Part shown: positions 1 to 64,000 of the stretch, piece by piece
Position numbering within the stretch: the stretch's first letter is position 1
How the letters are laid out: each line of letters begins with the position of its first letter
Source of the DNA: Armatimonadota bacterium
GTDB lineage: Bacteria; Armatimonadota; SYMT01
Direction: 5' to 3'
Assembly (NCBI GenBank): GCA_041690135.1
Contig: JAWLHY010000001.1
Span: 864,001 to 928,000, forward strand
Length of the DNA: 64,000 nt
Position numbers and translations under genes: made by a program
Notes under the pieces: model-generated
Seen by the model: the letters and a program-made list of their open reading frames with translations, nothing else
Told to the model about the DNA's origin: nothing
Databases searched by the model: none

Positions 1-900
1 CATCGCGGCAAACCGGGAACCGAACTCGCCCTCGCTGAAATAGCCCGTGACCACCACGTCGTCTTGCTCTCCGGCATCCGCGGATGGGACCGTCGTAACT
101 CCCTGCGCCGCATCCGGAAACCCACTGCCGCCGTCCACCAGCCGCTCCCAGGCAATGTGGCCATCCGACCCCAGCAACTTGGCAACCAGAAAGTCCGAAC
201 TGGACTGGCCGTTCTCCGAGTAGCCCGCGATCAGCAGGTTATTCACCCGGTCCAGGGCGATGTCCAGGGGGCGAATTTCCCCATTGGAAGGGGAGGTGAT
301 GCGGGTGCGCCAACGCTCCGCCCCGTCACCTGTAAAGCTGATTGCCATGACCGCGGGCCGCACCGTGGACTCCGAATGGCCACTTACTCCCCGCCGCGGT
401 CGCGGCGCCGGCCGGGCCGTGAACGGAGTCAGGACCGTGTCGTGGACCAACCCCACGGCTACCACGTTGCCGAGCGCGTCGACCGCAACGTGCATTCCTT
501 CGCTGTCCCAACCGGCGGCCGTGCCCTGCATGGTTCGGAACCAGTCCAGCGCACCGTCGTGGTGATAGACCGCCACGGCAAAGGCGAACTCGCCGGTGGC
601 CATCTGAAGGGTGCCGGTGGCCGCGATGCGGCCATCCGGAAGGAACGCCACGTCGTTGGCTGCGTCCCAGGACACTTCCGCTCCACTGCCGTTGAGCCGG
701 CTCAGCCAGGCGAACTCGGTGCCGTTCGCCGGGGAGCGCGGCGCGACGCGGGAAGCGCGCACGGTGGGCCGCTGTGCCGGCCGGGACGCGGCGGCCCCGG
801 CGATCTGAAGCAGCGCCAGGGCAAACACCAGCACCACCGGCAAATTACGGAAGGCGCGGGCGTAGAACTTGGTAGTATCCGAAAGCTGTTCGTGCATCAT
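1..900 (-). CDS. Secreted beta-propeller repeat protein (SBBP/delta-60-like), 3' end truncated by window edge
   Basis: Not in the ORF track; read manually from ATG at 900: MMHEQLSDTTKFYARAFRNLPVVLVFALALLQIAGAAA (signal-like), then blade-like repeats DAANDVAFLPDGRIAATG, HVAVDALGNVVAVG, DIALDRVNNLLIAG, DAAQGVTT..DVVVTG; frame open to position 1. Confidence 0.7.
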   Translation of the reverse strand, partial: MMHEQLSDTTKFYARAFRNLPVVLVFALALLQIAGAAASRPAQRPTVRASRVAPRSPANGTEFAWLSRLNGSGAEVSWDAANDVAFLPDGRIAATGTLQMATGEFAFAVAVYHHDGALDWFRTMQGTAAGWDSEGMHVAVDALGNVVAVGLVHDTVLTPFTARPAPRPRRGVSGHSESTVRPAVMAISFTGDGAERWRTRITSPSNGEIRPLDIALDRVNNLLIAGYSENGQSSSDFLVAKLLGSDGHIAWERLVDGGSGFPDAAQGVTTVPSADAGEQDDVVVTGYFSEGEFGSRFAAM

Positions 901-1218
901 GATTGCGAGCGGACCGCGACCGGATCGACGCTGATAGGGTTCCGGGAGCAGGCCCTTGCGTTCCGGCAAAAAGCGGCGGGCGGGTGTTGGCGCGCCAAGC
1001 ATCCGACTTATCCAATTCCTTAGATAGCGCCAGGTTCCCTCCTGCACATCCCCTTGTGACGGAATTCACGCAGGACCCGTCACTCATGCCTCGGGGCGGA
1101 CCGCCCGCTGGCTACGGGATCGGCGCTGATTGTGCTTGAAGAAACTTGAGAAGCCGGACACCGGTAAGTACATGGGGTACCAACTTAATGTAGGTGCCGC
1201 GGCCCTGGAGAGTGTTGT

Positions 1219-3564
1219 ATGCTGGCCCGCCTCGCTGTTAGCTCGCTTCTGCTTTTGGGACCCGCCCTCCCGCTTACCGCCGGTGGGACCCGCCCTGCCG
1301 CGCCGCCGGAACCGATGAAGGCCGCCCGCTCGGAAGCGCGAAGCAGCGACCCGAGTGAGAAGCGACCGGACCGCCTGGTGCGGCCCGATTGGGGAAAGAT
1401 TCAAGGTTGGATCCTGGATGCAGCTACCCGGAAGCCGATCGCCCGGGCTCGGGTTGCGGTAGAGGTCGAGGGAGCTTTTCCGGCCGAAGGCAAATCCACG
1501 GACGTCTCCGACGCTGCCGGCCAGTTTACTGCGAAAGCCCCCCTCGGCAAGATCTCCAGCAAGTTCGACTGGGGCCGCCTCCTGACGATGCACCCGATCA
1601 GCCTGCTGCTCTCCCCTCGCTCCGTCACCAAGCAGACCCGAATTCTGGATGTCACCCAGGTCAATGTACGAGTGGAGGCTGAAGGCTACCGCCCCTTCGT
1701 GGGCAGCGTGCGGGCGACCCGCCTCGATGCGGGCGATTTTTCCATCACCCTGGACGATGTCTGGCTGGCGCCCGAAAACAGCGAGCTCGCTTCGTTTTCC
1801 CCGGAGAACGTCCGTTGGGAAGTGATCGAGAGCTTTCGGGTGGAGCCCGTGGTCGCCGCGCCCGGTGAGAAGGTCCGCATTTCCCTGACTGCCCGTCTTC
1901 CGCTGGGTCGTGGCCATCGCTACCGGGCCTACCTGACCAGCAGCGCTCAAAGACTGATCGACAACCAGATCGAATTGAAGCGGGAGCGAGGCAAAGACAG
2001 CGGGAAGAAGGCGGCCAGCCCGGCGGAAGAGCTGCAAGAAAGTGTCACCTTCACCCGGGAGATCAAGCTGCCCAAGAATTCGGTCGATACCTGGACAGAG
2101 TTGAGCTTCTTGCTGGTCCGCAATAACAGCACTGTCCTGCGACAGCGGGATACGCGCACGTTGCTTCAGGTGGCTCGCACTCCGGAGGAAAAGGGACCCG
2201 CCGAGAAGATCGCGGAAGGCTTCGCCTACCACCGCCTGGGCGACACCGAAAAGGCGCTTCGGGAGTACCGGACCGCCGCGGAAGGGGGCCCTCGACCCGG
2301 ACTGGCCGCACTCCTGTTGGGGGACCTGTGCACCCGAATCGGAAGGCATCGCGAGGCGGCCGACCATTACCAGCGCCTCGTGGAGCTCGATCCTCGGGAT
2401 TACGACCTGGCCCGTACCCGGCGTGCCCAGTCCCTGGTGGAACTGGGGCGCAGTGAAGAGGCCCTGGAGGTGCTGGCGGGAGCGGAGCAAGCTTACGGAA
2501 AGCGAAAGATTCCGGCGCCGGTGTACCTCCAACGGGCGCGAGCCTACGCCGCGCTGGGTCAGTTCGAGAAGGTCGATGAATGCCTTTCCCTGGCGGGGCA
2601 GGAGTTGCAGATTTCGGATGCGATCCTCACGGAAATCAACCTCCGGCGCCTGGAAGCGGCCGTCCGCAAGAGCCCCGCGGAACCGGATCTCCGGCTGAGT
2701 TTTGCCCGGCTGCTGGAAGCCGGCGGGCGACGGGATGAAGCGATCGGCCAGATCCGGAAGGCGGTGGAGTTGGACCGGTCCCGGCCCTGGGCCTTCCTGG
2801 AGTTGGGCGAGGCATTGTGGGCGGCCGGGCGCCGGGAGGAGGCGTTAGCCAATCTGCGGCACGCATTAGCGCTGGACCCACAGAACCCACTGGTTTTGAT
2901 GACGCTGGCCGATGCCCTGCGCGACCAGCGTCGATACGCGGAGGCGCTCCCGCTGTACCGGAAGGTCGTCGAGGCGCAGAAGCTGAACCTCCGCGCCCGG
3001 CACAACTACGCGCTGATGCTGTTCGCTACCCAGAATCTGCCCGAGGCGCGGAAAGAGCTGGTAGAGGTGGTGGGTCAGGCGCGCGAGAAGGGCGATCTAC
3101 GCGAGGACGGCCTGCCGCTTCCCGGCGCCGGCATCTATTTCGGTCCCAAGCGTCGGCTCGTCTCGGGGTTCAGCATTCCGGAAGCGGCCGCGGGCGCTGC
3201 GCTGCTGGAGGCCCTTCAGGATCTCGAACACCATCCCGAAAACGCGCTGCTGTGGCAGAACATCGGCCGGGCGCTGCTGGATCTGGAGCTTCCCGACCTC
3301 TCAACCGCTGCCCTCGCGCGCTCGCTCAAGGCGGACTCGGGCCTGCTCGAAACGCGGTTCTTGCTGGGCATGGCATACCGCCGCACAGGCAAAACGGAAG
3401 CGGCCCAGCGAGAGTTGGAAGCTGCGGTCGCCGCCAACCCGCTCCACCCGCGCGCGCGCCTGGAACTGGCGCAACTCTACACGGATGCCGGTGAACTGGA
3501 CCGGGCTCAAGCCCAGCTGGCCGCCTACCGAAAGCACTATCCCCATGAACGACCGGCACTTTAG
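1219..3564 (+). CDS. Secreted tetratricopeptide-repeat protein with N-terminal carboxypeptidase-regulatory-like domain
   Basis: Signal peptide; GKIQGWILDAATRKPIARARV N-terminal beta domain; many TPR units (e.g. ALANLRHALALDPQNP, AIGQIRKAVELDRSRPWAFLELG). Confidence 0.8.
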   Translation: MLARLAVSSLLLLGPALPLTAGGTRPAAPPEPMKAARSEARSSDPSEKRPDRLVRPDWGKIQGWILDAATRKPIARARVAVEVEGAFPAEGKSTDVSDAAGQFTAKAPLGKISSKFDWGRLLTMHPISLLLSPRSVTKQTRILDVTQVNVRVEAEGYRPFVGSVRATRLDAGDFSITLDDVWLAPENSELASFSPENVRWEVIESFRVEPVVAAPGEKVRISLTARLPLGRGHRYRAYLTSSAQRLIDNQIELKRERGKDSGKKAASPAEELQESVTFTREIKLPKNSVDTWTELSFLLVRNNSTVLRQRDTRTLLQVARTPEEKGPAEKIAEGFAYHRLGDTEKALREYRTAAEGGPRPGLAALLLGDLCTRIGRHREAADHYQRLVELDPRDYDLARTRRAQSLVELGRSEEALEVLAGAEQAYGKRKIPAPVYLQRARAYAALGQFEKVDECLSLAGQELQISDAILTEINLRRLEAAVRKSPAEPDLRLSFARLLEAGGRRDEAIGQIRKAVELDRSRPWAFLELGEALWAAGRREEALANLRHALALDPQNPLVLMTLADALRDQRRYAEALPLYRKVVEAQKLNLRARHNYALMLFATQNLPEARKELVEVVGQAREKGDLREDGLPLPGAGIYFGPKRRLVSGFSIPEAAAGAALLEALQDLEHHPENALLWQNIGRALLDLELPDLSTAALARSLKADSGLLETRFLLGMAYRRTGKTEAAQRELEAAVAANPLHPRARLELAQLYTDAGELDRAQAQLAAYRKHYPHERPAL

Positions 3565-4864
3565 GGCCACGCTCTCTTCCTGGTTCCGCGGAAGCTTTCT
3601 GGCGGTGGGGCTCGGGATTCTCCTGGCCGATACCGCGCCAGCGCAGGCACGCGTGATCGGAAAAACGGCGGAGATCAGCGTCGGTCGCGAAACCGCCTCG
3701 CAGATCGAGCGGTTCTTCCGGGTGGATACCGACCCTGTGGCCGTGGGACGGGTACGGGCAATCGGCCGCCGTCTTGCGGCTTGCGCACACGACCCGGATT
3801 TCCCCTTCGAGTTCCATGTGGTGGAGAGCGGCGAGATCAATGCCTTCGCCTTACCCGGCGGCTTCATCTACGTCTTCCGGGGACTGCTGCAGTTGATCCC
3901 CAATGACGATGCCCTCGCGTTCGTGCTGGCCCACGAGATCAGCCACGTCACGGAGAGGCATGCCGTTCGGCAGTTCGAGAAGAATATTTTGCTCGCCGCC
4001 GGTCTCGCCGGCATCCTGGCGGGCACGGGCGCCGGTTCGGGCTTCAACGACGCGGCGAGAGTGGCGCAGGCCGTGGCCGGGCTTTCCTTTACACGCAGCG
4101 ACGAGAAGGACGCCGACGAGACGGGAATGGAGTTGCTGGTGAAGGCGGGTTACAATCCTCGGGCCGCTTCCCAGGCCATGGAGATCATCAAGCGGGCCGC
4201 CGGGGATGACCGGAGCACGCCCAACCTCCTGCGGAGCCATCCCGCCCCCAGCAGCCGCATCAAGAAGCTCAACGAACTGGCCGAAGCCGCGCTGGCCCGC
4301 CGGAAGGACCTCCCGCCGCGAACGGTGCCGCCGCCTCCGCCCGCGGCGCCTCGACCCCTTCCCGGTATCGCGGCCATCGAGCCCGCGCCCTGCGAGTGGT
4401 TGCCGCTGGCCGTAGGCGCGCGCTGGATCTACCGGGTGCAGAGCGAGGGTACAGAGGGCACCGCCCAGGTTCGGGTGATCGAAGCGTTGAAGACCACGCC
4501 CGGCGTCTACCGGGTGGAGTACGATTTCGGACGGGGTGTCCGAGCCGAGCGCCTGCTGGCCCCGGCGGGGGACCGGTTCTTGAGCCGCAGTGCCGCCGCG
4601 ACCGCGAAGCCGGACTGGAAACTGGAAGCCGTGTTCAACCCTGCCGCACACAAGGAGGGATCCCTGCGCTGGGCCGGACTGGAGAAGATCACGGTACCGG
4701 CCGGTACTTTTGAGACAGCCAGGATCGAACGGGTCGGTGCCGAAGGCAAGGTGGAAGTCACCTACTGGTACGCGCGCGGTACGGGCCTGGTCAAGAGCCT
4801 GTCGGCCGTGACCGGAGTTGTCCAGGAGTTGAAGGCATATCAGCCCGGCAATTCAAAAGGCTGA
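3545..4864 (+). CDS. M48 family zinc metalloprotease with C-terminal DUF3108-like beta domain
   Basis: INAFALPGG, LAHEISH (HExxH), SRxDExxAD-like FTRSDEKDAD and SHP motifs; ATG at 3545 overlaps the TPR gene; C-terminus PLAVGARWIY..ITVPAGTFE..YWYARGTGLVK. Confidence 0.85.
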   Translation: MNDRHFRATLSSWFRGSFLAVGLGILLADTAPAQARVIGKTAEISVGRETASQIERFFRVDTDPVAVGRVRAIGRRLAACAHDPDFPFEFHVVESGEINAFALPGGFIYVFRGLLQLIPNDDALAFVLAHEISHVTERHAVRQFEKNILLAAGLAGILAGTGAGSGFNDAARVAQAVAGLSFTRSDEKDADETGMELLVKAGYNPRAASQAMEIIKRAAGDDRSTPNLLRSHPAPSSRIKKLNELAEAALARRKDLPPRTVPPPPPAAPRPLPGIAAIEPAPCEWLPLAVGARWIYRVQSEGTEGTAQVRVIEALKTTPGVYRVEYDFGRGVRAERLLAPAGDRFLSRSAAATAKPDWKLEAVFNPAAHKEGSLRWAGLEKITVPAGTFETARIERVGAEGKVEVTYWYARGTGLVKSLSAVTGVVQELKAYQPGNSKG

Positions 4865-4983
4865 CCCCTCATCCTTATCCGTCAGCCCTCATCCCTATCT
4901 CTATCATCCAGCGCGACTCCTTATCCTTATCATCCTCCAGCTCTCTTCCTTGTCCTTATCTTTATTCCCGTCCATCTTTATCC
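4862..4983. repeat. Pyrimidine-rich degenerate short tandem repeat (ATCCTT/TCATCC-like)
   Basis: cctcatccttatcc..cctcatccctatctctatcatcc..ccttatccttatcatcc..tccttatctttattcc between convergent genes. Confidence 0.6.
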
Positions 4984-5703
4984 GCTATGGCGGATCTCCT
5001 GGGCGGGGCGGATGCAGATCTCGCGGACGTAGGCGGTTTCGGGCAGCGTGACCAGGTTGACCACCTGCGCGGCCACGTCTTCCGGCTGGATGAGCGACTC
5101 CGCTACTTCGGTGGGAAACCCCTCGGCACGCATGCGGGTCGCCACGGGACCTGGGCAAACGACGTGCGCTCGGACCCCGGTGCCCGCCAGTTCCTCATCC
5201 AGCGCCTCCGTGAACCCGATCTGTCCCCACTTGGCGGTGCAGTAGGCCACCCGCGTAGGCACGCCCAGCTTCCCCGCCATGGAAGAAATGGTAACGACTC
5301 TCCCCCACCCCTGGTCCAGGAGCGTCGGCAGGAAGAAGCGAGTCACCAGGAACGTCCCGCGCACCTGGCTGTTCAGCACCCCGTCCCAATCCTCCACGGA
5401 GTTTTCGACGAGCGGCTTCCGGCACACCCCGCCGGCATTGTTCACGATGATGTGGACCGCCCCGAACTCCCCCCGGGTCGCCTCGACCAGGCGCCGGACA
5501 TCCGCTTCCTGGGAGACGTCGGCAATTACCGCCAGCGCCCGAGAACCGCGACTGCGCACTTCCTCGGCGGTTCGCGCGATCTCCTCCGCACTCCGTGCGG
5601 TGACCACGACATGACAGCCCTCGCTTGCGAGCGCCAGCGCGATGGACCGTCCGATTCCCCGTCCGCCCCCCGTAACGACGGCGACGCGATTTTTCAACCT
5701 CAT
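4978..5703 (-). CDS. SDR family NAD(P)-dependent oxidoreductase
   Basis: TGGGRGIG, NNAG and YxxxK (YCTAK) motifs; ATG at 5703. Confidence 0.9.
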   Translation of the reverse strand: MRLKNRVAVVTGGGRGIGRSIALALASEGCHVVVTARSAEEIARTAEEVRSRGSRALAVIADVSQEADVRRLVEATRGEFGAVHIIVNNAGGVCRKPLVENSVEDWDGVLNSQVRGTFLVTRFFLPTLLDQGWGRVVTISSMAGKLGVPTRVAYCTAKWGQIGFTEALDEELAGTGVRAHVVCPGPVATRMRAEGFPTEVAESLIQPEDVAAQVVNLVTLPETAYVREICIRPAQEIRHSG

Positions 5704-5710
5704 GACCACC

Positions 5711-6700
5711 CTACTTTCGAGACAGGCTGTTGTAAAGGACGGCGGCCAGGATCAGGAGGCCCTGCACGGCCGGCTGCGTTTCGCTGGGTAGCGGTACGAG
5801 GCTGGACAGAAAGGTCAGCGCTACGTTGATGATGCTCAGCAGGACCGCGGCGAGCACCGTGCCGAGAATGGTGCCGCGACCGCCGAAGATGTCCGTGCCG
5901 CCCACCACCACAGCGGTGATCACCTCCAGCTCGAAGCCGCGGGGCGGGGTCGGGTAGATGGGGGTGAACCGGCAGGCGAAGAGGAAGCCGGCGAATCCTA
6001 CCAGCGCTCCCAGGAGGAGAAAGCTGCGGAAAGTAACCCACGCCACCGGAATGCCTGAAAGCTCGGAAGAGCGGGGGTTGCTCCCGACGGCATAGTGCTG
6101 GCGACCGGGTCGGGTGGATGCCAGGTACGCATGCGTCCCCCAGCAGACCAGGATGGCGCTCCAGACGAGAAAGGGGACTCCCAGGAAGGAACTGGCGCCG
6201 AGTTCCGTGAGTTGCGGGGGGATCGCCATGCTCTCCCCACGGGTGACCATCACCAGCAGACCGCGAATGGCGCCGAGGGTCGCCAACGTCGCCACGATGG
6301 AAGGGATCTTCAGTCCGGCCGTGAGGCCCCCGTTTACCGCACCCATCCCCGCGCCGCACACCACGGCGGCCACGATCAGAGCGGGTACCGGCAGCCCACG
6401 CGCACCGAGCATGCCGACCACCACCGCGCACACCGCCAGCATCGCTCCCACGGAGATGTCGATCTGCGCCGCGACGATAAGGGCCGTCATCCCGGCTGCC
6501 GCGACCAGGGGGATCGAGGTATTGACCAGGATATCGCGGAGATTGTCCACTCCCACGAACCGGCCCTGCGTCACAACACCCATCACCAGGAGCAACACAA
6601 CGACCGCAAGCGCTAGGATCGCCTCGCGGCTTCTCCAGACAGGCTCCGCCGCGGCTGCGGCGGAGCGGGTGGAAAGGCTAGCTGTGGGGCTCATCGCCAT
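5711..6700 (-). CDS. Monosaccharide ABC transporter permease (RbsC/LsrC-like)
   Basis: IDISVG, IPSIVATL, GSNPRSSELSGI, VVVGGTDIFGGRG motifs; many hydrophobic helices; start overlaps the dnaJ 3' end. Confidence 0.9.
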   Translation of the reverse strand: MAMSPTASLSTRSAAAAAEPVWRSREAILALAVVVLLLVMGVVTQGRFVGVDNLRDILVNTSIPLVAAAGMTALIVAAQIDISVGAMLAVCAVVVGMLGARGLPVPALIVAAVVCGAGMGAVNGGLTAGLKIPSIVATLATLGAIRGLLVMVTRGESMAIPPQLTELGASSFLGVPFLVWSAILVCWGTHAYLASTRPGRQHYAVGSNPRSSELSGIPVAWVTFRSFLLLGALVGFAGFLFACRFTPIYPTPPRGFELEVITAVVVGGTDIFGGRGTILGTVLAAVLLSIINVALTFLSSLVPLPSETQPAVQGLLILAAVLYNSLSRK

Positions 6701-7874
6701 CGTCTCGCCCGTGGAACAGGTTCTTGATCCGTTCGAAGAACCCTTGCCCATGCTCGGCCGCCGGCTGGTCGAGATCCTCGCCGGAGGCTTCCGCAAACTC
6801 CCGGAGCGCCTTCTTCTGTCGATCGTTCAACCGCGTGGGCGTGCGGACCTTCACGACGATGTGCTGGTCTCCCCGCACCTGGGGGCGGTTCAGATCCGGT
6901 AAACCCTTGGCGCGCATGCGGAACACGTCGCCGGGCTGCGTGCCCGCGGGGATGTTGATCGGCTCGGTTCCTTCCAGCGTCGGCACATCGACCCGTCCTC
7001 CCAGGGCTGCCCGCGCGAAGGAGACTTCCACTTCGTTCACCAGGTCCAACCCTTCACGGCGGAAGGTCGGGTGCGGCTTCAGGTGGAGGAAAACGTAAAG
7101 GTCGCCGGGTGGTCCGCCCTGGACACCCCCTTCTCCCTGGCCGGAAAGTCGGATGCGGGTGCGGTCGCCGGCTCCGGGCGGGACTTCCACCTGGATCCGC
7201 CGGCTCTGGCGCTCCCTCCCCTTGCCGCCGCAGCGCGGACAGGGGTCCGTGATGATCTCTCCGCGGCCGCCGCACCGGTTGCACTCCGCCACCTGGCTCA
7301 TGGTGCCGAAGAAGGTCTGACGCGAACTGCGGACGTAACCGGCCCCGGCGCAGCTTACACATTTCTGCGGACGGGTGCCCGGCTTGGCGCCTCCCCCCGA
7401 ACACTCCGTGCAGGTTTCCATCCGGGTGATCGGAATGGATTTCTCCACGCCCGTGAGGCACTCTTCCAGGGTGATCTCGAGGTCACAGCGAAGATCCCCT
7501 CCCCTACCGGGCTGGGTTTCCGCGGGCGCGCCGGGCCGGCCTCCGCCTCCGAAGAATACATCGAAGATGTCGTTGAAGTTGCCGAAGCCACCGAACCCGA
7601 AGTCGGCCTCGCCCATGCCCCCGCTCATTCCCCCATCCACACCGGCGGCGCCGAAGCGATCGTACTTCGCCCGCTTGTCGGGATTGGAGAGGACTTCGTA
7701 GGCCTGGTTGATCTCTTTGAAACGCTCGGTGGCCTCGGGGCTGCCCCCATTCACGTCCGGATGATACTGGCGAGCCAGTTTGCGGTAGGCTTTGCGGATA
7801 TCGTCCGGCGAAGCCTCCCGAGTTACCCCGAGGAGGGTGTAAAAGTCACGAACTTCCGCCACCGGTAGCTCCAT
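6678..7874 (-). CDS. dnaJ: Chaperone DnaJ
   Basis: J-domain with HPD, G/F-rich region, four CxxCxGxG zinc-finger repeats. Confidence 0.97.
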   Translation of the reverse strand: MELPVAEVRDFYTLLGVTREASPDDIRKAYRKLARQYHPDVNGGSPEATERFKEINQAYEVLSNPDKRAKYDRFGAAGVDGGMSGGMGEADFGFGGFGNFNDIFDVFFGGGGRPGAPAETQPGRGGDLRCDLEITLEECLTGVEKSIPITRMETCTECSGGGAKPGTRPQKCVSCAGAGYVRSSRQTFFGTMSQVAECNRCGGRGEIITDPCPRCGGKGRERQSRRIQVEVPPGAGDRTRIRLSGQGEGGVQGGPPGDLYVFLHLKPHPTFRREGLDLVNEVEVSFARAALGGRVDVPTLEGTEPINIPAGTQPGDVFRMRAKGLPDLNRPQVRGDQHIVVKVRTPTRLNDRQKKALREFAEASGEDLDQPAAEHGQGFFERIKNLFHGRDDGDEPHS

Positions 7875-7906
7875 CTACCCGGAGAGGAGATCTCCGGGGG
7901 TACGCC

Positions 7907-7948
7907 GTTGGGCCGGCACGGAACGTTCCCGCTCCGTGTCGGCCCAAC
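7907..7948 (-). terminator. Stem-loop between rpoZ and dnaJ
   Basis: gttgggccggcacgga..tccgtgtcggcccaac inverted repeat; no strong U tract. Confidence 0.45.
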
Positions 7949-7997
7949 ACCTAGTCACTCCCAATACTCTTATCGCCGGCAAGGACAGCGCGCGGAG

Positions 7998-8501
7998 TTA
8001 CTCCTCCTCGTCGCTCTCTTCCTCGGCATCGGCTTCCTCGTCCTCCGAGTCCTCCTCGTCGGAATCGTCGCTTTCTTCCAGCTCGACATCCACATCCGAG
8101 TCCTCATCGCGAGAGCCGGAGCGAATGACGTCGTCCTCTTCCTCTTCCTCTTCGGACTCTTCCTCGTCGTCGGCCCCGACCAGCAACGCCGCCAGGTCGT
8201 CCACCGCATCGCTGTCTTCGTCCAGCAGCTCTTCATCCAGATCGAACTCGGCGCCGGTCACCAGCGAGGTGATCATATCGCGCGGCGCGGGAGCGATCTC
8301 TTCCTGGGGCGGAGCGATGGATTGCAACTTGTGCTCCTTCACTTCCGCAAGCGCCACGGAGAGCGGATTCGGCGAAGGTTCCCGCACCAGAGCCTGGTGG
8401 CCTTCCTTGAGCTGGCGAGCCCGCTTGGCCGCCACGATCACGAGGGAGTACTTGTTGCCGATGTATTCTTCAAGATCGTCGGTTGATTGCAAAACGGCCA
8501 T
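7998..8501 (-). CDS. rpoZ: RNA polymerase omega subunit with long acidic C-terminal extension
   Basis: NKYSLVIVAAKRARQL..NPLSVALAEV omega signature; ATG at 8501; D/E-rich tail. Confidence 0.92.
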   Translation of the reverse strand: MAVLQSTDDLEEYIGNKYSLVIVAAKRARQLKEGHQALVREPSPNPLSVALAEVKEHKLQSIAPPQEEIAPAPRDMITSLVTGAEFDLDEELLDEDSDAVDDLAALLVGADDEEESEEEEEEDDVIRSGSRDEDSDVDVELEESDDSDEEDSEDEEADAEEESDEEE

Positions 8502-8569
8502 AGACGAACCCCACGGTGAGGAAACAGAGAAAGAGGAGGTGCCGCCGGACGGGCACACAGTACCGCGTC

Positions 8570-8599
8570 ATTATAAAGGTCGGGAGCAATACCCGTCAA
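8570..8599 (-). promoter_or_regulatory. Sigma70-type promoter for rpoZ
   Basis: TTGACG (8599-8594), 18-nt spacer, TATAAT (8575-8570) on the minus strand. Confidence 0.65.
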
Positions 8600-8691
8600 A
8601 CGGGAGCGACTTCCGGCATTTGTTCCCCGCCCCGCTCGGGCCACCGTCATCCGCTATCACTCGCAGGGCTTGAATGCTGCAAGAGCTATGC

Positions 8692-8723
8692 TTGACACCC
8701 CTTTCGAGCGGGTGCTATATATT
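8692..8723 (+). promoter_or_regulatory. Sigma70-type promoter for groESL
   Basis: TTGACA at 8692-8697, then TGcTATATATT -10 region just upstream of CIRCE. Confidence 0.75.
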
Positions 8724-8730
8724 ACCGGGT

Positions 8731-8757
8731 TTAGCACTCACCCTCTTCGAGTGCTAA
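8731..8757 (+). promoter_or_regulatory. CIRCE operator (HrcA binding site)
   Basis: Exact TTAGCACTC-N9-GAGTGCTAA upstream of groES. Confidence 0.97.
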
Positions 8758-8808
8758 ACTGCCTGAAAGTATTCAGCCACCCCCAGACCTGCAGGAGGCA
8801 GACAACCG

Positions 8809-9099
8809 ATGAAGATTCGTCCCCTGGGAGACAAGGTGGTCGTCAAGGCCAGCACGGCGGACGAGCGCACCGCCGGAGGAATCGTCCTCCCCGACGCCGC
8901 CCGTGAGAAGCCCCAGCAGGGCACCGTCGTGGCCGTAGGCCCCGGTCGTGTGCTCGAGACGGGCGACAGGGCCCCGATGGCCGTCCAGGTAGGAGACACG
9001 GTTATCTTCTCGAAGTATGGCGGCAATGAGATCAAGCTGGACGGCGAGGAACTGCTGATCCTCGACCAGGACTCGATCTACGCCGTACGCGCGGAGTAA
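8809..9099 (+). CDS. groES: Co-chaperonin GroES
   Basis: [33 protein letters not shown]; AGGAGG RBS. Confidence 0.98.
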
Positions 9100-9190
9100 T
9101 TTCCCGAAGTTTCAAGCGCGGCCCGGCCACGCCGGCCGCACGACAGGCCCATCCCAATCCGACTGAAAGCCAGTAGGAGGACAGAACAAC

Positions 9191-10813
<1,623 letters not shown>

Positions 10814-10841
10814 TCTTGCCCTATCGGGTAAGCGAACATGC

Positions 10842-10873
10842 GCCGGGCCTGCGTTTGCAGGCCCGGTTTTTTT
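10842..10873 (+). terminator. Intrinsic terminator of groESL
   Basis: gccgggcctgc-gttt-gcaggcccgg followed by T7. Confidence 0.9.
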
Positions 10874-11000
10874 GTGCCGGAAAATAAATAGGGAACGCAC
10901 CGGCGGCGAGTCGGGTCTGTGTGGCAAACGGGCGTTAGGGACGGAAGTGCCTGGGCTTCGGGCTCTGTTGTCCCCAACGTCCCCTCGACTGGAGAACCTC

Positions 11001-11423
11001 ATGACGAATAAGATCCGTCTCGCCGGCCTGGGCATCACCACGGTGCTGGGCCTTACGTTGCTGGCTCCGAGCGCCGCGCATGCCGGTTCCAAGGGCAAAC
11101 GCAACACAGCCCTCGCTCTCGGCGCCGTCGCTGCCTACGGTCTCGTCACCAAGAAGCCGGTCATCGCCGGCGTGGCGGGCGCCGGCGCGCTCTACAGCTA
11201 CGCGCAGTCCCGCCGTGATGCCAGCCGCGAGCGGGATCGCGACCGCTACCGCCGCTATGGCCGCTACGATCGGTATGATCGCTACGACCGATATGATCGT
11301 GACTACCGCTACGGCGGGTACGATCGTGACTATCGTTACGACCGGGGTCGTTACGACCGGTATGATCGCTACGACCGCGGCCGGGACTGCGCCCCGCGCT
11401 ATTCCGGCCGGTACCGCCGCTAG
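11001..11423 (+). CDS. Small exported/membrane protein with Arg-Tyr-Asp repeat tail
   Basis: ATG at 11001 with GGAG RBS; signal peptide ending AHA; hydrophobic Gly/Ala hairpin; (RYD)n tail. Confidence 0.8.
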   Translation: MTNKIRLAGLGITTVLGLTLLAPSAAHAGSKGKRNTALALGAVAAYGLVTKKPVIAGVAGAGALYSYAQSRRDASRERDRDRYRRYGRYDRYDRYDRYDRDYRYGGYDRDYRYDRGRYDRYDRYDRGRDCAPRYSGRYRR

Positions 11424-11460
11424 GGAGACCTTCACGCCGAGCTGATCAGCCGGAACGTAT

Positions 11461-11538
11461 GGGAGAAGGGAAGAAAGGATGAATGGAAGAGGCGGATCAA
11501 CAGCGCCCATTCTCCCATTCGTCCTTTCCCCATTCCTC
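11461..11538. repeat. Purine octamer repeats followed by complementary pyrimidine octamers (imperfect hairpin)
   Basis: GGGAGAAG GGAAGAAA GGATGAAT GGAAGA..CCCATTCT CCCATTCG TCCTTTCC CCATTCCT. Confidence 0.55.
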
Positions 11539-11674
11539 TAGTCACAACGGCGGTCGGTCCAGGCATCCCGCAGCAGGCTTGACCCGCAGGCTTGCAGGGT
11601 AGAACCCGCAACAGGAGTTGGCCGCGTTCAACTCACTGTTCAAGAGAACAGGCTGTCTCGCAAAGGAATTGAGA

Positions 11675-11965
11675 ATGACGCGCAGCATGCGAGTGACGGC
11701 TCTGGCGCTTTTGGCCTCGCTCGGCCTCACGCTCGGCACGGCCGGGGTGGCGGAGGCCGGGTCCAAGGGGCGGCGAAACACCGCCCTGGCCCTGGGCGCC
11801 GTGGCCGTTTACGGGATCGTCAAAAAGAAGCCCGTAATCGCCGGCCTGGCCGGTGGTGGCGCCATCTACTCTTACATGAAGTCTCGCGAAGCCGCGAAGA
11901 AGGAACGGAACCGGAAGCGCTACACGCGCTACCGGCGCTATCGCTACTCGCGGTACCGGCGCTGA
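11675..11965 (+). CDS. Paralog of 11001..11423 with Arg/Tyr-rich tail
   Basis: Signal peptide ending AEA; near-identical core GSKGRRNTALALGAVAVYGIVKKKPVIAGLAGGGAIYSY. Confidence 0.8.
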   Translation: MTRSMRVTALALLASLGLTLGTAGVAEAGSKGRRNTALALGAVAVYGIVKKKPVIAGLAGGGAIYSYMKSREAAKKERNRKRYTRYRRYRYSRYRR

Positions 11966-11995
11966 TCTATCGGCTTCTCGCGACGAAGTGGTCCA

Positions 11996-12030
11996 AAACA
12001 GCGGCTTCCCGGTGGAGCCGCTGTTTCTTT
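11996..12030 (+). terminator. Intrinsic (likely bidirectional) terminator
   Basis: aaacagcggcttc..ggagccgctgttt followed by cttt; between convergent genes. Confidence 0.75.
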
Positions 12031-12156
12031 CTCTTCCCACGGCAGCTTCGCTGGAGATCCCCTGTCGGATGTTCCAAAGTTGGACCTGACGCAAAGAGGG
12101 GGCACACGGCGGTGCCGTACGCCCCCATCTGCCGTTAAGGTCCTCCAGTCGTTCCG

Positions 12157-13932
12157 TTATTGGACGGTGAATGGAGCGATCACCCGGCCGCTGACCCGGA
12201 TGCGGTCCCCGACCTGGATGTTGTTGACGCTTCCCTGCCGGTTATCGACCGTGATGGAGGCGCTGTCGGTGTAGACCCAGTGCTCGCGGCCCTGGCGGTC
12301 CCGCAGCACCACATACCCGCGGTCCGGATAGACGTTGATGACCGTTCCCTGGAGGTTGACGGTCTCCAGCGTCTGGCGCTCGCCGGCGACCCGATCCACG
12401 TAGCCCAGCGGCCAGTCGTTCCGGAACACCTGGCTCGCGCGGAACGCTTCGTCGGCGCCCAGGTTCTCGACCCGCAGGACGCGCATCCGGAGGTCGTCCG
12501 TCTGCCAGCCGGTGGCGCGGATCCACTGACCCTGGTCCACCGAATGGATCGAGATCGGCTCACCCTTCGCGTCTACCACCATGGCATCGTCGTTGACGTT
12601 CAGGGTCCACTCGTTCCCGGCCGCCTGGACCTGGATCTTGCGAGTGGTGTTGAGCGGATCGGTATCGTCGCTCACCTTGCCGACAATCGTCATCGGCGCG
12701 TTCATGAAGTTACTCGTGCCGGTGGCGCCGGTAGTCGGGAAGGTCTCCCGCGTGCCGGCGACGGACGTCACGTAGCCCTGCTCGTAACCGGGGCGGTAGA
12801 AGGCGCTGCTCCGGAGACCGGCCAAATCCATGCCGATCACCTGGACGCGGTCGACCTTGATCCGCCGCGAGTCGTCCATTACCCGGCCTTCGGCGCGGAC
12901 CCACATCTTCTCTTCGAAGTGGTCCTCATCGACATTCTGGCCGTGATACCCGAACATCCGGGCATCGCTCATGTGGAGGGTGTAATCGGTCTTGTCGGGA
13001 CCCACCCCTACCTGCATCTTTTCTTCGACGGCCTTCGGCTCGCTGGTAACTTCCCCCACGATCACCACGGGAGTGCCCTGGGAGAAGGTATTAACCCCGG
13101 CAGCCGTCTGCGGTCGCACCATGGGCCAGACCATGTTGCGGTCGTAATCGTTGGTAACGATCCCGCGATCCCAGTTGCTGCGGTAGATACCGCTGTTACG
13201 ATAGGCGTCCCAACCTTCGCCCAGCACCTGCATCCGCTGCACGTTGATGCGACGGGCATCCTTCATTACGGTCCCTTCGGCCACGACCCACTCTTTGTTG
13301 TCGAAGTCTCCGGAGCTGTACTTCTCGCCCGCGGGGCCAAAGGCCTGCCCGTCCTCGAAGTGGAGCGTGTAGTCCACCCGCTGGGGACCCACGGCCACCT
13401 GCATCTTGTCTTCGTTCAGCACCGGCTCGCTGGTGATCTCGCCGATCACCAGGACCCGCTCGCCGCGCTTGAAGGGTTTGGTCGATTCCAGAACCTGCCG
13501 CTCTCCCGCCACTGTCTCGACGTATCCCATCTCCATGCCGGGGCGGAAGTAAGAGCTGGTTCGGAAGCCGTTGTAGTCCTTGGAAAGGACGTACAGGCGC
13601 TCGACCTTGATCCGGCGCGGATCCTTCATGACCTGGCCTTCGGCACGGACCCACCACTTGTCCAGTAGATCGCTCTTCGCCAGCTCCTCGCCGGTCGGGC
13701 CATAGATCTTGGCGTCGTCGATGTGCAGCGTGTGATCGGTTCGCTCCGAGCCGACAGCCACCTGCATTTTTCCCTCGTAACCCACGCCAAGCTCGCGGGG
13801 CTGGCTGCTGATTACCCCGACGAGGGTTACGGGAGTTCCACGCGTGATCTGAGTTTCGGCCTGGGCCATCGCGCCTGTCGCAGGCAGCAGACCTAACGAC
13901 AGGGCATAAGCCACGGGCATCCATCGCTTCAT
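12157..13932 (-). CDS. Secreted protein with about five tandem OB-fold-like (DUF5666-like) repeats
   Basis: Signal peptide (AMA-Q); repeats of GEITSEP..KMQVAVG..DYTLH..WVRAEG.VM.D.RRIKV.R; AGGAGG RBS. Confidence 0.75.
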   Translation of the reverse strand: MKRWMPVAYALSLGLLPATGAMAQAETQITRGTPVTLVGVISSQPRELGVGYEGKMQVAVGSERTDHTLHIDDAKIYGPTGEELAKSDLLDKWWVRAEGQVMKDPRRIKVERLYVLSKDYNGFRTSSYFRPGMEMGYVETVAGERQVLESTKPFKRGERVLVIGEITSEPVLNEDKMQVAVGPQRVDYTLHFEDGQAFGPAGEKYSSGDFDNKEWVVAEGTVMKDARRINVQRMQVLGEGWDAYRNSGIYRSNWDRGIVTNDYDRNMVWPMVRPQTAAGVNTFSQGTPVVIVGEVTSEPKAVEEKMQVGVGPDKTDYTLHMSDARMFGYHGQNVDEDHFEEKMWVRAEGRVMDDSRRIKVDRVQVIGMDLAGLRSSAFYRPGYEQGYVTSVAGTRETFPTTGATGTSNFMNAPMTIVGKVSDDTDPLNTTRKIQVQAAGNEWTLNVNDDAMVVDAKGEPISIHSVDQGQWIRATGWQTDDLRMRVLRVENLGADEAFRASQVFRNDWPLGYVDRVAGERQTLETVNLQGTVINVYPDRGYVVLRDRQGREHWVYTDSASITVDNRQGSVNNIQVGDRIRVSGRVIAPFTVQ

Positions 13933-14008
13933 ATGCTTTTCCCTCCTTCAAGGGACCGGAACGGCCCCAGGTATCTTTTCCCGGAGGGCAACCTGTCAAA
14001 CCGGCCAC

Positions 14009-14043
14009 GAAGAAACCCCTGGGTGTTTGCCCAGGGGTTCTTC
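14009..14043 (-). terminator. Intrinsic terminator
   Basis: gaacccctggg..cccaggggtttcttc on the minus strand after the 14086 gene. Confidence 0.7.
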
Positions 14044-14085
14044 GACTTCAGGGATCTTCCGGGATCTTAGCGGAAGAGGCGCCGG

Positions 14086-15615
14086 TTACCTGCGCTTCTT
14101 CCGCTTCCGCAACTGGAGCGGCTCGTCAATGACGACGGGCGGCGGCACGCTCTGGGTGCGGCTGAGGCCTCCCAGCGTCAATATCGGGTAATTGTTGGCA
14201 ATGGCGGGCTGCGGGTACCCGGTCACGATTGCGGGTTCCTCCCCCTTCTTCCTCTTCCCTTTCGAACGGGTGGTCGGAGGCGGCGTGACGATCGCCGGAG
14301 CGCCGGAAACCACTACGTTGGTAGGAGGCGGTGTCACGAGGGTCGGGGAAGTGGCGGAATCAGGAGTCCGCGCACTGCCCGTGGCGACCCGGGCCGGTTT
14401 CTCCACCGTTGCCGGTGCTTCAGGTCCGGCTGGCACTTCCGGCTGCGTTTTGGCTACCACCGGAGTGTCGGCCTTTGCTGGAAGCGCCGGCTTCTCCATT
14501 TCGGCAGGAGGGGTTGCTACCGGCGCGGCAGGAGGATCGTTCTTCGCGACAACCGTGGGAGCGGGCATTTCGGGCGCTGCGGGCGGATCATTCTTTGCGA
14601 CCGGCGGACTAACCGCGGGCATGGTAGGTGGGGTCGGCGGAGCGACATTCGGCATGGATGGTGAAACCGGCGGAGCGACCGCAACAACCGTGCCAGGTGT
14701 GCCGGCCTTCGGGGCGACGGCAACCTTGGTGTCTTCGTTGATGTAGCCGACCGGAAGCTCGAATTCGTCAGCCGGAAGCGTTTCGAGGCTGATTCGCTTC
14801 ACTTCGTGGCTGGCGACGTTCAGCTTGCGCTTGGTCCCCTTCTCCCCTTTGTTCTGGGCGATCGACTCTTCCGTAACCGTGGTCGTACTGGCCAGGGGGA
14901 AGCCCTTGAGCGCGCGGATGCGGTCGTTCATCGCGCGAATGTGCGTGATGAATGCATCGTTCCACTCCCCCGCCATCACCTGCGCCTGCTGAAGCGAGAT
15001 CGCGCTCCCGAACGTCTCGACGTAGGCTGTCTCGAACGGCTCGATCTCCTTAAGGATCCGCTCATCCTTGGTGAGCCAGACTTCCTGGTCGAAAGTGAAG
15101 CTGAACTGGTTTCCGCTAATCTGGTTGCGCACCCCAACCACGGCTCGCGCGATGATACGCTCCGCCTGGAACCCGGCGATCCGCTTCGTCTCGCCCGTGG
15201 GCACGACTTCAATGGCTGTGGTCTGCGAGCTGTAAAGCGAGCGGAGTGGCTGTTCGTTCGGATCGCGCGGGGCCTGGATCCCTTTCTGGAGAAGGCGGCT
15301 GAACTCCTGGAACTTGACTTCCCGATAAGAGCGCTCCTTCGGGTTCAACTCCCAGATCAGTTCCATGTCGGGACGGGCGATTTCCACGTGGGCGCCGTAG
15401 CGTGCACCCGCGTTGTAGAGCACGCCGCTGGTTTCCGCACGCGTGACGATCGACCGCTTGTCCCCCTTGATGAAAGTCCACCGGGTAACGTTCGACTCCA
15501 GGGCCGACGAGCGTTCCTCAATCTTGATATCCGCGTGGGCCGCGCCTGTCCCGGCCAGAATCCCGGCCGCGGCCAGACCGACCACAGAGAGTCCTCGTGC
15601 CGCCTTGCCTCGCAT
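14086..15615 (-). CDS. Secreted DUF4412-like protein with Pro-rich repeat region and basic C-terminus
   Basis: Signal peptide (AHA-D); TGETKRIAGF and FELPVGY motifs; VAKNDPPAAP repeats; ends LRKRKKRR. Confidence 0.7.
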   Translation of the reverse strand: MRGKAARGLSVVGLAAAGILAGTGAAHADIKIEERSSALESNVTRWTFIKGDKRSIVTRAETSGVLYNAGARYGAHVEIARPDMELIWELNPKERSYREVKFQEFSRLLQKGIQAPRDPNEQPLRSLYSSQTTAIEVVPTGETKRIAGFQAERIIARAVVGVRNQISGNQFSFTFDQEVWLTKDERILKEIEPFETAYVETFGSAISLQQAQVMAGEWNDAFITHIRAMNDRIRALKGFPLASTTTVTEESIAQNKGEKGTKRKLNVASHEVKRISLETLPADEFELPVGYINEDTKVAVAPKAGTPGTVVAVAPPVSPSMPNVAPPTPPTMPAVSPPVAKNDPPAAPEMPAPTVVAKNDPPAAPVATPPAEMEKPALPAKADTPVVAKTQPEVPAGPEAPATVEKPARVATGSARTPDSATSPTLVTPPPTNVVVSGAPAIVTPPPTTRSKGKRKKGEEPAIVTGYPQPAIANNYPILTLGGLSRTQSVPPPVVIDEPLQLRKRKKRR

Positions 15616-15792
15616 AGTCACCTCCCAGGGTGCGACAGTCTCGCACGCCCCACATATCCGAGCCCTGTCGCCGACCTATCGGCCGGACGGGACCGGGCTT
15701 ATGAGACGCGCCCTACCACCTTTAGACTGCCTCTCGTTGTGAGTTGGCCGTGCGAAGAAGCGGTTCCTCCCGGCACGAGGATTTTCGTCGGA

Positions 15793-16038
15793 TTATCCCT
15801 GGACCCGGCTGCGCTGGATCAATTCGGACCCCGGAGGCGGGTCCATTGCGGCCTCCCCGTCGACCGGTGTGGTGTCTTGCTGCCATCGATCCCGCGGCTC
15901 TTCCGGCGCGGGTATGTCCGGATGGCAGTCGCGCGGGGCCTCGGGAGCAGGTTGGTCCAGGTAAAGTTTGCGCGTGGCGTTGGAATCCAGTTGGGGATCC
16001 TGGTCCTCATCCGGTTCTACGGTGTGGGTTTTCTCCAT
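15793..16038 (-). CDS. Small acidic hypothetical protein
   Basis: ATG with upstream GGAGAG; 81 aa, D/E/P-rich; no recognisable family. Confidence 0.5.
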   Translation of the reverse strand: MEKTHTVEPDEDQDPQLDSNATRKLYLDQPAPEAPRDCHPDIPAPEEPRDRWQQDTTPVDGEAAMDPPPGSELIQRSRVQG

Positions 16039-16144
16039 CTGCGTGTTCTCCTCCGGATCGTGTTACCCGCGGGGAGAACCGGGTTACACAGGCCCACCAG
16101 CGCACATGGGCAGTTGCCGTGGTTCCGTTATGCCAGCGCAAAAC

Positions 16145-16393
16145 GTAGGGGCACCGGCTCTGGTTGCCCTGTCCTGGCGCAGATCACCCCGTGCAAGCGC
16201 GTAGCCGTGTTGAATTGGGTGGAACCTGGCGCGGAGGTCCAGCAGAACGGGACTCCCACTGCCGGTTCTCGGTGCCGCCGTACCCCTGTGGCAACCCCGG
16301 ATCGGTACAACGGCGGCGTGGTGCACCGGGGCATCCGGTCTTGCGAACGCTGATCTGGCCCACACCGAGGGCAATCAGGGCCGATGCCCCTAT
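16145..16393 (+). mobile_element. REPIN-like element copy 1 (inverted pair of 26-nt GTAG-type REPs with conserved interior)
   Basis: GTAGGGGCACCGGCTCTGGTTGCCCT at 16145-16170; inverted REP at 16368-16393; interior aligns with copy 2. Confidence 0.85.
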
Positions 16394-16430
16394 ATAACCG
16401 CTTGGCGGTGATGGGTGATGAAGGACGAAC

Positions 16431-16982
16431 TCACCAGTCATCCAGGATGCCGCTGTAGGGCCACAAGGTCCAATCATCCACCCAGCCTTTGCGAACCGGG
16501 TTGTTCAAGACGTACTGGCAGCGGATGGAGAACTCTCGGTCGTTCCGCAACAGGCGGTCGTGTTGATCATGCTGCCAGAGTTTTCCGGGAAAGCCGCACT
16601 TCCAGGCGCAACGGGTGGTGTAGCTCTTGAAGTCGGCGAGTTCCTGTAGGAGGTCGCCCTGCGACGGCCGCCCCTCCGCCACGACCCGTTGGATGACGGC
16701 GTGGAAATGGTCCGGCATCACGCAGTAGGCATAGACATGCCATAGCTTTCTTGTGGAACGGTTTTGCAGCCCCTCGCTAACATTCTCCGCGAGGGGCACA
16801 TGCTGGAACGGTGTTCCGTGGTGGCGGGCGCAGAGGGTGACGAAGAAAGCCACGTCGGTGCGGGCATATTCCTCCCGGGGAAGGTGGTGCTCGCGACGCC
16901 GTGGTTGCGCGGCATCACAAGTGTTCAGGAAGGCCTCGACGCTGGTGTAGTCGGAGGCCGGTCGAGCGGGACGCTTGGACAT
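16431..16982 (-). CDS. rayT: REP-associated tyrosine transposase (RAYT, Y1/IS200-like HUH family)
   Basis: FFVTLC, YAYCVMPDHFH (HUH), FKSYT, LWQ..HDRLLR, YVLNNPVRKGWV..WPYS; REP pairs on both flanks. Confidence 0.9.
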   Translation of the reverse strand: MSKRPARPASDYTSVEAFLNTCDAAQPRRREHHLPREEYARTDVAFFVTLCARHHGTPFQHVPLAENVSEGLQNRSTRKLWHVYAYCVMPDHFHAVIQRVVAEGRPSQGDLLQELADFKSYTTRCAWKCGFPGKLWQHDQHDRLLRNDREFSIRCQYVLNNPVRKGWVDDWTLWPYSGILDDW

Positions 16983-17174
16983 GGCAAGGACACGCAGCAG
17001 AGCAAACGATGGACAGCATGATCCGTCCTCGCCACCACGGTGTTTGTTTCACCATCCTGCCGATCGGGGCTCCCCGGTACTTGTCGTGGTTGCGGCGCAG
17101 TCCGGGCCAGGAGATCTCTGCTCTGGTCGCACTACGGGTCAATGGCCCCACGGCAACTCTGTCAGACGGGAAAT

Positions 17175-17414
17175 GTAGGGGCACCCGCCGTGGTTGCCCT
17201 GTTATGGTGTTGATGACGCGGCGCAAACGCGTAGGCGCGTTGGATTCGGTTGGATTTAACGCGGCTGCCCTGCCTACCGGGATACCGACGCGGTTCTTGC
17301 CGAAACCCGTGGCAACCCCGGTTCGGTATAACGGCGGCGTGGTGCACCGGGGCGTCCGGTTTTGCAATCGCTGATCTGACACGCGCCGAGGGCAACCAGG
17401 GCCGATGCCCCTAC
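17175..17414 (+). mobile_element. REPIN-like element copy 2
   Basis: GTAGGGGCACCCGCCGTGGTTGCCCT at 17175-17200; inverted GTAGGGGCATCGGCCCTGGTTGCCCT at 17389-17414. Confidence 0.85.
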
Positions 17415-17442
17415 ATTACCGCCTTGCCGCGTTGGTATGATG

Positions 17443-19083
17443 TTACTCGCCGGACGGCGCCGTCCCCCGCTCGGTTTTCTGCTTCTTACCTCGTGCTTTT
17501 TGGGGGGTGCGCTTGCGGCTGGAACGGGCGAGACGCAGGGGCCGGCGCGCCTTCACGTTGCAGGAAAGGGCCCAGTCGGACCATAGGCCGGCGAGTTCCA
17601 CGGCCTTCTCCGGCATTTCACGAGAAAGGTCGCGTACTTCCGTCCGGTCAGTCTCCAGGTCGTAAAGGTTCCAGCGGCCGGTCGCCTTCGCTACCAGCTT
17701 CCACCGACCCTGGCGAACGGCCCGGTTGCCTTCATGCTCCCAGAATACCGTCCGGGGCGTTACCGAGCTTTTCCCCGTGATTATTGGAAGCAAACTCACG
17801 CCCTGGAGCGGTAGTAACTCACCCCCGTTGCGGCTGCTGGGGTAGGTAGCTCCCGCTGCTTCGAGGCAGGTGGGCATCACGTCGAGCACGTGGCCGACCT
17901 GTGGGGTAAGCTGACCTCCGCGGATGCGGTCCGGCCACCAGGCGATGAAGGGGGTCGCAATCCCGCCCTCGTGGACCCAGTGCTTGTAGAGGCGGAAGGG
18001 GGTGTTGCTTGCTCCGGCCCAGGGGCGGCCGTAGCTGGCGTACGACTGAGGGGCGCCAACGGGAATTCCCGCTACTCCCCGATCGATGGTCTCGGCACTG
18101 CCGCCATTGTCCGAGAGGAATAGCACCAGGGTGTTCTCCGCCGCACCCGTGTGGCGGAGCGTGTCCATGATCCGGCCGATGCCCTGGTCCATTCGATCGA
18201 TCATGGCGGCGTAAGCGGCCATTTTGCGATCCCACGCGGCTTGATCCGTCACGTTCTTCCACAACGGCACGGAGGGGTCCCGGGGTGGAAGCTTCCAGGC
18301 CGGATCGATGATGCCCATCTCCCGCATCCGGTGGTAGCGCTGCTTGCGGAGGGCATCCCAGCCCTGCATGTACTCTCCCTGGTAGCGGGCGATATCTTCC
18401 GCGCGGGCGTGGATCGGCCAGTGCGGCGCCGTGTAGGAGACGTACAGCAGGAACGGGTCCTGGTGGGTAGCGGCATCCCGGATGTAGTCCACGGCGCGGT
18501 CGGTAAACACGTCGGTGGCGTACCAGTCCTTACCGCGCGGCGCCACCGTGCGTCCGTCCTCCAGTATGCGGCGCCCGGCCTCGTGCCCGAAGTAGTTGCT
18601 GCCGCTGCCCAGCAGAGCAAAGGACCGCTGGAAGCCCCGATCCTGCGGCAGGCGTCCCGCGCGTTCCCCCAGGTGCCACTTGCCGGAAAGATAGGTCCGG
18701 TATCCGGCCGGTTGAAGCGCCTCGGCGACCGTGAGGCAGCGGTCGTTCAGGAAGCCCTGGTAGGCCGGGTTCTTGCTGCGGGCAGTCATATGGCCGACCC
18801 CGGCCTGGTGGGGGTAGAGACCCGTTAGCAGGGAGGCACGAGTCGGGCAGCAACGGCCATTGTTGTAGAACTGGGTGAAGCGAGCCCCCTCGGCTGCCAG
18901 CCGGTCCAAGTTCGGAGTGCGGATCTCGCTTCCGTAACAGCCGATATCGGAGAAACCGAGGTCGTCGGCCATGATCACCACGATATTGGGTTTCGTGGTC
19001 TGGGCACGCGGTGCGGCGGCGGTCGGAAGGGCGGCAAGCAGGAAGGGCAGTAGAAGGATCGGAAGCTGGCGGAGGGCGTTCAT
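17443..19083 (-). CDS. Arylsulfatase (formylglycine-dependent)
   Basis: ADDLG, CCPTRASLLTG (CxPxR), GKWHLG, SDNG; signal peptide; basic C-terminal tail. Confidence 0.95.
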   Translation of the reverse strand: MNALRQLPILLLPFLLAALPTAAAPRAQTTKPNIVVIMADDLGFSDIGCYGSEIRTPNLDRLAAEGARFTQFYNNGRCCPTRASLLTGLYPHQAGVGHMTARSKNPAYQGFLNDRCLTVAEALQPAGYRTYLSGKWHLGERAGRLPQDRGFQRSFALLGSGSNYFGHEAGRRILEDGRTVAPRGKDWYATDVFTDRAVDYIRDAATHQDPFLLYVSYTAPHWPIHARAEDIARYQGEYMQGWDALRKQRYHRMREMGIIDPAWKLPPRDPSVPLWKNVTDQAAWDRKMAAYAAMIDRMDQGIGRIMDTLRHTGAAENTLVLFLSDNGGSAETIDRGVAGIPVGAPQSYASYGRPWAGASNTPFRLYKHWVHEGGIATPFIAWWPDRIRGGQLTPQVGHVLDVMPTCLEAAGATYPSSRNGGELLPLQGVSLLPIITGKSSVTPRTVFWEHEGNRAVRQGRWKLVAKATGRWNLYDLETDRTEVRDLSREMPEKAVELAGLWSDWALSCNVKARRPLRLARSSRKRTPQKARGKKQKTERGTAPSGE

Positions 19084-19245
19084 CAGGGGCGGGACTCACT
19101 CGTTCGCTAAGGGGTGTGCCCGGACCACGCTTCTGCGAGCGAAGAGCACTACCAAGCCCAGACTACGGAGACCGGGTGGGTCCCGGCCTCCGTGAAGGCA
19201 TGCAACGGGGTTGCAAGGTTATTGTCGGACGTCAGCGATGCGGCT

Positions 19246-21321
19246 CTACTTCGTGACGGTGAGCAGCACGGGCTCGCTGGCGTGGCTCACCTTCACCACG
19301 AAGTTGATCGATACCTGTCCGAGAATGGCGATCGGCAGCTTGTCGATGGGCGCGGCGTTGGCGGCCGCCTTGAGCACGATCTTCCCCTTCGTGTCCTTCG
19401 GTCCGAGCAGGGTCTTGCTCGCGCCCTCGTCCAGCGAGACGCCGGGAGGCATCGGGTCGCCGTACTTGCGGCCCAGGTGCCGGAGGTAGACATCAAGGAT
19501 GACGTTCTTCTCGTAACCCTTTTGCCGTACCACGTCTACCTCGATGGTGGCGGTGCCGCCGGGCTTCAGCGACACCTGGCTGGTACTCAGCTTCAGCAGC
19601 ACGTCGCTTGGCTCGGTAACGCTGACGACGTGCGTGTTGACCGCGAAGTTACCGCGACCACCACCGGGGAAGTAGATCTCCTGGGTCGGCGTGACTTCGT
19701 GGCGTACGGTTTCATTCTTGCCGCCGGGAAGCGAGATTTCGGCGCTGCCGAACATCCGGATGCGGCGGAAGTCCGGTTTCGTGCCGGGGGCGGCCCGGAA
19801 CACCACGCAGGCCTGGGTCATATTCGCGGGAATGCGATCCGCCGTTACCGTGACCCCGGGCGGCAGGTTCTCCACGGAGAGCTTGATGTCGCCCGCGAAG
19901 CCGTTACGACGGGTGGCGATGACATACATCGCGTAACCGCTGCCGGGACCGAGCAGCGCCTTATCATCATCGGAGCGCAACTCGAAGTCCGGCCGCGCCG
20001 GAGACGCGGCGACGTGGTAGACATAGGTCGCGCCGCCCCGGCTGTGCAGGTCGCTCACCTGCAGGGCGTAGTCGCCGTCCGCGGGGCAGGTCCAGTCGAG
20101 GCGGCTGTCTTTGCCGTCCGCATCATCGTTGTTCGCCAGCGGTTTCCCCTCGGCGTTGACCACCTGGATGAACGGGTCGAGAGAGGAGCCGTAGCGCCGG
20201 GCAAAGGCCTCAAAGGTGTACGCCTGTCCTTTCGTGCCTTTGAACCGGAACAGGTCGACGTCGTTCTCTTTCTCAATGCGCCCGTTCAGACCGGCGGGGA
20301 GGGAGGTCGCCGTGGCTTTGGCGAAGGCGTCGTTGCCGTCCGTCTCGAGGATCTGCGGCGTGTCGCTGACGATGAACGGCACCGGGTTGGTCATTTCCGC
20401 TCCGGCCTTGAGCCGAACATCCATGGGCCCCGGCTCCATCATCGGCACCTCGACCCGGCTCTGCTGCATCCCGCCCAGGTTGAAGCCGACGGGCTGCACC
20501 TCCACCGGCTTGCCGCGCTCGCCGGCCATCGGATAGAGGTTCACCAGGAACGGCTTCCGCGTCATCATGAGGCAGTAGGTCCAACCGGCCATGCCCATGT
20601 AGCGGACGTCGCGGATCTGGGCGACGTAGTTACCAGCCTTCTCGAACCTGTGGCTGAAGAGCGGGTCCGGTCCGTAATAGTCGTCCGCGGTGGCCAACTC
20701 CCGGCCGGACTCGTCCGTGATCACCAGGATGGGATCGGAGTGAGCGCCCCCGGCGCCGGGCGTGAGGTCGTGGATCTTGTCCTGCAACCGGGAAGAAATG
20801 CAGCTGAAGGCAACCTCTTCGCCGGCATTCACGCTGAACTTGTAACAATCCACGTCCTCCGCGGCCTGGATGACGCCCGAGATCATGGCCGGAAGCGTGA
20901 CGGGGTTGGACTGCGCGAGGGTGTTGTTCCCTTCCTTCTCCGCGACCGCCGGCTCCGTACCCACCACGATCTGGCCCACCGAGGAGATGCCGCGCGGCGT
21001 TACCACTCGGAACTCCCTCGGCCCCAGCGGGGCGTCGGCGGCGGCCGTGATCTTGAGCGCCACCGTATCGGTGGCCTTAGCGGGGTCCGCAGGCGGAACG
21101 ACTTCCGCGGTCAGGCCGGGCGACTCGAACAGCACCGCATAGGCGCCCTGGAAGTTATACCGGCCGGTGAGGGTTACCTGCGTCGTCTGGCCCACCTGGC
21201 ATCCGACCGGGTTGACACTGATGACCATCGGGTAGCAGGTTTGCGCGCGGGCGATCCCGGCGAGGCCGGAACCCGCCGCCAGCAGGCCGGCGATCAAGGC
21301 AAGGCGGGAACTGCTTCTCAT
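19246..21321 (-). CDS. PPC (pre-peptidase C-terminal) domain secreted protein, Planctomycete type
   Basis: Signal peptide; EKEGNNT, DVDCYKF, DVDLFRF, LANNDD repeats typical of PPC proteins found next to DUF1549/1553 genes. Confidence 0.8.
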   Translation of the reverse strand: MRSSSRLALIAGLLAAGSGLAGIARAQTCYPMVISVNPVGCQVGQTTQVTLTGRYNFQGAYAVLFESPGLTAEVVPPADPAKATDTVALKITAAADAPLGPREFRVVTPRGISSVGQIVVGTEPAVAEKEGNNTLAQSNPVTLPAMISGVIQAAEDVDCYKFSVNAGEEVAFSCISSRLQDKIHDLTPGAGGAHSDPILVITDESGRELATADDYYGPDPLFSHRFEKAGNYVAQIRDVRYMGMAGWTYCLMMTRKPFLVNLYPMAGERGKPVEVQPVGFNLGGMQQSRVEVPMMEPGPMDVRLKAGAEMTNPVPFIVSDTPQILETDGNDAFAKATATSLPAGLNGRIEKENDVDLFRFKGTKGQAYTFEAFARRYGSSLDPFIQVVNAEGKPLANNDDADGKDSRLDWTCPADGDYALQVSDLHSRGGATYVYHVAASPARPDFELRSDDDKALLGPGSGYAMYVIATRRNGFAGDIKLSVENLPPGVTVTADRIPANMTQACVVFRAAPGTKPDFRRIRMFGSAEISLPGGKNETVRHEVTPTQEIYFPGGGRGNFAVNTHVVSVTEPSDVLLKLSTSQVSLKPGGTATIEVDVVRQKGYEKNVILDVYLRHLGRKYGDPMPPGVSLDEGASKTLLGPKDTKGKIVLKAAANAAPIDKLPIAILGQVSINFVVKVSHASEPVLLTVTK

Positions 21322-21354
21322 GGTCTTCTTTCCAGGGGTACAGGGGGAACGGCA

Positions 21355-22725
21355 TCAGAACTTGACGGGGGCAATTGCTTCCCCCTTAAGTGCTTTCAGC
21401 ACTTCCTCGGGCTTGGCGAACGCCTGGGCGAACGGTTCGGCGGCCACCGGCACACCGCCGACGCGCCACTCCACCTGTCGCACCAGCGCCTCGGATCCGG
21501 AATAGTAGCCTTCGGGGGTGGCCAGCAGGTACTCGGGCTGCACGCTGCCAACCGGGCTCTCAAAGCCCAGCACGAGCAGGCGCTTGGACGCGGCGTCCCA
21601 GAGTCGCACGAAACCGGTCCAACTGCCCGCCGCCACCCGCTTGCCGTCCGGGCTCAGGGCCGCGGAGAGCAGGTTATCGCTACCGCTGGTGAAGTCATTC
21701 TGGATGGCCCCGGTGGCTCCGTCCCAAAGCCGCACGGTCCGATCCTCGCTCACCGTGACGAACTGCTTGCCGTCCGCGCCGAAGCGGATCTCGTAGACGT
21801 CGCTGCCGTGCCCGCCAACGGTTCGCAGCGACGCACCGGTCTCGACGTTCCACCACCGGATCTGCGGCTCTACCCCGGAGGAGATGATCGATTTCCCGTC
21901 CGGCGAGAAAGCAACGGCGAGCACCTCGTCCCGGTGGCCCGTGAACGCCCGGAGCGCTTTGCCCGTGGCGGCCTCGAACAGCTTGATCGACTTGTCCTTC
22001 CCGGCGGACACCAGTTGCTTACCATCCGGTGAAAAAGCTACGGCCGTAACGAAATCGGAATGGTCCTTCAGGGTCAGCACGTCCTTGCCCGCGTCGGTAT
22101 CCCACAGGCGGACCTGCTTGTCGAAGCCGGCCGTCGCGATCCGCTTGCCGTCGGGCGACCAGGCGAAATCGTAAACCACGTCCGCGTGCCCTGCCAGCTT
22201 ACGGATGGGTTTGGCGGGCGCGGCGCCGTCGTACACCAGCACGGTGCCCGAGATTGCCGGCTTACCGCCGGCAATCCCCAGATACTTACCATCCCGGCTG
22301 AAGCGAAGCTGGTGGACCGCTCCTTCCACGCCTTCCAGGTGCCCCAGCACCTTCCCGGCCGCCGGGTCCCAGATGCTGACCCGCCCGTAAGTGCCCACGT
22401 AGAGGCGAGTGCCGTCCGGGGAAAAGGCGAGCGCGGAGACGGGGGAAAGGGGGCCGGCCTTCACGGCGATTCCGAGCTGGGCCGGGACCTTGGCGGTGGC
22501 CCCAGGCTTCATCGGGACCAGTATGTCCGGCGCCTTCGTCGTGAACGCGAGCGTCACCTCGGTCCGCTTCCTGGCGGGCGCGGCAGCATTGGCGGCGGGA
22601 GTCTTGACCGCCGGAGCGGCGCTGGGGGCCGAGATCGCCGGAAGTGCGAACGTGATCGCCGCCAGTACTCCAGCCACGGCATAACGCTGGGTGGTTGTTC
22701 TCGTTCTGATGTTGGTGGCCTTCAT
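21355..22725 (-). CDS. Secreted WD40 repeat protein
   Basis: Multiple GH..V..VAFSPDG..(W/F)D repeats; signal-like N-terminus. Confidence 0.9.
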   Translation of the reverse strand: MKATNIRTRTTTQRYAVAGVLAAITFALPAISAPSAAPAVKTPAANAAAPARKRTEVTLAFTTKAPDILVPMKPGATAKVPAQLGIAVKAGPLSPVSALAFSPDGTRLYVGTYGRVSIWDPAAGKVLGHLEGVEGAVHQLRFSRDGKYLGIAGGKPAISGTVLVYDGAAPAKPIRKLAGHADVVYDFAWSPDGKRIATAGFDKQVRLWDTDAGKDVLTLKDHSDFVTAVAFSPDGKQLVSAGKDKSIKLFEAATGKALRAFTGHRDEVLAVAFSPDGKSIISSGVEPQIRWWNVETGASLRTVGGHGSDVYEIRFGADGKQFVTVSEDRTVRLWDGATGAIQNDFTSGSDNLLSAALSPDGKRVAAGSWTGFVRLWDAASKRLLVLGFESPVGSVQPEYLLATPEGYYSGSEALVRQVEWRVGGVPVAAEPFAQAFAKPEEVLKALKGEAIAPVKF

Positions 22726-22806
22726 CCGGGTCCCTGAATCGTTCTTTTCCACGCCATTCCAAGTGTTCCGCGGGCAAAACGTCCCGCAGTTCCGCGAGCC
22801 AACTCC

Positions 22807-25596
22807 TCAGTGCTTGAACATGAACTCGCGGGAGTTCAACAGGGCCCAGAGGAGATCTTCGAAGCCTTCCTGTTTACTCGGTGCCTGATGGACCACTTCC
22901 TGCGCCTTAGTTAGCTCGTCGGCCGCGGGCGGGCGGGAATAGGTCACCAGGTACAGCTCTTCGATGATCTCGGGGTCCGGTTTCTTGGCGCCGAGCAGGG
23001 TCGCGATCCGGCCAGTCTTGTGCGCGATCTTGTTCTGCACGTAGCTACTGTTCATCAGGTGGAGCGCCTGTGCCATGTTCGGCTCGGCGGAGCGCTCGCA
23101 TTCGCAAGTGATGGCGCGCTCGGGGCGTCCGAACGTGTCGAGGAAGTAGTTCCTCACGTCCGGATCGGGAAGTTGCACCGCGCGGATGCCGGCCGGAAGG
23201 TTGGGAAACTTGTCGGTGGTAGCCGTGGCGAAGTTGACGGCATCCAGCAGCTCTTCGGCCCCCATCCGCTTGACGGCGTACTTGGAGTAGAAGATCTCGT
23301 CCTGGCGATTCTCCCGCGTGGGCTGCGAGCTGAGCTGGTAGGTCTCGCTCGACATGATCGTCTTCAGGAGGTGCTTCACGTCGAAGCGATGCGCGACGAA
23401 ATCCTTGGCCAGGGCATCGAGGAGCTCCGGATTGCTGGGCGGATTGGTGACCCGCATATCATCGATGGGCTCGACGATGCCGCGACCCATCAGGTAACCC
23501 CAGTAGCGGTTCACGATATTTCGCGCGAACAGCATGTTGTCCGGCGCGGTGAGCCACGAGGCCAGTACGCGGCGCCGGTCGATCGGGTCATCGGCGGGCT
23601 GGCCGTCGAGCGGCGTGGGTTTCATCACCTTGCGGGTGCGGGGGTTGCTCACCTCGCCGGTGGGGTTCAACCGAACCACCTGTTCCTGCCCGAAGAGCCC
23701 GAACTCCTGGCTGCCCTTGAGACCGACCCGTGAGAAGAAGGCGGCGAACTGCCAGTAGTCGTCCTGGCTCCACTTCTCGAACGGGTGGTGGTGGCACTTC
23801 GCACAGGCGAGCCGCACCCCCAGGAACACCTGGCTCGTCGTTTCCGCAAGGTCCGCGGGCGTGCGGGCCACCCGGTAGTAGTTGGCGGGACCCGTGGTGT
23901 ACGTGCTTCCCTGGGCCGTGATCAACTCCCGCGCGAACTGGTCCATCGGCTTGTTATCGCGGAAGGAAGCGCGGAGCCAGTTGTAGAAGGCCCACATCCC
24001 CTTATCGCCCAGCTTGTTCCGGTGGTTCCGAAGCAGGTCGCCCCATTTTAGCGTCCAGTAATCTACGTACTCCGGGCGTGAAAGGATGCTGGCGATGAGC
24101 TTCTGGCGAGCTTTGGCTGCGTAGTGCGTGTTGCGTATTGCGTTACCCGAACCCCGGGGATCAGCAGCGGGTTCGGGTTGACGTTGTTGTGTCGCAGCGT
24201 CTGCCTGCCCCTTAATCGGTTGCTGCGCCTTTCCGGCCCCCGGCCCCTGACTCCCGGCCCCTGACCCCTGGCCCATAGCCCCTACCTGGCGCTCGGCTTC
24301 GCATTCGGCCAGGAACGCCTTCACTTCTTCCGGCTTGGGGAGCTGGCCCAGAACGTCGAGGTAGACCCGGCGGATGAACTCGGCATCCGAGCTGCGGGGA
24401 GAGGGAAGCAAGCCCATCTCCTTCCATTTCGCGGATGTGAGCTGGTCGATGTAGTTCGCGGTTGCCAGCGCCGGGAAACTCTTCAGTTCCTGGTAGGGAG
24501 CGGTGAAGCGGGCGATACTGGCCGCGCCCCGGTAGCGCACCATCACCGAAGTCTCGCCGCGGAGCTGCACCGTGACCAGGCCGTCCGAATCGGCGGAAGC
24601 AAGGGCGTCGTTGAGAGAGTTGAACTGGGTCTTGCGGGTGGCGTCTTCCGTGCTGCCGTCCTGAAACTTCGCCACGGCCACGAGCCGCTGGATCGGCTCC
24701 AGCTTCACGGTCTGCGGCGCGCCTTTCAACTGCGGGAACTGGACGGTGACCGATTGGTCTCCCTCGGCTCGTGGGAGACGCGTGACGGTGTGTGCGGGGG
24801 TCACCTCTACCGAGGCGATCTCCGGTTCGTTCGGGTCCGGTCCCGGCGCGCCGTCCCGCAGCCAGTTCAGGAGCACCTGGTACTCGTAGCTGGTCTTCTT
24901 GAACCGCATGCCACCCGCGTGGGGCGTGCCCAGCACGGGCTTCAACAGCATCAGGCTCTGTTCGGGATCCGTCATCACCACGCGCCGGCCCTCGTTCTGG
25001 CGGACGATGGCGGTGTAGTCGGAGTCGGGGTCGTAGCCCAGCAACGAAAGCCTCAATCCGCCCTTGCCGTGCTGCGCGCCGTGGCAGGCTCCCTGGTTGC
25101 AGCCGGCCTTGGTGAGGACCGGAATCACCTCGTTCTTGAAGCTGGCCGGCACTTCGCGGGTCGCATCCTTCGCGGCCACCTTCACCCAGCCCACGAACTT
25201 GCCCACCACGACCTTGATCTTCCCCTCGCCGTCGCCCGCGGGCGTGGCGAGTCCCTCCGCATTGATGCGGACCGCTTTCGGCGCGAGGGAGACGTAGCGG
25301 GCGTGAGCCGTGAGGTCGCGCCGGACGCCGTCCGAGAACTGCCCGGAGACCAGTACCCGCTGTTCCGCCCGGGGGCCATTCAACGTGAACTCGGAGGGTG
25401 CCGCGGCTATTGAGAGCAGGACCGGCAACTTCGGCGCGGGAGCCTTCTTTGCGACCGACTTGCCCCGTTTTACCGTTTTGGCCGCAGGCCTTGCAGCCGG
25501 ACGCGCCTTCGACTTCGGCGGTGCGGCGACCGCGGACCCGCCGCAGGCCACAGCGGCCGTTACGGCGGCCAGGGAAAACAACCGATGTCGACTCAT
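22807..25596 (-). CDS. DUF1549/DUF1553 (PSD1) domain protein with Ig-like domains
   Basis: GCNQGACHG, FIRRVYLD, FLGVRLACAKCHHHP, ARNIVNRYW, NPPSNPELLDAL, FGRPER..CECER, EDLLWALLNSREF; GGGAGG RBS. Confidence 0.92.
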   Translation of the reverse strand: MSRHRLFSLAAVTAAVACGGSAVAAPPKSKARPAARPAAKTVKRGKSVAKKAPAPKLPVLLSIAAAPSEFTLNGPRAEQRVLVSGQFSDGVRRDLTAHARYVSLAPKAVRINAEGLATPAGDGEGKIKVVVGKFVGWVKVAAKDATREVPASFKNEVIPVLTKAGCNQGACHGAQHGKGGLRLSLLGYDPDSDYTAIVRQNEGRRVVMTDPEQSLMLLKPVLGTPHAGGMRFKKTSYEYQVLLNWLRDGAPGPDPNEPEIASVEVTPAHTVTRLPRAEGDQSVTVQFPQLKGAPQTVKLEPIQRLVAVAKFQDGSTEDATRKTQFNSLNDALASADSDGLVTVQLRGETSVMVRYRGAASIARFTAPYQELKSFPALATANYIDQLTSAKWKEMGLLPSPRSSDAEFIRRVYLDVLGQLPKPEEVKAFLAECEAERQVGAMGQGSGAGSQGPGAGKAQQPIKGQADAATQQRQPEPAADPRGSGNAIRNTHYAAKARQKLIASILSRPEYVDYWTLKWGDLLRNHRNKLGDKGMWAFYNWLRASFRDNKPMDQFARELITAQGSTYTTGPANYYRVARTPADLAETTSQVFLGVRLACAKCHHHPFEKWSQDDYWQFAAFFSRVGLKGSQEFGLFGQEQVVRLNPTGEVSNPRTRKVMKPTPLDGQPADDPIDRRRVLASWLTAPDNMLFARNIVNRYWGYLMGRGIVEPIDDMRVTNPPSNPELLDALAKDFVAHRFDVKHLLKTIMSSETYQLSSQPTRENRQDEIFYSKYAVKRMGAEELLDAVNFATATTDKFPNLPAGIRAVQLPDPDVRNYFLDTFGRPERAITCECERSAEPNMAQALHLMNSSYVQNKIAHKTGRIATLLGAKKPDPEIIEELYLVTYSRPPAADELTKAQEVVHQAPSKQEGFEDLLWALLNSREFMFKH
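24118..24145 (+). repeat. Four tandem heptamers (TGCGTNN) inside the CDS
   Basis: TGCGTAG TGCGTGT TGCGTAT TGCGTTA. Confidence 0.7.
24235..24283 (+). repeat. Seven tandem heptamers (GRCCCCT consensus) inside the CDS
   Basis: GGCCCCC GGCCCCT GACTCCC GGCCCCT GACCCCT GGCCCAT AGCCCCT. Confidence 0.8.
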
Positions 25597-26073
25597 CCTG
25601 CAGACCTCCCACGTGTAGGCCGGTAAGTAACCGGGCAACGGTCTGAACCGCCGCAGCCAGGCTACCCGTTAGGAGAGGTTACGCAGGGAAGCTGTTTCTT
25701 GCTTTTCGATTGCGTGGGCTCCGGAGTCCTCACCACGGAGACACGAAGAAGACCACGGAGAGGAATGGAAAGAGAAAAAATTTCCACCACTTACACGTAT
25801 GGCGGTCGCTGGAATAGTCCGGATTCCCGTGGCCCTCCACGTCATTGCGAGGCCGGCTGTATCACTCTTTGCTGCGAGGTTTTCCCCACGAAAGGCGGGG
25901 ACGTCCATGTTCGTGGACCGCAGCAATGCCGGCCGTGGCAATCCCCCTGGTACGTGGACGCCGGACCTGGTACGATTGCTCCGACAACGCTTGCCTCAAT
26001 ACGCGGGCATAGATTGTTTGTTTCGAGGATTCTTCTGCAGGAGGTGGCGGATAGTGAAGTCCAGTGCGGAGGG

Positions 26074-26808
26074 TCACGCCGCCATCTTCAACCGGCTCCG
26101 GCGGCAGGCCTCGGAGTAGGTCGCCTCCAGGTCCAGCGGAACCACGCCGGCGTTCCGGAGCGCCAAAGGGAGTATGGGGAGAGGTTTTCCAAGCTGAAGC
26201 TCCCCCGGCCAGACCTCGATTTGGTCTCGCAGTTCGCAGCGTGATGGGCGGTAGGCAACAGCGTAGGTCTTAACCGTCGGCGCCAGCGTGAACCGCTCCT
26301 CTTGTTCCAGCAAAGCCACCACCTCGTTGTGGAGGTTGGCCAACCGGTTGGTGACCACATCCACGATGACCAGGCCGATCCCGCGGGTGAGATAGCTGAC
26401 GCATTTCGCGGCAAAGGCTCGTCGGGTCTCGGGGCGGTCCTTGTTACCGGGGCTGACCAGTTCGATGGCGGCCACCAGGGTCGCTCCCGCGGTGGTGGCA
26501 AAGACCTGGACCTCGATGTCATCGGGAAACACCGCCGGCATCACCAGATCGGTCGGGGGTGGCGTCCATCCAACGGTCTGGGGCGCTGGAAACAGTCGGG
26601 AACCTGGCCCCGCGGCCTTCGGCTCTTCCGGTGTGGCGACATCGATTTCCAGTTGGCTGCCGATGTGGATGTGCATGTCGGCGAAGTACTCCTCCGCCAG
26701 TAAGTCGCGGTTGAGTTTCTCCACCATCGCGGCAGCCCACAGGCCATGAAACCCTTCCCAGTTGCGGCGTTCGCTAACGGGGGGATGGAAATGATCCAGT
26801 AGTGGCAT
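26074..26808 (-). CDS. DUF4058 family protein (PD-(D/E)xK-like)
   Basis: MPLLDHFHPP..WEGFH..W N-terminus; AAIELVSPGNK; LPILPLAL..VPLDLEATY. Confidence 0.8.
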   Translation of the reverse strand: MPLLDHFHPPVSERRNWEGFHGLWAAAMVEKLNRDLLAEEYFADMHIHIGSQLEIDVATPEEPKAAGPGSRLFPAPQTVGWTPPPTDLVMPAVFPDDIEVQVFATTAGATLVAAIELVSPGNKDRPETRRAFAAKCVSYLTRGIGLVIVDVVTNRLANLHNEVVALLEQEERFTLAPTVKTYAVAYRPSRCELRDQIEVWPGELQLGKPLPILPLALRNAGVVPLDLEATYSEACRRSRLKMAA

Positions 26809-27168
26809 GGCAGCCTCTCCCAATCACAGCCCGAAGTGGAAAGGAAACGACAAGAGCCTCGCGTTTCCCTTTCAGCATACCCGGGTGAAGGTTGGACCGC
26901 CAAGCGGCTGCCCACACGCCCACGGCGGTTGGGACCCGGGCCGGGAATCAGCAGTGGTTTCGAGAGTGACACATTCGAAACGGCCAATACGGCCTTTACA
27001 TGGATAGCTCCACGTGCCCGCCCGAGTTGGGCTGGGACGAAACGGGGGAAACTGAACGGCGGTGTCCGTCTCCAAGGTCTAATACTTGAGCTGCCGGATG
27101 TAGTTTCCTCGTGCGGCAATTAGCGGCTGAGCCAGCGGGCTCAAGGTCGCGGTGATGGACGAATTCCA

Positions 27169-27447
27169 ATGCCTTCGGACAACATCCTATCGATACTGGC
27201 AGCAGCCATAACTGCTGCTGTCACCGGCAGGCTGGGTTTTGAGCTCATCCGCGACACACTCGCCGAAGACGCACCGGAGGTTCATGTGGAGGTGGAGCCA
27301 CTGCTGCCCCTACGAGGCCGATGGCGACGGCTCCTGACTCTGGCGCCGGCACACGCCTTCCTTCTGGCTGTTGTATTTGCGGGCACCTTCCCCGTGGTGA
27401 TGCTCCTCTGCGATGCGGTAATCAGCTTCTGCCGGGCAATTCCCTGA
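27169..27447 (+). CDS. Small two-helix membrane hypothetical protein
   Basis: ATG-started ORF with two hydrophobic segments. Confidence 0.45.
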   Translation: MPSDNILSILAAAITAAVTGRLGFELIRDTLAEDAPEVHVEVEPLLPLRGRWRRLLTLAPAHAFLLAVVFAGTFPVVMLLCDAVISFCRAIP

Positions 27448-27514
27448 AGCAAAGGCAACCCGACAGGCTCGGGGTTTGATGCCTCCGAGGGCTGCCTTGG
27501 CGTTAGGGCGTGCC

Positions 27515-27859
27515 TCACGGAGCGTCCGGCGTCCGCAGGATCAGGTGGCCCTGGCAGCCTTCGAACTCGACGTGAATATCCGGGCCCACCACCGCTTTGA
27601 GGCGGTGCGCCAGTTGCAGTCCCTCCACGCAGAAGGCCCGGCAATCGAAGGCGTCGGCCGTGTCGGAGCCAGGGACCGCGTCCCAGAACCATTCGATCCA
27701 GGCTTCGAAGTCCTGGCGGAGGCCGGCGGGCAGTTCCAGGCTCTCATAATCCACCATTTTGCCCGCCTCCGGCTGGAGCGGACGCGCGAGTTCCCAGATG
27801 CCGGAACTTCCCCACTCCGGCCACACCCGCAGGTAAAGTTTCGGAGTGGTTGGCGTCAT
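27515..27859 (-). CDS. Hypothetical protein
   Basis: ATG overlaps the upstream stop (ATGA); protein-like sequence LRVWPEWGSSGIW..LELPAGLRQDFEAW..FCVEGLQLAHRLK. Confidence 0.65.
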   Translation of the reverse strand: MTPTTPKLYLRVWPEWGSSGIWELARPLQPEAGKMVDYESLELPAGLRQDFEAWIEWFWDAVPGSDTADAFDCRAFCVEGLQLAHRLKAVVGPDIHVEFEGCQGHLILRTPDAP

Positions 27860-28071
27860 TTGCGGTGGTGAAACTCCCGGAAATCCGCAGCGGCGCCCAC
27901 CAGCATCAGCACTGCGGCCGCGCCGCCTGCAACAATGGCGAGCCCCAGGCAAACAATCGTCGCTTGGGGCGGGAGAGGAACCGCGCCCGCCTGGGCGGCC
28001 CGGTCAAAAGAGAGCGCCAGAAGCATTAGCAGGACAGTCCAGCAGTCTCGGTGGGAAAACCGCTTCTGCAT
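27856..28071 (-). CDS. Small membrane hypothetical protein
   Basis: AAGGAGG RBS; two hydrophobic segments; ATGA-coupled to the next gene. Confidence 0.6.
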   Translation of the reverse strand: MQKRFSHRDCWTVLLMLLALSFDRAAQAGAVPLPPQATIVCLGLAIVAGGAAAVLMLVGAAADFREFHHRK

Positions 28072-28151
28072 TTGCAGCCCTCCTTTTCGCCTAACGGACC
28101 CGCTACCGTCGGCGCCAGTACGCGTTTGCCAAGAGTCATCAACTCCCTAGA

Positions 28152-28178
28152 AGGGCAGGCACGGCGGCACGCCCCTAC
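28152..28178 (-). repeat. Solo GTAG-type REP-like palindrome
   Basis: Minus strand GTAGGGGCGTGCCGCCGTGCCTGCCCT; same GTAGGGGC..GCCCT ends as the RAYT-flanking REPs. Confidence 0.6.
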
Positions 28179-28392
28179 ATGCCTAGGAACCCATAGCCCG
28201 CCTCGAGTCTCCGTCCCGGCTCCCGAAGTTGAGCGCCAATCTCGTAGGCAGCATATCGATGCCTACTGCGGTCCGTCAGCCAGGACTGCCCACTCTGCGT
28301 TCCTTCTCGTTTTCTCTCGTGTCCCTCTGTGTCGAAGTCGAACTCGGAGCCTGCGGAACGACCTCCACCTATGTTCCCGTAGCAGTCTCTCT

Positions 28393-29037
28393 TCATCCCT
28401 CTCTGCGCAGCCGGTAGAGGAACACGGCCTGGAGGCCTTCTCGTGGGAGGGGTTCGGTCTTCCAGGACCAACCGGCGGCCTGGGCCATTTGCTGGAAGGT
28501 GGTAGTCATCAGCCGGCCGGGATCGGTGAGGAGGACCTCGCCGTCGGGGGCCAGGGAGAGGGAGAGGATCTCGAGCAGCGCGGGGAACGCGGCGGGTTCG
28601 TACGTGACGTCGCTGCCGACGACCAGCGGGAAGCGCGCGGCGAGGGGCCAGGCTCGCCAGTCGGCAGCGGCGGCGCGCAAGGTGAGGCCGTTGCGGTGCG
28701 CGTTCATCCGGACCAGGCGCAGGGCTGCGGGCTCGTTGTCGGTCGCAATGACCTCCGCCCCGGCGACGGCGGCCCCCAGGGCGCTGATGCCCACCCCGCA
28801 GCCGACTTCGAGGACGGGTATTCCGCGGAGGTCCTGCGCGGCCAGGTAGCGTGCGAGACCCAACCCGGCTGGCCACGCGACTGGCCAGTACGGAGTTGCT
28901 CCGCTGGTGTTCGAGGAGAGTACGTCCACGGAAGAAGCGCTGTAGACCGAGAGGTGGCGGTCGCCGAGCTTGAGCTTCAGGTCACGGAACCGGACGCCGG
29001 GAAGCCCGGGCACCTGCATCCGGGTATAGTCACTCAC
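28393..29037 (-). CDS. Class I SAM-dependent methyltransferase (METTL21/Methyltransf_16-like)
   Basis: PYWPVAWPAG, VLEVGCGVG, GSDVTYE; GTG start overlaps the maf stop. Confidence 0.85.
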   Translation of the reverse strand: MSDYTRMQVPGLPGVRFRDLKLKLGDRHLSVYSASSVDVLSSNTSGATPYWPVAWPAGLGLARYLAAQDLRGIPVLEVGCGVGISALGAAVAGAEVIATDNEPAALRLVRMNAHRNGLTLRAAAADWRAWPLAARFPLVVGSDVTYEPAAFPALLEILSLSLAPDGEVLLTDPGRLMTTTFQQMAQAAGWSWKTEPLPREGLQAVFLYRLRREG

Positions 29038-29689
29038 CGCTCGGGACACCCAGGATCGGGATGCCGAGGTTGCGGAGCAGCATCGCCAGTGGCATCACCG
29101 GCAGACCCACGACGTTCGGGTAGTCGCCCTGGATGCCTTCGATGAAGAGACCGCCGTATCCCTGGATGGCATAGGCCCCCGCCTTGTCATGTGGCTCATC
29201 CGTCGCCGCGTAGGCCTCCATCTCCGCCAACTCGAGCCGGCGGAAAGTGACGTCGGTGGTGGCGGCCAGCGAATGCATCCAGCGCTGCCCCTCGCGCGGG
29301 AAGGTCACCGTTACGGCCGTGATGACCTGGTGCGTGCGTCCGGAGAGCTCCTCCAGCATCCGGACCACGTCCACACGGTCCGCGGGCTTGCCGTAGATCT
29401 TCATGTTCAACGCGACGATCGTATCGGCCCCGATTACCACCGCCTCGGGATAGCGCTCCGCTACCTCCAGCGCCTTGGCCGTGGCGAGATGGGCGGCCAG
29501 CTCCTCCGGGTGAGGATGCGCCTCCGGCAGCACTTCCTCGTAGTCGGAAGGGATCACCTCGAACGGCCGGCCGAGGAGCGTGAGCAGCTCCTTCCGGCGC
29601 GGGGAAGCGCTGGCCAGGATGAGGGGAAGGGAGGCGAGCCTGGGAAGCTCGCCCCGCTGCGATGCCGGGGAGGGGGTGGGAGTGTCCAT
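29030..29689 (-). CDS. maf: Maf family nucleoside triphosphate pyrophosphatase
   Basis: ILASASPRRKELL, IGADTIV, GKP, DKAGAYAIQG, NVVGLP. Confidence 0.95.
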   Translation of the reverse strand: MDTPTPSPASQRGELPRLASLPLILASASPRRKELLTLLGRPFEVIPSDYEEVLPEAHPHPEELAAHLATAKALEVAERYPEAVVIGADTIVALNMKIYGKPADRVDVVRMLEELSGRTHQVITAVTVTFPREGQRWMHSLAATTDVTFRRLELAEMEAYAATDEPHDKAGAYAIQGYGGLFIEGIQGDYPNVVGLPVMPLAMLLRNLGIPILGVPSGE

Positions 29690-29716
29690 GGGCGTAGTGT
29701 TTTGTGCTTTTTCGGA

Positions 29717-31138
29717 TCAGCCGGCGGCCACCAGTTCCGGCTCGGACGTTGGTTCGGGAGCAGGTTCCGGGGCCACGCGGCCGAGCTCGCGGGCGAACTC
29801 CCGCATGCGGGCGAGGCCGCGGTCGATCAGCGCTTGATGACGGGCCTGCTTGTTCTTGATGTGCTGCGGCAGCGGTGGCAAGAGACCCAGGTTGGCATTC
29901 ATCGGCTGGAAGTTGTCTTCGGGACCATGCGCGATGTACTCCGTAAGCGATCCCAACATGGTCTCGTATGGAAGCTCCAGCGGCGCTTGACCCCGGGCCG
30001 CGCGGGCCGCGTTCAGGCCAGCCAGGATACCGGTAGCCGCGCTCTCCGTGTAGCCCTCGACCCCGGTGATACAGCCCGCGAAGAAGAGCGGCGACTGCCG
30101 GTCGGCGCTCTCACGTGCGGTGTCACGGAGGGCCATCGTCCGCTCCAGCAGGACCGGCGAGTGGATGTACGTGTTCCGGTGCATCACCCCCAGGCGGACG
30201 AACTCTGCGTTGGCCAGGCCGGGGATCATCCGGAAGATGCGGATCTGCTCGCCCCACTTCAGGCGCGTCTGGAACGCTACCATGCTGTAAAGCGTGCCCG
30301 CCGCGTTCTCCTGCCGGAGTTGGACCACCGCGTAGGGGCGCTTGCCGGTCCGCGGATCGGTAAGTCCGATCGGTTTCATCGGTCCATAGGCCATGGTCTG
30401 TGGACCGCGGCGCGCCATCTCTTCGATGGGAAGGCAGCCCTCGAACAGCTTGATCTGCTCGAACTCCTTGAGCGGGACCAGTTCCGCGTTCAGGATCTCC
30501 TCGCGCAGACGATGGTACTCCTCCTCTGAAAGCGGACAGTTCAGGTAGCCACCCGCCCCACCCTCTTCCTGCCCCTTACCCCAGCGAGAGGCCTCGAAAG
30601 CGATGGAGCGATCGATCGTCTCCGCATCGATGATGGGAGAGGCAGCATCGTAAAAGTAAAGCTCGCGGGAGCCGGTGATCTTCTGGATCTGCGCGGCCAG
30701 CGCGTCGGACGTAAGCGGACCCGTGGCGACCACCACCGGAAGCCCGTCCGGGATCTCGGTGATCTCTTCGCGCACCAACGTAATGAGCGGATGTCCCTCG
30801 ATCGCCTGGGTGATGCCCTGGGAGAAGAGGTCGCGGTCTACGGCCAGCGCCCCGCCGGAAGGGACCGCACTCCGGTCCGCAGCCTCGACCACCACCGAGC
30901 CGAGCATTCGCATCTCGGTTTTGAGCATGCCGGCCGGGGTGTGCGGCAGGTTCGACTTCAGCGAGTTGCTGCAAACCAGCTCGCCCAGATTGTTGGTCTT
31001 GTGCGCGGGCGTGTTCCGCACCGGGCGCATCTCCACCAGCGTGACACGCGCGCCCTCACGGGCCGCCGACCACGCCGCGTCCGAGCCGGCGAGCCCGCCG
31101 CCGATCACCAGGACTTCCGTATCCTTGGGAACTTTCAT
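29717..31138 (-). CDS. trmFO: Folate/FAD-dependent tRNA (m5U54) methyltransferase
   Basis: GGGLAGS, ELVCSNS, FYDAASPI, FEGCLPIE, GVMHRNTY, GVEGYTES, FQPMNAN. Confidence 0.96.
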   Translation of the reverse strand: MKVPKDTEVLVIGGGLAGSDAAWSAAREGARVTLVEMRPVRNTPAHKTNNLGELVCSNSLKSNLPHTPAGMLKTEMRMLGSVVVEAADRSAVPSGGALAVDRDLFSQGITQAIEGHPLITLVREEITEIPDGLPVVVATGPLTSDALAAQIQKITGSRELYFYDAASPIIDAETIDRSIAFEASRWGKGQEEGGAGGYLNCPLSEEEYHRLREEILNAELVPLKEFEQIKLFEGCLPIEEMARRGPQTMAYGPMKPIGLTDPRTGKRPYAVVQLRQENAAGTLYSMVAFQTRLKWGEQIRIFRMIPGLANAEFVRLGVMHRNTYIHSPVLLERTMALRDTARESADRQSPLFFAGCITGVEGYTESAATGILAGLNAARAARGQAPLELPYETMLGSLTEYIAHGPEDNFQPMNANLGLLPPLPQHIKNKQARHQALIDRGLARMREFARELGRVAPEPAPEPTSEPELVAAG

Positions 31139-31305
31139 AATGCGGCCATGGTACCACGCGGGGAACGTGGGGTAAAGGTGCGAAGTGAGAACCCATCCCG
31201 TTGAATCCGGGTTATTGGATTCGGGCGTATGTGGGTAGTCTCAGCCTGCCGGTTTCTCCCTCCGATGCGCACGGAGGCGAGGCATCCCAGGAAAGGAGAA
31301 CACCC

Positions 31306-31524
31306 ATGCAGGAAGACACCGCCGGAATCACGACTGTGGGCACGGGTAACGGCTACGCCACCTGCGCGGAGTGCGGCGCCGTGTTTCGTCGCCAGTCGAT
31401 CCGCACCGAGCCCGCCGGGCTTCGCGACGATACCCATTCGGAGTACACGGAAATCTGTCCCGATTGCGAGCGGCTGGACCGGGAAGGCGAGCGACCGATC
31501 CTGGGAGATGAGGATCGGTATTAG
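31306..31524 (+). CDS. Small CxxC..CPxC putative zinc-binding protein
   Basis: AAAGGAG RBS; 72 aa with CAECG and CPDC. Confidence 0.7.
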   Translation: MQEDTAGITTVGTGNGYATCAECGAVFRRQSIRTEPAGLRDDTHSEYTEICPDCERLDREGERPILGDEDRY

Positions 31525-31547
31525 ATCGGGTTCGGTAGATAGGGGTA

Positions 31548-31650
31548 CGGAACAGAGGAAAGGGGGACGCCCAGCACCGGGCATCCCCCTTTCCTCTGTT
31601 CCGCGCCGCATCCTTCTACCTGAAGGGTCTACCCTAAAGGTAGAAGGATG
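31548..31650. terminator. Two adjacent long stem-loops between convergent genes
   Basis: cggaacagaggaaaggggg..ccccctttcctctgttccg (31548-31603) and catccttctacct..aggtagaaggatg (31609-31650). Confidence 0.7.
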
Positions 31651-31664
31651 GGCCTTTTCTAGCG

Positions 31665-32837
31665 CTACTGCATGTTCTGTTCGATCATGCGGAGATGCGC
31701 CTGAACGCCTTCCATGCCGCGCTGCAGCAGGCTTCGCACGGCCGGATCCGTGGCTTCCTGCATCAGGTGATCGAGCTCATTCAGCGCCGCTTGGTGATGG
31801 CCGTGCGTGTGCTGGATCAGCGTCTGCGGGTTGCCGGTGATATTCGGATGCGGGGGCAACTCGGGAACGGCGATCTGCTTTTCCTGCATCAGCTTCATCG
31901 TTGCGTCGGCCAGCGCCTGGTGATCGCGCGCCATCGCCTCGAAGCGCTCGGCCCAGGCGGTGTTGCCCTGGTTGCGCAGGCTCTCGGCCTGGGAGCGCAG
32001 GCTCGCGACTTCATTCTTATTCATCCGGTAGAAGTGGGTCAGGATGTAGTTGTCGCCGCGTACCTCTCGCACGCCCGCTACCTGTTCCGTCGTCGGCGGG
32101 ACCAGGATTACGACGGTGGTTTCCGTCGTGGTCGGCGTCAGCATCGCGATGTGCTGCTGGCGGGTTTCGCGGGTCGCCTGCACCAGGTCCGCTAGGCGCG
32201 GGTTCTGAATGTTGGCGTAAGCTGTCTCGAGGCGAGTCAACTCGGTCCGGTTCCAATCCGCGGCGGTGCGCGGGAACGTTTCGGGCGTCAGGTCCGACAG
32301 CCGCACGTCCGTCGTCACCCGTGGCATATAGGTGTCGGTAGAGTGGTAGAGCTGGCGGGCGCGGCTCGCCAGGATCAGGTGGTCCGTCATCAGGGTGCCG
32401 AACGCGCCCGCGACCCAGGGCTGGTTGGATTCCTGGAAGCGGCGCATGTGCGCGTCCAGCACCGCGGCCTCCATCATCTGCCGGGCATACAGGTCGTTCA
32501 GCACGGCGCGGTCGCTGGGTACCAGGTCCGAAGTGGCGTCCAACAACGGAATGATCTCGTAGGTGGTCAGTCCGCGCTCGGTATCCACCTGGTACCGCTG
32601 CGGCTCGTAGAGACTCCTCTCGTACTCGTTGTAGTCCATCCGCTCACCGGCCACCCGCTCGTTGTACACGCGCTCGCCGGTGGTAGGATCGATGGTGTAT
32701 GCGGTCTGGGGTAGATTCTGCTGTTCGATCTGGCCGGGCTGGTGCTTGGTCGGCTGGCCGATCGTTGTTGGCTGGGCGAAGGCCGCCCCGCTCAGGGTCA
32801 GTCCAAGTACAAGCGCAACCGAAAGGGGTTGTCGCAT
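31665..32837 (-). CDS. Secreted protein with two ferritin-like (DUF305/DUF4142-like) helical domains
   Basis: GAGGAGG RBS; signal peptide (AFA-Q); E..DH..H helical patterns twice (LMTDH..QHIAML; MARDH..AHLRMI). Confidence 0.65.
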   Translation of the reverse strand: MRQPLSVALVLGLTLSGAAFAQPTTIGQPTKHQPGQIEQQNLPQTAYTIDPTTGERVYNERVAGERMDYNEYERSLYEPQRYQVDTERGLTTYEIIPLLDATSDLVPSDRAVLNDLYARQMMEAAVLDAHMRRFQESNQPWVAGAFGTLMTDHLILASRARQLYHSTDTYMPRVTTDVRLSDLTPETFPRTAADWNRTELTRLETAYANIQNPRLADLVQATRETRQQHIAMLTPTTTETTVVILVPPTTEQVAGVREVRGDNYILTHFYRMNKNEVASLRSQAESLRNQGNTAWAERFEAMARDHQALADATMKLMQEKQIAVPELPPHPNITGNPQTLIQHTHGHHQAALNELDHLMQEATDPAVRSLLQRGMEGVQAHLRMIEQNMQ

Positions 32838-32923
32838 CTGTTTTCCTCCTCGACGTGGGTCGACTGTGCGATGCACACTGCGCAGGGAGCACAGGATCGA
32901 TCGCGGTCAGAGTCGTGCGTGGC

Positions 32924-34066
32924 TTACCCGGCGGTCGCGGAAGCCAAACCAGCGCCGGCCGGAGATGTTGCAGTCTCCGGGCGGGCCCGCGAAACTCCAG
33001 CCAACCCCATCAACCGGCTTCCCAGAAGGGAACGGGAGGCAATCAGCACGAGCAAGGCCGTGCCGCCGACGGTGCATCCCAGGAGTACGGCGAGGCGCAG
33101 TTCCAGGGAGGCGGCAGACAATTGCGGGAGGAAGTAGCGGAGCGCCAGCTCCAGGCAGAGCGGGTGAACCAGGTAGATGGCGTAGGACCTGGATGCGAGC
33201 ACGCGTCCGGGTGCATAAAGCCGCGTGGCTGCCAACCGGCAGGCGAGAAGCCACAGAAGCGGCAGGACCGCTACGGTGTAAAGAACCACCGCCGGGCGCC
33301 GGGAACCGGCCTCATTCAAGCCGAGGGGAGACTGGTAGTACTCCCAGAGCAGCCCCAGCGCGGCAGCGGCGGCCAGTGGTCCCCAGAGGCCCCGGTAGTG
33401 GGAGAGTTGCTCGACGATGGCGTTCCGATGCCTCGCCCCAAGCGTGCCGAGCAAGAAGTAGAAGAGCCATCCCGGCAACAGGCTATCGCTCGCATCCCAG
33501 AGGAAGGCGCTCCAGCCCAGGGGGCGTGGCGTGTAGGCAAAGTAGCCCTGATAGCCCAGCGTGAGTAAGAGCGAAGCTACCAGCCAGTGGAGCGCGCGCG
33601 GTCCGGTCACCGCTTTCCACACCCAGGGGAATACGGCGTAGAACTGGAGGACCATGGCGGCGAAGTAGAGGTGGCCCTGGCCGACCTGCCCCAGAACCAG
33701 TCCCAGGAAGTACTGGACAGTACCGACCGGCGGGCTGAATACGGCCGCGTAGACCAGCGCCCATGTGGCGAACGGCAGCCAGGCAGCAAACAGGCGCCGC
33801 TGCCGGAACTCGCGGGGATTCGGCGGCGAGGGATGGGTGAGCTGGAGCACGAAACCCGAGAGGACCGCGAACGTCGGCGTGGCCCAGAGCGCCAGTTGGT
33901 AGAACGGTTCCAGCCCCAGGAGAACTGTCGGGTCCGTGCTCCCCATCCGCGCAGCCGCCGCCAGCACGTGGATCATCACGATCGTGACGCACGCCAGGGC
34001 GCGGAGGAGGTCGGCCTCGGCGGCGCGCTCACGCGGCGCGGGCGGGGTCATCGCAGCAGCGCTCAC
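32924..34066 (-). CDS. Acyltransferase family 3 (membrane O-acyltransferase)
   Basis: DLLRALACVTIVMIH, TPTFAVLSG, HLYF..QFY, SYAIYLVH; multi-pass hydrophobic. Confidence 0.88.
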   Translation of the reverse strand: MSAAAMTPPAPRERAAEADLLRALACVTIVMIHVLAAAARMGSTDPTVLLGLEPFYQLALWATPTFAVLSGFVLQLTHPSPPNPREFRQRRLFAAWLPFATWALVYAAVFSPPVGTVQYFLGLVLGQVGQGHLYFAAMVLQFYAVFPWVWKAVTGPRALHWLVASLLLTLGYQGYFAYTPRPLGWSAFLWDASDSLLPGWLFYFLLGTLGARHRNAIVEQLSHYRGLWGPLAAAAALGLLWEYYQSPLGLNEAGSRRPAVVLYTVAVLPLLWLLACRLAATRLYAPGRVLASRSYAIYLVHPLCLELALRYFLPQLSAASLELRLAVLLGCTVGGTALLVLIASRSLLGSRLMGLAGVSRARPETATSPAGAGLASATAG

Positions 34067-34072
34067 TAGGGT

Positions 34073-34669
34073 CTAGAGGTCCCGGCGGCCTTCCAGCGCC
34101 TGGATCAGGGTCGCCTGATCGGCGTAGTCCAGATCGCCGCCCACGGGCAGGCCGAAGGCGATTTTGGTTACTCGTACGCCGAACGGCTTGATCAACCGCG
34201 CCAGGTACATGGCCGTGGTGTCGCCCTCTACCGTCGGGTTCGTGGCGAGGATGATCTCCTGGATGGCGTCCGCCTGGATGCGCTCCATCAACTCGCGGAT
34301 GCGCAGCATCTCCGGACCGATCCCCTCCAGCGGCGAAATCAGCCCGCCCAGCACGTGGTACCGCCCCCGGAACTCGTTCGTGCGCTCCACCGCGAGGAGG
34401 TCCCGCGGGTCCGCGACCACGCACACCAGGGACCGCTCCCGTCGTTCGTTTCGGCAGATGTCGCAGACGGGTTGGTCGGAGAAGTTGAAGCAGGACTGGC
34501 ACGTCTGCATCTTCTCCTTGACCTCGACGATGGCTTCGGCGATCTGCCGGGCCTCGTCGAGCGGCAGGCGGAGCAGGTGGAACGCCAGGCGCTGGGCGGA
34601 CTTGGGGCCGATCCCCGGAAGCTTTTCAAGTTCTCCAACGAGCCGCGCCAGCGGCCTGGCGTAATGCAT
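34073..34669 (-). CDS. recR: Recombination mediator RecR
   Basis: LPGIGPKSAQRLAF, C4 zinc finger, YHVLGG, ATNPTVEGDTTA, DLDYAD. Confidence 0.98.
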   Translation of the reverse strand: MHYARPLARLVGELEKLPGIGPKSAQRLAFHLLRLPLDEARQIAEAIVEVKEKMQTCQSCFNFSDQPVCDICRNERRERSLVCVVADPRDLLAVERTNEFRGRYHVLGGLISPLEGIGPEMLRIRELMERIQADAIQEIILATNPTVEGDTTAMYLARLIKPFGVRVTKIAFGLPVGGDLDYADQATLIQALEGRRDL

Positions 34670-35029
34670 CTAGAACCCCATTCCGGGCATGCCGGGGATG
34701 TTGGGGAGTCCTCCGGTGATCTCTTCGAGACGCTGCTTCTTCACGTCGTTGGCCTTTTCGACAGCGTCGCGCACGGCGCTGACGATCAGGTCCTGGAGCA
34801 TCTCTACGTCTTCCGGGTCCACAACCTGCGGGTCGATGTGCACCGCCTCGATCTGGCCGGCGCCCGTGGCTTCCACCCGGACCATGCCGCCGCCGGCGGA
34901 GCCTTCCACCTTCAGGCTCGCCAGCTCCTGCTCCATCTTCTGCGCCTGTTCCATGGCTTTCTGAACCTGTTTCATCAGGCCACCCATGCCAGGCATTCCA
35001 CCACCACCCATATTTCCAAAACCGCGCAT
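34670..35029 (-). CDS. ybaB: YbaB/EbfC nucleoid-associated protein
   Basis: GSAGGGMV, IDPQVVDPEDVEMLQDLI; located between dnaX and recR. Confidence 0.95.
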   Translation of the reverse strand: MRGFGNMGGGGMPGMGGLMKQVQKAMEQAQKMEQELASLKVEGSAGGGMVRVEATGAGQIEAVHIDPQVVDPEDVEMLQDLIVSAVRDAVEKANDVKKQRLEEITGGLPNIPGMPGMGF

Positions 35030-35134
35030 GCCTGCTCCTTTCGCCCACCGCCCGGTGGGCGATGGAAACCTTTACCAGTTTAACTTGACCGGGCTCCGTT
35101 GTCTTGAGCTCAGTCGATCGTTCCCAATCTCACG

Positions 35135-37213
35135 CTACTTCAGTTCCGGCTCGTCCGGGTCGATGATTTGGCCCTCGAACACCTCAATCACGTCATGGAT
35201 CAGCTCATTCCCCCGGGGAGACGGCATTGAAGGCAAGGAGGTCTGCCTTGGTGGTGCGGGCGCCGCAACCGGCGGAGGAGAAGCCGCGGCCTCGGCGGGG
35301 GCTGGTGAGCTTGTCCGGGAGTGAGAAGGACTCCGTACCGGACTTCCCGCAGCGGGACGCTTTGTTGCCGTAGGGGAACCGCCCTTATCACTCTTGCCGT
35401 CGGCCTCGGCCCGCACCCGGCACTGAATTCCTGTGATGCGGAGAATCGCCTCCACCAGCGGATCACTGAACTTCTTGCCCCGGTTCGTGAACATGACTGC
35501 CATGGTCGTGCTGGGGAACTGGATCACCAGTTCGTCATGCTCGAACCGGGCGGGCATGGTGTCGGCCAACGCCGCGGAGATGGTCATCTGACGCTGGCGT
35601 TTCAGCTCTTCCCCGATGAGCCGCCATTTGCTCCGCACCGCCTCGATGTTCAAACTGGAGCCGCCCGTGTGCGGTGCGGTGGAGGACGTAGCCGGCGGCA
35701 CCGGCGCGACCGGGGGAGTGGGCTGCCGTACCGAAGCGCTGGACGACCCATTTGCGGGCGCGGGCGCCGCGGGCGGGCTGTCGAAGAAGTCTCCAAAGTC
35801 GTCGTCGCCGGCATCGCCCATCCGCGCATCCCCCACGGTCAATGGCGGAGGCGGGAGGGGATCAGCACCGAAAACTCCCGATGGAGCCGGCGCCGCGGGC
35901 TCCGACCGAGCGGGAGGCGTAGCCGCCGCCGGCTCGTCATAGAAGGGCGAGGCGGCTCCGGAGTCGCGGACCGTGGGGGGAGATGGGCGCGAAGTGGGGC
36001 TGGAGAGGGGCGTTGAAGACCGGGTAGGCGTGGTGGAAGGAGTGCTGCGACCGGTGGAGACGGGTCGAGATGCCGCCGCGGAGCCGCTGGCGGCGGCGGG
36101 TCGGCTCTCGGCGGCCGGGCGGACTTCCGCAACGGGAGCCGGGGGGACCATCAGCCGGCACACGGCCAACTCCAGCAGGAGCCGGGGCTGCTCGCTCCAG
36201 CGGGCCTCCCGGTCCACCTGCGCCAGCGTCTCGATCGCGCCGATGATCCGGTGCTGCCCGTAGGCCCGGGACTGGTCCAGGATGCGGGCGGCCTGGTCGG
36301 CATCGAGCGGTGGAGGGCTCCCCGCGGCGGAGAGCATCAGTGTCCGGTAATGTGCTGTGGCATCCTTGAGGAGCTGTCGCGGATCCTTCCCCTCGGCGAT
36401 GAGTTCCTCCAGAAGCTGGTAGGCCGCCGCGCCGTCCGCCAGGCGGATGTGCTCCGCCAACTGATAGAGGGTGTCCGCATCGACGGTCCCCAGCACCGTG
36501 TAGACGTCCTTCGCGGTGATCGTACCCTCACAGAAGGCCAGCACCTGTTCCAGCAGGCTCAGGGCGTCGCGCCAGCCGCCGTTGGCTTCCCGGGCGATCA
36601 GCGTAAGGGCGTTGTCTTCGATCATCACGCCTTCCTGGCCTGCCACGTAGGCGATCCGCTCCCGGAGCTGCTCCATCGTCGCGCGGCGGAACTCGAACTT
36701 CTGGCAGCGCGAAACGATGGTCGCCGGGATCTTATGGGCCTCGGTGGTCGCCATTACGAAGACCACGTGCGGCGGCGGCTCTTCCAGCGTTTTCAGGAAG
36801 GCGTTGAAGGCATCGCCGGTGATCTGGTGCGCTTCGTCGATGACGTACACCTTGAAGCGGCCGTTCGCCGGCGCGTAAGCGACGTTGTCCCGGAGTTCGC
36901 GGATCTCGTCGATCCCGCGGTTGGACGCGGCATCGATCTCCTTCATATCCAGGTAACGCCCCTCGGTGATCTGCACGCAGGCGGGGCAGGTGTTGCACGG
37001 TTCCGGTGTAGGGGCGCGCTCGCAGTTCAGCGCCTTCGCGAGCAGGCGGGCCGTGGTGGTCTTGCCGGTGCCGCGGGGGCCGCAAAACAGGTAAGCGTGC
37101 GCCACGCGCTCGGAGCGGATCGCGTTCTGGAGCGTCCGGATGACATGCTCCTGACCCGAAACTTCTTCAAACGACTGCGAACGGTATTTGCGATAGAGGG
37201 AAAGATAGGCCAT
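35135..37213 (-). CDS. dnaX: DNA polymerase III subunit gamma/tau
   Basis: LYRKYR, GPRGTGKTT, EIDAASNRG, IDEAH, LKTLEEPP, SRCQ; long Pro/Ser linker. Confidence 0.97.
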   Translation of the reverse strand: MAYLSLYRKYRSQSFEEVSGQEHVIRTLQNAIRSERVAHAYLFCGPRGTGKTTTARLLAKALNCERAPTPEPCNTCPACVQITEGRYLDMKEIDAASNRGIDEIRELRDNVAYAPANGRFKVYVIDEAHQITGDAFNAFLKTLEEPPPHVVFVMATTEAHKIPATIVSRCQKFEFRRATMEQLRERIAYVAGQEGVMIEDNALTLIAREANGGWRDALSLLEQVLAFCEGTITAKDVYTVLGTVDADTLYQLAEHIRLADGAAAYQLLEELIAEGKDPRQLLKDATAHYRTLMLSAAGSPPPLDADQAARILDQSRAYGQHRIIGAIETLAQVDREARWSEQPRLLLELAVCRLMVPPAPVAEVRPAAESRPAAASGSAAASRPVSTGRSTPSTTPTRSSTPLSSPTSRPSPPTVRDSGAASPFYDEPAAATPPARSEPAAPAPSGVFGADPLPPPPLTVGDARMGDAGDDDFGDFFDSPPAAPAPANGSSSASVRQPTPPVAPVPPATSSTAPHTGGSSLNIEAVRSKWRLIGEELKRQRQMTISAALADTMPARFEHDELVIQFPSTTMAVMFTNRGKKFSDPLVEAILRITGIQCRVRAEADGKSDKGGSPTATKRPAAGSPVRSPSHSRTSSPAPAEAAASPPPVAAPAPPRQTSLPSMPSPRGNELIHDVIEVFEGQIIDPDEPELK

Positions 37214-37344
37214 CGTCAAACGGTCGTTCGCGCTTCGCCGCCGAAGACTCCTTCATCCGGGCGAAAGGGGCTAGGAGTCGTGGGAAGAAAGGAGCTCCAA
37301 CCCCGGAACACTCCGGGGCGGGCAACCTGGGTAGGCAAAATGAA

Positions 37345-37608
37345 GGTCGTGCACCCACCGTCGACGTGCGCCACGGCGCGCTAACCCGTGCATACCGCTC
37401 AGACCAGGCGGTCTGCAACACACCGTCCACCCTCTTACCGCTGCTTCTTCCGATCTGACGGGGTTCGAAGGCTTTCGGCTGCGCAGGACCCAGTCCTCGA
37501 CACGGCCACACGGGGCGGACCACCAGGCAACACGCCTCGGGTGGGAATTCAGCCCCGCTAGGCGGATTGCGGGTACAGGGCACCGCCAGCTCCCCGCTTA
37601 GCACGACC
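37345..37608 (-). ncRNA. ffs: Signal recognition particle RNA, large (Alu-containing) bacterial type
   Basis: Minus strand GGTCGTGCTAAGCGGGGAG..GGTGCCCTGTACCCGCAATCCGC..GGGTCCTGCGC..TCAGATCGGAAGAAGCAGC..GGTGCACGACC closely resembles Bacillus scRNA; 5' and 3' ends pair; upstream of dnaX; TATAAT at 37620-37615. Confidence 0.93.
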
Positions 37609-37684
37609 GCGGGCATTATACACGAATGCTCCCCACAGGGGAATGGAATCCGGATCCGAACGCGAAAAGCGGGGAACCGGGCGC

Positions 37685-37780
37685 GTAGGGGCATCGGCCC
37701 TGGTTGCCCTCGCCTTGGATCTGATCAACAAGTGCAAAACCGATCGCCCCGACGCAATAAGGGGATGCGGATGCCCCTTC
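37685..37780 (-). repeat. Truncated REPIN-like element (REP plus about 50 nt of interior)
   Basis: GTAGGGGCATCGGCCCTGGTTGCCCT at 37685-37710, then gatca..tgcaaaaccg..gacgca as in the 45461 copy. Confidence 0.75.
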
Positions 37781-37938
37781 ACCCGGCTCAATCCAGCCGG
37801 CGCAACTGGTCCGCGCAGGCAAGAGCAGGAATACCCGAACCGGTAAGAAGAAAGATTGCCGCAGAAGGCTACATTCCTGTAGCGCTCCGGCGCCGAGCCT
37901 GCCGCTTCTTGCGCCACGGGAACAACGGAGTTGCTCGC

Positions 37939-39753
37939 ATGGTACGACACGCACCAGGTCGCATCCCAAGCCCGCCTGGGTTAATCCTGCTGCTGGTGCT
38001 GGCCGCTGCCGGCTATGCATCCGCGCAGGAAAACCGGTATGACCCTTTCGCGGGCGATACCCGCCTGGAGCAGAAGGTCACGGTATCGGCGGAGGGCCAG
38101 TCGCTCGGCGAGTTCCTGGAGTTGTTGGCGGGCAGGACCGGTGTGGCGTTAACGGCCAGCCGGCAAACGGCCGATGACAAGGTAGTCATCTTTGGGCCTT
38201 CGCGGCCCCTGCGCGAAATTCTAACCGATTTGGCGACGCTGTTCGACCACCGCTGGACCCGCGAACGCGACGCCGAGGGATCTCGACGCTACACGCTGGC
38301 CCGGACCGCGCGTGCGCCGGCGCACGAACAGCGGTTGGCGCGCGCGGCGGCGGAGAAGGTGATGTCGCAGGTGGACGAGCAGGTCCGGGCCCTGGGCGAG
38401 ACTCCGGAGCAACTCGCGCGCCGCCCGCAACAGGACCCCATCCGCAGGTTCCTTTCCGATCCGGAGCTCCGTTTCCCGACTGAACTCTATGCGGAGTTAA
38501 CGCCGGAGCAGCGGATTGCGCTCTACCTGCGCCGCAAGCTCGATTTCCCGTTCCGCAGCCTACCGGAGCGGTACCAGACACCTCTTCGCAAGGTCTATGC
38601 GGAACGGCTTGGCATCTTCGAGCGGTACGTGCGCGAGAACCCGGGAGTACTCCCGCCGATGGGGAAAGACGCGGACGACAGCCGGCGACTGTTTGTGGAT
38701 CGCCCGGAGGACCTGGACAAGGGCTCGCTTCGGTTCCGCGTGCGGCGAGGCGGGGGGCACCTCTTTATCGGAATGGGCCTGGGAGTGCTCCCGTTCCGCG
38801 CCGATGTCGATCGCGATCCATCGGGAAAGCGGCAATACATCACCTCCCTCGGCTTCTGGGGCGTCACCATCCTCGAGGGCCCGGCTTCCTGGGTGCTTCC
38901 ACCCCACGGCAATCCGTACACGCTGGAGAAAGTATCGGAGGAGGCTCCGCTGCCGGAGGCGGCGATCACCCGCGGGGTACTCCGGGAAAAGACATGGCTG
39001 GACCGGCTGCGGAACCTGGCGAAGACGAGCGGCCGGCCGATCGTGGCGGACTACTATCGCAGCAAGCCCGTTGCGCAGCCGCCGGACGAGCCAGAACTCT
39101 CCGGTGATGAAACAACGCGGGTCCTCGATACCCTTTGCCGGCCGGAAGGGTACCTGTGGTGGACGCACGAACGCACCCTCTTCTTTCGCAAGCGGGAGTG
39201 GTACGAGCAGAAGCGCTACGAGGTCCCGGATCGCTGGCTGGCGGCCGTGGCGAAGCGTCTCCGCGCTGGTGGCGGGCACCCACGCCTGGCGGATGTGCTA
39301 CTGGCGGCGCAATTGACCCCTGCCCAACTGGCCGGGCTCACCAGCCTTTACGAGGGTGAATTTAGCGGAGACGAGGAAACGTATGCCGGCCTGCCCGAGC
39401 TGCTGGCTATATTCAAAGCCGGCTGGGTTCGCGATATTGTCCTGCCACTGGGAGCGCCGGCTCCCGGTGGCATTCCCGCTCCCCAGCTAGGCTTTCCGGA
39501 CCTTTCCCTTCGCCAGCGCAATCTCCTCGCCGCCTTCCTGGAAACACGCGACTTCCCCGTGACCCCGGAGGGCGCCCAGACATTTCGCGTGGCGATCTCC
39601 CGTGCACCGGAGACGGGGAGCGATGGCGACCCGCCGAGGGTGCTGGTGCGGCTGAAGTGGTCCCTGGGTATGGAGGAGGGCATGCCCTACGGCCTATCGC
39701 TGCCCCTCCAGTTCCAGGCCCCCGGAACAGCTACCCGGATCGATCTGCAATGA
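37939..39753 (+). CDS. Secreted hypothetical protein with STN/secretin-N-like N-terminal domain
   Basis: Signal peptide (ASA-Q); DTRLEQKVTVSAEGQSLGEFLELLAGRTGVALTA; start position uncertain. Confidence 0.65.
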   Translation: MVRHAPGRIPSPPGLILLLVLAAAGYASAQENRYDPFAGDTRLEQKVTVSAEGQSLGEFLELLAGRTGVALTASRQTADDKVVIFGPSRPLREILTDLATLFDHRWTRERDAEGSRRYTLARTARAPAHEQRLARAAAEKVMSQVDEQVRALGETPEQLARRPQQDPIRRFLSDPELRFPTELYAELTPEQRIALYLRRKLDFPFRSLPERYQTPLRKVYAERLGIFERYVRENPGVLPPMGKDADDSRRLFVDRPEDLDKGSLRFRVRRGGGHLFIGMGLGVLPFRADVDRDPSGKRQYITSLGFWGVTILEGPASWVLPPHGNPYTLEKVSEEAPLPEAAITRGVLREKTWLDRLRNLAKTSGRPIVADYYRSKPVAQPPDEPELSGDETTRVLDTLCRPEGYLWWTHERTLFFRKREWYEQKRYEVPDRWLAAVAKRLRAGGGHPRLADVLLAAQLTPAQLAGLTSLYEGEFSGDEETYAGLPELLAIFKAGWVRDIVLPLGAPAPGGIPAPQLGFPDLSLRQRNLLAAFLETRDFPVTPEGAQTFRVAISRAPETGSDGDPPRVLVRLKWSLGMEEGMPYGLSLPLQFQAPGTATRIDLQ

Positions 39754-39806
39754 GATCGCTCCGCGCGTGCAAGGTAATGTGCATAACCTTGGAGCCGGGT
39801 GTCAGC

Positions 39807-39835
39807 TTGACACGACCATGCCCTTGTGCTACCCT
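39807..39835 (+). promoter_or_regulatory. Sigma70-type promoter for efp
   Basis: TTGACA-17-TACCCT with extended TG. Confidence 0.65.
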
Positions 39836-39873
39836 AACTCGGTTCGAGCGACCTGTGTTAGAGGAGTGGGATC

Positions 39874-40434
39874 TTGATCGATACGAGTGATTTCCGGAAT
39901 GGAATGTCCATCATCCTGGACAACGTGATCTACCAGATCGTGGAGTTCCAGCATGTGAAGCCCGGCAAGGGCGGAGCTTTCGTGCGGACCCGGTTGAAGA
40001 ATCTCCTGACCGGAAACACGCTGGACAAGACCTTCCGGGCCGGTGAAAAGATGGAGCAGGCGGTCCTGGACCGGAAGAAGATGACCTACCTGTACGACCA
40101 GGGCGAGACCTACGTCTTCATGGATCAGGAAAGCTTCGATCAGGTGGAAGTTCCTGCCGCGGCCATTGGCCCCCAGGTGAAGTATCTGAAGGACAACACC
40201 GAGGTGGAAGTCTGCACCCATAAGGACAAGATCCTCACCGTCGAGCTTCCCTTCGCCATGGAATTCGAAGTGGTGGAGACCGATCCCGGCCTTCGAGGCG
40301 ATACGGCATCCGGCGGGTCCAAGCCGGCCACGTTGGAGACCGGAGCCGTGGTGAACGTCCCGTTGTTTATCAACGTCGGAGAACGAATCCGCGTCGACAC
40401 GCGCACCGACAACTACATCGAGCGCGCCAAGTAG
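39874..40434 (+). CDS. efp: Elongation factor P
   Basis: HVKPGKGGAFVR, PGLRGDTA, KPATLETG; TTG start with GAGGAG RBS. Confidence 0.98.
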   Translation: MIDTSDFRNGMSIILDNVIYQIVEFQHVKPGKGGAFVRTRLKNLLTGNTLDKTFRAGEKMEQAVLDRKKMTYLYDQGETYVFMDQESFDQVEVPAAAIGPQVKYLKDNTEVEVCTHKDKILTVELPFAMEFEVVETDPGLRGDTASGGSKPATLETGAVVNVPLFINVGERIRVDTRTDNYIERAK

Positions 40435-40547
40435 GACCAGCCGGCGGTCGGATCGCGCTTCGCGTAGAACGGTCGCAACAGCACCTTTTTGCTCCCTGTC
40501 CACTCGGGTGGGCGGGGAGCCTGCTTCACCCCAAACACCCCGCTCCT

Positions 40548-40958
40548 ATGAATCTGGACCGGATCGAGGCCATCCTCCAGCTCCTCTACCGCCAACAGCA
40601 TGTTGGCGAGGTATCCGTGGCAGGCGACGGATGGCGCGTACAAGCGCGCAAGGGGCATGGCGTACCCACCGTCATGCCGAACATCGACGTCGAAGACGTT
40701 GCGCCCGCCGAGGAACGTCACGTGATACGGGCCGGTCGGGTCGGGATCTTCCGGGAGGGCAAGCAGCCCATCGGAGCCGGCGACCGGGTCAGCAAAGGTT
40801 CCCCGTTGGGCCAGATCGACTCCATGCGTATCCTCAACCCCATCCTGGCCGAAGAGGGCGGGACGATTCTGGAAGTGCGCGTTGAGGACGGAGATCCGGT
40901 AGAATTCGGCCAGGAGTTGTTCGTGCTCGCCCCGCTGGGTCCCCTTTCGGGCGAGTAA
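40548..40958 (+). CDS. Biotin carboxyl carrier (AccB)-like protein lacking the biotinylated Lys
   Basis: BCCP layout GDRV.KG..LGQIDSMRILNPI..GTILEV.VEDGDPVEFGQELF; EAMK motif reads DSMR; lies between efp and accC. Confidence 0.8.
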   Translation: MNLDRIEAILQLLYRQQHVGEVSVAGDGWRVQARKGHGVPTVMPNIDVEDVAPAEERHVIRAGRVGIFREGKQPIGAGDRVSKGSPLGQIDSMRILNPILAEEGGTILEVRVEDGDPVEFGQELFVLAPLGPLSGE

Positions 40959-41018
40959 CGACGGATCCCCCCCCCACCTTTACCGGGCAACGAAGGCAAG
41001 ACGAGAGCGAGCGGAGGA

Positions 41019-41396
41019 ATGGCAATGCGCAACCAGGTCGGTCGGGGATTCTCCCTGGTGGAGATCCTGGTGGTGGTCGTGATCCTGGCCATCCTCGCAG
41101 CTTTCCTCATGCCGCGTTACATGTCCAGCACCAAACTTCCCGGCGGCAAGACGGCCGGCTCGCCCGTGCAGAAGGCGAAGGGGGTCGAATGCACCACCAA
41201 TCTCCAGCAGATCCGCCAGGCATACACGATGGCCACCCAGGTGGGAGATGAAACTCGTCCGGCCAGTCTCCAGGATCTGCGCGCTTACGGCGTAACGGAC
41301 TCCCTCATGAAGTGCCCCGTTGGCGGCATGCCGTACCGTTTCAATCCGGCAAGCGGGCAGGTCGGCTGCACCTATGCCGGGCACGAGCGTTTCTGA
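41019..41396 (+). CDS. Type IV pilin/pseudopilin-like protein
   Basis: Class III signal RG|FSLVEILVVVVILAILAA; three Cys in the soluble part. Confidence 0.88.
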   Translation: MAMRNQVGRGFSLVEILVVVVILAILAAFLMPRYMSSTKLPGGKTAGSPVQKAKGVECTTNLQQIRQAYTMATQVGDETRPASLQDLRAYGVTDSLMKCPVGGMPYRFNPASGQVGCTYAGHERF

Positions 41397-41405
41397 AATC
41401 TCAAG

Positions 41406-42776
<1,371 letters not shown>

Positions 42777-42985
42777 CGCGACCGGCTGAGAATTCCCGTT
42801 TCCCAAAACCCTCGCGGTCCGTCCGAGGAAAGCCGGGTCGGCACACCGAACCAGAACCTTAAGCGCAGCTTATCAAGGCCGGTCGGTAGGCGCGCAACCG
42901 AAATCTGGCGGGTTGAGATACAACGAACCGGAACAATCCGGGCGAACCACTAAAGGGAGTAGCAGTAGGAGCCCATAGGTGGCGC

Positions 42986-43405
42986 ATGAGTAAGCGGAGA
43001 AACGCCCGAGAACTGGCCCTGAAGATTCTTTTCCAGATCGACGTCGGCAAGTTACCCCCGGATGAGGTGCTCGATACTTCGTTCGAAGAGGTAAGGCCGC
43101 CCGTCGAAGATCGCCGGTGGGTGCAGGAGATGGTGCCCGCGGTGGTCCAGGAGATCGATGCCCTGGATCAAATCATCGGGGAATTAGCGGAAGGTTGGCG
43201 ACTGGACCGACTAGCAAAAGTAGATAAGAACGTGCTGCGGTTGGCGCTTTGCGAGCTCCAACGCGGCAGCGACGTTCCGGCCAGCGTCATCATCAACGAT
43301 GCCGTCGAGATCGCGAAGAAGTACTCGACCGAGGACAGCGGAAGGTTCGTGAACGGCATCCTGGGCAGCTTCCTTCGGCGGCAGCAGCCCGGCGAAGGGC
43401 AGTAA
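42986..43405 (+). CDS. nusB: Transcription antitermination factor NusB
   Basis: RRNARELAL, W.LDRL..VDKNVLR, AVEIAKKYS..SGRFVNGIL. Confidence 0.96.
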   Translation: MSKRRNARELALKILFQIDVGKLPPDEVLDTSFEEVRPPVEDRRWVQEMVPAVVQEIDALDQIIGELAEGWRLDRLAKVDKNVLRLALCELQRGSDVPASVIINDAVEIAKKYSTEDSGRFVNGILGSFLRRQQPGEGQ

Positions 43406-43428
43406 GTGAAACAGGCAGGCAAACGCTG

Positions 43429-45348
43429 ATGGCCAAGATCCTAGACTCGGTTAATGACCCGGCCGACCTGAAAGGTCTCTCCGTTACCCAGCTCAAGCAG
43501 CTGGCGCAGGAGATCCGGGACGAGATCATCGATAGCATTTCTAAAACCGGCGGCCACTTCGCGCCCAACCTGGGCGCCGTGGAGATTACGCTGGCTCTTC
43601 ACTCCGTGCTGGATAGCCCCCGTGATAAGGTCATCTGGGATGTCGGGCACCAGAGTTATCCGCACAAGCTGATTACCGGCCGGCGGCACCGCTTCCATAC
43701 CATCAAGCAGTTGGGCGGTATCAGCGGTTACTGCAAGCGCGCGGAGAGCCCTCACGACCACATCGAAGCGGGACACGGCGGCACCTCCATTTCCGCCGCC
43801 CTCGGCCTGGCGCATGCCCGTGATATGCGGGGCGGAAACGAGACGATCGTGGCGGTGATCGGCGACGGCTCGTTGACGACCGGTCTCGCCCAGGAAGCGC
43901 TGAACAACGCCGGCCACAACAAGAAGTGTAACCTGATCGTTCTGCTCAACGACAACCAGATGTCGATCGCGCCGAACGTCGGGGCGCTCTCCGAATGCCT
44001 GGGTAAGGTCCGCGCGGAACCGCACTACCTCTGGGCGAAGCGCGAAGCGGAGACGGTGCTCCACCACCTCCCGCTGGGGGACCGGCTGCTCGATGCGATC
44101 TCCAAAGTCAAAGACGGGGTCAAGCAGCTTGTCGTGCCGGGGATGCTCTTCGAGGAACTGGGGTTCACCTACCTGGGGCCGGTCGACGGGCACTGCCTCG
44201 AAAGTCTCCAGCAGGCGATCCGTCAGGCACAGCGCATCGGCGGCCCGGTGCTCATCCATGCCTTCACCCAGAAAGGCAAGGGCTATGCTCCGGCAGAAGA
44301 CGATCCGTTCAAGTGGCATGCCACGAACCCGTTCGTGCCGGAAACGGGCGAACCGCGCAGCAAGAGCAGCACGCTGACCTACTCCAAGGTCTTCGCGAAG
44401 ACGCTCATCAAGCTGGCGGAGAAGGACCCGCGCATCGTCGCCATCACTGCCGCCATGCCGGACGGCACGGGCGTGCTCGACTTCCAGAAGGTCTTTCCGG
44501 ACCGCTGCGTCGACGTGGCGATGGCCGAGCAGCACGCGGTGACCTTCGCGGCCGGGCTGGCGGCGGCGGGCATGCGCCCGGTCGCCGCGATCTACAGCAC
44601 CTTCCTGCAGCGAGCCTATGATCAGATCATCCACGACGTCTGCATCATGGACTTCCCGGTGGTGTTCTGTATGGACCGCGGCGGACTGGCCGGCGATGAT
44701 GGCCCCACCCATCAGGGTGTGTTCGATATCGCCTACATGCGGTCAATCCCGAACATGGTTCTGATGGCCCCGAAGGACGAGCCTGAGCTCCAGCGGATGC
44801 TGGCGACCGCGCTCAAGCACCCCGGACCGATTGCCGTGCGCTACCCGCGCGGAGGCGGCCCCGGCGCTCCGCTGCTGGATGAGATCGAGCCGCTCCCGAT
44901 CGGCGTCGCCGAAACCCTCCGCGAGGGGGACGACGTGGCAATCATCGGCTTCGGGTACGGCGTCACTCCGGCCCTGGAAGCGGCGGAGACGCTGACCGGT
45001 GAGGGGATCCAGGCTACGGTGATCAACGCGCGCTACACCAAGCCGCTGGACACCGAACTGATCCTCGAAGCGGCACGCCGCACCCGGCGGGTCGTCACCA
45101 TCGAAGATGGCGTGCGCCAGGGCGGCTTCGGCAGTGCGGTGTTGGAAATGCTGCAGGACCATGGCTGCACGGTCCCGGTGCTTCGCCTCGGCATTCCGGA
45201 CCGGTTCATCGAGCATGGCAAGCGCGAGAAGTTGCTGGAACTGCTCGGCCTGGACGGTCCCGGCGTGGCCCGCAGCGTCCTGGAATTCGTCAAGGGCATC
45301 CCCAGCGGGGATCTGGTTCCGGATCTCGACTCCCTACCGAAGGCGTAA
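43429..45348 (+). CDS. dxs: 1-deoxy-D-xylulose-5-phosphate synthase
   Basis: GGHFAPNLG, WDVGHQSY, GDGSLT..NDN, AEQHAV, DRGGLAGDDGPTHQG. Confidence 0.97.
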   Translation: MAKILDSVNDPADLKGLSVTQLKQLAQEIRDEIIDSISKTGGHFAPNLGAVEITLALHSVLDSPRDKVIWDVGHQSYPHKLITGRRHRFHTIKQLGGISGYCKRAESPHDHIEAGHGGTSISAALGLAHARDMRGGNETIVAVIGDGSLTTGLAQEALNNAGHNKKCNLIVLLNDNQMSIAPNVGALSECLGKVRAEPHYLWAKREAETVLHHLPLGDRLLDAISKVKDGVKQLVVPGMLFEELGFTYLGPVDGHCLESLQQAIRQAQRIGGPVLIHAFTQKGKGYAPAEDDPFKWHATNPFVPETGEPRSKSSTLTYSKVFAKTLIKLAEKDPRIVAITAAMPDGTGVLDFQKVFPDRCVDVAMAEQHAVTFAAGLAAAGMRPVAAIYSTFLQRAYDQIIHDVCIMDFPVVFCMDRGGLAGDDGPTHQGVFDIAYMRSIPNMVLMAPKDEPELQRMLATALKHPGPIAVRYPRGGGPGAPLLDEIEPLPIGVAETLREGDDVAIIGFGYGVTPALEAAETLTGEGIQATVINARYTKPLDTELILEAARRTRRVVTIEDGVRQGGFGSAVLEMLQDHGCTVPVLRLGIPDRFIEHGKREKLLELLGLDGPGVARSVLEFVKGIPSGDLVPDLDSLPKA

Positions 45349-45370
45349 CACCCGCTACGGGCGCAAGATA

Positions 45371-45418
45371 AACGATAAACGGGCCACGGATCCTGGGATC
45401 CGTGGCCCGTTTATCGTT
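45371..45418. terminator. Perfect 23-bp inverted repeat after dxs
   Basis: aacgataaacgggccacggatcc-tg-ggatccgtggcccgtttatcgtt. Confidence 0.8.
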
Positions 45419-45460
45419 CAAGCCGCACTCCCACGGTTCCCGTCCACGCCAAACGGAAAT

Positions 45461-45718
45461 GTAGGGGCATCGGCCGTGGTTACCCTCGGCGTGTGCCAGA
45501 TCAGCGCCTGCAAAACCGCGCGCCGAGACGCATTACACCGCGGTCGAACCCAACCGTGGTTGGCCACGAGTACGCGCGCACAACCTCGGCTGCTGCGGAA
45601 ATACGGCCACACCGAATTGGCACGCCGACGGCGTCACCTCCGTTCACTACCACGAAGGCTGCGAGTTTGCAGGGGGTCATCAAACCCATCACAGGGCAAC
45701 CACAGCGGGTGCCTCCTA
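45461..45718 (-). mobile_element. REPIN-like element copy 3 (opposite orientation, more diverged)
   Basis: GTAGGGGCATCGGCCGTGGTTACCCT at 45461-45486; inverted REP from 45693; interior ends align with copies 1 and 2. Confidence 0.8.
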
Positions 45719-45782
45719 AGGCTGCACGAATCGCAAGCACCTGACTACGCCCAACCCTACTGATACCGGTTACGGTACCCCG

Positions 45783-46820
45783 CTAGGCGGATCCGGACTG
45801 CCACGCCGGCTTGTACTGATCCAGGTTCTCCTTGGTGATCAGGTAGAGCGGCGTGATCTGCGGGTTGTCCACGGCCTCGCCCTTCAGGTGCTTGAGGGTC
45901 GCCTTGACCGCTTCGCGGCCCTGGGTCTCCGCGTCCTGCAGAATGGTGGCGTGGATCTTTCCGTCTCGGATGTAGTCGAACGCGTCGGACTCGCCGTTGA
46001 AGCCGATGATCTTGATCTCCGTCCGGCCCTTCTGGCCGCACACATCCGCGGCAGCCAGCGCGCCATCGTCGGACTGGGCCACGACTGCATCGATCTCCCC
46101 CTTGGCGAACTGCAGCAGGATCGTCTCCATTACTTTCACCGCGTCTGCCCGCTGGAATTTATATGGGGCTCTGGTCACAATCTGGAATTCGGGATGACCC
46201 TTCAGCGCTTCCTCCAAACCAGCTTCGCGGTTCCGTTGCGGCGAAGAGCCGAGCACCCCCTGTAACAGGGCGATCTTCGCGCCCTTGGGGAACGCCTCCA
46301 TGATCGCCTTACCCTGGAGGCGGCCACCTTCGGTGTCGTCGGCTCCCACGTAGGTCACCACGTCACCGCCTCCCACCGTACGATTGACGGTGACCACGGG
46401 GATCTTTGCCTGGTTCGCCTTCTGCACGCCCGGCGGGAGGGTCTCCGTTTCGGTGGGGCACAGAATCACCGCATCGACCTTCTGGACCACGAAGTTATCA
46501 ATCGCGCTGATCTGCTTCTGCGCGCTGTCCTGGCCGTCCACGACGTTGATGGTGGCGCCGGCCGCCTTTGCCTCTTCTTCGAGGCCCTTCTTCATGGCGA
46601 CGAAGAAGGGATGGCTGAACGTGGGAATGGTGCAGCCCAGGCTCTGCCCGCTGCCGGATGATCCGCTGGCGGTCGTGGCCGGTGTGCTGCTCGGAACTTC
46701 ATCGCTGCCGCCGGGGGCGCTATTGCTGGTCGAATTCCCGCCGCAGGCGGAGAGGGCCACACTGCACCCCGCCGCCGCGGCGGTCAGCAGCCACCGCCGC
46801 CGGTCCATGATTCGCTTCAT
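45783..46820 (-). CDS. Sugar ABC transporter substrate-binding lipoprotein (RbsB-like)
   Basis: RRR..ALSAC lipobox; HPFF, KIPVVTVNR, VGADDTEGG, IIGFNG, ATILQD. Confidence 0.92.
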   Translation of the reverse strand: MKRIMDRRRWLLTAAAAGCSVALSACGGNSTSNSAPGGSDEVPSSTPATTASGSSGSGQSLGCTIPTFSHPFFVAMKKGLEEEAKAAGATINVVDGQDSAQKQISAIDNFVVQKVDAVILCPTETETLPPGVQKANQAKIPVVTVNRTVGGGDVVTYVGADDTEGGRLQGKAIMEAFPKGAKIALLQGVLGSSPQRNREAGLEEALKGHPEFQIVTRAPYKFQRADAVKVMETILLQFAKGEIDAVVAQSDDGALAAADVCGQKGRTEIKIIGFNGESDAFDYIRDGKIHATILQDAETQGREAVKATLKHLKGEAVDNPQITPLYLITKENLDQYKPAWQSGSA

Positions 46821-46859
46821 TGCTGTGTCCTTTGATTTCAATTAACCAACATGTAGATG

Positions 46860-47855
46860 CTAGCGACGCATCCGGGCACGGGCATCTACCGCTACGGCCA
46901 GGAGGATGATCAGGCCCTGGATGACGGGGCGCCAGTTGGGGGCGTTTACGGCCATCTGCAGGCCCACATCGATCACACCGAGGGTCACGGCGCCCAGGAG
47001 TACGTTCCACGCGCCGCCCAGTCCCCCTCCCAGGGCAATCCCACCCACGATGCAGCTCGCCAGGCTCTGAAGCTCATATCCGGTACCGGCGACGGGGCTC
47101 GCCTGCCCTGCCCGCGCCGTCAGGACCAGACCGCCGACGGCGGCCAGCAAACCGGAAAGCACGTAGGTGGAGATCTTCAGCCGGGCCGTATCCAGACCGG
47201 CGAGCCGGGTGGCCTCTTCATTGCCCCCCAAAGTGTAAAGGTGCTGTCCGTAAGGCAGCAGCCGAAGCGTGAACGCCAGCAGCACCACCATGGCCAGGAA
47301 CAGCACCGAGCCGTAGGAGAGCATTCCGACCTGCCCGAACGAGATTTGCCGGAACGCATCCGCCTGGTTCCCCAGGGACAACGGCTGGTTGTTCGTGTAG
47401 ACATTGGTCAGGCCGAAGAAGGCGATCTGGGTGCCAAGCGTCGCCACGAACGGGTTGATCCCCACCCGGGCGACGAGCAAGCCGTTGATGTATCCCAGCA
47501 ACATTCCCGCGGCGAGCCCGCCCGCGATGGCCGCCGGCATCGGCAACCCATGCTGGCTCATCAGACGGGCCACCACCGCGCCCGTCAGGCTGGCGATGGC
47601 ACCTTGCGAGAGATCGAAGCCGCCGCCGATTAGCGGAAAGGCCTGGCCTACCGCGAGTATGCCGACGATGGCAATCGCGTTCAGGATGTTGAAGAAGTTG
47701 TCCGGCGACAGGAACCGGGGCTCGCGCGAGCCGAACACGGCGCAGAGCACCACCAGCGCGATAACGCCCGTAAAGGGGCGAATGCGCGCGAGCAGCCCGG
47801 CTCTCGGTCCCGCTTTGTCCCTGGTCTTCTCCCCTACGCTGTCCAGACCCGCCAA
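46860..47855 (-). CDS. Sugar ABC transporter permease (RbsC-like)
   Basis: GGFDLSQG, INPFVATLG, GGNEEATRLAG, YELQSLA.CIVGG. Confidence 0.92.
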   Translation of the reverse strand: MAGLDSVGEKTRDKAGPRAGLLARIRPFTGVIALVVLCAVFGSREPRFLSPDNFFNILNAIAIVGILAVGQAFPLIGGGFDLSQGAIASLTGAVVARLMSQHGLPMPAAIAGGLAAGMLLGYINGLLVARVGINPFVATLGTQIAFFGLTNVYTNNQPLSLGNQADAFRQISFGQVGMLSYGSVLFLAMVVLLAFTLRLLPYGQHLYTLGGNEEATRLAGLDTARLKISTYVLSGLLAAVGGLVLTARAGQASPVAGTGYELQSLASCIVGGIALGGGLGGAWNVLLGAVTLGVIDVGLQMAVNAPNWRPVIQGLIILLAVAVDARARMRR

Positions 47856-47867
47856 GAGTTGAACCCC

Positions 47868-49355
47868 CTACCCCCCGACGATTGCCGCCAGGACGGCATG
47901 CTCCGTCACCGTTTCGGCCGGCTCCGTGAGAACCAGCCTTCCTTGCCGCATCACTCCCACCCGGTTGCCCAATCGCAGCGCTTCCTGGATGTCCGGGGTG
48001 GCCACCACCACACCGGCGCCGTCTTCCGCCAGGCTCCGGATAAGCCGATAGATCTCCTCGCGAGCTCCGACATCGACGCCGCGCGATGGCTCATCGAAAA
48101 GGTACACCACGCCGTTGCGCTCCGCGACCCGCCCGACGACGACCTTCTGCTGGTTACCCCCGGAAAGGGTCTGCATCTCCTGTTCCGGGCTGGAGCAACG
48201 GACTCCGTACTTCTCGATCCGCGCCACGGCCGCTTCCCGCTGCGCGCGGCGGTTCAGCAGTCCGGCGGTGGTCCAGTGTTTCAGGTCCGCAAACGTCAGG
48301 TTGGTCTTCACGTCCAGCGTCGGAACGATTCCAAAGGCCTTGCGATCGCCCGGCGAGAGGAGCACGCCCGCGCGGATGGCATCCCGCAGGGAGCTCCAGC
48401 GAACCGCCTGCCCGCGGAGCCGCAGTCCTCCGGAGGCGATCGGCACGGCTCCGTAGAGCGCCCAGAGAAGCTCCGTCTGCCCGGCGCCTGCCGCCCCGGT
48501 GAGCGCCAGGATCTCCCCTTGCCGCACTTCCAGGGAAACTTCGCGGAAACCGCGCCCGCTCACGGCGTCGGCTGTCAACACGGGGGCGCCCGCGCGGCTC
48601 TCCGGGCGTTCGCCGGCTGCCACCGCGCGTCCCACCATTGCCTCGACCAGCTCCGCCTCGGTGACTGCCCCGCGTGCCCAGGTCGCCACGTTGCGCCCAT
48701 CCCGCAGCACGGTGATCCGGTCGGCCACCGCGAAAACTTCCTCCAGGTGGTGCGAGATGTAGATCATCCCGATCCCCCGCTCCTGGAGTGATCGCATGAT
48801 CGCGAACAGGCGCTCCGTTTCGCGCCTCGAAAGGGCCGCGGTCGGCTCGTCCAGCACCAGGATGCGGGCCCGCCGGTACAGCGCCTTGGCGATCTCCACG
48901 AGCTGTTTCTCGCCGGTCCCCAGCTCCTTCACCGGAAGTCGCGGATCCAGGTGAAAGCCCAACTCTTCCAGGTGAGCGGCGGCGGCGCGGAACAGCTCTC
49001 GCCGGTTCATCAACGGGATGAGCCCCGCCAGTCGCCGCGCCGGTTCCTGCCCGATCAGGATGTTTTCAGCGACGGAGAGATCGGGAACCAGGTTGAACTC
49101 CTGGTAGATCACTCCGATACCGGCCTCAAGGCCCTCGTGGGGGTTGCGGATGCGTACGGGATTACCGTCGATCCGGATCTCTCCGGCGTCGCGGGAGTAG
49201 GCGCCCGCCAGGATCTTGATCAGAGTAGACTTGCCCGCCCCGTTTGCTCCGACCAGCGCGTGGACCTTCCCCGCGTCGAGTTCCAGGCTCACGCCGGAAA
49301 GCACGCGCGCTCCGGGAAAAGATTTTTGAATGCCGGCGAGCTCGAGGAGCGCCAT
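47868..49355 (-). CDS. Sugar ABC transporter ATP-binding protein (RbsA-like, two ABC domains)
   Basis: GANGAGKST, LDEPTA, ISHHL, LSGGNQQK, FDEPSRGVD. Confidence 0.93.
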   Translation of the reverse strand: MALLELAGIQKSFPGARVLSGVSLELDAGKVHALVGANGAGKSTLIKILAGAYSRDAGEIRIDGNPVRIRNPHEGLEAGIGVIYQEFNLVPDLSVAENILIGQEPARRLAGLIPLMNRRELFRAAAAHLEELGFHLDPRLPVKELGTGEKQLVEIAKALYRRARILVLDEPTAALSRRETERLFAIMRSLQERGIGMIYISHHLEEVFAVADRITVLRDGRNVATWARGAVTEAELVEAMVGRAVAAGERPESRAGAPVLTADAVSGRGFREVSLEVRQGEILALTGAAGAGQTELLWALYGAVPIASGGLRLRGQAVRWSSLRDAIRAGVLLSPGDRKAFGIVPTLDVKTNLTFADLKHWTTAGLLNRRAQREAAVARIEKYGVRCSSPEQEMQTLSGGNQQKVVVGRVAERNGVVYLFDEPSRGVDVGAREEIYRLIRSLAEDGAGVVVATPDIQEALRLGNRVGVMRQGRLVLTEPAETVTEHAVLAAIVGG

Positions 49356-49525
49356 GGATAGGGTAATACGGGTTGGAGTTGCGTGAGACGAAATGCCTTG
49401 AAACGTTCTCTCCCCAGTCCCCGTGTTCCTTCCACACCACCGCGGCCCCGGTGTATGATGCACAACAACAGGCACCGAGGAAATACGGAGAGGCTGCACA
49501 GGAAAGGTTGCGCAGAGGACAACGG

Positions 49526-50098
49526 ATGTATTACGTGGCGCTTGGAGACAGCATCAGCATCGACGACTACACGGGCGTGCGCGGGGGCGGCGCGGCGAGC
49601 CAGTTCGCGCGGCGGATCGGCGCCGATCCCTTCCGGAACCTCACCCGGGACGGCAACGTGGCGGAGGGGGTGCTGCAGGATCTGGAGCGGATCGAAGGCC
49701 GGCCCGACCTGGTGACCCTTACCGTCGGCGGCAACAACCTGCTCCTGGGGGACGATCCGGAAGGAATCTTCCTCAAGATCCGCCAGATCGCGGAACGTCT
49801 CGCCAGCTACGAAACTACCGTGATCCTCAACACCGTTTACGATCCGACGGATGGTAACGATGCGATGGCCGAGCGGTTGGGTCTTGCACCGGACCTGCGG
49901 GAACGCTTCGAGGGAGTCAACCAGGGCATCCGCGAGATCGCGGGGAAGTACGGGTTCATCCTCAGCGACCTGGAAGAACTGTTCCACGGGCACGGCGCCC
50001 TCTCCCAGGATCCGTGGTACGTGATGGTGATCGAGCCGAACCTCGCCGGAGCCACCGCAATTGCGAGGCATTGGGAGGCGCTTCTCACCTCCCAATGA
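49526..50098 (+). CDS. SGNH/GDSL hydrolase-like protein
   Basis: YVALGDSI, LTVGGNN, TVYDP; block V reads VIEPN. Confidence 0.8.
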   Translation: MYYVALGDSISIDDYTGVRGGGAASQFARRIGADPFRNLTRDGNVAEGVLQDLERIEGRPDLVTLTVGGNNLLLGDDPEGIFLKIRQIAERLASYETTVILNTVYDPTDGNDAMAERLGLAPDLRERFEGVNQGIREIAGKYGFILSDLEELFHGHGALSQDPWYVMVIEPNLAGATAIARHWEALLTSQ

Positions 50099-50114
50099 TC
50101 TGCGAAGATCTCTT

Positions 50115-51533
50115 CTAAAGAGTAAGCACCGGCAGTGGGGCGCCTACCTGCTCCAGGGGCTCTCCAAAGAAGCCCCACTGGGCGCCCTTCGTGGAGCGGA
50201 CCTTGACCAGCCTCCCCGCCATCCCGGGGTGGCCCGGCAGGTGGCAGGTCTTGTTCTCCCGGGTGTAGCCCGTGTAAAGACCGTCTCCCTGCTCGCTGGG
50301 TCCTTCCACCAGTACTTCAAAGGTCCGGCCGATCAACGCCTGGTTCTTCTCCAGGCTGATGCGGTTCTGCACGGCAATCAGGCGGTTGAGGCGGTCGATT
50401 TTCACGTCGTGCTCCAGCTCCCCTTCCCAGCCGTGCGCGGGGGTTCCCGGCCGGGGGCTGTAGTTGAACATGTACGCACCGTCGAACCGCACCTCTTCCA
50501 CCAGGGAGAGGGTGTCCTGGAACTGCTCTTCGGTTTCACCGGGAAAGCCCACGATGATGTCCGTGGTGATGGCGCAATCCGGCATCGCCTGGCGGATGCG
50601 CCGGATGCGGTCGAGATACCGCTCGCGGTTGTAGCGCCGCGCCATGCGCTTGAGCACGGTATCGTTGCCGCTCTGGACCGGCAGATGGATCCACTCGCAC
50701 GCCTTCGGGCACTCCGCCACGGCGTCGATCAACTCATCGTGCATCAACATCGGGTGCGGGCTGGTGAAGCGGATACGCTCGATACCGTCCACGTCGTTGA
50801 TCAACCAGATCAGGTCAGCCAGGGAGTAGACGCGGCTGTCCTCGGCGGCGTCCGCGTAGTAGTAAGACTTGTAGGCGTCCACCGTCTGGCCCAGCAGCAT
50901 CACTTCTTTGGTGCCGGTCTGCGCCAGCGCGCGGACCTCTCCCAGCACGTCGGAAACGGGTCGGCTCCGCTCCGGACCGCGGGTCCTCGGCACGATGCAG
51001 TAGGTGCAGGCGAAGTCGCAGCCCAGGATCACCGGAACGAACGCTTTCAGCTTGCCCCGCGCGGGAGCGCCGACGCTCGGGACCAGGTCCACCAGGTCGG
51101 TGGTCATGTGGGGGTCCGGCGCCATCCAGGAGGGGGTGCCCCGCTTCGGCATGTCGAGCGCCACCAGCCGTTTCCCGCTCCGGCGCACCTCTTCCACCAG
51201 CTCGGCGACGCGGCCGACGTTGGCGGTGCCGATCACCAGGTCGACATAGGGCGCGTTCTTCAGGATCGCTTCGCCTTCGCGCTGGGCCTGGCAGCCGCAA
51301 ACACCCAGCACCAGGTCCGGGTTGCCGCGCTTCAGCTTCCGCAGCTCGCCCAGGCGGCTGTAAACCTTGAGCTCCGGCTTCTCTCGGACGGAGCAGGTAT
51401 TCAGCAGGATCAGGTCCGCCTGTTCCGGCGCCTCCACGGCCTCGCCCCCGGCCCGTTCCAGCAGGGCGGTCATGCGATCCGTGTCGGCCACGTTCATCTG
51501 GCAGCCGTAAGTTTGAATATAGAAACGGTTCAT
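50115..51533 (-). CDS. miaB: tRNA methylthiotransferase MiaB
   Basis: TYGCQMN, NTCSVREK, CxxxCxxC (CDFACTYC), HLPVQSG, TDIIVGFPGET, YSPRPGT, TRAM domain. Confidence 0.95.
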   Translation of the reverse strand: MNRFYIQTYGCQMNVADTDRMTALLERAGGEAVEAPEQADLILLNTCSVREKPELKVYSRLGELRKLKRGNPDLVLGVCGCQAQREGEAILKNAPYVDLVIGTANVGRVAELVEEVRRSGKRLVALDMPKRGTPSWMAPDPHMTTDLVDLVPSVGAPARGKLKAFVPVILGCDFACTYCIVPRTRGPERSRPVSDVLGEVRALAQTGTKEVMLLGQTVDAYKSYYYADAAEDSRVYSLADLIWLINDVDGIERIRFTSPHPMLMHDELIDAVAECPKACEWIHLPVQSGNDTVLKRMARRYNRERYLDRIRRIRQAMPDCAITTDIIVGFPGETEEQFQDTLSLVEEVRFDGAYMFNYSPRPGTPAHGWEGELEHDVKIDRLNRLIAVQNRISLEKNQALIGRTFEVLVEGPSEQGDGLYTGYTRENKTCHLPGHPGMAGRLVKVRSTKGAQWGFFGEPLEQVGAPLPVLTL

Positions 51534-51610
51534 CGAATGGTTCTCGGGAGCAGAAATCGTGAATGTCCCGATCATACCAGAAAGGCCGTCGTCTCGAAAG
51601 TCGCGGACGC

Positions 51611-51690
51611 CAGGGCAGAAAAGCAGAAGGGGGAATGGCAGGCTCCGGTTACCCGGGCTTCCATTCCCCCATTCTTCCCTTCTCCCATTC
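51611..51690. repeat. Purine/pyrimidine octamer inverted repeat tract
   Basis: gcagaaaa gcagaagg gggaatgg..ccattccc ccattctt cccttctc ccattc; similar to 11461-11538. Confidence 0.5.
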
Positions 51691-51723
51691 GACCTGGAGC
51701 ATCCGCTCAGGTCAAGGGACGGA

Positions 51724-52344
51724 TTAGTGGGCCGCGTGCACGTCCACCAGCTCGACGTCGAAGATCAGGTCGGCGTTCCCCGGGATCGGGCCGCCCGGCG
51801 TGCCGGTTTCTCCGTAGCCTAGCTTGGAGGGGATCACGAGTTGGCGCTTCTCACCGACTTTCATCCCCTTGACGCCTTCATCCCACCCGGGGATCACGTT
51901 GCCCCGGCCCAGCGTGAAGTGGATCGGTTCGTTCCGGTCGAGCGAGCTATCGAACTTCTCGCCGTTGCTCTTCAGCCACCCGGTGTAATGGACGGCCACA
52001 TCCTGGCCCGGCTCGGCTACCTTGCCGTTCCCTTCCTTCAGCACGGCGTAGGCAAGTCCGCTCTCCGTGACCTGATACTTGGACGGGTCCACCTTCGCCC
52101 AGGGGCCATTGGGGACTTCGACTTTGCCACCGGACGCTGCCTTCTCGGTGCCATGGGCATCCTTATCCTCGGACGCAGCCTCCTCCGAACCATGGGATTC
52201 CGCGGGCGCGTTTCCTTCGCCCGGTGCGTTCGTCGAAGAGGCCGTTGGCGTCCCGTCGGTCGGCGCGGCCGCCTGCTCGCTCGGGCCGCAGCCCCCTACC
52301 GTGATCAACAGACCGGCCAGTGCCGGCGCAATGAACCAGCGCAT
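51724..52344 (-). CDS. FKBP-type peptidyl-prolyl isomerase (probable lipoprotein)
   Basis: [32 protein letters not shown]; VGGC lipobox-like. Confidence 0.93.
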
Positions 52345-53178
52345 TTACTTTTTGAGCTCCTCTGCTCGAATGAGATGGACATCGAAGACCAGGGTCGCGT
52401 TGGGCGGGATCGGCCCCCCCGGCGTCCCGGAATCCCCGTAACCCAGCTTGGCGGGAATGACGAGCTGGCGCTTCTCGCCCGGCTTCATTCCCTGCACCCC
52501 CTCGTCCCAGCCCGGAATCACCTGGCCTTGCCCGAGAGGGAATACAAAAGACTGCCCGCGGTCGATCGAGCTGTCGAATTTCTTGCCGTTGGTAAGCCAA
52601 CCCGTGTAGTGGACGGTGACAAGTTGCCCCTTCTTGGCGGCCTCACCCTTGCCCTCCGTCAGCACAGAGTACTTCAGGCCGCTCTTCGTGGTCTTCAGGT
52701 CCTTCTCGGCCACTTTGGCCGGTTTCTCGGCCGGCTCGAAAGTACCGACGATCTCGACCATCTCCACCTCGAACGTGAGGGTACTGTTGGCGGGGATCAA
52801 GCCGCCTCCGATCTCACGGTCACCGTAGGCGAGCTTGGGCGGGATGATCAATTGGCGCTTCTCGCCGGCCGTCATGCCCTGGAGACCTTCATCCCAGCCC
52901 GGAATGACCAGCCCGCGGCCCACGATCAATTCGAACGGGCGCTTGCGGCGGTGGGAGCTGTCGAACTCTTTGCCGCTATCCAGCCAACCGGTGTAATGCA
53001 CCAGCACCTGCTGGTTCTTCGCTACGGCCGGCCCGCTTCCGGGCTTCAACACCGCATATTTCAGGCCGCTTTCGGTGGTCTTCACGTTTTTCGCGTCTAC
53101 CTTGACCGGCTCCGCCCAGGCGGCCCCGGCGATCAGGAGCGCGGCCCCGATGAGCGGCGCTCGAACTGTTCGGATCAT
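52345..53178 (-). CDS. Secreted double-domain FKBP-type peptidyl-prolyl isomerase
   Basis: Signal peptide from MIRTVRA; two FKBP domains. Confidence 0.92.
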   Translation of the reverse strand: MIRTVRAPLIGAALLIAGAAWAEPVKVDAKNVKTTESGLKYAVLKPGSGPAVAKNQQVLVHYTGWLDSGKEFDSSHRRKRPFELIVGRGLVIPGWDEGLQGMTAGEKRQLIIPPKLAYGDREIGGGLIPANSTLTFEVEMVEIVGTFEPAEKPAKVAEKDLKTTKSGLKYSVLTEGKGEAAKKGQLVTVHYTGWLTNGKKFDSSIDRGQSFVFPLGQGQVIPGWDEGVQGMKPGEKRQLVIPAKLGYGDSGTPGGPIPPNATLVFDVHLIRAEELKK

Positions 53179-53403
53179 CTGCAGTCTCCCGGCATTGCCC
53201 CGGATCCGGCCGCGGGCAGAAATGGGGTTGCGTTGGACAATTATGTTGCCTTTGGTGGCCTTCTGCCCGCACCTTCTACCGCTTCGGGACCCGCGATGGT
53301 TCCATTTCGCGCGTTTGGCTCCGGAGGTCAGGCAGGAACCCGCTTCTTTCCCGGAGTATGGTTGAGGGGCGATGCTCCGGGAACCTGCAACGAAGGGATG
53401 AGA

Positions 53404-54366
53404 ATGAAAGCGATCCGTGTGCAAGAATTTGGCGCTCCCGCCGTGATGCGGCTGGAAGAAGTAGCGGACCCGCAGCCCGGCGCCGGACAGGTGCTGGTAC
53501 GCGTGAAGGCAGCCGGAGTCAACCCGGTCGATACCTACATCCGCTCCGGCATCTACGCCAACCGCCCACCGCTCCCCTATACGCCCGGGTCGGATGCCGC
53601 GGGAGTGGTGGAAGCCGTGGGGGAAGGAGTCACCGCGTTTGCTCCTGGCGACCGGGTGTATACTTCCGGCACTCTCAGCGGGGCTTACGCGGAGCTCGCC
53701 CTGTGCAGCGAGGCGCAGTTGCACACGCTGCCGGAAAGGGTTTCCTTTGAGCAGGGCGCCGGCGTGAACGTACCCTACGCCACGGCCTACCGCTCGCTCT
53801 TCTATCGGGCGCACGCGCAGCCGAATGAAACCGTCCTGGTGCATGGGGCTTCCGGCGGGGTGGGCATCGCCGCTGTCCAGATCGCGGTCGCGCATGGCAT
53901 GTGGGTCTTCGGAACGGCCAGCTCGGAGCGCGGACAGGAGCTGGTCCGCGCCCAGGGCGCCCAACACGTTCTCGACCACAGCGATCCGGGATACCTCCAG
54001 CAGGTTCTGGACCTGACCGGGGGCCAGGGGGTGGATCTGATCCTGGAGATGCTCGCGAACGTAAATCTGGGGAAGGACCTGACGGTCCTGGCGAAAGGCG
54101 GACGGGTGGTCGTTATCGGCTCCCGCGGCACCGTCGAGATCAACCCGCGAGATGTGATGGCACGGGACGCCGCGATCCTGGGAATGCTCCTGTTCAACGC
54201 GAGCGAGAAGGAACTGGCCGCCATCCATGCCGCCCTGGTCGCGGGTCTCGCCAACGGCTCGCTCAATCCGATTGTGGGAGAGGAGATCCCACTGGCAGAT
54301 GCCCCGCGGGCGCACGAAGCGGTGATGGCGTCCGGCGCCTACGGTAAGATCGTGCTGAAGCCTTGA
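53404..54366 (+). CDS. NADPH:quinone reductase (zeta-crystallin/MDR family)
   Basis: AGVNPVDTY, PYTPGSD, LVHGASGGVG, GKIVL. Confidence 0.92.
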   Translation: MKAIRVQEFGAPAVMRLEEVADPQPGAGQVLVRVKAAGVNPVDTYIRSGIYANRPPLPYTPGSDAAGVVEAVGEGVTAFAPGDRVYTSGTLSGAYAELALCSEAQLHTLPERVSFEQGAGVNVPYATAYRSLFYRAHAQPNETVLVHGASGGVGIAAVQIAVAHGMWVFGTASSERGQELVRAQGAQHVLDHSDPGYLQQVLDLTGGQGVDLILEMLANVNLGKDLTVLAKGGRVVVIGSRGTVEINPRDVMARDAAILGMLLFNASEKELAAIHAALVAGLANGSLNPIVGEEIPLADAPRAHEAVMASGAYGKIVLKP

Positions 54367-54501
54367 GGGTGTTCAGGCGTTGGGCGCCCGGGAGCCAACA
54401 GGTAAGCGGCGTGGGGGCCTTTGCCTGAACGAACCTGAGAGGCAGGTGGATCGCCTGAAGGAGTGGAGAGAGTTGGAGATCCAGCCCCGGAGACACTCGG
54501 A

Positions 54502-55146
54502 ATGCAACAGCCGCCTGAATATCCTGGTCCCCCATCCAACAGTCCCCACCTGCCGCCCTCCGCGCCGGGATCTCCTCCCAGCCGGCGGGGAGCACCCTGG
54601 TGGGCCTGGCTGCTTGGTGGATGTGCGGGCTGTGGCGTCGTTACCGCGGTGTTGGTGTTCTTTCTCGTAACGTCCGCTACCGGCCTGGTGCGTTCCATTA
54701 ACACTAACGTAGGGTCAGTCACGGTCGACACTGTGCAGCAGTCCCTGGGCGAGGTGCCCCTCTACCCGGGCAGCCAGCTCGATGAAGACCAGACGCGAGC
54801 CCTTATCCTCACCCTGCGCGCGGGGGAGAACCTGGTCGGCAGGATGTCCGGAAAAGATGTCCAGGGGATGTTCTCCGGCCTGGCGATGCTCTCCACTGCG
54901 GACCCGCCGGAAAAGGTCCTGGCCTACTACGACCAACGGTTGCAGGCAGCGGGCTGGAAAGTCTCTCGCTCCCAGGATACGGCCTTCCAGGAACAGCGGA
55001 TCTACACCCGGGGTGGGGAGTCGGTGATCGTTCAGACCCAGCAGCAACCCGGCGGAACGATCATCACGCTCATGCGCGGTGGGCGTGGAATGCAGGCGCC
55101 GGCTGGCGGAGCAACCCCGAAAAACAGCCCGGTGAACGAGGAGTAG
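54502..55146 (+). CDS. Membrane-anchored hypothetical protein
   Basis: Pro-rich N-terminus, WWAWLLGGCAGC TM helix, VPLYPGS and YYDQRLQAAGW motifs. Confidence 0.7.
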   Translation: MQQPPEYPGPPSNSPHLPPSAPGSPPSRRGAPWWAWLLGGCAGCGVVTAVLVFFLVTSATGLVRSINTNVGSVTVDTVQQSLGEVPLYPGSQLDEDQTRALILTLRAGENLVGRMSGKDVQGMFSGLAMLSTADPPEKVLAYYDQRLQAAGWKVSRSQDTAFQEQRIYTRGGESVIVQTQQQPGGTIITLMRGGRGMQAPAGGATPKNSPVNEE

Positions 55147-55151
55147 CGCAA

Positions 55152-55517
55152 GTGTTCGTGAGAAACCTGGATGCCTGCGAAGTGATCACGGCCAACGACC
55201 TGACGGAGCTTCGGGAACTGTTCCACCCCGGGAAGGATGCACTGCCCGTCGGCTACAGCCTTGCCCACGCCGTGATCCGGCCGGGCGAACGATCGGTCCG
55301 GCACCACCTGGAGGGGGCGAGTGAGGTGTATTACCTGCTCTCCGGCAGGGGGAAGATGCACATCAATGCCGAGGTGCGGGAAGTACGTGCGGGAGACGCT
55401 CTGTTGATCCCGGCCGGAGCAGTACAATACCTGGAGAACACCGGAGACGAGGACCTGGCCTTCCTGGCGATCGTCGAGCCGGCGTGGCGCGCGGAGATCG
55501 ACGTCCGCGACGAGTGA
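55152..55517 (+). CDS. Cupin domain protein
   Basis: PGE.S..HH....EVYYLLSGRG..GD..LIPAG. Confidence 0.88.
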   Translation: MFVRNLDACEVITANDLTELRELFHPGKDALPVGYSLAHAVIRPGERSVRHHLEGASEVYYLLSGRGKMHINAEVREVRAGDALLIPAGAVQYLENTGDEDLAFLAIVEPAWRAEIDVRDE

Positions 55518-55527
55518 ACCGGACAAT

Positions 55528-55553
55528 AAAAAAGCCGCCCACAGAGGGGCGGC
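55528..55553 (-). terminator. Intrinsic terminator (minus strand)
   Basis: gccgcccc-tctgt-gggcggc followed by T6; a second hairpin lies at 55701-55735. Confidence 0.7.
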
Positions 55554-55791
55554 CAAGCACTGGCTGATCAAGAAGGAGTAACACGCTTCATCCTTCCAGC
55601 CCTATCTTAGCCAGATTTGCCGCATCCCAAACTTGATTTGCGCAAATCTTTTATGCCGGTGATATTACGCCTCCTCGCAGCCCTGGCGAGAGGCTGAATC
55701 AGAAGGGGGAAGGCGGGTGCCTTCCCCCTCGTTCTTCTCCGCACCTACGCGTGCGCAGGTCTCGGGAAGCACCACCGGTCTCTCTTCAGGA

Positions 55792-56997
55792 TCAATCTTC
55801 CGCCGGAGGCGTTTTCGCCTGCACGGTGAACCCACCCACGGCTACAGGCCCCGTGAGCGTGAGCACGGGATCCCCTTCGATCTGGAGGTAAGCCGTATCG
55901 GGGCTCAGCCGGCTATTTCCGTTGTCGATGATCGTAAGCGTGAAGGCTCGGCCACGCACCCGGTTAACGGTCGCGACACCTGTAATCACTGCCCGGTTTC
56001 CGTTGAAGACTTCCACCGACTGGATGCGGGTACTCCGCACGTGGAGCCGTGCCCGCGGGTCCAGGAAGACAAAACTTCCCACCGGCTTCTTCCGCAGCGA
56101 GTTCGCGCGCACGTTGAAGATCGCCCGGTTCTCGCCGACCTGCAGGATCGAGTTGCCCGCGACCAGGCCCGGGAAGCCCGCCTCGGCCACCAGTTGATCC
56201 GAAACAAACCAACCGCCCTGTCCGTTGGGCGTGAAAACGATCGTCAGCCCCTCCAGGTCGGAGTCCTCGGGAACGTCAGCATCGATGTCGAAGTGCTCAT
56301 ACACGGTGCCCTCCGTGCCCGTGTTGAAGTTCCGGTTCGCCGACAGATCGATCTCCGCCGGAATGGTCGGCTCACCTGCCGCTCTTACCTCTTTCACCGG
56401 TCCCCCGCCGGGAAGATCGCCCGGCGTCACCCCAACCAGGATGTCATCGCCTCCGGAAGGGGCGTCGACGGTGGAGATGAGCACTCGTCCGTCCTGCAGG
56501 ATCTGGATCTGGAAGGTGTTGATGATACTTTCGTCGTCATAGGTGGGCACCTGCTCCCAGGTGAACACCGCACGGTCCGGGAAGAGGCGGTAACGCACGG
56601 CACCGCCGTCCCGCGGGTCCAGGTCGTGCCAGGCGCCGGCGATGCGGGGGCCTTCCGTTACGAATTCGAACGGATCGCCGTCACAGCAATCGTCGTCGTC
56701 GTTGTCGCCCAGCCAGATGAACCCGTTGTCGGTGACCGTCACCTGGGTGTAGACCTGCCCCTGGAACGGAAAGTTGAAGCCCAGGTCGATGAGCGCTGTA
56801 TCGTCATCTCCGAACTCCAGGTTGGTGCCCGTGTCAACTTCATAGTACGGGGGCAAGGGCACCTTAACGCCGGCTTCCGCCCGGCGGGGCTGTACCGCAC
56901 CGCTAAAAACCAACCCACCGAGCGCCGCACAAAGCACGCCCGTACCCAGGGCGCGCTTCGCCCCGGAACGCATCCACGAAGTCCTCTTCAGCAACAT
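55792..56997 (-). CDS. Secreted protein with nidogen/NIDO-like domain and C-terminal beta domain
   Basis: Signal peptide (AEA); DDD..IDLGFNFPFQG..V.DNGFI..IAGAWHDLDP..FTWEQV..NTFQIQI. Confidence 0.7.
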   Translation of the reverse strand: MLLKRTSWMRSGAKRALGTGVLCAALGGLVFSGAVQPRRAEAGVKVPLPPYYEVDTGTNLEFGDDDTALIDLGFNFPFQGQVYTQVTVTDNGFIWLGDNDDDDCCDGDPFEFVTEGPRIAGAWHDLDPRDGGAVRYRLFPDRAVFTWEQVPTYDDESIINTFQIQILQDGRVLISTVDAPSGGDDILVGVTPGDLPGGGPVKEVRAAGEPTIPAEIDLSANRNFNTGTEGTVYEHFDIDADVPEDSDLEGLTIVFTPNGQGGWFVSDQLVAEAGFPGLVAGNSILQVGENRAIFNVRANSLRKKPVGSFVFLDPRARLHVRSTRIQSVEVFNGNRAVITGVATVNRVRGRAFTLTIIDNGNSRLSPDTAYLQIEGDPVLTLTGPVAVGGFTVQAKTPPAED

Positions 56998-57218
56998 CCG
57001 GAAAATCCTCGCGCACAGAGGTACCGCTTCTCCGGCACTCCCCTGGCAGTTACATCCAAGCGGGGTTTATCGACCACCAGTCAAAGATGACTTCTGGTCA
57101 ATAAGACCCTCGTTGTCTGCAGCCCTGGCGGCTGCCTCCTCTATCCTTATCGCGCTTCGAAGAGTTCCGTGTAGTTCTGCCAGGCAGCAACCGGCTGATT
57201 TCCACCCAAAGGGGGAAG

Positions 57219-58574
57219 CTAGCGGTCGAAGTACGGGTAGTCAACCAGCACCCGCCGCAGCTCTTCGGCCGTGGTGTGGCCTTCGCGGACGAGCTTACGC
57301 CCGGCGTCCGGAAGCGAGCCCGTCTCTCCGGGGAACAGAGCCGCTCCCAGCAACCCGGTTGCCTCACCCGCCGTGATCTTTTTCCGCACTTCCTCGTCCA
57401 CTTCGACCATTTCATAGAAAGGGAGACGACCGTGATATCCGCTACCGGAGCAGGCGTCGCAGCCCGCACCCCGCAAGAAGGCCCCCCCACCCGGTTCCAG
57501 CCCCACCGATTGGAGCAACGCTGAGTCCGGGTCGTACTCGACGCGGCACTGCCGGCACGAGTGCCGGACCAGGCGCATGCCAATCAGCCCTATCAGTACC
57601 GATCCCAGTTGAAACCGGCTGGCGCCTGCTTCGCGGAGTTGTTCGAGGATTTGTAAAGCACTGGCGGCGGTCATCTGAGTCAGCACCAGATGTCCCGTGA
57701 CTGAAGTGCGAATCGCCAGGTCCAGGGTCTCCCGGTCCGGCAGATCCCCCACGAAGACCACATCCGGGTCGCAGCCCCGAAGCAGGTGGCGGAGCGCGGC
57801 GGCGAAGGAGAGGCCGCGGTCAACATCAACCTGGGTTTGCGAGAGCCCTTCCAGCCGGTAAGCGACCCGTTCCTCCAGAGTCATCAAGTTGGCTCCGCCC
57901 GCTTCCCGGTCCAGGAGGTGCTGGAGGATTCCGTAGATCAAGGTTGTCTTGCCGCTCCCGACGGGCCCCCCTACAACCAGGAGCCCATTCGGTTGCCGAA
58001 GAATCCGGTACAGCGTTTCGGTTTGACGAGGCGAAAGGTGCATCCGCTCCAACGGAGGAGGGCGCCTCTCAACCGGGACCATCCCGAGCGTCAGGTGCTC
58101 GCCGAAGACGGTAGGCATCACGGCCAAGCGCACGTCGTACTCTCCAGCCTGGTGAGGAACGATGAATCTTCCGGCTTGCGGTAGATCATGCCGCTCCAGG
58201 TCGCACTGAGCCAGCAGTTTGAACCGGTCGACCACCGGCTTCCATTCGTTGCGGGAAAGGGATGCGAAAGGCTCCAGGCGGCCGTCGATCCGGAAGGAGA
58301 TAGCAAGCTCGGACCGGCGGGGCGCCAGGTGGATATCCGTAGCTCCCTGCTGAAGGGCGTCCTGGAGGAGCGAGTGGGCCAACCGGACGATACTCGCTTC
58401 TCGGGCTCCTTCCAGCGTCTCCAGCACTTCCCGTTCCCGACGCACCTCCTCGCGTAGCCGGGGATCCGTGGTGAGCAGCCCTTCGAAGGCTTCCAGTTCG
58501 GCTCCCGCAAGCTCACCGCGAAAGAACGGCAGAATATTCTCTCGAGCCCATTCCGGATCAAGCTGGCGCTTCAT
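57219..58574 (-). CDS. GspE/PulE/PilB-family ATPase with anti-sigma-like N-terminal domain (degenerate active site)
   Basis: AAGGAG RBS, ATG at 58574; ATDIH..FRIDG, PQAGR, Walker A GPVGSGKTT, DPDVVFVGD, TGHLVL, two CxxC, TTAEELRRV. Confidence 0.88.
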   Translation of the reverse strand: MKRQLDPEWARENILPFFRGELAGAELEAFEGLLTTDPRLREEVRREREVLETLEGAREASIVRLAHSLLQDALQQGATDIHLAPRRSELAISFRIDGRLEPFASLSRNEWKPVVDRFKLLAQCDLERHDLPQAGRFIVPHQAGEYDVRLAVMPTVFGEHLTLGMVPVERRPPPLERMHLSPRQTETLYRILRQPNGLLVVGGPVGSGKTTLIYGILQHLLDREAGGANLMTLEERVAYRLEGLSQTQVDVDRGLSFAAALRHLLRGCDPDVVFVGDLPDRETLDLAIRTSVTGHLVLTQMTAASALQILEQLREAGASRFQLGSVLIGLIGMRLVRHSCRQCRVEYDPDSALLQSVGLEPGGGAFLRGAGCDACSGSGYHGRLPFYEMVEVDEEVRKKITAGEATGLLGAALFPGETGSLPDAGRKLVREGHTTAEELRRVLVDYPYFDR

Positions 58575-59142
58575 CTCCTTGATGTCCTTCCTCTGCATCC
58601 AGAGCATCCACGGCGCGCCGCAGCCGGCGGAGCGCTTCCGACATCCGCGACTTGACCGTCCCGAGCGGAATGCCGAGTTGCGCGGCGACCTCGGCATAGC
58701 TCATTTCTTCAAACTGACAGAGCTCAAAAACCACCCTGTACCGGGCGGGGAGCTCCGAGACCGCACTTAGCAGGTGATGGAGGCGGTCCCGGCCCAACGC
58801 AACGGCCTGCGGGTCCCGGGAAGCAAAGGCTGTTTCCGCCATTGCTTCCTCCAACCGGACCGGCGAAGGGTCCCGGCGGAACTTCTTCCGCTGGTTCCAC
58901 CAGAAGTGGCGGGCAATCTGAAACAAGTAAGCCGAGAAACTACCCGACGGTTCATAGCGCTCCCGGGTCCGCCACAGGCGAAATAGAGTTTCCTGGGTGT
59001 AGTCGTCCGCAAGAGACCGGTCGGCAAGCAAGGAAGCGAAGAACCGTTGGAGCGGTTCCCGGTGGCGGGCAGTGAGTTCGCGGAAGGCCGTTACGTCCCC
59101 CTCCCGGACTCGCAGCATCAGTTCGATGTCGGTTGGCTCCAT
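58558..59142 (-). CDS. ECF-family RNA polymerase sigma factor
   Basis: GDVTAFREL, ADDYTQETLFRLW, FSAYLFQIA, LPARYR..MSYAEVA..IPLGTVKSRM. Confidence 0.93.
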   Translation of the reverse strand: MEPTDIELMLRVREGDVTAFRELTARHREPLQRFFASLLADRSLADDYTQETLFRLWRTRERYEPSGSFSAYLFQIARHFWWNQRKKFRRDPSPVRLEEAMAETAFASRDPQAVALGRDRLHHLLSAVSELPARYRVVFELCQFEEMSYAEVAAQLGIPLGTVKSRMSEALRRLRRAVDALDAEEGHQGDEAPA

Positions 59143-59170
59143 GCGTGGCGATCCCGTTCCCTCATGCTCC

Positions 59171-59196
59171 TTAGTTCTCGCCCGCACGCAAAGTTC
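59171..59196 (-). promoter_or_regulatory. Candidate ECF-type (autoregulatory) promoter
   Basis: Minus strand GAACTT-15-ACTAA about 30 nt upstream of the ECF start; resembles SigmaE-type GAACTT..TCTAA. Confidence 0.35.
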
Positions 59197-59216
59197 GATA
59201 CCGTTAACCGGAAATC

Positions 59217-60026
59217 TTGAGAAAGGCGTACCTCTTGCCTGCCAATTCCTCGAAAGTCGTGTTGATCACTGGCGCCAGCAGCGGGCTGGGGGCCGCCGCT
59301 GCCCAGGCGTGTGCCGCCGCCGGGCATCGCGTCGTGCTGGCCGCCCGCCGCATGGATCGTCTCCAACAGGTTGCCGATGCCATTGGCCGCTCCGAAAATG
59401 TCTTGCTGATTCCCACCGACATCCGCAGTCTCGAGAGCATTCAAGCCATGGTGCGGATTGCCGAGGAGCGGTTCGGACAGATCGACGTCCTGGTAGCCAA
59501 CGCCGGGGTCGGTAAGTGGGAGCCGCTACACGATAGCAACGAGGACACGCTCCTCTGGCAGATGGACGTAAACGTGTTGGGCGTGGTCCGGTGTGCCCGC
59601 GAGGTGCTGCCAGGAATGCTCCAGCGGAAGAGCGGACACATCATCACCGTCGCCTCCGTAGCCGGAGAGATCCCCTCCGCGGGGACTTCCATCTACTCGG
59701 CGACCAAGGCCGCGGTGATTGGATTTTCCGAGGGACTGCGCCGCGAGGTGGAAGCGTCCGGCGTCCGGGTCACCTGCATTCAGCCCGGGTTCATTCAGAG
59801 CGAGATGACCGAGGGGAACCCTTTCCCAATGCCGCCGGCTTCCGTCGTAGGGGATCTCGTGGTGCGGCTCATCCGGCGGCCGGTACGACGCGCGGTGGTC
59901 CCCCGCTGGTATGGCGCCGGGATCTGGCTCAACCGTTTTCTCCCGGCCTGGATCGATCTCATCGCCTGGAGCATGCATCAGAGGATCGCCGATCATGCTA
60001 AGGAACGTGGCGCTTCCGAGTCGTAG
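59217..60026 (+). CDS. SDR family oxidoreductase
   Basis: TGASSGLG, ANAG, YSATK. Confidence 0.9.
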   Translation: MRKAYLLPANSSKVVLITGASSGLGAAAAQACAAAGHRVVLAARRMDRLQQVADAIGRSENVLLIPTDIRSLESIQAMVRIAEERFGQIDVLVANAGVGKWEPLHDSNEDTLLWQMDVNVLGVVRCAREVLPGMLQRKSGHIITVASVAGEIPSAGTSIYSATKAAVIGFSEGLRREVEASGVRVTCIQPGFIQSEMTEGNPFPMPPASVVGDLVVRLIRRPVRRAVVPRWYGAGIWLNRFLPAWIDLIAWSMHQRIADHAKERGASES

Positions 60027-60157
60027 CCAAACCCAACCGCCAAGACGCCGAAAACGCCAAGAGAAAGGAAGTAGCGAGCTCAAGTCTTGGCGGTACGACG
60101 AGATGCGGATGTTATTTGGTCTTCATTCGAAATCCATAGCGACGAGAGTTCTGGCGA

Positions 60158-61975
60158 GTGGACATAAGAAGAGCGGACAACCCGGATAGGAAGGACGGCA
60201 GGGTCACCCTTGGGGCCTCGGGCCTAGAAGGGTGCCGGCTCCGGCAACCGTGGCTCAAGACACTGGGCGCCCTTGCCTGGGGGCTCATGCTCTCCGGATG
60301 CGGAAAAGGGCTGCCTGGTTCGCCGCCTTCCTCCCCCCTTCGCTTCACCGCCCTCGGTCCCGAGACGGGGGTTACCTTTCGGCACGATGCCGGCGCGGAC
60401 GGATCGCAGCAGCTCCATCAACAGTTGGGGGGAGGGTGCGCCGTCTTCGATTTCAATAACGACGGCTGGCTCGATCTCTACTTCGTGCAGGGTGCCCCAC
60501 CCACCGGAGATGGCCAGGACCCCCGTTGGAGCAACCGCCTCTATCAGGGCGGCCCTGGGTGGCGATTCACGGATGTCACGGATCGGGCCGGGGTTGCGGG
60601 CCGCATTGGTACCGGCAAATCCTTTGGCGTTGGCTGTGCCGTCGGCGACTGGGATCGGGACGGCGATGAGGATCTACTCGTCACCACGCGAGACGGCATC
60701 CTCTTCTATGGCAATCAGGGTGACGGTACGTTCCGTGACGAGAGCGTGAATGCCGGGCTGCCGCAAGAGGGGTTCTGGACGAGTGCCACCTTCCTGGACT
60801 TTGACCGCGACGGCTGGCTGGATCTCTACCTCTGCCGGTACACGCCGCCCGGAGCAAAGACCAACACTCCGCCGGCCTCCGCCGGTTCCAAGCCGACTCC
60901 GGATTCGGAAAATCCGGCGCGGACGACCTCACGGCTCTACCGCAATGTGGGGGGGCAGGTGTTTCGGGACGTTACCGCGGAGGCCGGCACGCTGGAGCCG
61001 AACAGTCACGCCCTGGGGGTCCTGGCCAGTGACCTTGACGGAGACGGTTGGCCCGACCTTTGCGTCACCAACGACGGAGTGCGCAACTTCCTCTTCCGCA
61101 ATGACCGTGGGGTCTTTCTGGAACGGGGGCGTGATGCGGGCGTGGCGGTGGACGAGTCGGGGGTGGCCCGTCCCAGCCGGGGCCTTTGCGGAGCCGACGT
61201 TAACGGTGATCTGGCTCCCGACCTGTTTTTGACTACCGGAGAACGCCATCCTAACTTACTCTTCCTCGGCGGGAATGATCTAACCCTAAAGGAAGGCGCG
61301 GCTGCGGCGGGACTGTCGCCCGACACCTCCATGTCCGCGTGGGGCTCCGCTTTCGCCGACTTCGATCTCGACGGTCGGACCGATCTGGTGGTGCTGGGAG
61401 GTGCGTCCCAGCAAGCGGTTGGCGCGGGTTCGGCAGCGGGCGGTGCGCAGCGTCCCCGGCTCTACCGGGGTGAGGGCGGCGGCATGTTCCGGTCGGCCGG
61501 GGAACAGGCGGGGTCCTGGTTCCGGGAAGCGCACGATGGGCGCGGGATCGCAACCGGTGACCTGGATCAGGATGGGGACCTGGACCTGGTCGTAACGCGT
61601 CTGAACGGTACGCCGGTCCTGCTTCGCAACGACCACCGAGCGAAGAACCACTGGCTCCAGCTACGCCTAGTGGGGACCGAGAGCAATCTCTCCGGGATCG
61701 GGGCTCGGGTGACGGCTATCGTGGATGGCCAGCCACGCATGGCAGAGGCCCGCTCCGGGGCCGGCTATCTCTGCGCGCAGAGCCCTACCGTCGCTTTCGG
61801 CCTGGGCACTGCGCAGGCCCTGGACGGTCTGGAAGTTCGCTGGCCCTCCGGGGCGGTGGACGCGCTTCCGCCCGTGCTCGGCGACCGGGTCATCATCCTG
61901 AAGGAAGGCGGCGACCTTCTGCCCACTCCGACCTCTTCTGCAGAACCCCAGGCACGTGGCAGTCTGAAGCGCTAG
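60158..61975 (+). CDS. CRTAC1/ASPIC-UnbV family protein with FG-GAP repeats
   Basis: Repeated DxDxDGxxDL motifs, NHWLQLRLVG..GIGARV, FGLG, EVRWPSG; LSGC lipobox-like; start uncertain. Confidence 0.88.
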   Translation: MDIRRADNPDRKDGRVTLGASGLEGCRLRQPWLKTLGALAWGLMLSGCGKGLPGSPPSSPLRFTALGPETGVTFRHDAGADGSQQLHQQLGGGCAVFDFNNDGWLDLYFVQGAPPTGDGQDPRWSNRLYQGGPGWRFTDVTDRAGVAGRIGTGKSFGVGCAVGDWDRDGDEDLLVTTRDGILFYGNQGDGTFRDESVNAGLPQEGFWTSATFLDFDRDGWLDLYLCRYTPPGAKTNTPPASAGSKPTPDSENPARTTSRLYRNVGGQVFRDVTAEAGTLEPNSHALGVLASDLDGDGWPDLCVTNDGVRNFLFRNDRGVFLERGRDAGVAVDESGVARPSRGLCGADVNGDLAPDLFLTTGERHPNLLFLGGNDLTLKEGAAAAGLSPDTSMSAWGSAFADFDLDGRTDLVVLGGASQQAVGAGSAAGGAQRPRLYRGEGGGMFRSAGEQAGSWFREAHDGRGIATGDLDQDGDLDLVVTRLNGTPVLLRNDHRAKNHWLQLRLVGTESNLSGIGARVTAIVDGQPRMAEARSGAGYLCAQSPTVAFGLGTAQALDGLEVRWPSGAVDALPPVLGDRVIILKEGGDLLPTPTSSAEPQARGSLKR

Positions 61976-62069
61976 CGGTCTGCAGATCGCTAGCGGCCCC
62001 GCCAGCCGATCCACCGGAGCACCCCAAGTGAGCGCATTCGCTGATCGACTGTTTGATGCAACGCAATTG

Positions 62070-62240
62070 AGGTGTGTCCAGGACTACGACGAGAGCACCT
62101 TGCCCTACAACTCCACCGGCGGCACCGGGGCGGCGGGAGCCCGGAACTGGGAAATCGAGCTGCAGCCGTTCATCAAGAATGCACAGATCTTCCGATGCCG
62201 CAGCGTGCAGGCACTGCACGGCTACAGTTACAGCATGTCC
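62070..62240 (+). pseudogene. Remnant of a DUF1559/prepilin-type gene
   Basis: VQDYDESTLP..W..ELQPFIKNAQIFRC.S..YSY matches the middle of DUF1559-type prepilin proteins; no N-terminal prepilin segment, and the frame runs on into low-complexity sequence. Confidence 0.6.
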
Positions 62241-62372
62241 GTGTCGCCCGACCCTACCACTCACCGCACCCCTAACCAAAATCCTCGTCCAAAATTGCCC
62301 GCAGGTTCTCCCATTCGCTGCATTCGCCCAATTCGCGGATCGCCCGTTCCCACCAACCCCCGCCCCTTTCAA

Positions 62373-62401
62373 TTGACGCCTATACTTCCGTTTGGTACAA
62401 T
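62373..62401 (+). promoter_or_regulatory. Sigma70-type promoter upstream of lepA
   Basis: TTGACG-17-TACAAT with extended TG. Confidence 0.75.
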
Positions 62402-62503
62402 ACGCCGTCTTCCCGGGCGGCACCCTGTGCCCGTGGTTACTGGCCGCCTGGCGCGAGTGTGAAGAATCGGGTGGTGCGGTAAAGAAAACCGCCCGCAGCG
62501 CGC

Positions 62504-62525
62504 AGGCCCGCAGGGGCCTTTTTTT
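62504..62525 (+). terminator. Intrinsic terminator within the lepA leader
   Basis: aggccc-gcag-gggcc followed by T7, 22 nt before the lepA ATG. Confidence 0.7.
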
Positions 62526-62547
62526 GCGGATAAGGGACTGGAGCAGT

Positions 62548-64000
62548 ATGGCGAGCGGCGATCGACAGGCGCATATTCGGAATTTCTGCATCATCGCGCA
62601 CATCGACCATGGGAAGTCGACCCTGGCCGACCGCCTGCTGGAGGTGACGGGCACCATCAGCCGCGAGCAGCACCAGGACCAGATGCTCGACAAGATGGAT
62701 ATCGAGCGTGAGCGCGGTATCACCATCAAGATGGCGTCTGTTCGCATGTCCTACACAGCGGACGACGGGCAAGAGTACGAGCTTAACCTCATCGACACCC
62801 CCGGGCACGTGGACTTCACCTACGAAGTTTCCCGCTCCCTGGCGGCGTGCGAAGGGGCCATTTTGGTGGTCGACGCGGCCCAGGGTGTCGAGGCGCAAAC
62901 TATCGCCAACGTCAACCTGGCGCTCAACAACGACCTGACCCTGGTCCCCGTGTTGAACAAGATCGACCTCCCTGCCGCCGACCCGGAGCGGGTGGTTGCG
63001 GAAGTGGAAGAGACGCTGGCCATCCCCCAAGAGGAGTGCATCCTCGCCAGCGCCAAGGAGGGCATTGGCGTCAAGGAAATCCTGGAAGCCGTAGTCCAGC
63101 GCGTCCCGCCCCCGAAGGGCGATCCGGACGCACCCCTCCGCGCCCTGATTTACGACAGTCATTTCGATCCGTACCTGGGCATCGTGGCCTACGTTCGCGT
63201 GGTAGACGGCTCCCTCCGCCCACAGCAGAAGATCCGGATGATGTCCACCGGCCGGGAATTCGAAGTCACCGGCGTCGGTGTGTTCAAGCCGCACATGCAG
63301 CCGGCGAGTGGCCTGGGGGCGGGCCAGGTAGGCTTCGTGCACGCCGCCATCAAGTCGATCGGCGATTGCCGCGTGGGCGACACCATAACGGGCGTGGGGG
63401 ACCAGAGGGCCTCGGAGATGCTGCCGGGGTACAAGCAGGTCAAGCCGATGGTATTCTGTGGCCTGTACCCGGTGGTGGGTGAAGACTACCCGGACCTTCG
63501 CGAGGCTCTCGGCAAGCTGCAGCTCAACGACTCGTCGCTCACCTACGAGCCGGAGACCTCCGCGGCCCTCGGCTTCGGGTTCCGCTGCGGGTTCCTCGGA
63601 TTGCTCCACAGCGACGTCATCCAGGAACGGCTGGAGCGGGAGTTCGATCTTGACCTGATCGCCACGTCTCCGTCCGTGATCTACCGAGTGACGACCACCG
63701 ACGGCAAGGTCCACGAGATCGACAACCCGGCCAACTGGCCGCAGGTCCAGAAGATCGCCAGCATCACCGAGCCTTACGTGGATGCCACGGTCATCACGCC
63801 GAAGCACTACGTGGGCACCTGTATGGAGCTGTGCAACGACCGCCGCGGTATCTTCAAGCACATGGAATACGCGGGGACGGAGCGCGTGATCCTGAGCTAC
63901 CAACTCCCCCTTGCCGAGATCCTGATGGACTTCTTCGACAGTCTCAAGTCGCGGACGAAGGGGTACGCCTCCTTCGATTACGAGCTGTCCGGTTACCAGG
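62548..64000 (+). CDS. lepA: Elongation factor 4 (LepA), truncated by window end
   Basis: Not in the ORF track; ATG at 62548: [55 protein letters not shown]. Confidence 0.97.

Follow-up and report, generated by a model that had tools for sequence, protein, structure and literature searches.

An ECF sigma factor gene in Armatimonadota is paired with a gene for a predicted anti-sigma protein built on a secretion-ATPase core

The window, meaning the whole 64,000-nt stretch of Armatimonadota DNA analysed here, contains two overlapping genes on its reverse strand, preceded by a promoter-like sequence. The first encodes an ECF sigma factor, and the second a fusion of a predicted anti-sigma domain (ASD) to the core of a GspE/PilB-like ATPase. 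The features are as follows.

59171..59196 (-): ECF-type promoter-like site, GAACTTTGCGTGCGGGCGAGAACTAA, with -35-like GAACTTT and -10-like AACTAA; the ECF ATG lies 54 nt downstream
58558..59142 (-): ECF (group 4) sigma factor gene, 194 aa from ATG 59142; Pfam Sigma70_r2 and r4_2
58558..58574 (-): 17-nt overlap between the end of the ECF gene and the beginning of the fusion gene; ECF stop TGA 58560-58558
57219..58574 (-): ASD-GspE/PilB-like fusion gene (P0003), 451 aa, start ATG 58574
58404..58574 (-): predicted class I anti-sigma domain, a Zn-less zf-HC2 derivative, residues 1-57 (hhalign, Pfam matches of the family, AF2)
58065..58403 (-): N2 domain of a secretion ATPase, residues 58-170 (Pfam, AF2, Foldseek)
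57240..58037 (-): C-terminal ATPase domain (CTD), residues 180-445 (Pfam T2SSE, 256.5 bits)

The product of the upstream gene matches Sigma70_r2 (4e-12) and r4_2 (5e-18) in Pfam, and scores 89.4 bits against the NCBIfam sigma70-ECF model, for which the cut-off is 42.9. With the sigma2 and sigma4 domains only, in about 190 residues, it belongs to group 4. A longer reading frame, 58558..59187 (-), opens at GTG 59187; because this codon falls within the promoter-like site, ATG 59142 is the likelier start, and it is also the start used in the database call (P0124).

The GAACTT..ACTAA site mentioned in a first-pass annotation of this DNA was located at 59196-59171 (-), with the spacing GAACTTT-N13-AACTAA. 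The 200 nt preceding the ECF gene contain the pattern GAAC[CTA][CTA]T on the coding strand at 18 of 25 loci, and on the reverse strand at one of the 25; 500 shuffles gave a mean of 1.65 loci and a maximum of seven. Judged from its sequence, the site presumably functions as a promoter. Scanning the 9.1-Mb genome with two clade-derived promoter patterns yielded four matches and one match, none of them convincing besides the ECF gene's own site. A look-up of sequencing runs returned three metagenome runs, with small shares only (0.05-0.08), and listed no RNA run.

The 17-nt overlap between the two genes, already described in the first-pass annotation, was reproduced from the positions of the ECF stop codon and the downstream ATG, and it is likely to couple the translation of the pair. 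The fusion product begins MKRQLDPEWARENILPFFRGELAGAELEAFEGLLTTDPRLREEVRREREVLETLEGA and consists of about 57 N-terminal residues followed by an N2+CTD core, with Pfam T2SSE aligned to residues 58-441. No transmembrane helix is predicted in it, the highest 19-residue Kyte-Doolittle mean being 1.29. Thus, the earlier description of an anti-sigma-like N-terminus running straight into a GspE/PilB ATPase, without an intervening membrane segment, holds. The AF2 model of the whole protein has a mean pLDDT of 88.9; a Protein Atlas look-up returned nothing.

In this model residues 1-57 form three helices (7-18, 25-36 and from 38 onwards) with pLDDT values of 84-96. They contain neither Cys nor His and so lack the Zn ligands of zf-HC2 domains, L33, D37 and L40 occupying the positions of H, C and C in relatives. 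In Zn-type orthologues C3, H29, C33 and C36 are invariant, and the zf-HC2 motif H-x3-C-x2-C is intact at the equivalent place, in agreement with the proposal that the window protein follows the class I anti-sigma pattern without the metal ligands. Taken alone, the N-terminus of the window protein matches no Pfam family at E<=0.1, zf-HC2 (PF13490) included. Zf-HC2 matches 12 of 14 N-termini of the family (best E 6.4e-12), and hhalign aligns the window's Zn-less subfamily with the Zn-type N-termini over 56 columns (probability 97.9%, E 6e-13). The whole-family N-terminal profile finds the anti-sigma factor RslA (3hug_B, E 2e-5), and one Zn-type member matches NCBIfam antisig_RsrA (6e-6). When only the six-member Zn-less profile was searched against the PDB, no anti-sigma factor was retrieved at a meaningful E-value (RslA, E 1.5), and Foldseek with the isolated N-terminal model found nothing at E<=0.001. 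The Foldseek list for that model is headed by RsiW, RseA, RslA and MucA, at E-values of 2-7.

The fusion protein has no Pfam match to the N1/MshEN domain (PF05157), which is present in most of the listed canonical GspE/PilB matches. The first-pass annotation had allowed that the N-terminus might turn out to be an ordinary MshEN/N1E domain, or to resemble nothing; the profile homology to zf-HC2 speaks against both. Together these comparisons support assigning the N-terminus to class I anti-sigma domains, as a member whose Zn ligands are gone. Such domains usually have a fourth helix that touches sigma region 2; in the window protein this position is filled by a helix of N2, which was counted against the assignment. 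A complex prediction from the ECF alignment with the ASD alignment scored 0.01, a value that bears on binding neither way. The absence of Zn ligands does not exclude membership among class I anti-sigma domains (ASDIs), because about 44% of known ASDIs are likewise Zn-less by the figures given in their classification (PMC7406223).

In a quick IQ-TREE phylogeny of the family the Zn-less clade has 17 members, and H-x3-C-x2-C is retained by 31 of 49 fusion proteins. This retention, the single RsrA match and the enrichment of Zn motifs that the ASDI classification reports for soluble ASDs (PMC7406223) would all suit a switch of the redox or zinc-thiol type (ZAS, RsrA-like), with a sigma factor set free once the zinc site of the ASD is oxidised and an ATPase that is a passive scaffold. 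With no Cys or His in residues 1-57, the window protein cannot work in this way, nor can the 17-member Zn-less clade, and as an explanation of the locus such a switch deserves next to no credence; a redox mechanism may hold for the Zn-type relatives.

The association of the two genes is strict. Among 301 genomes of the phylum, the fusion gene occurs at 27 loci in 26 genomes, with an ECF gene adjacent at all 27 (upstream in 26, downstream in genome G210). Searching with the ECF protein found orthologues in 13 of the 301 genomes, each adjoined by a fusion gene, while searching with the ATPase or ASD, and not the ECF, gave 14 further loci, all with an adjacent ECF gene. When the genes across 13 loci were clustered, the ECF and fusion genes were the only conserved ones. 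Start and stop overlap, or lie no more than 2 nt apart, in 9 of 12 same-order pairs, the gaps at loci other than that of the window being -11, -4, -4, -4, -1, 0, 1, 2, 78, 79 and 371 nt. The fusion protein P0005 and the ECF protein P0125, respectively 79% and 74% identical to those of the window, both come from contig sequence of one length, 11498 nt. ECF and ATPase distances are correlated (Mantel r 0.73, none of 5000 permutations as high), which indicates co-inheritance only, as the two genes share a species tree. The observation exceeds chance, given the hhalign E-value and the invariable ECF adjacency. The conserved ECF and ASD-GspE gene pairs that the first-pass annotation had suggested looking for therefore exist, and the data support, at the sequence level, a conserved two-gene module.

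Clustered at 50% identity, the family gives no fewer than 58 groups, and public proteins whose precomputed Pfam annotation pairs zf-HC2 with T2SSE fall into 55 clusters at the 90% level. Within the phylum sample the module is missing from the six genomes of the same taxonomic family, and a whole-protein query of the 60 nearest genomes found no close orthologue (best 39%). More distant fusion genes did not stand out from the ordinary ATPases in that 60-genome search and came to light later. Peptide patterns of the window's subclade, run against metagenome and genome collections, added one more subclade member; the other matches were ordinary GspE/PilB proteins of 30-37% identity. The additional member lies on a short metagenome contig that ends 185 nt upstream of the gene, and in those 185 nt, which have stops in all three frames, there is no ECF gene; one farther away may lie beyond the contig end. 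An apparent triple fusion of sigma factor, ASD and ATPase (P0302; Pfam Sigma70_r2, zf-HC2 and T2SSE) was set aside as a read-through call of adjacent genes, because its sigma region 4 stretch looks out of frame.

Following the ASD is an ATPase core of recognisable fold. Its best Foldseek match is PilF (5oiu_B, E 4.5e-43, TM 0.92 normalised to the target), followed by PilB and GspE, and in the AF2 model the last ASD helix is continuous with the first helix of N2. It does not reach the NCBIfam equivalog cut-offs, scoring 302.6 against 630.25 bits for GspE (TIGR02533) and 263.1 against 675.65 for PilB (TIGR02538). Motif alignment placed the following elements.

57942..57968 (-): Walker A, GPVGSGKTT, intact
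57858..57881 (-): Asp box, TLEERVAY (family consensus T-I/V-E-D-P-V-E-Y)
57726..57764 (-): Walker B region, DVVFVGDLPDRET; Asp instead of the catalytic Glu, and Pro instead of the Arg two residues further
57666..57698 (-): His box, TGHLVLTQMTA; first His retained, second His replaced by Thr
57450..57557 (-): tetracysteine motif C340-x2-C343 ... C372-x2-C375 (CRQC, CDAC), intact

The intact Walker A and CxxC pairs, and the altered Asp box, Walker B (VGDLPDRET), His box and N2 strand (GEHLTLGM, with G164 where the family has R), are all as the first-pass annotation had read them. Five ordinary GspE/PilB comparators are canonical at every position checked, with GE(I/M)RD and LVLSTLHT. Of 49 fusion proteins in a non-redundant set, 38 have an intact Walker A; the Walker B glutamate is kept in 28 and lost in 21, the second histidine is kept in 28 and the tetracysteine motif in 44, and all six checked positions are canonical in 15. 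All six members of the window's subclade have replaced the catalytic glutamate, which according to a review every PilB-like ATPase possesses (PMC11656802), and VGDLPD and LVLTQ are kept between members that are just 42-46% identical. The suspicion that the substitutions might be unique to this genome is thereby dispelled, and these counts support their being shared by relatives and no private decay.

Two readings of the core bear on these residues. The fusion protein could still drive a pilus or secretion system as its motor ATPase, with N-terminal helices that only substitute for N1 in docking and an ECF factor that co-regulates it without binding. The PilB/PilF fold, the 15 relatives with a fully canonical site and the source annotations, which name family members PilB/GspE-like, are what one would expect of a motor. 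Against this stand the homology of the N-terminus to zf-HC2 anti-sigma domains and not to N1/MshEN, the unbroken ECF adjacency with its frequent start/stop overlap, the loss of the glutamate in 21 of the 49 proteins and throughout the window's subclade, and the lack of conserved T2SSF, pilin or secretin genes nearby, so that the motor reading appears very improbable. Alternatively, the gene might be a functionless, decaying GspE/PilB duplicate whose likeness to anti-sigma factors is fortuitous. Its T2SSE score of 256 bits, compared with 411-467 bits for the six best paralogues, and its several altered catalytic positions agree with decay, but an intact frame of 451 codons with a confident AF2 model, substitutions conserved at 42-46% identity, the module's presence in 26 genomes and the hhalign result do not, and this explanation is strongly disfavoured.

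The genomic context offers little sign of a dedicated machine. As the first-pass annotation had noted of the immediate surroundings, no pilC/gspF is adjacent, and the 64,000-nt window has no match to T2SSF (PilC/GspF) at all. The genome has 16 T2SSE and 13 T2SSF matches, all 13 of the latter outside the window, and each of its four best-scoring canonical ATPases has T2SSF within 3 kb. Near the fusion loci no T2SSF, pilin or secretin gene is conserved. A second ATPase gene directly 3' of the fusion gene was seen at three of the 12 loci first examined, encoding a bare N2+CTD protein in G086 and proteins with a T2SSF domain and T2SSE in G258 and G036. These second genes, the many possible partner machines in the genome and the preserved N2+CTD fold and tetracysteine motif leave room for a variant in which the same sigma/anti-sigma pair senses machine occupancy: the core would dock on a PilC/PilM-type platform, or enter mixed rings with a true PilB/GspE paralogue, and the sigma factor would be retained or let go depending on whether pilus or secretion machines stand assembled or are busy. 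This corresponds to the pilus-status option of the first-pass annotation, and its logic resembles that of FlgM and sigma-28. Such a signal is judged unlikely, as a gene for a platform or a second ATPase is linked neither in the window nor at most loci, only the ECF and fusion genes are conserved across loci, and the fusion protein lacks an N1 domain. The N1 domain is the part that tethers GspE to GspL.

The ECF and fusion proteins are probably a cognate sigma factor and cytoplasmic anti-sigma factor, in which a repurposed and probably poorly hydrolysing secretion-ATPase core acts as a nucleotide or conformation switch. In this scheme the three-helix ASD would take the place of the N1 domain of a GspE/PilB-type ATPase, directly on the N2+CTD core, and would sequester the ECF factor, as its homology and the strict gene pairing suggest. 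The core would be the input module, presumably still ring-forming. Because it has the P-loop and the Zn-cysteine motif but has lost the catalytic Glu and the Arg close by, as well as the second His and one N2 Arg, it probably binds nucleotide and hydrolyses it poorly, and might switch with nucleotide or conformation; some hydrolysis may persist with Asp at the position of the catalytic Glu. With that possibility and the fully canonical sites of 15 relatives, the family overall may need ATP turnover. In the model the final ASD helix passes without a break into the first helix of N2, so that N2, as it opens and closes against the CTD, could uncover or mask the surface that binds sigma. Once released, the sigma factor would act at the GAACTTT-N13-AACTAA site to transcribe its operon, along with further targets. 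The homologies of the domains, the pairing of the genes, the state of the motifs and the conservation of the promoter motif were observed in the sequences; sigma binding, the oligomeric state, the weak hydrolysis and the kind of signal are inferred. Of the original suggestion of a soluble anti-sigma factor with a secretion ATPase as sensor, the Zn-less ASD homology, the conserved ECF pairing and the shared substitutions bear out the architecture, whereas the link to pilus or secretion status stays conjectural. Tentatively, the scheme may be extended to a ring-forming pseudo-motor that carries one ASD per subunit, stores several sigma factors and releases them jointly upon a change of nucleotide or upon docking to, or displacement from, a platform, thereby coupling cellular energy or the status of envelope machines directly to transcription; the family would then form an evolutionary series that starts with an active ATPase carrying a Zn-type ASD and ends with a switch that does not hydrolyse and whose ASD is Zn-less.

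Among known systems, class I anti-sigma factors such as RslA (PDB 3hug), RsiW (5wuq) and RsrA have the same N-terminal three-helix domain by profile and the same gene order, directly after and overlapping the ECF gene. Where the window protein has a secretion-ATPase core, they carry a transmembrane helix with a periplasmic sensor or else a small soluble tail; their usual fourth helix is replaced in it by the first N2 helix, and it has lost all Zn ligands. Zn-binding and Zn-less forms occur within single ASDI groups, as described in PMC7406223, just as they do in the fusion family. With GspE, PilB and PilF the window protein shares the N2+CTD fold, Walker A, the tetracysteine Zn motif and T2SSE. 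It differs in lacking N1/MshEN and an adjacent PilC/GspF gene, in scoring below the equivalog cut-offs, and in its motifs, where Asp stands for the catalytic Glu and Pro for Arg and where the second histidine of the His box and an arginine of N2 are gone. SpoIIAB and RsbW are ATP-binding anti-sigma factors of the GHKL kinase fold, and the nucleotide state of SpoIIAB decides which partner it binds; FlgM, a disordered, secreted anti-sigma factor for sigma-28, relays the state of a secretion machine to its sigma factor. These are analogies of function only, with unrelated folds, other sigma classes and no homology to the fusion protein. Myxococcus xanthus PilB is reported to have a signalling role in EPS production in which its nucleotide state matters (PMC5544727; PMC11656802). 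Its regulatory output is controlled by nucleotide or conformational state and not by motor work, which resembles the proposed switch, but it is the actual pilus motor, its signalling runs through the Dif pathway, and it has no sigma-binding domain and involves no ECF factor.

Of the alternative sigma factors, those of the ECF type are the most abundant. To our knowledge the sensory input of many ECF groups has not been established, and soluble anti-sigma factors are especially under-described. The 2021 reclassification of ECF factors lists soluble anti-sigma factors in 10 groups and considers that others probably exist (PMC7826278). A literature search across the main full texts of articles found no description of a module of an ECF factor and an ASD-secretion-ATPase protein. 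The module appears to be undescribed so far, in keeping with the first-pass claim of novelty, which needs qualifying in that the zf-HC2 and T2SSE combination is already recorded in the precomputed Pfam annotations of public proteins.

Recruitment of a pilus or secretion motor core as the sensory part of an anti-sigma factor is likewise without a counterpart among the sensor domains retrieved in the literature search. The graded loss of catalytic residues across the family offers a natural series for following how a motor turns into a switch. For annotation it carries a warning, as genes of this family labelled 'PilB/GspE-like' probably encode regulators, not secretion components. If the extended scheme is correct, a pseudo-motor ring would represent a new class of cytoplasmic signal input to ECF sigma factors.

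On the minus strand of the window, an ECF sigma factor gene overlaps the next gene by 17 nt, with the TGA of the former (58560-58558) lying inside the start of the latter (ATG 58574).

59187-58558, minus strand: open reading frame of the ECF sigma factor, with Pfam Sigma70_r2 and r4 domains
58574-57219, minus strand: gene for P0003, the 451-residue fusion of an anti-sigma domain (ASD) to a GspE/PilB-like ATPase; Pfam T2SSE at residues 58-441, 256 bits

The likely start of the sigma factor is the ATG at 59142, which gives a 194-residue product identical to the database protein P0124. Residues 1-57 of P0003 contain neither Cys nor His and, taken by themselves, have no Pfam match. No transmembrane helix is predicted in P0003, since the highest 19-residue Kyte-Doolittle mean is only 1.29. 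All of the motif strings listed for its ATPase in the first-pass annotation are present.

The flanking genes (59217-60026(+), 60158-61975(+), 52345-54366) are ordinary and unrelated. They include a short-chain dehydrogenase gene divergent from the ECF gene, and genes for an FG-GAP/ASPIC-UnbV repeat protein, a double-FKBP isomerase and a zinc-type alcohol dehydrogenase/quinone reductase. The downstream gene (55792-56997(-)) encodes a 401-residue protein whose N-terminus resembles a signal peptide by eye, with a weak NIDO match (E 1.5e-4) and a post-COAP-1 match of 35.9 bits, under the cut-off of 40. It is not conserved at other ECF/fusion loci (ORF clustering, 13 loci).

Among 301 phylum genomes, ECF orthologues were found in 13, including that of the window (42-54% identity, E<1e-35), and in all 12 others the adjoining gene encodes a protein of 432-469 residues in which a short N-terminal domain precedes a T2SSE core. 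Nine of the 12 begin with M(K/N/Q/D)C...R....AYLK.EL........EHL..C..C..EL, a complete zinc anti-sigma motif; C3, H29, C33 and C36 are invariant in A5, the alignment of these Zn-type N-termini. The remaining three (G028, G225, G260) resemble the window protein in having other residues at the ligand positions. A zinc-thiol redox switch may operate in the Zn-type relatives; for the window protein, its sequence excludes such a mechanism.

Pfam zf-HC2 matches 12 of 14 N-termini in the family (best E 6.4e-12), one Zn-type member matches NCBIfam antisig_RsrA (6e-6), and a profile of the 14 sequences retrieves the M. tuberculosis anti-sigma factor RslA (3hug_B, E 2.1e-5), with DdvA and RsiW lower in the list. 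The window N-terminus alone has no zf-HC2 match. For this segment the decisive test is the hhalign comparison of A4, the alignment of its Zn-less subfamily, with A5, which gives a probability of 97.9% (E 6e-13, 56 columns) and places L33, D37 and L40 opposite H, C and C. Together these matches support by homology the earlier proposal of a class I anti-sigma domain that is devoid of Zn ligands.

An AF2 model of the whole of P0003 (mean pLDDT 88.9) has helices spanning 7-18 and 25-36, followed by a long one, 38-75, that continues unbroken as the first helix of N2; its ATPase portion can be superposed on PilF, PilB and GspE (TM up to 0.92). Residues 1-75 modelled alone (pLDDT 90.5) gave no Foldseek match at E<=0.001. 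The top rows were RsiW, RseA, RslA and MucA chains from sigma/anti-sigma complexes (E 2-7, TM 0.5-0.67), in weak agreement with an anti-sigma identity.

As the first 12 loci were reached through the ECF query, their adjacency is not independent, and the fusion gene was therefore sought without the ECF. Six loci from the 60 nearest genomes, with an ATPase match reaching the N-terminus, were examined: five encode an ASD-ATPase, each with an ECF gene directly upstream, and the sixth encodes an ordinary 568-residue ATPase with neither ASD nor ECF. The N-terminal profile, run against those 301 genomes, produced 12 further candidates for inspection, comprising nine ASD-ATPases, again with an ECF gene directly upstream in every case (9/9), and three other anti-sigma proteins with no ATPase domain. 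This brings the total to 27 loci in 26 of 301 genomes (two in G036). The gene pair that the first-pass annotation proposed to look for is conserved: an ECF gene adjoins the fusion gene at 27/27 loci (on the upstream side in 26 and on the downstream side in G210), and 14 of these loci were found independently of the ECF. For the first 12 pairs in the same order, the ECF stop and the fusion start are separated by -17, -11, -4, -4, -4, -1, 0, 1, 2, 78, 79 and 371 nt. No other gene is conserved around the pair (all-against-all ORF clustering, 13 loci), and the module is absent from 6/6 same-family genomes. The ECF and the fusion protein are probably a true sigma/anti-sigma pair.

Individual loci show further variation. 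G036 carries two separate pairs, on contigs C432 (L145) and C278 (L158); in the C432 fusion protein the Walker B region is strongly degenerate (LLTHICGPEE) and GES replaces the first His-box TGH. In G083 (L168:2163-3472(-)), one of the nine loci from the profile search, the fusion gene is split into a 112-residue ASD ORF and a 343-residue ATPase ORF in overlapping frames, owing to a frameshift, a misassembly or decay to a pseudogene. Three of the first 12 loci have another ATPase gene immediately after the fusion gene:

G086, L148:5438-6598, minus strand: bare N2+CTD core, 387 residues
G258, L149:1-1593, minus strand: ORF with T2SSF (PilC-type) and T2SSE domains
G036, L145:7857-10226, plus strand: ORF with T2SSF (PilC-type) and T2SSE domains

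These could be partner subunits of the fusion protein. They hint that the signal might come from docking, whether on a pilus or secretion machine or on a partner ATPase, a reading we regard as unlikely; the window locus has no such second gene.

At 18 of 25 loci the 200 nt before the ECF start contain, on the coding strand, the element GAAC[CTA][CTA]T. The opposite strand has it at 1/25 loci, and 500 shuffles gave 1.65 on average and 7 at most. Autoregulated ECF operons usually bear this signature, and the element would, judging from sequence, act as a promoter. At Zn-type loci it is followed after ~16 nt by sequences resembling CGTT(C/A) or (G/C)ATTC, and in the Zn-less clade by AAC(T/C)TA or GACCT. 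The window site fits the Zn-less pattern:

59196-59171, minus strand: promoter-like site of the ECF gene, GAACTTTGCGTGCGGGCGAGAACTAA

Because the -10-like elements differ between Zn-type and Zn-less loci (ECF upstream regions, L143-L169), promoter specificity may have diverged together with the anti-sigma domain. A genome-wide scan with two promoter patterns taken from the clade found no credible further targets. GAACTCTT lies at 57160-57167(-), within the 221-nt spacer before the 55792-56997(-) gene, with no matching -10 element at the spacing typical of the clade.

The fusion family extends well beyond these loci. A 75-residue N-terminal profile had 153 matches below E 1e-10 among 1.84 billion cluster representatives, and 58 of the 149 best carry an ATPase core. 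With a Zn-type member as query, at least 55 of the 120 clusters listed combine zf-HC2 and T2SSE in precomputed Pfam annotations; the source names on four of these are GspE/PilB-like and none is named an anti-sigma factor. P0266 (471 residues, a truncated representative) combines two Clp_N domains with zf-HC2 and T2SSE, which suggests further N-terminal additions in the family or, alternatively, a gene call with the wrong start. P0302 (634 residues), a candidate Sigma70_r2, zf-HC2 and T2SSE fusion, was rejected: its sigma region 4 segment looks out of frame, and the probable explanation is a pseudogene or a gene call that ran through neighbouring genes. The Walker A of P0302 is degenerate.

Motifs intact among 49 non-redundant fusion proteins (four exact duplicates removed)
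Walker A: 38/49
Asp box E-D: 34/49
Walker-B Glu: 28/49
His box, first His: 42/49
His box, second His: 28/49
All six checked catalytic positions: 15/49
ASD H-x3-C-x2-C: 31/49
CTD tetracysteine: 44/49

Ordinary GspE/PilB comparators (n=5) are canonical at every position checked. In a quick ML tree built on the ATPase portion (50 rows; four duplicates, three partial sequences and P0302, eight in all, left out), a single clade (SH-aLRT 90) lying among Zn-type proteins contains 17/18 Zn-less members, and the window protein belongs to a nine-member subclade (95) with mostly Asp for the catalytic Glu, which was also lost several times in Zn-type lineages. A passage of a PilB review (PMC11656802) states that all PilB-family extension ATPases have this glutamate; the repeated loss of a residue universal by that account argues that the fusion family is under different constraints, relaxed or altered.

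Only four full-length relatives of P0003 above 40% identity exist among 5.8 billion clustered proteins: P0005 (79%), and P0006, P0007 and P0008 (44-46%), all of 447-451 residues. The next matches are ordinary GspE/PilB proteins at <=36%, mostly with an MshEN/N1 domain. P0005 and P0125, the ECF closest to that of the window (74%), come from the same source and both from an 11498-nt contig, so that their genes are presumably neighbours. One more subclade member, L025 (42%), came from scanning metagenome contigs with a pattern. It is the single result that speaks against the pairing, having no ECF gene in the 185 nt upstream, where the contig ends; as a 371-nt gap occurs in G260, an ECF gene may lie farther off. 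The pattern scan of 185,579 species genomes yielded no further member, and a close orthologue of P0003 is absent from the 60 nearest genomes, six of the same family included. Common to the six subclade proteins are the N-terminal pattern L.(F/Y)(L/F)(K/R)GE(L/M)...E...FE..L.....LR.E..R.R..L..(L/M)E and altered catalytic motifs:

Walker B, VG(D/H)LPD(R/Q)ET: catalytic Glu replaced in 6/6, by Asp in five and His in one
His box, TGHLVL(TQ/AH)..: second canonical position without His in 6/6
Asp box: E-E in 5/6
N2 arginine strand: Gly in three, Arg in three

Private decay had been considered as the source of the substitutions; being common to six proteins, they are instead conserved features of the subfamily.

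The host genome (9.1 Mb, 25 contigs) has 16 T2SSE matches, of which the P0003 gene ranks seventh by score, the six higher ones reaching 411-467 bits. Taxon names carried by homologues (Chthonomonadaceae, Armatimonadota) suggest Armatimonadota as its phylum. Each of the four top-scoring canonical ATPases has a T2SSF (PilC/GspF) match within 3 kb, and none of the genome's 13 such matches falls inside the window. The absence of linked machinery genes, along with the ASD homology, the 27/27 pairing and the conserved substitutions, speaks against the fusion protein still being a motor and against its gene being a decaying duplicate; both readings are disfavoured.

On the likeliest reading, the fusion protein, as half of a soluble ECF/anti-sigma pair, would hold the sigma factor through its ASD and use its ATPase core as a sensor. 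That core keeps the P-loop and Zn-cysteine motif and lacks the catalytic Glu, the Arg after it, the second His of the His box and an Arg of N2. On this basis it is predicted to bind nucleotide, with slow turnover or none. The conformation of N2/CTD, dependent on nucleotide or partner, would be relayed to the ASD via the continuous helix. That the signal is nucleotide or ring state is a tentative suggestion, held at somewhat below an even chance. M. xanthus PilB, a PilB-type ATPase described (PMC5544727, PMC11656802) as a conformational signalling protein, offers a precedent.

No description of the ASD and T2SSE architecture was found in full-text searches of the literature; supplementary tables of group-specific fused domains could contain one. 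The zf-HC2 and T2SSE combination is already visible in precomputed Pfam annotations, and the proteins themselves are therefore not unknown to databases. What appears to be new is the recognition of the ECF and ASD-ATPase module and of its meaning: it appears to be an ECF/class I anti-sigma pair whose sensor domain has no precedent.
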